NCBI GenBank assembly: GCA_965226555.1
Contig: CBDDDG010000017.1
Coordinates: 1 to 13,147, forward strand
Source of the DNA: Salinispira sp.
Lineage (GTDB): Bacteria; Spirochaetota; Spirochaetia; DSM-27196; Salinispiraceae
Direction of reading: 5' to 3'
Length of the DNA stretch: 13,147 nt
The notes beneath the pieces were generated by a model. It was not told the origin of the DNA and did no database searches. It saw nothing but the letters and a program-made list of their open reading frames with translations. The position numbers and the translations under genes are program-made. Positions 1 to 13,147 of the stretch are shown here, piece after piece (positions within the stretch are counted from its first letter, which is position 1; each line of letters starts with the position of its first letter).

Positions 1-2
1 GC

Positions 3-752
3 GACACCGACACGCGCTACAACCCCTCCGGCTATACCGCAGCGGGGGATCACAGAGACGATTTCACCACGCTTGACGCTGCCGGAAACAATGTCCCCAT
101 TGGTATCTGGTCAAATGAAACGACAATGTGGGTGGTAGATCACGATGACCAAAAAATCTATGCCTACAACCTGAGTACCAAGGCCCGCGATTCGTCAAAA
201 GACTTCAACACACTTTCTGCCTCGGGGAACATTGTTCCCGCAGGTATATGGTCCGATGGGACAACAATGTGGGTGGTAAGTATTAGTGGAAAAATTTATG
301 CCTACAACATGAGTGACACATCGTACAATCCCGATAAAGACTTCGACACGCTTTCTGATGTCGGAAATACATACCCCGCAGGTATATGGTCAGATAGAAC
401 AACAATGTGGGTGTCGGATATTACCGCTAAAAAAATCTATGCCTACAACATGAGTGACACGACACACGATTCATCGAACGATTTCACCACGCTTGAGGCT
501 GCCGGAAACGCCCCTTACGGTATTTGGTCAGATGGAACAACAATGTGGGTGGTAAATATTATCAATGACAAGCTCTATGCCTACAACCTGATTACCAAGG
601 CCCGCGATTCGTCAAAAGACTTTGACTCGCTTGCCGCTGCCGGGAATACATTCTCCTCAGGTATTTGGTCAGATGGAACAACACTGTGGGCGGCGGATAA
701 CAGAGAGGACAAAATTTATGCCTACAACCTGAGTACCCGAGCGCGCCCATAA
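3..752 (+). CDS. 3' part of a repeat protein with ~47-aa GIWSDGTTMWV...KIYAYN units (probable beta-propeller); 5' end outside window
   Basis: The frame is open from base 3 (DTDTRYNPSG...), upstream of the listed ATG at 126. Five repeats of DF-x-TL-x-AAGN-x-P-x-GIWS-D-x-TTMWV...KIYAYN-x-S; stop TAA at 750-752. Confidence 0.85.
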   Translation, partial: DTDTRYNPSGYTAAGDHRDDFTTLDAAGNNVPIGIWSNETTMWVVDHDDQKIYAYNLSTKARDSSKDFNTLSASGNIVPAGIWSDGTTMWVVSISGKIYAYNMSDTSYNPDKDFDTLSDVGNTYPAGIWSDRTTMWVSDITAKKIYAYNMSDTTHDSSNDFTTLEAAGNAPYGIWSDGTTMWVVNIINDKLYAYNLITKARDSSKDFDSLAAAGNTFSSGIWSDGTTLWAADNREDKIYAYNLSTRARP

Positions 753-760
753 CAGAGCGG

Positions 761-849
761 CTGCTCGCCATGCGTCTGTTGCTGAGACAGGGGCTGGTCG
801 GAGGCTTGCGCCTCCTGCTCGCCATGCACCTGTTGCTGAGACAGGGGCT
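761..849. repeat. GC-rich REP-like tandem repeat (54-bp unit plus 35-bp partial copy) between convergent genes
   Basis: CTGCTCGCCATGC(GT/AC)CTGTTGCTGAGACAGGGGCT occurs at 761 and 815, with internal hairpin GGAGGC-TTGC-GCCTCC. Its reverse complement matches 8499-8535 and 5811-5927. Confidence 0.8.
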
Positions 850-1858
850 AATCCCAGCGAAAGAGCATAGCCGATATCAGAAACATTACCGTTGTGAATA
901 CGGTAAGAAAAAGCATGTTTGGAAAAATTTGAGCAAGACCGGCGCCGTCAATTGTAATGGCGCGCACAGCCTCAAGAAAATGTGTAAGCGGAAATATACG
1001 TGAAACATTCTGTATGGCAGGCGGAGCGCTTTCGAGGCTGAAAAATGCTCCTGAAAGAAACATCATCGGCCAGGTAACCAAATTTATCAAACCGCCGCCG
1101 AGTTCCTCAGTTTTTATCCGGGTAGCAAACAACAGCCCCAGGGAAATAAGGCCGAATATACCAAGGGTGGTCACAAAAAGAAGATCGAATACACTTCCCT
1201 TTATGGAAGCTCCGAAGATGAGACTGGCGCCGATAAAGACCACCGAGGAAGAAAAAAGGGCAATAATAAAGCGCGATGTTGCCTGCGCGCAAATAAAGCT
1301 GAGCGCTGAAATGGGCGTTGCCCGCATGCGCTTGAGCACCCCGTTTCTCCGATATCTGATAATTATGAATCCAACACCGAGCAGGCAGCTAAACATCAGG
1401 TTCAGGGCGATAATTCCCGGTATCATCCAGTCAATATACCGCGCGCTTTCTCCGCTTATCCGGGACTCGGTAAGTGAAAGCGGAGAACTTGTTATGAGAA
1501 TTTTTACCAGCGCAGCATCGGGAGACTGATCATTAATATAATATTTGCCTGTCTCAAAGTTAATAAACATGCTGATCTGATGCTTGCGGAGAGCATCAAG
1601 GGCATCGTGCTCACTCTCCCCTTGCCGGGAATAATCCACATGATCAATTCCCGATGTTTCCAGAAGATAAAAGCCCGAGGGAACTTCACCAATGGTTCCC
1701 ACCGTGAATATGGTATTGTTATTGTTTCCAAAAATTGCCGTGAGCCCCGCTATCAACAGCAGAGGAAAGAATAAATTCCAGAAAAATGCCCCCCTGTCGC
1801 GGACAAATTCAAGGTTTCTGGCATGTACCATGGCAAAGAATGGTTTCAGCTTATTCAT
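848..1858 (-). CDS. ABC-2 type exporter permease
   Basis: 336 aa. N-terminal TM (RDRGAFFWNLFFPLLL), YIDWMIPGIIAL, RRNGVLKRMRATPIS, FLSGAFFSLE, PLTHFLEAVR; several C-terminal TMs; 8 bp downstream of the ABC ATPase. Confidence 0.93.
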   Translation of the reverse strand: MNKLKPFFAMVHARNLEFVRDRGAFFWNLFFPLLLIAGLTAIFGNNNNTIFTVGTIGEVPSGFYLLETSGIDHVDYSRQGESEHDALDALRKHQISMFINFETGKYYINDQSPDAALVKILITSSPLSLTESRISGESARYIDWMIPGIIALNLMFSCLLGVGFIIIRYRRNGVLKRMRATPISALSFICAQATSRFIIALFSSSVVFIGASLIFGASIKGSVFDLLFVTTLGIFGLISLGLLFATRIKTEELGGGLINLVTWPMMFLSGAFFSLESAPPAIQNVSRIFPLTHFLEAVRAITIDGAGLAQIFPNMLFLTVFTTVMFLISAMLFRWD

Positions 1859-1866
1859 ATTCTTCC

Positions 1867-2790
1867 TTATGTCCGCAGAGAAGACCCTGTAAGTTTTATG
1901 AAGAGGTCTTCTAAGTTTGGCTTGTGGATATTAAGATTGTTGATGACAATATCGGCGCTGAGAAGGGTTTTTATTGTTTTATCCAGATACGGAGTAACAA
2001 TTTCCAGTTCTTCTTCAGTAATCCGTACGTCTTCGTTATTTCCAAACTGTTCCTTCATTGCATGCGCTGTTTCTCTGGTGAAATTTTCATCCCAAGGGAG
2101 ATGAATGAGGGCGCCATCGAAATGATTTGTGAGGAGCTTTTCCGGAGTATCGCGCGCAATAATTTTTCCGTTATCCATAATGGCGACTTCATCGCAGAGT
2201 ATCTGGGCCTCGTCCATATAATGTGTGGTAAGAATGATGGTGCAGTTTTCGGCCTTAATGTTTTCTATGAGGTCCCAGAAATTCCTGCGCGATTGAGGAT
2301 CAAGCCCGGTTGTCGGCTCATCGAGGAAAATTATTTCAGGATAGGGAATGATTGCCAGCCCCAGCAACATCCGCTGCCGCTGACCGCCGGAGAGTTTTCG
2401 GTTATCACGATTGATAATATCTTCCAGCGAACACAGTCTGATAATTTCTTCATGCGGACGCGAATTTTCATAAAAACTGGAAAAGAGGTTCAGCGTTTCT
2501 TTCACGGTAATAAACTCAGGGAGGGCGCTCTGCTGGAACTGTATGCCGATTTTCTGCTTGTAGCTGCGGTCATTCGGCCAGGCTATCGGCTGGTTGCGGA
2601 ATAGCAGTGAACCATTGTCGGGTTTCTGAATGCCCTCCATTATCTCAATTGTCGTGGTCTTGCCGGCTCCGTTGGGACCGAGGAGACCAAAGCACATTCC
2701 CTCTGGTATATCCAAATCTATACCGCGAAGAGCCTCCACCTTCCCAAAATTTTTTTTCAACTCCCGAACTGTCAAGATTACATTATCCAC
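1867..2790 (-). CDS. ABC transporter ATP-binding protein (DrrA/CcmA-like)
   Basis: Walker A GPNGAGKT, signature LSGGQRQR, Walker B IIFLDEPT, H-loop TTHYM, C-terminal NLEDLFIKLTG; GTG start. Confidence 0.96.
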   Translation of the reverse strand: MDNVILTVRELKKNFGKVEALRGIDLDIPEGMCFGLLGPNGAGKTTTIEIMEGIQKPDNGSLLFRNQPIAWPNDRSYKQKIGIQFQQSALPEFITVKETLNLFSSFYENSRPHEEIIRLCSLEDIINRDNRKLSGGQRQRMLLGLAIIPYPEIIFLDEPTTGLDPQSRRNFWDLIENIKAENCTIILTTHYMDEAQILCDEVAIMDNGKIIARDTPEKLLTNHFDGALIHLPWDENFTRETAHAMKEQFGNNEDVRITEEELEIVTPYLDKTIKTLLSADIVINNLNIHKPNLEDLFIKLTGSSLRT

Positions 2791-2796
2791 TCAGCA

Positions 2797-2825
2797 ATAA
2801 TAGTGAAATTGATGGGAGATGTCAA
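2797..2825 (-). promoter_or_regulatory. sigma70-type promoter of the ABC operon, probably leaderless
   Basis: Minus strand reads TTGACA (2825-2820), 17 bp, TATTAT (2802-2797), 6 nt, GTG start. No SD sequence. Confidence 0.75.
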
Positions 2826-2940
2826 TAGCCTGCTGCGCATACGGCTGTTGTGGGGGCGGGACGGGGCTGGAGTCGGTTGGTCATATTTCGTGCCGGTTTC
2901 GCTGTGAATGCCTTCGGCCGCACTCAATTTTTTTCTGTTC

Positions 2941-2968
2941 TTGATTTTTTTATTTTGGATGATATAAT
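2941..2968 (+). promoter_or_regulatory. sigma70-type promoter (extended -10) of the lipoprotein-nnr operon
   Basis: TTGATT at 2941-2946, 16 bp, TATAAT at 2963-2968 preceded by TGn. Confidence 0.6.
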
Positions 2969-2989
2969 CAATACTAGTGTTAACGCCAT

Positions 2990-4195
2990 ATGTCGAAATT
3001 TCCCATTTATGCAGCAGTCTATCTGCTTTTTCTTACTATTTCATGTAACCGCTCAGCCGTTTCAGGCGAAGTTCTTCCAGGAGAATTTCTGTTTTCTCTG
3101 GATATCGGTGTACTTGAAAACGAAATTGATCTCTTCCACCGCGGCGGAACCCTCCCCGAAGAGCGAAACAGCGTTTTCATGTACCGCGGCATTATCTTCA
3201 TCGCCAATTCCCTCGGAAATAAAATCATGGAATTCTCATCCTATGGCGATCTGATATCACTCATATACAATGCCGAAGAAAACCCCCGTCCGCTCCTTCT
3301 TTCATCGAGCCCCCGCGAGGGAAACATTGTCAACAAGGCTGCCCATTCATTTCCGTTCAGAAACATTGGGGAAATTTCCGTTAGTTCGGAAAATGTTCTG
3401 CTGGTAGCCGATACCGCTGCCCCCGGTCAGGAAGGATTCGACCTTGAAACAGGCGCTGCATTCCAGCATATTATTCATCGGTTCACATCGGAGGGAGATT
3501 ATCTCGACTATATTGGTCAGGAAGGGGTAGGCGGTACCCCCTTTTCTTTCATTGTTTCAATGAATGTAACTGCCCGCAATGAGCTTGTTGTTCTTACCCG
3601 CAGCAGTCATTCATACACGGTATTCTGGTACAACAAGGAAGGTAAGCAGTTGTTTGAAGTTATGCTGGATGATGCGCATCTGCCCGCGGGTAAGACACCT
3701 GCCGATTTTCCGAACATTGCGGGGGTTTTCCCGGACACGGAAAAATACTGGCTCTATCTTCATATTAATTATGACAACAGTGAATCGAAAGGAGTTGATT
3801 CTTTGGTATATGTGCTTGATCTTTCGACAGAAAAATACAGCAGCAAATTTGAGCTCGATACTAATCGGCAGGCCCTGCCGAGTAATGAGGGTATGGACTA
3901 TGTCGATTATCCCTATCAGTTCATCGGAGTTGCTGAGGGGGGTAATCTTTTCTTCATCAGCCGTAACAGCGCTTTTGAACAATCGCTTGCTGTTTTCGAT
4001 TTTACCGGTGTTCTGAAAGTACGGCGCATACTGCGGGTGGAGAATCCTGATATATTCTTCAGCGACTATCAGGTATCGCTGGAGGGTATTATTACGGCGC
4101 TCATGAGTGATCCTGACAGTGCCGATGTTTACTGGTGGCGGACCGACAGGATTCTCGAACCTTTACGGACTGCTTCACGGAGGAGAGATTTGTGA
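2990..4195 (+). CDS. spirochaetal lipoprotein, LIC_12708-like family
   Basis: Signal peptide ends in lipobox LTISC. Motifs IFIANSLGNKIMEFSSYGDLISLIYN and YIGQEGVGGTPF are recalled from this spirochaete family (from memory, not searched). Confidence 0.7.
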   Translation: MSKFPIYAAVYLLFLTISCNRSAVSGEVLPGEFLFSLDIGVLENEIDLFHRGGTLPEERNSVFMYRGIIFIANSLGNKIMEFSSYGDLISLIYNAEENPRPLLLSSSPREGNIVNKAAHSFPFRNIGEISVSSENVLLVADTAAPGQEGFDLETGAAFQHIIHRFTSEGDYLDYIGQEGVGGTPFSFIVSMNVTARNELVVLTRSSHSYTVFWYNKEGKQLFEVMLDDAHLPAGKTPADFPNIAGVFPDTEKYWLYLHINYDNSESKGVDSLVYVLDLSTEKYSSKFELDTNRQALPSNEGMDYVDYPYQFIGVAEGGNLFFISRNSAFEQSLAVFDFTGVLKVRRILRVENPDIFFSDYQVSLEGIITALMSDPDSADVYWWRTDRILEPLRTASRRRDL

Positions 4196-5739
4196 ATTAT
4201 GCCATAGATACCCATCGCATGAGGGCCTTTGACGCTCAGGCAACCGAGATCATTCCCGAAATGATCCTCATGGAGAACGCCGGCCGGCTTATTGCCGAAC
4301 ACATTATACGGGATTTCCGCGCTTCCCATCTGAAAACACTCCTTATTCTGGCCGGAACCGGTCATAACGGCGGCGATGCCCTTGTTGCGGCCCGGCATCT
4401 GAACAATGAAGGAATACCAACACGGATTTTTCTGGTCAACAGAAAACTCAAACCCCTCACGCAAACGATGCTTGAAACCCTCGATAGCCATTTGAGCACC
4501 GTTTCTGCGCTTTCTGAAACCGGCCCCAATGAACTCATAGCTTTCCTCAAACACAAACACTGCGTCGTTGTCGATGGCGTACTCGGCTCAGGAATACGCC
4601 GCCCAATTTCAGACAGTACCCTTCTGACGGTTATTGAGCACTGGAATCGGAGTGCAGCATTTCGTTACGCGATAGATGTACCGAGCGGTATTTCTGACAT
4701 TGCTGAATCGGAAGAACCAACCCCCGTATTCTTCCATGCCAACTGCACCCTTGCGATCCAGTTTTCCCGTACGGCGCTCTACGGTAACCTGAGAGAATAC
4801 TGCGGAAACATCCGGCATTTGGAAATTGGATTTCCCGCGGCGCTTCTGCGCAGGTACACGGAAGCTCAGCAGGAACATGGACTCATCCCCCTGCTTGAAA
4901 CAGAAGATCTGCCGGAACGTATTCCGCCGATACCTGCGGGTGCACACAAGGGAAAACGAGGGAAGGTTGAGATATTTGCGGGGAGCCGGGGAATGGAGGG
5001 AGCCGCAGTGCTTGCTGCGCGGGCAACCCTGCACAGCGGGGCGGGCATGGTGCGTATCGACTGCCAAAGTGAATCAATCATTGACGAAGTTCTGAATCAG
5101 GAAGCGGCAATCATGGCAGATACGGAAACAAAGCCGGGCTCTTGGGGCAGCTGCCTGCTCGCGGGTCCGGGCTGGGGAAGGCAGACGCAGAAAACACGCG
5201 AGGTGATGATGGAACTCATACAGAGTAATCTCCCGCTTGTTGTTGATGCCGATGGTTTTCGGAATCTCAAAGCACTGTATGATGCGGGGGGCAACGCATT
5301 TCGGAACAATCTGCGCAAGCGCAACGCGGCGCTTGTGCTCACCCCCCACCCTGGAGAGGCTGCTTTTCTCCTTGAAGATGCTATAGAGGAAGTGCTCTGT
5401 CGTCCGCTGCGGTCTGTACAGCGTATCGCGGAACGGTACCATGCCTATGTTGTTCTGAAAAACTCAGTAAACCATATGAGCACCCCGCAGGGAAGGGTCT
5501 GCATCCACGACAGCCGCCTGCCTGCTCTCGGTACGGCGGGAAGCGGTGATGTTCTCGTTGGAATTATCGCAGGTCTGCTTGCGCGGGGGGTGGATGCCGA
5601 CAATGCGGTATCTGCTGCTGTTATTCTTCACGCGGGAGCGGGGAGACGCTGCTTTCTGAACCGCGGATGGTTTACGGCAAGTCAGCTCCTTGAAACACTC
5701 TCAACATTAGCCGGTGAAATTCAGTATATGAATAATTAA
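4192..5739 (+). CDS. nnr: bifunctional NAD(P)H-hydrate epimerase/dehydratase (YjeF/Nnr)
   Basis: YjeF_N motifs LMENAG, GTGHNGGD, VDGVLGSG, IDVPSG. Carbohydrate-kinase motifs HKGKRG, GPGWG, VVDADG, LTPHPGE, GTAGSGDVL. Likely GTG start at 4192 overlaps the upstream TGA; SD GGAGGAG at 4179-4185. Confidence 0.95.
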   Translation: MNYAIDTHRMRAFDAQATEIIPEMILMENAGRLIAEHIIRDFRASHLKTLLILAGTGHNGGDALVAARHLNNEGIPTRIFLVNRKLKPLTQTMLETLDSHLSTVSALSETGPNELIAFLKHKHCVVVDGVLGSGIRRPISDSTLLTVIEHWNRSAAFRYAIDVPSGISDIAESEEPTPVFFHANCTLAIQFSRTALYGNLREYCGNIRHLEIGFPAALLRRYTEAQQEHGLIPLLETEDLPERIPPIPAGAHKGKRGKVEIFAGSRGMEGAAVLAARATLHSGAGMVRIDCQSESIIDEVLNQEAAIMADTETKPGSWGSCLLAGPGWGRQTQKTREVMMELIQSNLPLVVDADGFRNLKALYDAGGNAFRNNLRKRNAALVLTPHPGEAAFLLEDAIEEVLCRPLRSVQRIAERYHAYVVLKNSVNHMSTPQGRVCIHDSRLPALGTAGSGDVLVGIIAGLLARGVDADNAVSAAVILHAGAGRRCFLNRGWFTASQLLETLSTLAGEIQYMNN

Positions 5740-5756
5740 AAGGCAAAGTGCCCCCT

Positions 5757-5940
5757 CCGCATGGGCGAGCCGGATGCCCGGGCGAGCAACGCTGAAGCGC
5801 GACCAGCCCGGACGCATGGCGCTCAGCGCCGACCGCCGACCAGCCCATAGCCCCAGCAACAGACGCATGGCGCGCAGCGCCGACCGCCGACCAGCCCATA
5901 GCCCCAGCAACAGACGCATGGCGCGCAGGCCAAGCGGCGA
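5757..5940. repeat. GC-rich REP-like cluster with a 51-bp tandem unit (2.3 copies) between convergent genes
   Basis: GACGCATGGCGC(T/G)CAGCGCCGACCGCCGACCAGCCCATAGCCCCAGCAACA at 5811 and 5862, partial at 5913. Shares GCATGG, GGCGAGCA and CGACCAGCCC motifs with 761-849, 8494-8535 and 10369-10420. Confidence 0.8.
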
Positions 5941-5943
5941 TAA

Positions 5944-6219
5944 TTAATGCGATCCGTTCCGCACTGTCCGCATTTCCTCATCGCTCAGCCCGGTAACATC
6001 CTGAATGTCATGGGCTGAAAATCCTTTGGAAAACATACTGCGGGCGTTTTTTCTCCGCTCCTCAATATGCCCCTCAACCCGGCCTTTCAGAATGCCTTTC
6101 TCCATTCCTTTTGCAATGCCTTTCTCCATTCCTTTCAGAATGCCCTTCTCCATTCCCTCAATCCGGCCCTTCGCAATGCCTTCCCTGACGAAGGCGTTGG
6201 TAATATTATATGTCCGCAT
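5944..6219 (-). CDS. putative internally initiated small C-terminal protein (RpnS-like antitoxin), 91 aa
   Basis: GGAGGAG (6234-6228), 8 nt, ATG (6219), in frame within the rpn gene: MRTYNITNAFVREG...GSH. Confidence 0.62.
   Translation of the reverse strand: MRTYNITNAFVREGIAKGRIEGMEKGILKGMEKGIAKGMEKGILKGRVEGHIEERRKNARSMFSKGFSAHDIQDVTGLSDEEMRTVRNGSH
6061..6180 (-). repeat. 12-bp coding tandem repeat (10 x G-x-x-x)
   Basis: GIAK GRIE GMEK GILK GMEK GIAK GMEK GILK GRVE GHIE; the paralogue at 10539-10646 has 9 units. Confidence 0.85.
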
Positions 6220-6720
6220 ACTGTTTTCTCCTCCAGGGAACAGTTCCCTGTCAATTTTCTCAAACTGTTCATACAGTCCCAGATCTTTTAGATAGCCTAG
6301 CACACTCTCTGCCAGATCAGTAAAGTCTTGTGAAGACAGACCGTTCAGGAGCTGCGCAATTTCTTTCAGCCCCTCAGCATCCATTTCATTGTCTCGCATT
6401 ATATACCACAACGCAGTCGATGTATATCGTTTTCCATCGAAACGCCATGCCAACTGATTCTTTGTCATTCGCCCCAGATCGCGCACAATGTACGACACTC
6501 TCGCCCTGACATCTACCGTTCCTTCGGTAAGGGATTCGGAAGCTGGATTTCCATGAGAACTGTAAAATGTGAGTGGGAGGTTCCATTCCTTTTTTCCATG
6601 GTAGAGCAGAAGTATATAGATAGCATCATTTTCATTGTACACATTGCTGTTTCTGAGGGCATATTGATAATTATCGATTTGAGTGAGCGCATGTTTGTGC
6701 TGGTAGCTTTTATGTTCAAT

Positions 6721-6849
6721 ACGAAAGTTTTGCTACTGGAAATTGTGCTTGCACAATTTTCCAAGGCAAAACTTTCTATACCGTGAGAGAATCAAGAGTA
6801 TAGATGAGAGAATCCTCATTGGAAAATTTTGCTCCGCAAAATTTTCAGT
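6721..6849. mobile_element. hairpin element E1, type I, 129 bp
   Basis: Absent from the paralogue (11311-11322 TTCAAT|AATAAA). Ends ACGAAAGTTTTGC...GCAAAATTTTCAGT; nested palindromes. Confidence 0.9.
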
Positions 6850-7224
6850 AATGAACAGGGACTTCCGGTCGGGGTCTGACAGGAAGGGGGCGCTGACAAC
6901 GAGATCGCAGTGAAGGTTCTTTTTTCCTGCAATGTAGCTGGGGGTTTCAATGCGGATTTTGCCCAGGTCCAGCTTGGCAAGCGTTGTATCCTCACAGAAG
7001 AGCCGCAGCAGGTCGGGAATCAGCCGGGGGGTTCTGTAGTAGGCGATCTTGAAGGCTATGTCGTGGATGTGGCATTTGCTCTGGGATGATTTTTTCATAT
7101 TGTTTCCCTCCTATATCTGTGACGGGTAAAAAGTCATTTTTAACTGTGTTTTTGAAAAGAATTTGAAAGAATGTTGTGTTTTTTTCGGGGAGTCGGGAGG
7201 GAGGGATCGGGAATGGGGGCTGGT

Positions 7225-7254
7225 ATGCTCTGTGTCGATATACTTTTTGCTCAT
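7225..7254 (-). pseudogene. 10-codon remnant of a third type-B rpn 5' end
   Basis: Reads MSKKYIDTEH versus MSGKYIGMVH, directly behind a copy of the type-B leader. Confidence 0.6.
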
Positions 7255-7334
7255 ACTATATAGACGGGTAAAATATAAACGGTGTATGACAAAATGAGAA
7301 ATTTTTGTAATTATTTTTATTATTTTGGGATATT
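7249..7334 (-). repeat. type-B rpn leader/promoter, copy 1 of 3
   Basis: 86 bp, near-identical to 8271-8356 and 10147-10232. Confidence 0.88.
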
Positions 7335-7390
7335 ACAAAGTTTTGCTACTGAAAATTGTGCAAGCACAATTTTCCAATGCAAAAGTTTGT
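7335..7390. mobile_element. hairpin element E2, 56-bp collapsed form
   Basis: ACAAAGTTTTGC-TACTGAAAATTGTGC-AA-GCACAATTTTCCAAT-GCAAAAGTTTGT; same flanks as E4. Confidence 0.85.
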
Positions 7391-7421
7391 ACTATTTGAC
7401 CTGACCCCGGCGCGGGGCACG

Positions 7422-8276
7422 CTGAAATAATTTCTTTGTTTCATCCCTCGTTATCTTACCATCAAACCTCTTTATTATCCATTCACAGAAAATTGTGCTC
7501 TGCACAATTTTCCAATGAGGGTTCTCTCATCTATATTCTTGATTCTCTCCAGGTATAGAAAGTTTTGCTACTGGAAATTGCGCACGCGCAATTTTCCAAT
7601 GCAAAACTTTGTCATATAATACATCGCTATTTTCGGACATCTTATTCTGTATCATATTGTTGAGTATGGCGATTGTTTCTTCTGTGTATTCTTCTATTGT
7701 TCCAAGATTCTCAATATACATTATTGCAGAAATGACTCCGCCTGCGGAGATCAGTTCCTTGTTGCTGAAATTCTCAACGTTGATCTGAAAATAGGGGGAT
7801 ATACAAATGCCTAAGTAAAGATATGATGAAAAATCTATTTTGCGGGGGTCAGAATTTGTCATTGGCGCTCCGGAGCAGGTGTATATGACAAGGGTGATTA
7901 TCCGGTAATCGGATTTCTTCTTTCCCGATGAGGAAATGCGTTCGGATAAGTGCTGGGCGTATGTGTATATTCTCCCGGGCATGGTGTTATCCACTGTCGA
8001 CTGAAACTCAATGATAAAGTAGACATCGAGCGGTTTCAGTTTCCGCGCGCTATCTTTGAAACGGCATGTGGTTTTGTAAATGACATCGGAGATGGAATGC
8101 CTGAGTTCGCCTTTGTGGATAAATTCAGGGTTGATGCTCAGCATACTCTCGGGAACAATGCTCCGCGCGAGGTCCTTGTTGAAATATGAGTATATGAAAT
8201 CCCTGAATATCAGGGGATTTTCAAAAACATATTTCCAGCTTTGGTCGTGTACCATTCCGATATATTTTCCGCTCAT
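7422..8276 (-). pseudogene. Rpn-like nuclease type B copy 1: catalytic domain intact, one element, C-terminus deleted
   Basis: HDQSWKYVFENP, SDVIYK, YFIIEFQST, ITLVIY. The ORF runs into E3 and stops at 7527. The gene resumes as EWIIKRFDG...KLFQ, then lacks 238 bp relative to copy 2. Confidence 0.88.
7485..7613. mobile_element. hairpin element E3, type I, 129 bp
   Basis: ACAGAAAATTGTGC...GCAAAACTTTGTC; removal joins VLY|EWIIK in frame. Confidence 0.88.
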
Positions 8277-8356
8277 ACTATATAGACGGGTAAAATATAA
8301 ACGGTGTATGACAAAATGAGAAATTTTTGTAATTATTTTTATTATTTTGAGATATT
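8271..8356 (-). promoter_or_regulatory. type-B rpn leader, copy 2, with possible promoter
   Basis: Minus strand TTCTCA (8322-8317), 17 bp, TATATT (8299-8294), with A-tracts upstream. No SD before ATG 8276. Confidence 0.5.
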
Positions 8357-8593
8357 ACAAAGTTTTGCTACTGAAAATTGTGCTCTGCACAATTTTTCAA
8401 TAAGGATTCTCTATTCTTGATTCTTGATTCTCTCAAGGTATAGAAACTTTCTATAAAATAGGAGAATGCTAAGCACAAAGAAAGCATTCCTGACGGACGC
8501 ATGGGCGAGCAGGAGGCGCAGCCTCCGACCAGCCCTCGGAAACTTTTGCTACTGGAAATTGTGCAAGCACAATTTTCCAATGCAAAAGTTTGT
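8357..8593. mobile_element. composite hairpin element E4, 237 bp (type II containing a partial type I and a 42-bp GC-rich REP unit)
   Basis: ACAAAGTTTTGC...GCAAAAGTTTGT; GAATGCT...AGCATTC hairpin module; REP unit at 8494-8535. Confidence 0.85.
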
Positions 8594-8640
8594 ACTATTT
8601 GACCTGACCCCGGCGCGGGGCACGCTGAAGTAATGCGCTG

Positions 8641-8838
8641 CTACGCTTCGCCGTTTTTCTGAAATGATCGAATTTCATCTTCGCTGAGCTCGGTGTACTC
8701 ATGAATACGGTCTATTGGCAGACCATCCCTGAGCATTTTGAATACCTGCTTACGCTGGGTCCGAGCAATTTCACGCTGGTTCTGAGCTTGTCCCTGCTCA
8801 AGTCCTGCCCGCCATGGCTTATCTAAAAGATCTACCAT
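8641..8838 (-). CDS. putative internally initiated small C-terminal protein (RpnS-like), 65 aa
   Basis: GAGGAGGT (8853-8846), 7 nt, ATG (8838): MVDLLDKPWRAGLEQG...IHEYTELSEDEIRSFQKNGEA. Confidence 0.65.
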   Translation of the reverse strand: MVDLLDKPWRAGLEQGQAQNQREIARTQRKQVFKMLRDGLPIDRIHEYTELSEDEIRSFQKNGEA

Positions 8839-8925
8839 ACGTTTTACCTCCTCAGGATTTTCCTGAAATAATTTCTTTGTTTCATCCCTCGTTATCTTAC
8901 CATCAAACCTCTTTATTATCCATTC

Positions 8926-9054
8926 ACAGAAAATTTTGCTCTGCACAATTTTTCAATAAGGATTCTCTCATCCATATTCTTGATTCTCTCAAGGTATAGA
9001 AAGTTTTGCTACTGGAAATTGCGCACGCGCAATTTTCCAATGCAAAACTTTGTC
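8926..9054. mobile_element. hairpin element E5, type I, 129 bp, same site as E3
   Basis: Same junctions as E3; several internal substitutions; three in-frame TGA. Confidence 0.88.
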
Positions 9055-9216
9055 ATATAATACATCGCTATTTTCGGGAATCTTATTCTGTATCATATTG
9101 TTGAGTATGGCGATTGTTTCTTCTGTGTATTCTTCTATTGTTCCAAGATTCTCAATATACATTATTGCAGAAATAACCCCGCCGACAGCCTTCAGTTCAT
9201 CGTTGCTGAAATTCTC

Positions 9217-9318
9217 ACTGAAAATTTTGCTCTGCAAAATTTTCCAATGAGCTTTCTCTCATCTATATTCTTGATTCTCTCAAGGTATAGAAAGTTTTGC
9301 ATTCTGCAAAACTTTGGT
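9217..9318. mobile_element. hairpin element E6, type I, 102 bp
   Basis: Absent from copy 1 (ATTCTC|AACGTTG). ACTGAAAATTTTGC...GCAAAACTTTGGT. Confidence 0.9.
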
Positions 9319-9450
9319 AACGTTGATCTGAAAATAGGGGGATATACAAATGCCTAAGTAAAGATATGATGAAAAATCTATTTTGCGGGGGTCAGAATTG
9401 ATCATTGGCGCTCCGGAGCAGGTGTATATGACAAGGGTGATTATCCGGTA

Positions 9451-9552
9451 ACTGAAAATTTTGCTCTGCAAAATTTTCCAATGAGCTTTCTCTCATCTAT
9501 ACTCTTGATTCTCTCAAGGTATAGAAAGTTTTGCCTGAGGCAAAACTTTATT
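9451..9552. mobile_element. hairpin element E7, type I, 102 bp
   Basis: Absent from copy 1 (CCGGTA|ATCGG). ACTGAAAATTTTGC...GCAAAACTTTATT. Confidence 0.9.
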
Positions 9553-9657
9553 ATCGGTTTTATTCTTCCCCGATGAGGAAATGCGTTCGGATAAGCGCTG
9601 GGCGTATGTGTATATTCTCCCGGGCATGGTGTTATCCACTGTCGACTGAAACTCAAT

Positions 9658-9888
9658 ACAAAACTTTTGCATTGGAAAATTGCGCGTGCGCAATTTCCAG
9701 TAGCAAAAGTTTCAGATTCGAAATGCTTTCTTTGTGCTTAGCATTCTCCTATTTTTAGAAAGTTTTGCCACTGAAAAATTGTGCTCTGCACAATTTTCCA
9801 ATGAGGGTTCTCTCATCTATATTCTTGATTCTCTCCAGGTATAGAAAGTTTTGCCTCAGGCAAAACTTTGTTGTGGCAAAACTTTGGT
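9658..9888. mobile_element. composite element E8, 231 bp: 129-bp type II with a 102-bp type I nested at 9770-9871
   Basis: Absent from copy 1 (CTCAAT|GATAAA). Removing 9770-9871 restores GAAAGTTTTGC-CTGTG-GCAAAACTTTG, the same hairpin as in E10. Confidence 0.9.
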
Positions 9889-10146
9889 GATAAAGTAGAC
9901 ATCGAGCGGTTTTAGTTTCCGCGCGCTATCTTTGAAACGGCATGTGGTTTTGTAAATGACATCGGAGATGGAATGCCTGAGTTCGCCTTTGTGGATAAAT
10001 TCAGGGTTGATTCTCAGCATACTCCCGGGAACAATGCTCCGCGCGAGGTCCTTGTTGAAATATGAGTATATGAAATCCCTGAATATCTGGGGATTTTCAA
10101 AAACATATTTCCAGCTTTGGTCGTGTACCATTCCGATATATTTTCC

Positions 10147-10232
10147 GCTCATACTATATAGACGGGTAAAATATGAACGGTGTATGACAAAATGAGAAAT
10201 TTTTGTAATTATTTTTATTATTTTGGGATATT
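10147..10232 (-). repeat. type-B rpn leader, copy 3
   Basis: Near-identical to 7249-7334 and 8271-8356; the putative -10 reads CATATT here. Confidence 0.85.
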
Positions 10233-10368
10233 ACAAAGTTTTGCTACTGAAAATTGTGCTCTGCACAATTTTCCAATGAGGGTTCTCTCATCTCTATTCT
10301 TGATTCTCTCAAGGTATAGAAACTTCTATAAAATAGGAGAATGCTAAGCACAAAGAAAGCATTCCTGA
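10233..10368. mobile_element. element E9, left part of an E4-like composite, fused to a GC-rich REP cluster
   Basis: Colinear with 8357-8493 up to GCATTCCTGAC; the right-hand hairpin is missing. Confidence 0.8.
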
Positions 10369-10420
10369 CCGGTCGCATGGCGAACCGGATGCGCTTGGGC
10401 GAGCAGGCCGAGCAGCGCCA
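10369..10420. repeat. GC-rich REP-like sequence downstream of rpn A2
   Basis: GCATGGCGAACCGGATGC...GGGCGAGCAGGCC resembles 5759-5788 joined to 5925-5940. Confidence 0.65.
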
Positions 10421-10421
10421 A

Positions 10422-10685
10422 TTACTGCGATCCGTTCCGCACTGTCCGCATTTCCTCATCGCTCAGCCCCGTAATTCTCTGAACAGCCTTGGTCGACAAC
10501 CCTTCCAAAAACATACTGCGGGCGTTTTTTCTCCGCTCCTCAATATGCCCCTCAGCACGACCTGTTCGCAGTCCTTTCAGAATGCCCTCAGCCCGGCCCT
10601 TTGTGATACCCTGCTCAAGACCCTCAATCCGGCCCTTCGCAATGCCTTCTCTGACAAAGGCGTTGGTAATATTATATGTCCGCAT
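10422..10685 (-). CDS. putative small C-terminal protein (RpnS-like), 87 aa
   Basis: AGGAG (10698-10694), 8 nt, ATG (10685): MRTYNITNAFVREG...GSQ. Confidence 0.6.
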   Translation of the reverse strand: MRTYNITNAFVREGIAKGRIEGLEQGITKGRAEGILKGLRTGRAEGHIEERRKNARSMFLEGLSTKAVQRITGLSDEEMRTVRNGSQ

Positions 10686-10698
10686 ACTGTTTTCTCCT

Positions 10699-10828
10699 AC
10701 TGAAACTTTTGCATTGGAAAATTGTGCAGAGCACAATTTCCAGTAGCAAAAGTTTCACATTTGGCAGGCCTCGTTGCGCTTGGCATTCTCTCATTTTGCA
10801 GAAAGTTTTGCCTGTGGCAAAACTTTGT
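10699..10828. mobile_element. hairpin element E10, type II, 130 bp
   Basis: Absent from copy 1 (TTTTCTCCT|CCAGGG). ACTGAAACTTTTGC...GCAAAACTTTGT, with a diverged central module. Confidence 0.88.
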
Positions 10829-11383
10829 CTAGGGAACAGTTCCCTGTCAATTTTCTCAAACTGTTCATACAGTCCCAAGTCCTTCAGGTAACCCAGCACA
10901 CTTTCTGCCAGATCAGTAAAGTCTTGTGAAGACAAACCGTTCAGGAGCTGCGCAATCTCTTTCAGCCCCTCAGCATCCATTTCATTGTCTCGCATTATAT
11001 ACCACAACGCAGTCGATGTATATCGTTTTCCATCGAAACGCCATGCCAACTGCCTCTTGTCCATTCGCCTCAGATCGCGCACAATGTACGATACTCTCGC
11101 CCTGACATCTACCGTGCCTTCGGTAAGGGATTCGGAAGCAGCATTTCCATGCGAACTATAAAATGTGAGTGGGAGGTTCCATTCCTTTTTTCCATGGTAG
11201 AGCAGCAGTATATAGATAGCATCATTTTCATTGTACACATTGCTGTTTCTGAGGGCATGCTGATAATTATCGATCTGTGCGAGAGCCTGTTTGTGCTGGT
11301 AGCTTTTATGTTCAATAATAAAAAGAGCTTTCCGCTCGGGGTCAGACAGGAAGGGGGCGCTGACAACGAGATCGCAGTGAAGG

Positions 11384-12447
11384 TGGGATATAAACCTTTG
11401 GACAGACCCCTCCTCCCCAGTGTAAAACGAAGGTTATTCGTATACACTGGGGGTTGTATAAAACATAAAAGGAGGGAAACAGTGAACAGTAGTATCACAT
11501 ATTCTCAGTATCATCTCAAGTCTCGGAAGTATCAGGCGGCTTCGATGTATGATTGGCGGTTGCGGATGGTTCGGTATGCCCAGGAGCATTCGATCAAGGC
11601 GGCTGCTCGGGAGTTCGAGGTGTCGCGCAACACGGTGCGGCGGTGGGTTCGGCGCTTTGAATCCGGCGAGGGGCTTGAAGACAAAAAGCGGGGCACGACC
11701 AATCATCCGATGAAGATGAAATTCGGGCACCGGTGTCATCTCGAGAGTCTTGTCCAGACCAAGAATCGGAATCACAACAAAATCATTGGAACTCAGGTGC
11801 AAAAGCAGTTGCAGACGGAAGTTGGCGGGAAGTACAGCCTGCCGACGATTATCAAGACGCTAAAGCAGATAGGGGCGCAGAAAACAAAGAAGCCGAAGGC
11901 GCTACCCAAGAGAGATTTGCGGGAGGTAACCGACAGGATGAAGTTTGGCGAGTGCATTCAGATTGATATCAAGTATCTGACGGACATTCCCGCTATGCGG
12001 TTTTCTCAGAAGTGTTTAGACGTTCCGAAGTACCAGATAACTGCCCGGGATCGGGCGACAGGGGCTCTGTGGTACGCCTTTGCCAATGAGAAGAGCAGTA
12101 TGGTAACAACCTTGTTCGCCGAGTACCTGCTGGAGCACCTGCGGAATCATGACGGAGACCTTGCCAAGGACATAACGGTTCAGACCGATAACGGGGCAGA
12201 GTTCACCGTTCGACATCTGAGCAAAACCCGAACATCGGGGTTTGAGCAGGCGCTCATACAGGCGGGTGTCGAGTATCGGCGTATTCCGCCCGGGCATTGC
12301 ACATGGAACAGTTCTGTCGAGTCCTCGCACCGGCTCATTGAGGATGAGTTCTACAGTCAGGTGATGAATCCAAAGCTCAATGAGTTTCTTAAGGAAGCCG
12401 AGGAGTATCAGATAGATTTCGATGTGGGAGGGCGAATTCAACCATAA
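11384..12447 (+). mobile_element. IS481-like insertion sequence, probably truncated on the right
   Basis: Begins where rpn homology stops. Leader hairpin CCCCAGTGTA...TACACTGGGG at ~11416-11453. No convincing matching right IR, and the rpn 5' part does not resume after it. Confidence 0.65.
11482..12447 (+). CDS. DDE transposase (HTH + rve integrase core), IS481-like, 321 aa
   Basis: SD AGGAGG at 11470-11475, GTG at 11482. HTH IKAAAREFEVSRNTVRRWVRRF; catalytic QIDIKY, QTDNGAEF and NSSVESSHRLIEDEFY. Confidence 0.88.
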   Translation: MNSSITYSQYHLKSRKYQAASMYDWRLRMVRYAQEHSIKAAAREFEVSRNTVRRWVRRFESGEGLEDKKRGTTNHPMKMKFGHRCHLESLVQTKNRNHNKIIGTQVQKQLQTEVGGKYSLPTIIKTLKQIGAQKTKKPKALPKRDLREVTDRMKFGECIQIDIKYLTDIPAMRFSQKCLDVPKYQITARDRATGALWYAFANEKSSMVTTLFAEYLLEHLRNHDGDLAKDITVQTDNGAEFTVRHLSKTRTSGFEQALIQAGVEYRRIPPGHCTWNSSVESSHRLIEDEFYSQVMNPKLNEFLKEAEEYQIDFDVGGRIQP

Positions 12448-12498
12448 GTGTAGCACATCTATTCCCTCGCCGATTCAAAATTCGTACAAAATTCACTT

Positions 12499-12557
12499 CC
12501 AGAAACCTTTGCATTGGAAAATTGTGCTCTGCAAAATTTCCAGTAGCACAATTTATA
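12499..12557. mobile_element. hairpin element E11, ~55-60 bp, degenerate, boundaries approximate
   Basis: GAAACCTTTGC-ATTGGAAAATTGTGC-TCT-GCAAAATTTCCAGTA-GCACAATTT; it supplies the TAA stop of the 12553-12792 gene. Confidence 0.75.
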
Positions 12558-12792
12558 TGCGATTTCTCTGGAAATTCTCTATAGACTTCATGAGGGATTG
12601 AATGTCTTTGCTCTGCTCCTGTATAACTTTTTTCAATTCCTGAATGTCGATTTGCAGGGATGTGACATCGTGCTTCATTACCGGTTCTTCGTCGCACTGG
12701 GCAATGACATTTACCAGCGCTTCCGATTGTTGGGAAGAAAAGCCGTTTTCAAGCAGTTTTTTTGATGCTTTTAAGGTATCAATCATAATCAT
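12553..12792 (-). CDS. small coiled-coil protein, DUF1640/CCDC90-like, probably truncated by E11
   Basis: N-terminus IDTLKASKKLLENGFSSQQSEALV fits the family pattern, followed by heptads (LQIDIQELKKVIQEQSKDIQSL). Confidence 0.65.
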   Translation of the reverse strand: MIMIDTLKASKKLLENGFSSQQSEALVNVIAQCDEEPVMKHDVTSLQIDIQELKKVIQEQSKDIQSLMKSIENFQRNRI

Positions 12793-12842
12793 AATTTATG
12801 TATACAAAATTCGGGAATGATTATCAATAGGAATCGTGTCAT

Positions 12843-12871
12843 TTGTGAACTGCGCTGAAATACGGTATATT
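12843..12871 (+). promoter_or_regulatory. possible leaderless promoter of the PBP gene
   Basis: TTGTGA, 17 bp, TATATT, 7 nt, ATG 12879; no SD. Confidence 0.45.
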
Positions 12872-12878
12872 TCAGGCA

Positions 12879-13147
12879 ATGAATAGCCCGAAACTCAACC
12901 GCCGCATGTACTATGTTATCATCTTTCTTGGTATTTTTGCCGCCGGCATTATCCTGCATTTCGGAAACATCATGCTCAGCGCCGATCCGCCGCAGCCGGC
13001 AACCATAACGGCAGAGGTTGAGCGCGGCCCCATACTCGACAGAAACGGACGCCTGCTTGCCATACAGTCCGAACTCCCGACCGTTACCGTCTGGAATCCC
13101 GATGTGGAGGACAGAGAAAAACTTGCCGGAACACTTGCCCAAATACT
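12879..13147 (+). CDS. 5' part of a class B penicillin-binding protein (FtsI/PBP2-like); runs off window, not in the ORF track
   Basis: MNSPKLNRRMYYVIIFLGIFAAGIILHFGNIML... gives one TM anchor, followed by the dimerisation-domain motif ERGPILDRNGRLLA. Confidence 0.88.
   Translation, partial: MNSPKLNRRMYYVIIFLGIFAAGIILHFGNIMLSADPPQPATITAEVERGPILDRNGRLLAIQSELPTVTVWNPDVEDREKLAGTLAQI

Follow-up and report, generated by a model that had tools for sequence, protein, structure and literature searches.

In the window, the stretch of 13,147 nucleotides of Salinispira sp. DNA analyzed here, the rpn genes are interrupted by IS5-type MITEs, which probably knock out the RpnL toxin in a manner reversible by exchange between paralogues on a population time scale. 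The evidence supports a reversible knock-out of this kind rather than splicing or programmed excision. The rpn genes, inserts and related features of the window are as follows.

5944..7098, minus strand: rpn family A copy A1, RpnL toxin frame, 341 aa without its insert
5944..6219, minus strand: RpnS-like internal ORF of A1, 91 aa, GGAG site, 4-aa repeats, insert-free
6398..6426, minus strand: promoter-like site in A1, 10/12 consensus, candidate RpnS promoter (consensus match only)
6721..6849: MITE at site A248 in A1, 124-bp core (6723-6846) plus an eroded 5-bp duplication
7336..7389: 54-bp MITE upstream of A1, flanks TATTA / TACTA
7422..8276, minus strand: rpn family B copy B1, 3'-truncated, without RpnS
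7485..7613: MITE at site B660 in B1, core 7488-7611, flanks TCACA / TCATA
8358..8488: truncated composite MITE upstream of B1
8539..8592: 54-bp MITE downstream of B2
8641..10152, minus strand: rpn family B copy B2, 315 aa after discounting four inserts
8641-8838, minus strand: RpnS-like ORF of B2
8926..9054: MITE at site B660 in B2, 124-bp core plus 5
9217..9318: MITE at site B497 in B2, 97-bp core plus 5
9451..9552: MITE at site B362 in B2, 97-bp core plus 5
9658..9888: MITE at site B258 in B2, 129 bp, interrupted by a nested 102-bp element (9770-9871)
10234..10363: truncated composite MITE upstream of B2
10422..11384, minus strand: rpn family A copy A2, 5'-truncated by the IS481-like element
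10422-10685, minus strand: RpnS-like ORF of A2, intact
10699..10828: MITE at site A735 in A2, 126-bp core (10702-10827) plus 4, immediately before the RpnS ribosome-binding site
10994-11022: promoter-like site in A2, counterpart of the A1 site (consensus match only)
11385..12423, plus strand: IS481-like element without its 3' end (NF033577, E 5e-30, below the cut-off)
12502..12554: short MITE, the first 12 bases of which are the terminal repeat of the IS5 partner (GAAACCTTTGCA)

A first-pass annotation of this DNA had described every rpn copy as interrupted by palindromic inserts of 102-231 bp, the exact removal of which restored open frames. Removing 6721-6849 gave a single 341-aa A1 frame, and removing 8926-9054, 9217-9318, 9451-9552 and 9658-9888 gave a single 315-aa B2 frame, as described. 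The five inserts in A1 and B2, analyzed as folded DNA, formed strong hairpins (z of -6.0 to -8.2), whereas two same-length exon controls showed no strong hairpin (z of +2.5 and -1.3). The size range was also found, although the largest insert, of 231 bp, consists of a 129-bp element with another of 102 bp nested inside it. All copies were interrupted in the window but not across the genome, where 33 of the 64 near-full family A copies lacked an insert and our own gene calls included 79 uninterrupted rpn-family ORFs of at least 290 aa. Likewise, A1 and B2 were intact after removal, but A2 and B1 were truncated: A2 lacks its first ~60 codons, being broken at 11384 by the IS481-like element, and B1 lacks ~70 C-terminal codons, RpnS included, so that two of the four rpn genes in the window would be dead even with the inserts removed. 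The codon differences between A1 and A2 were often synonymous, as the annotation had pointed out (21 synonymous vs. 9 non-synonymous). Because 56 of the 60 differing codon states also occurred in intact copies and B1 and B2 differed by 3 synonymous and 15 non-synonymous codons, this bias is no sign of selection after insertion. The housekeeping stretch (1-5739) contained no element, as had been noted.

The genome contains well over 100 rpn loci. Intact members of family A, to which A1 belongs, passed the PF04754 cut-off, as did B1 (36.8 bits; cut-off, 21), and TIGR01784 matched the 3' part of A1 below its cut-off (E 1e-7). The catalytic D, D and E-x-Q/K residues of the PD-(D/E)XK type were present, with K at the Q position in family A (D13, D65 and E85-x-K87 in A1); the residues given for RpnA in PMC5350276 are D11, D63, E82 and Q84. 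An internal ribosome-binding site and start codon preceded variable 4-aa repeats, as in Rpn gene-within-gene systems, and indels between copies in this repeat region were multiples of 12 bp. Compared with the Rpn (YhgA-like, PF04754) toxin-antitoxin systems covered by the accessible sections of PMC10400941, the genes share the PD-(D/E)XK residues, the internal ribosome-binding site and start, the 4-aa repeats, stand-alone RpnS and tandem arrays; they differ in number (70 PF04754 matches here vs. 0-6 in 30 relatives), in their fine-scale mosaics, and in that many are interrupted by MITEs. Judged from the E. coli homologues only, RpnL would be a toxin blocked by RpnS, and the pair would act in phage defence. 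When insert positions were placed by corrected gene starts, none of the 18 mapped CDS positions lay in RpnS and all were upstream of its internal start (p = 0.011 with a 5-bp target model; p = 0.10 with an AT-rich target model). By these positions, with the protein roles taken from E. coli Rpn work, an insert would disable RpnL and leave RpnS.

The inserts belong to a modular family of 563 related loci in the genome, with cores of 26-27, 54, 97-98 and 123-127 bp plus nested forms, which are non-coding and carry in-frame stops. Both ends begin with [G/C]AAA[G/C]TTTTGC or GAAAATT[G/T]TGC, and each end is itself a hairpin. Among 97 distinct intact sites, a perfect 5-bp target duplication was found at 34 (1.2 expected by shuffling), and other lengths from 2 to 10 bp gave no signal. 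The unit to be removed was the core bounded by the terminal inverted repeats (TIRs) plus one copy of the duplication (mostly core+5, with +4 or +3 at a few sites); clean empty paralogous sites exist, as first reported, but the absence of any footprint reflects removal of this duplication copy with the core. Blunt insertion with fixed AC...GT ends across the family was dropped after the cores were delimited, and insert lengths in multiples of three were ruled out by inserts of 103, 130 and 131 bp at many other sites. The element was found in none of 40 genomes of relatives and in one record of a genome contig collection (L032), where the 5-bp duplication was again present; one exact pattern each gave no match in metagenome and viral contigs. 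Like the bacterial MITEs covered in the accessible text of a review (RUP, Correia/NEMIS, ERIC/RU-1 and RPE; PMC2229807), these elements are short and non-coding, have TIRs and a target duplication, occur in hundreds of mostly intergenic copies, form in-frame or terminal gene fusions and insert into transposase genes. Unlike those MITEs, as far as that text describes them, they duplicate 5 bp of the TANTA type instead of TA, their ends are of the IS5 and not the IS630 type, each end is a hairpin, solo units of 26-27 bp exist, and 132 of the 563 loci, about a quarter, lie in one gene family.

A resident IS5-family element of 1340 bp with a 338-aa transposase (ISAba23-like; NF033581, 228 bits, cut-off 140) is, on sequence grounds, most likely the source of the transposase that would move these MITEs in trans. 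Its terminal repeat matched that of the MITEs at 11 of 12 bases (GAAACCTTTGCA vs. GAAACTTTTGCA), and five of its six full-length copies were flanked by a perfect 5-bp duplication. ISAba23, its nearest named relative (46% identity), also begins with GAAACCTTTGCA and is flanked by TAATA on either side. The MITEs thus resemble the ISAba23-like IS5 family in terminal repeat and in AT-rich 5-bp duplication, but they have no transposase, and their duplication is eroded inside rpn. Three IS5 families are present, one of which best matched the MITE ends; a second, also with a 5-bp duplication, is a weaker candidate. IS481-like, IS3, IS1182, IS982-like and one further multi-copy element were rejected as partners, with ends unlike those of the MITEs. 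There are 24 ORFs related to the IS481-like element in the genome, and rpn copies are also broken by this element and by the autonomous IS5, one copy of which lies within an rpn B copy. PATEs of the IS200/IS605 group, REP/RAYT elements and IStrons likewise have hairpin ends and clean empty sites, and the MITEs share hairpin ends and apparently clean empty sites with them; such elements make no target duplication and depend on a Y1 HUH enzyme. A PATE or REP identity was rejected, given the 5-bp duplication and the lack of any Y1 gene among those found (no PF01797 match in the 93.5% complete assembly; controls matched, 6 of 14). In the same assembly, no IS110 transposase and no reverse transcriptase (RVT_1) were found; an IS91 search, which matched no control, carries no weight. 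Taken together, the ends, duplication and partner support the view that the inserts are IS5-type MITEs, that is, gene-less mini-transposons.

The ~130 copies in rpn genes, spread over five families, go back to about 17 insertion events. Event density was 17 sites in 147 kb of RpnL and 69 in 320 kb of intergenic DNA, but just a few in the remaining 2.4 Mb of coding sequence (IS and other CDS summed). Among 169 elements with both ends, removal restored a long coding frame at 57. Of these, 54 were in rpn, and the other three lay in a further IS5 transposase, at the end of folC and in an rpn fragment. Checking essential and single-copy genes across the genome, as the first-pass annotation had advised, revealed only in-frame or terminal inserts (an ATPase-like gene at C10:426692, a glycoside hydrolase at C10:38700 with an 11-residue alignment gap, and the folC end) and no internal out-of-frame insert, which argues against splicing. 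RNA-level removal or ribosomal bypassing, by which interrupted genes would still yield a full-length nuclease, would suit the exactly restored frame, the strong structure of the inserts and a G close to the 3' end in mRNA orientation at 17 of 17 rpn sites. Against it, in addition to the single-copy genes, no Rfam intron match approached the gathering score and no reverse transcriptase was found, and on the same grounds a self-splicing intron or IStron identity was rejected; group I and II intron cores are also too big for inserts of 54-130 nt. A translational bypass element such as that of T4 gene 60 has its stop codon immediately after the take-off codon, but the first stop in the five window inserts lay 10-38 codons inside and not at the junction. 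In addition, inserts were concentrated in the same copies, as though the first insert kills the gene (33 of 60 copies insert-free vs. 24.6 expected, p = 1e-4; variance ratio 1.75, a value attained in 2.5% of frequency-matched SNP sets). We therefore consider removal or bypass at the RNA level exceedingly improbable. The target duplication, the matching transposase, the lack of out-of-frame single-copy inserts, the clustering in hit copies and the rpn copies broken by the autonomous IS5 and the IS481-like element all speak against the intron-like or programmed excisable switch first proposed; the other option offered there, accumulation of an active non-autonomous element in toxin genes that can be spared, was supported, the element being an IS5-type MITE.

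Plain IS5 transposition does not predict several features of the rpn sites. The perfect duplication was seen at 1 of 17 sites in rpn vs. 17 of 29 outside; a G two bases past the TTTC end was present at 16 of 18 ends in rpn vs. 21 of 109 elsewhere; and inserts had the same orientation at 15 of 17 rpn sites (intergenic copies were oriented 12 vs. 5 relative to transcription, no clear bias). One subtype was intact at ~10 rpn sites and ~1 outside. Outward junction sequence was common to different rpn sites above chance (p = 0.005). Programmed excision elements of the skin or nifD type have a dedicated site-specific recombinase and a fixed recombination core; here the junction bases were not identical from site to site. 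Between-site identity of the subtypes was similar in and outside rpn (0.86-0.88) and gave no support to an older age of the rpn inserts. The shared AC...NGT junctions, the fixed orientation and the position upstream of the antitoxin could mean that one MITE subtype enters rpn genes otherwise than through plain IS5 transposition and now serves, by co-option, to lock a repertoire of over 100 anti-phage nucleases removably, but we judge this rather doubtful; the antitoxin would then stay expressed while intact toxin alleles are silent and could be re-activated in the cell population after precise removal.

As for exchange between copies, SNP linkage among ~60 paralogues decayed within ~20 bp, and insert state showed no linkage to haplotype, not even over 6-10 bp (r2 0.008, vs. 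0.139). Each rpn site carried a single element subtype (diversity 0.018-0.037), with flanks as diverse as in empty copies; at A248, immediately upstream of the catalytic E85 codon and with one in-frame stop in the A1 insert, 14 copies were filled vs. 48 empty. In close pairs, differences within 25 bp of discordant sites were enriched (0.048/0.029, 0.052/0.037 and 0.089/0.027), and most of these sites showed co-conversion. In the alleles C13 and C16, which are syntenic for kilobases on either side, the first ~500 coding bases were identical and two inserts differed with no flanking SNP; the nested element in C10/C18 was also precisely gained or lost without flanking change. The inserts are thus removable in one sense of the first proposal, by precise flips at the DNA level between alleles or paralogues, most likely through homology-templated exchange and probably not by splicing or programmed excision. 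One contig, among contigs of four runs, skipped the B660 insert; because empty paralogues would account for this just as well, it was left out of consideration. Loss of repair genes was rejected as a cause of the mosaic, the mutS, recA and mutL frames being open. Lesions affected 18 of 58 filled and 15 of 81 empty copies (p = 0.11; three of the 18 stem from alignment artefacts or from an in-frame indel common to several copies), so that interrupted copies were not clearly decaying faster than empty ones. Clean filled copies had 15 synonymous and 17 non-synonymous private substitutions and intact copies 31 and 35, a synonymous share above the neutral 25-28% in filled and intact copies alike.

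These flips could instead belong to a selected, reversible DNA switch with a dedicated route of precise insertion and excision, proposed as a break made by a transposase or by Rpn followed by template switching, in which interrupted copies would be a stored toxin repertoire, turned on again from time to time. The precise changes in C13/C16 and C10/C18, the unlinked insert state, the purifying-type substitutions in filled copies, the convergent junction bases (AC...NGT), the orientation bias, the nearly rpn-confined subtype, the common outward junction sequence and the filled-type left flank of A248 in two empty copies favour such a switch, as does the promotion of RecA-independent recombination by Rpn proteins, reported in PMC5350276. 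Nevertheless, co-conversion was seen at most discordant sites of close pairs, and heterologies ending conversion tracts would alone unlink inserts from flanks. Some genes need four or five removals, half of the interrupted window genes are also truncated, 79 intact genes reduce the need for a silent reserve, and searches of the assembly, which is 93.5% complete, yielded neither a Y1 nor an IS110 transposase gene nor one for a reverse transcriptase. A selected switch is therefore unlikely, in our view.

It is also quite improbable that, with the MITEs real, the fine mosaic and allele differences are partly artefacts of assembly or polishing in a MAG that combines several strains and holds over 100 similar genes. 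Contamination was 6.67%, several haplotypes were co-assembled, the C10 allele of A2 has small indels, and assembled contigs are the sole basis of the comparison; but multi-copy IS ORFs were mostly intact and near-identical, the variants were codon-biased and in consistent shared states, and the synteny of C13 and C16 extended for kilobases on both sides.

The preferred reading, a MITE knock-out reversed by paralogue exchange, runs as follows. MITEs land on C-TANTA-G-like targets anywhere but persist only where they do no harm: in intergenic DNA, in genes for other transposases, at positions that keep the reading frame or lie at the end of a gene, and in the part of rpn that encodes the toxin alone. 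There, an insert would kill RpnL and keep the internally started RpnS antitoxin. Through duplication and short-tract gene conversion, the ~17 events would then have risen in copy number, moved from paralogue to paralogue and disappeared from some of them, and gene conversion would also keep interrupted frames fresh-looking; we infer this mechanism from the mosaic pattern and the precise gains and losses in assembled contigs. In the silent-cassette systems vlsE, tprK and pilS, similar copies swap short tracts and inactive copies can donate. Unlike in those systems, there is no single expression site here, exchange appears multidirectional, and silencing is by MITE insertion.

A search of the literature (mostly open-access main texts) found no paper on MITEs in rpn arrays. 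Bacterial MITEs are rarely pinned down to an autonomous partner by matching ends and duplication, here down to units of 26 bp. The findings show how a very large toxin-antitoxin family can be tuned, with the toxin removed, the antitoxin spared and the change reversible by paralogue exchange. Furthermore, linkage decay within ~20 bp across 60 paralogues makes this genome a natural setting in which to ask whether Rpn nucleases bring about their own recombination, and if the precise flips were enzyme-driven and selected, they would represent a new type of bacterial gene switch.

The rpn array studied here lies on contig C17 of an assembly of 2.98 Mb in 26 contigs. The junctions that the first-pass annotation proposed for its inserts were correct: omission of 6721-6849 gave a 341-aa frame in A1, and omission of four inserts gave a 315-aa frame in B2. 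Their palindromic nature was borne out by DNA folding, in which five inserts formed hairpins (z -6.0 to -8.2) and two exon controls formed none. The other two copies were truncated; A2 begins only at codon ~61, and B1 ends after 242 codons, without the internally started RpnS, the presumed antitoxin. B1 gave a PF04754 match above the cut-off, as did intact family-A copies. Other features of the window were as follows.

3-752: repeat protein with units of ~46 residues (WSDGTTMWV motif); ~41 related ORFs occur in the genome
5809-5934: GC-rich second repeat family (51-bp tandem units), adjoining rpn modules here and elsewhere
7236-7361, 8258-8383 and 10134-10259: family-A upstream region, a decayed family-B 5' end plus a MITE; this module recurs 5' of many family-A copies
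11385: point at which an IS481-like element cuts A2

Sequence related to the inserts was found at 563 merged loci genome-wide, a count that includes fragments and a few matches to the second repeat; 132 of these fall within rpn genes. Delimiting cores by their terminal hairpins left 169 two-ended elements at 97 distinct sites. The first-pass annotation had left open whether the inserts were removed from DNA or RNA or belonged to an active non-autonomous element. The latter part stood and could be specified as an IS5-type MITE. Identical 5 bases flanked 34 of the 97 sites (1.2 by shuffled pairing), with the target consensus C-TANTA-G and no signal at these sites for duplication lengths of 2 to 10 other than 5. 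Solo 25-27-bp hairpins, consisting of two terminal repeats, are minimal MITEs, with a perfect 5-bp duplication at 12/30 sites genome-wide. A resident IS5-family element of 1340 bp (~ten copies, perfect 5-bp duplication at 5/6 full-length copies) starts with GAAACCTTTGCA, one base off the MITE end. Among named elements its closest relative is ISAba23 (46% identity), in which the terminal repeat is the same and TAATA stands on either side. Judged by these sequence likenesses, the 1340-bp element is the likely partner of the MITE, and we infer that it mobilises it. One copy of this IS5-family element lies within an rpn family-B gene (C10:404476-405817), between perfect ACGTA duplicates. A search of the assembly for a Y1 transposase gave no match. 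Outside this genome, the same MITE (126 bp, GAATA duplication) occurs together with the GC-rich repeat on a possibly mis-binned contig of a MAG labelled Anderseniella.

The rpn family is greatly expanded, with 70 PF04754 matches in this genome vs 0-6 in 30 relatives. Our own gene calls gave 79 ORFs of 290 aa or more, spread over six families, that no insert interrupts. Among 64 near-full family-A copies, 33 carried no insert; the other 31 had between one and four, which occupied just five positions in mosaic combinations. Over five rpn families, in-gene inserts mapped to 18 positions; one of these seems to be the A248 element again in a second family, which left 17 counted as independent. When all 169 elements were removed in turn, a long frame was restored in 57 cases (54 in rpn, one in an rpn fragment, one in another IS5 transposase and one at a folC 3' end). 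The 37 two-sided candidates outside rpn all lay between genes, at gene ends or in transposase genes, or kept the frame, which told against the proposed splicing: a spliced element would have no need to avoid single-copy genes. Although the frames do reopen, RNA-level removal is very improbable. Insertion events numbered 17 in 147 kb of sequence for the full-length toxin frame (RpnL) and 69 in the 320 kb between genes, whereas the remaining 2.4 Mb of coding sequence held very few. An ATPase-like gene stays open across a 126-bp element in frame, and an MGH1-like glycoside hydrolase (L015:273-1628; C10:38700) runs in frame across a 26-bp hairpin, where TTHA0978 aligns with an 11-residue gap. The gene at C18:35224-36672, which by its motifs is folC-like, runs into a 54-bp element that encodes its C-terminal ~24 residues. 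Two other IS5-family transposase genes were broken by MITEs, one with three filled and three empty copies.

None of the 18 in-gene positions lay in the RpnS part, and four were no more than 45 nt upstream of its start; different target models put the chance probability of this sparing at 0.003, 0.011 and 0.10. An E. coli study describes RpnS as an antitoxin with a start inside the gene, and strong negative selection on RpnL alone (PMC10400941). Inserts were concentrated in the same copies (33/60 without any vs 24.6 expected, p 1e-4), a pattern predicted where one insertion already inactivates the toxin; among matched SNP sets, 2.5% were equally overdispersed. In several uninterrupted family-A copies, a shared variant has Ala in place of the catalytic-type Asp65, which may be another way to silence RpnL.

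Each site held one element subtype (diversity 0.018-0.037), so the copies at a site have a common origin. Flanks of filled copies were as diverse as those of empty copies, and insert state showed no linkage to SNPs at any distance. SNP-SNP linkage (r2 0.36 at 1-2 bp) had dropped to background by ~20 bp, indicating that very short tracts are shuffled within the family. Allelic contigs are present, and an assembly mosaic is an improbable source of the apparent exchange. The A735 site is empty in the C10 allele of A2, with three SNPs adjoining. Contigs C13 and C16 share ~500 identical coding bases, yet differ in inserts at 248 and 304; their differences at 581 and 677 are accompanied by SNP clusters. 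In close pairs, sequence differences were enriched near discordant sites in 3/3 families tested. On this evidence, gain and loss of inserts are probably templated, through gene conversion between copies. The recA, mutS and mutL genes have open frames. Rpn proteins are described as promoting RecA-independent recombination (PMC5350276), which is a candidate contributor to the exchange. Window 10392-13147 is allelic to C10:212278-215220 (~99%), and 2925-5741 to C9:231-3055 (93%); past the NAD(P)H-hydrate repair gene that C9 and the window share, C9 carries quite different genes, so the rpn array is strain-variable.

Several results fit less well. Lesions occurred in 18/58 filled copies (three being artefacts) vs 15/81 empty ones (p 0.11), so that filled copies were not clearly more decayed. 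Private synonymous:non-synonymous substitutions, in small numbers, were 15:17 in filled, 31:35 in intact and 9:22 in lesioned copies. The intact-like ratio would fit periodic reactivation of filled copies, and is predicted equally if the insert states are young or if functional donors convert these copies; a dedicated DNA switch seems to us unlikely. The duplication was perfect at 1/17 sites in rpn genes, against 17/29 for long elements elsewhere (p 4e-4). A G lay two bases beyond the TTTC end at 16/18 ends in rpn genes vs 21/109 ends (p 2e-8), orientation was the same at 15/17 in-gene sites (p 5e-4), and one subtype was intact at ~ten rpn sites and ~once outside. There are three candidate explanations. 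The template may have been the same sequence context, of which 277 internal copies exist, or another in-gene junction (different ones share outward sequence, p 0.005). The copies seen may be survivors that the transposase can no longer excise, excised ones having been repaired from empty paralogues. Selection may also act on an outward promoter-like motif.

A literature search found no account of MITE-interrupted rpn arrays. We consider it probable that the inserts represent a new MITE family of IS5 type within a family of Rpn toxin-antitoxin genes that has expanded and recombines, and whose members they would knock out reversibly by gene conversion.

Follow-up and report, generated by a model that had tools for sequence, protein, structure and literature searches.

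Hairpin MITEs occupy one aligned base beside the catalytic Glu codon in diverged rpn paralogues of Salinispira sp.

Two hairpin inserts, E1 and E8, occupy one aligned nucleotide, 3 nt ahead of the Glu codon, in rpn genes of two diverged families, A and B, within the 13,147-nt stretch of Salinispira sp. DNA analyzed here (the window; GCA_965226555.1, contig CBDDDG010000017.1, positions 1 to 13,147; Table 1). On balance, we favor the explanation that E1 and E8 are hairpin MITEs inserted at a favored 5-mer that is common to both families and were then spread by short gene conversion. Within this expanded Rpn family, the inserts behave like knock-out alleles subject to conversion. The original prediction, that insertion was directed to, or favored by selection at, the nuclease active site, is highly improbable, and the site map largely refutes it; its grain of truth is that diverged paralogues keep identical DNA at conserved catalytic codons.

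Table 1. Coordinates of the rpn copies, inserts and neighboring features in the window.
Feature	Positions	Strand	Basis
rpn copy A1 (family A, PD-(D/E)XK, E-H-K motif)	5944..7098	-	sister-copy alignment, PF04754
Predicted RpnS antitoxin of A1 (purine-rich ribosome-binding site, ATG, 4-residue repeats)	5944..6219	-	predicted from sequence and the RpnS model in the accessed part of 10.1101/2023.05.02.539157
Glu codon of A1, aligned with RpnA E82	6715..6717	-	alignment
E1, four-hairpin insert, 129 bp, L1 linker type, one in-frame TAG	6721..6849	.	sister-copy alignment
rpn copy B1 (E-F-Q motif), Glu site empty, without RpnS end	7427..8276	-	alignment; PF04754 E 3.6e-9
B1 insert, 129 bp, site B+395	7485..7613	.	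site mapping
rpn copy B2, four inserts, frame otherwise intact as far as RpnS start	8641..10152	-	sister-copy alignment
Predicted RpnS of B2, no interruption	8641..8838	-	predicted from sequence
B2 insert, 129 bp, site B+395	8926..9054	.	site mapping
B2 insert, 102 bp, site B+235	9217..9318	.	alignment and site mapping
B2 insert, 102 bp, site B+101	9451..9552	.	alignment and site mapping
Glu codon of B2, aligned with RpnA E82	9652..9654	-	alignment
E8, composite insert, 231 bp, in-frame stops	9658..9888	.	sister-copy alignment
rpn copy A2, Glu site empty, 5' end removed by IS	10422..11384	-	sister-copy alignment
A2 insert, 130 bp, directly upstream of RpnS ribosome-binding site, site A+483 (family D too)	10701..10830	.	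alignment and site mapping
Multi-copy IS, truncated copy, IS481-like transposase	11385..12423	+	NF033577 105 bits, below cut-off 224

As originally predicted, the window sequence and the sister-copy alignments place E1 in A1 between TTC ATT and ATT GAA and E8 in B2 between TTT ATC and ATT GAG, with E1 absent from A2 and E8 absent from B1. The Glu beside the inserts aligned with E82 of E. coli RpnA in 71 of 71 clean copies of families A-E, and the RpnA-E82A variant is described, in the part of that study available to us, as having lost all three phenotypes tested (PMC5350276). Equivalents of D11 and E82 were present in every clean copy and that of D63 in nearly all, and the Q84 position held Gln in families B, C, and E and Lys in A and D. 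Once E1 is skipped, A1 is a single uninterrupted frame of 341 aa, whose 3' piece matched PF04754 at 21.6 bits; the window pieces scored 21.6-36.9 bits with this model (cut-off 21) and remained under the cut-off of TIGR01784. The two elements do differ, being of unlike types and in opposite orientation. E1 folds as DNA at -33.5 kcal/mol (z -7.8), and its junction and orientation were identical in 14 family-A copies. E8 is built of an L2-type 129-bp core with a nested 102-bp L1 unit, and its site elsewhere in the genome holds 129- and 161-bp versions. Among copies with both anchors, the Glu site was filled genome-wide in 14/66 copies of family A, 4/9 of family B, and 1/7 of a third rpn family, D, the insert of which is an E1 sibling that matches E1 in type, orientation, and right junction.

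The coincidence at the Glu site modestly exceeds chance. In simulations with the observed site numbers, an exact site common to A and B had p=0.039 anywhere in the genes (uniform placement) or 0.051 (weighted by the target matrix), and a common site <=3 codons from Glu, a position chosen post hoc, had p=0.0008 or 0.013, respectively. Four exact cross-family pairs were found vs 0.16-0.49 expected (p 0.0001-0.002), three of which involve D and are probably non-independent. That two unrelated insertions fell on one base by plain chance is hardly credible: an exact A-B match at p of about 0.04-0.05 after scanning many windows speaks for it, but the excess of cross-family pairs and the fall of the match on the most similar single A-B window speak against it.

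The predicted independence of the two events is plausible from their orientation and linker types and from the element nearest to the E8 core, which lies in an IS5-type transposase gene and is not E1. However, 18 of the 19 nt spanning the right junction are identical between E1 and E8, which tempers the case for complete independence, and the difference between the elements is itself weak proof, given that a single site can hold several insert versions (129, 161, and 231 bp at the B Glu site; 59, 102, 129, and 130 bp at B+395). The shared right junction would fit a single origin, in which one ancestral insertion at the Glu site passed from A to both B and D via 12 common bases and later had its interior replaced, through conversion, by other elements. 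All 21 occurrences of the junction word fall on the Glu site in families A, B, and D, and this site is also the top A-B DNA match; element content changes in place, and hybrid elements that join ends of different sites exist in the genome. Such an origin is nevertheless unlikely, because the orientations are opposite, the linkers and left junctions are unlike, the E8 core and GT end match the element in the IS5-type gene, with a differing flank, and 12 bp is a very short homology.

Site mapping over the rpn paralogues revealed 19 insert sites at 16 aligned positions that span the entire toxin half, and the idea that the nuclease active site is targeted, or that insertion there is selected for, is thus unsupported. 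By reading, 2/16 positions lie within about a codon of the D11/D63/E82/Q84/R94 equivalents, where roughly 1 is expected. Enrichment at the Glu appears in the post-hoc p values of 0.0008-0.013, with three families filled beside E82 and one family-E site directly after the D11 equivalent, but 14/16 positions lie elsewhere. The Glu of families C and E, which is preceded by Leu rather than Ile, is unfilled (43 and 16 motifs, respectively, were uninterrupted, and no insert was mapped there), and the second cross-family site (A+483, in A and D) is non-catalytic, lying at the internal ribosome-binding site. An in-frame stop is present in five of six inserts in the window and the remaining one causes a frameshift, so that insertion at any position kills the long protein. 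The logic of inteins, which need splicing, is therefore inapplicable to these inserts, and neither splicing nor a homing endonuclease accompanies them.

Targeting of the active site gives way to a plainer rule, namely that conserved catalytic codons are the same DNA in diverged paralogues, which makes common landing sites and the trading of inserts possible. The same base was hit in A and B likely because the AT-rich landing 5-mer is kept near-identical by the conserved Ile-Glu codons. A target matrix derived from 46 sites outside rpn genes (consensus C-TNNNA-G) placed the Glu site in the top 1.3% (A), 3.9% (B), and 4.5% (D) and, slightly lower, in the top 8.1% and 6.5% of the unfilled families C and E. 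Within the matrix top 10% were 14/19 sites, a count inflated by six sites whose 5-mer offset was fixed after seeing three offsets; 5/19 rank poorly (25-76%), against the matrix explanation. The resident IS and the MITE are both inserted at one non-catalytic 5-mer of family B. The 14-nt Glu-site window is the best in-register match between A and B (12/14, top 0.2%) and is nearly as good between B and D (12/14, top 0.5%), and the window of the second cross-family site, between A and D, matches at 13/14 (top 4%). A local AT-rich target motif, which was originally expected to speak against targeting if it explained the sites, does so in part: the Glu site ranks high, but the matrix alone leaves the A-B match unexpected (p 0.05 anywhere, 0.013 near Glu).

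The hairpin MITE family comprises about 490 elements in the genome (617 before and 493 after filtering by motif; ~94 elements with a clean gene matched on just one flank were excluded from the two-sided site table). Their ends and 5-bp duplication match those of a resident element that appears from its protein to be of IS5 type. An exact 5-bp duplication flanked 47/153 non-rpn elements vs 1.9 expected. Counted in rows, which are not independent sites, exact duplications and GT-type ends were found in 2/47 and 39/47 cases within rpn genes vs 23/68 and 10/68 outside them. At E1, the two copies of the 5-mer disagree at two positions, with one side perfect in 2/14 gene copies, and the E8 duplication is degenerate and one base short. 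Of the 34 non-rpn elements flanked on either side by the longest open frames, those listed lay between genes or within genes for transposases or repeat families, apart from a single short in-frame insert; this bears on hits in essential genes. No replication-strand bias was evident (26 vs 19), and the ends of the IS481-like element bear no relation to the hairpin inserts. E1 was missing from all 40 related genomes searched, the family B protein had one match, at 31%, among 300 genomes of the phylum, and a search beyond these genomes found 7 distant metagenome loci.

The lack of a clean duplication at most rpn-internal inserts leaves room for another insertion route. A dedicated, footprint-free insertion and excision, possibly by a structure-specific nuclease (Rpn itself, for instance) acting on the hairpin cluster, could toggle toxin copies at fixed sites. 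It would fit the enrichment of GT-type junctions in rpn genes, the exact gain and loss of inserts from flanks without SNPs, the location of 190/493 elements <=200 bp from rpn sequence (about 57 expected), the predominance of one orientation relative to the gene (both are present), and the ACT codon of the E1 left junction in 3/52 empty A copies, which is equally explicable by conversion. We regard this route as quite unlikely. Profile searches of the genome, which is 93.5% complete, found no match to Y1 HUH transposase (PF01797), the enzyme of IS200/IS605-type hairpin elements and REPINs, IS110 recombinase (PF02371), that of IS110/IS1111-type targeted elements, serine recombinase (PF00239), or reverse transcriptase (PF00078), and the portions of the literature consulted describe RpnA as weak and non-specific (PMC5350276) and a transposase role for it as highly unlikely (10.1101/2023.05.02.539157). 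The profile searches also gave no match to PF12784 or SbcD_C and three matches to PF00589.

Further analyses showed E1 to be unlinked to nearby SNPs. The 14 E1-filled copies carry 14 distinct flanking haplotypes with allele ratios resembling those of the 52 empty copies, r2 between E1 and SNPs 3-12 nt off is 0.00-0.02, and E1 on the tree requires 10 label changes for 11 copies, equal to shuffles. In the allelic contig pair C13/C16, one contig carries E1 and another insert and the other exactly lacks both, with zero SNP over about 515 nt. Linkage between SNPs has decayed to background at distances of 20-50 nt. For family-A markers no more than 10 nt apart, |D'| was 0.1-0.37 between insert and neighbor vs 0.45-0.70 between SNPs, from few pairs; given that inserts are less linked than SNPs, plain conversion fits only with additional assumptions. 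MutS and MutL were found in the genome, and tracts that carry one poorly repaired mismatch without its neighbors are reported for Salmonella mismatch repair in the part of that work consulted (PMC5485169). It should be noted that the assembly is a mix of at least two strains and that part of the SNP mosaicism could have arisen in assembly; public contigs over the E1 junction are 0 to 8 letters off the window, which argues for real, though unphased, variety. Contigs from four sequencing runs over 5900-11450 left the paralogues inseparable.

Under the favored explanation of insertion at a common 5-mer followed by conversion, the resident IS5-type transposase would have made the first insertions, as the shared ends suggest. 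Knock-outs of the toxic long protein would be tolerated and hits in the antitoxin part purged. The inserts would then likely spread between paralogues via short gene conversion, in which paired filled and empty copies may exchange the looped-out hairpin, or conversion tracts may end at the hairpin, and the same exchange could erode the duplication bases adjoining the element. The insert in family D likely derives from E1, having been copied from one family to another via 15 identical bases on one side. As a tentative extension, to which we give distinctly less credence, the system may amount to endonuclease-free homing, in which ~19 fixed toxin-half sites in >100 Rpn genes are toggled base-exactly with flanks untouched and cassettes cross diverged families at conserved motifs, shuffling active toxins over an intact antitoxin pool.

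The genome (3 Mb) holds about 140 matches to PF04754, and seven genomes from the same taxonomic family hold 0-4 rpn copies. No clean insert was found in the antitoxin half among 149 predicted RpnS starts, which are motif-based candidates; the two flagged cases were a 45-bp rearrangement piece and an insert behind a truncated RpnS. The predicted RpnS portion holds 11-25% of the matrix weight. Insert-bearing copies were otherwise intact in 26/27 (A), 8/11 (C), 3/4 (B), and 2/2 (D) cases, and insert-free copies in 29/33 (A) and 31/34 (C). Insert-bearing copies had 17 synonymous and 16 nonsynonymous private changes, a synonymous share exceeding the neutral 28% (p 0.003); insert-free copies were similar, with 20 and 26, respectively. 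This intactness and this synonymous excess would be expected if inserts were removed or bypassed during expression in an intron-like manner, with filled genes still yielding toxin. We consider that very unlikely: the elements are found in either orientation, with variable lengths and ends at a single site, no Rfam family came near its gathering score (five weak matches were far under cut-off), insert-free genes are in excess (29 vs 21 predicted by independent sites, p 0.02), as though empty copies were kept, and fast turnover is by itself enough to account for the intactness. In-frame domestication was rejected, since the lengths are often non-multiples of three and stops are present, and ribosome hopping was rejected by eye, since the Glu sites alone have matching codons to either side of the insert.

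Compared with the Rpn (YhgA-like, PF04754) genes-within-genes described in the consulted parts of previous reports (10.1101/2023.05.02.539157; PMC5350276), the copies here share D11, D63, and E82, an internal ribosome-binding site, ATG and 4-residue repeats, and tandem arrays, but they are far more numerous than the 26 copies of the high example there (10.1101/2023.05.02.539157), families A and D carry Lys at the Q84 position, and the recurrent hairpin inserts in toxin halves are not described in those parts. The inserts resemble IS5-family MITEs in being non-coding, with ends matching a resident IS, a 5-bp duplication, and an AT-rich target, and differ from them in their modular three- or four-hairpin build and, in rpn copies, in mostly lacking a clean duplication and recurring at fixed sites across paralogues. 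Recurrence of MITEs at fixed sites in rpn paralogues was not reported in the literature accessible to the search. As far as the consulted portions of the following sources go, IS knock-out of self-toxic cas genes (PMC10359306) likewise spreads insertions across a toxic nuclease gene under a target motif, but with full IS and a single target gene, whereas here tiny elements enter a hundred paralogues, spare the antitoxin half, and are traded among copies. Inteins and homing introns (PMC7765530) similarly share a common site in conserved catalytic codons and spread to empty copies; unlike them, the inserts here have stops in frame and no splicing domain or endonuclease, and most of their sites are away from conserved residues. 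Mismatch-repair-filtered conversion and large loop repair (PMC5485169, PMC2504288) also yield short tracts with one marker without its neighbors and loops removed or retained, but the evidence there comes from point markers spaced 20-90 nt apart or from yeast extracts, in contrast to the 100-230-bp hairpins here, with SNPs 3-10 nt off.

The usual outcome of a MITE insertion is a decaying pseudogene. What is unusual here is that genes with up to four stop-bearing inserts are otherwise intact and that the inserts come and go exactly. If this is reversible, it would provide a means of dosing a very large toxin-antitoxin family, and it would offer natural genetic support, from a distant lineage, for the Rpn long-toxin/short-antitoxin model.

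Four rpn copies, A1, B1, B2 and A2 of families A and B, lie on the minus strand of the window. Alignment of sister copies located a 129-bp hairpin insert (E1) in A1 that is missing from A2, and a 231-bp composite hairpin insert (E8) in B2 that is missing from B1. Both lie 3 nt upstream of a Glu codon that, in the alignment of rpn copies, matches E82 of Escherichia coli RpnA, whose replacement by Ala is reported to abolish the recombination, toxicity and SOS phenotypes (PMC5350276). The original prediction of two inserts at the same codon beside the catalytic Glu, with the site empty in each sister copy, is thus confirmed. The shared site is a real coincidence; the active-site reason proposed for it is wrong.

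Locations of inserts and neighboring features (window coordinates unless a contig, C, of the whole genome G000 is named)
Feature	Location	Context	Basis
E1	6721-6849	A1	sister alignment
E8	9658-9888	B2	sister alignment
Inserts directly upstream of a ribosome-binding site (examples)	10701-10830; C10:111111-111242		
MITE site filled in three copies	C26:9486-9619; C10:540011-540144; C10:480598-480731	IS5-type transposase gene	
Short hairpin, in-frame insertion	C10:38690-38725	host gene apparently intact	
Upstream block plus first ~50 family-B codons	8153-8360; 10029-10235; many loci	before many A and C genes	
Second, GC-rich repeat class	5760-5940; 8495-8540; 10365-10420	flanks rpn genes	
Three 51-bp units of the GC-rich class	5809-5934		
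IS481-like element	11385-12423	truncated copy	
Open frame with tandem 46-47-residue repeats	3-752	related units at C13:8016-8637	

The inserts are part of a hairpin-element family with 493 motif-bearing members across the 2.98-Mb genome, each folding into three or four abutting hairpins; none was found in the genomes of 40 relatives. Their ends and 5-bp duplications match those of a resident multi-copy IS, while the ends of seven other IS types are unrelated. Exact 5-bp duplications flank 47 of 153 de-duplicated elements outside rpn genes (1.9 expected); by rows, they occur in 2/47 inside rpn genes vs. 23/68 outside, and rpn-internal junctions are mostly worn. Within 200 bp of rpn sequence lie 190 of the 493 elements, against about 57 expected. 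One short hairpin is inserted in frame. An IS481-like element of 1253 bp (around 20 copies; ends TGGGATAT; flanked by long duplications) is truncated in the window and followed by a remnant resembling an IS30-type end; the 8-mer of its ends also occurs in the rpn upstream block. The repeat frame at the window's start, with a WSDGTTMWV-like motif, probably encodes a beta-propeller.

Rpn genes encode toxic nucleases with a C-terminal antitoxin translated internally, as described by a preprint (10.1101/2023.05.02.539157). PF04754 matches number 140 in this genome vs. 0-4 in seven same-family genomes, and long open frames 42 (C), 40 (A), 12 (E), 6 (D) and 3 (B) plus two singletons, counts that are slightly inflated because the assembly contains some allelic contig pairs. 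The rpn sequence, of at least five families, makes up about 6% of the genome. The allelic pairs (C13/C16, C8/C21, C17/C10 and C17/C9) are 93-99% alike, from at least two strains, and their rpn arrays differ in which inserts they carry and in the numbers of repeats and copies. The upstream block and family-B start found before A and C genes suggest a common duplication unit. Six family-C copies, some with and some without inserts, have a 160-bp deletion in common.

The original prediction attributed the shared site to targeting of, or selection at, the active site, which the site map does not bear out. In one metagenome assembly of mixed strains from a single lineage, 19 insert sites (A 5, B 7, C 2, D 3, E 2; one B site is based on an IS insertion and a one-sided MITE junction) fall at 16 aligned positions. 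Only the Glu site (A, B, D) and the ribosome-binding site of RpnS, the predicted C-terminal antitoxin (A, D), are common to several families. Four exact cross-family pairs were observed, with 0.16 expected uniformly and 0.49 under a target matrix. Since the Glu-site element of D has the type, orientation and junction of E1, the family-D inserts were probably copied from A; when only A and B are compared, the probability of an exact match anywhere is p 0.04-0.05. One non-catalytic 5-mer in B was struck by both IS and MITE, which shows that recurrent hits do not require an active site. Five of the six window inserts introduce stops and the sixth a frameshift, and position is therefore irrelevant for a knock-out. 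Inteins last at conserved sites because they are spliced out and hard to delete, according to PMC7765530; the rpn inserts have no such feature.

The matrix, built from 46 non-rpn sites, has the consensus C-TNNNA-G within an AT-rich setting; by its scores the Glu site is among the top 1.3% of positions in A, 3.9% in B and 4.5% in D. The matrix is crude, with six offsets chosen after inspection. Under it, the probability that A and B match near Glu rises from 0.0008 to 0.013, which helps but is insufficient to account for the match. DNA identity is the stronger clue: in register, A and B agree best over the 14 nt spanning the site (12/14, top 0.2%), implying the same landing sequence in both or possible exchange. 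Families C and E, with Leu for Ile before Glu, have no insert there; in the matrix they rank just a little below the other families at this site. Inserts are often found immediately upstream of a ribosome-binding site, either that of RpnS in A and D or that at the start of family C; the target consensus closes with A-G, and a ribosome-binding site opens with it.

An independent origin of E1 and E8, as originally proposed, is plausible. Opposite orientation, different linker types and the affinity of the E8 core to an element inside an IS5-type gene speak for independence; identity at 18 of 19 right-junction bases and turnover of insert content at a single site speak against it. We tentatively favor separate insertions whose ends were exchanged later. 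E8 has its worn GT junction in common with the MITE site in the IS5-type transposase gene.

Copies at any one site agree in orientation and worn junction, which argues for one origin per site over repeated fresh transposition. The 14 E1-filled genes show 14 flanking haplotypes, with allele ratios as in the 52 empty genes, and SNPs at distances of 3-12 nt have an r2 with E1 of 0.00-0.02. E1 scatters over a weakly resolved tree as shuffled labels do, with at least three changes forced by strong branches. In C13/C16, one contig has E1 and a 131-bp insert, the other lacks both exactly, and about 515 nt contain no SNP; a third insert differs in the opposite direction; C8/C21 differ by three inserts. 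Genome-wide, rpn SNP linkage fades by 20-50 nt, as is characteristic of gene conversion between paralogues in short tracts. Public contigs over the E1 junction from two studies show 0-8 differences, and a fourth run has no such contig; these unphased data support real variety. Filled family-A genes otherwise keep an intact frame in 26 of 27 cases, with up to four inserts, private changes are as synonymous-rich as in empty genes, and empty genes exceed the independent-site expectation (29 vs. 21).

Most likely, the enzyme of the resident IS would have made the first insertion at favored 5-mers, inserts would survive in the dispensable toxin half only, and exchange among paralogues would follow. 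None of the mapped sites falls beyond the predicted RpnS start; all are on its upstream side, and at 149 predicted RpnS starts no clean insert was found, though 11-25% of matrix weight lies there (roughly p 0.02, an estimate). MutS and MutL are present; MutS is not known to act on large loops. In a filled-empty duplex the hairpin may loop out and be copied, be removed or form a tract end; mismatch repair is described as leaving tracts with one marker but not its neighbors (PMC5485169), and loops as removable or retainable via a separate pathway (PMC2504288). This scheme does not account for the consistent AC and GT bases where junctions are worn, for the bias in orientation or for the weaker linkage of inserts compared with SNPs. 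A dedicated footprint-free route of insertion and removal is less likely; searches of the genome, which is 93.5% complete, gave no hit for Y1, IS110, a serine recombinase or a reverse transcriptase. Both components, the Rpn genes and the IS5-type MITE, are already known, and the literature searched gave no account of their combination seen here: apparently convertible, toxin-only knock-outs at fixed sites.
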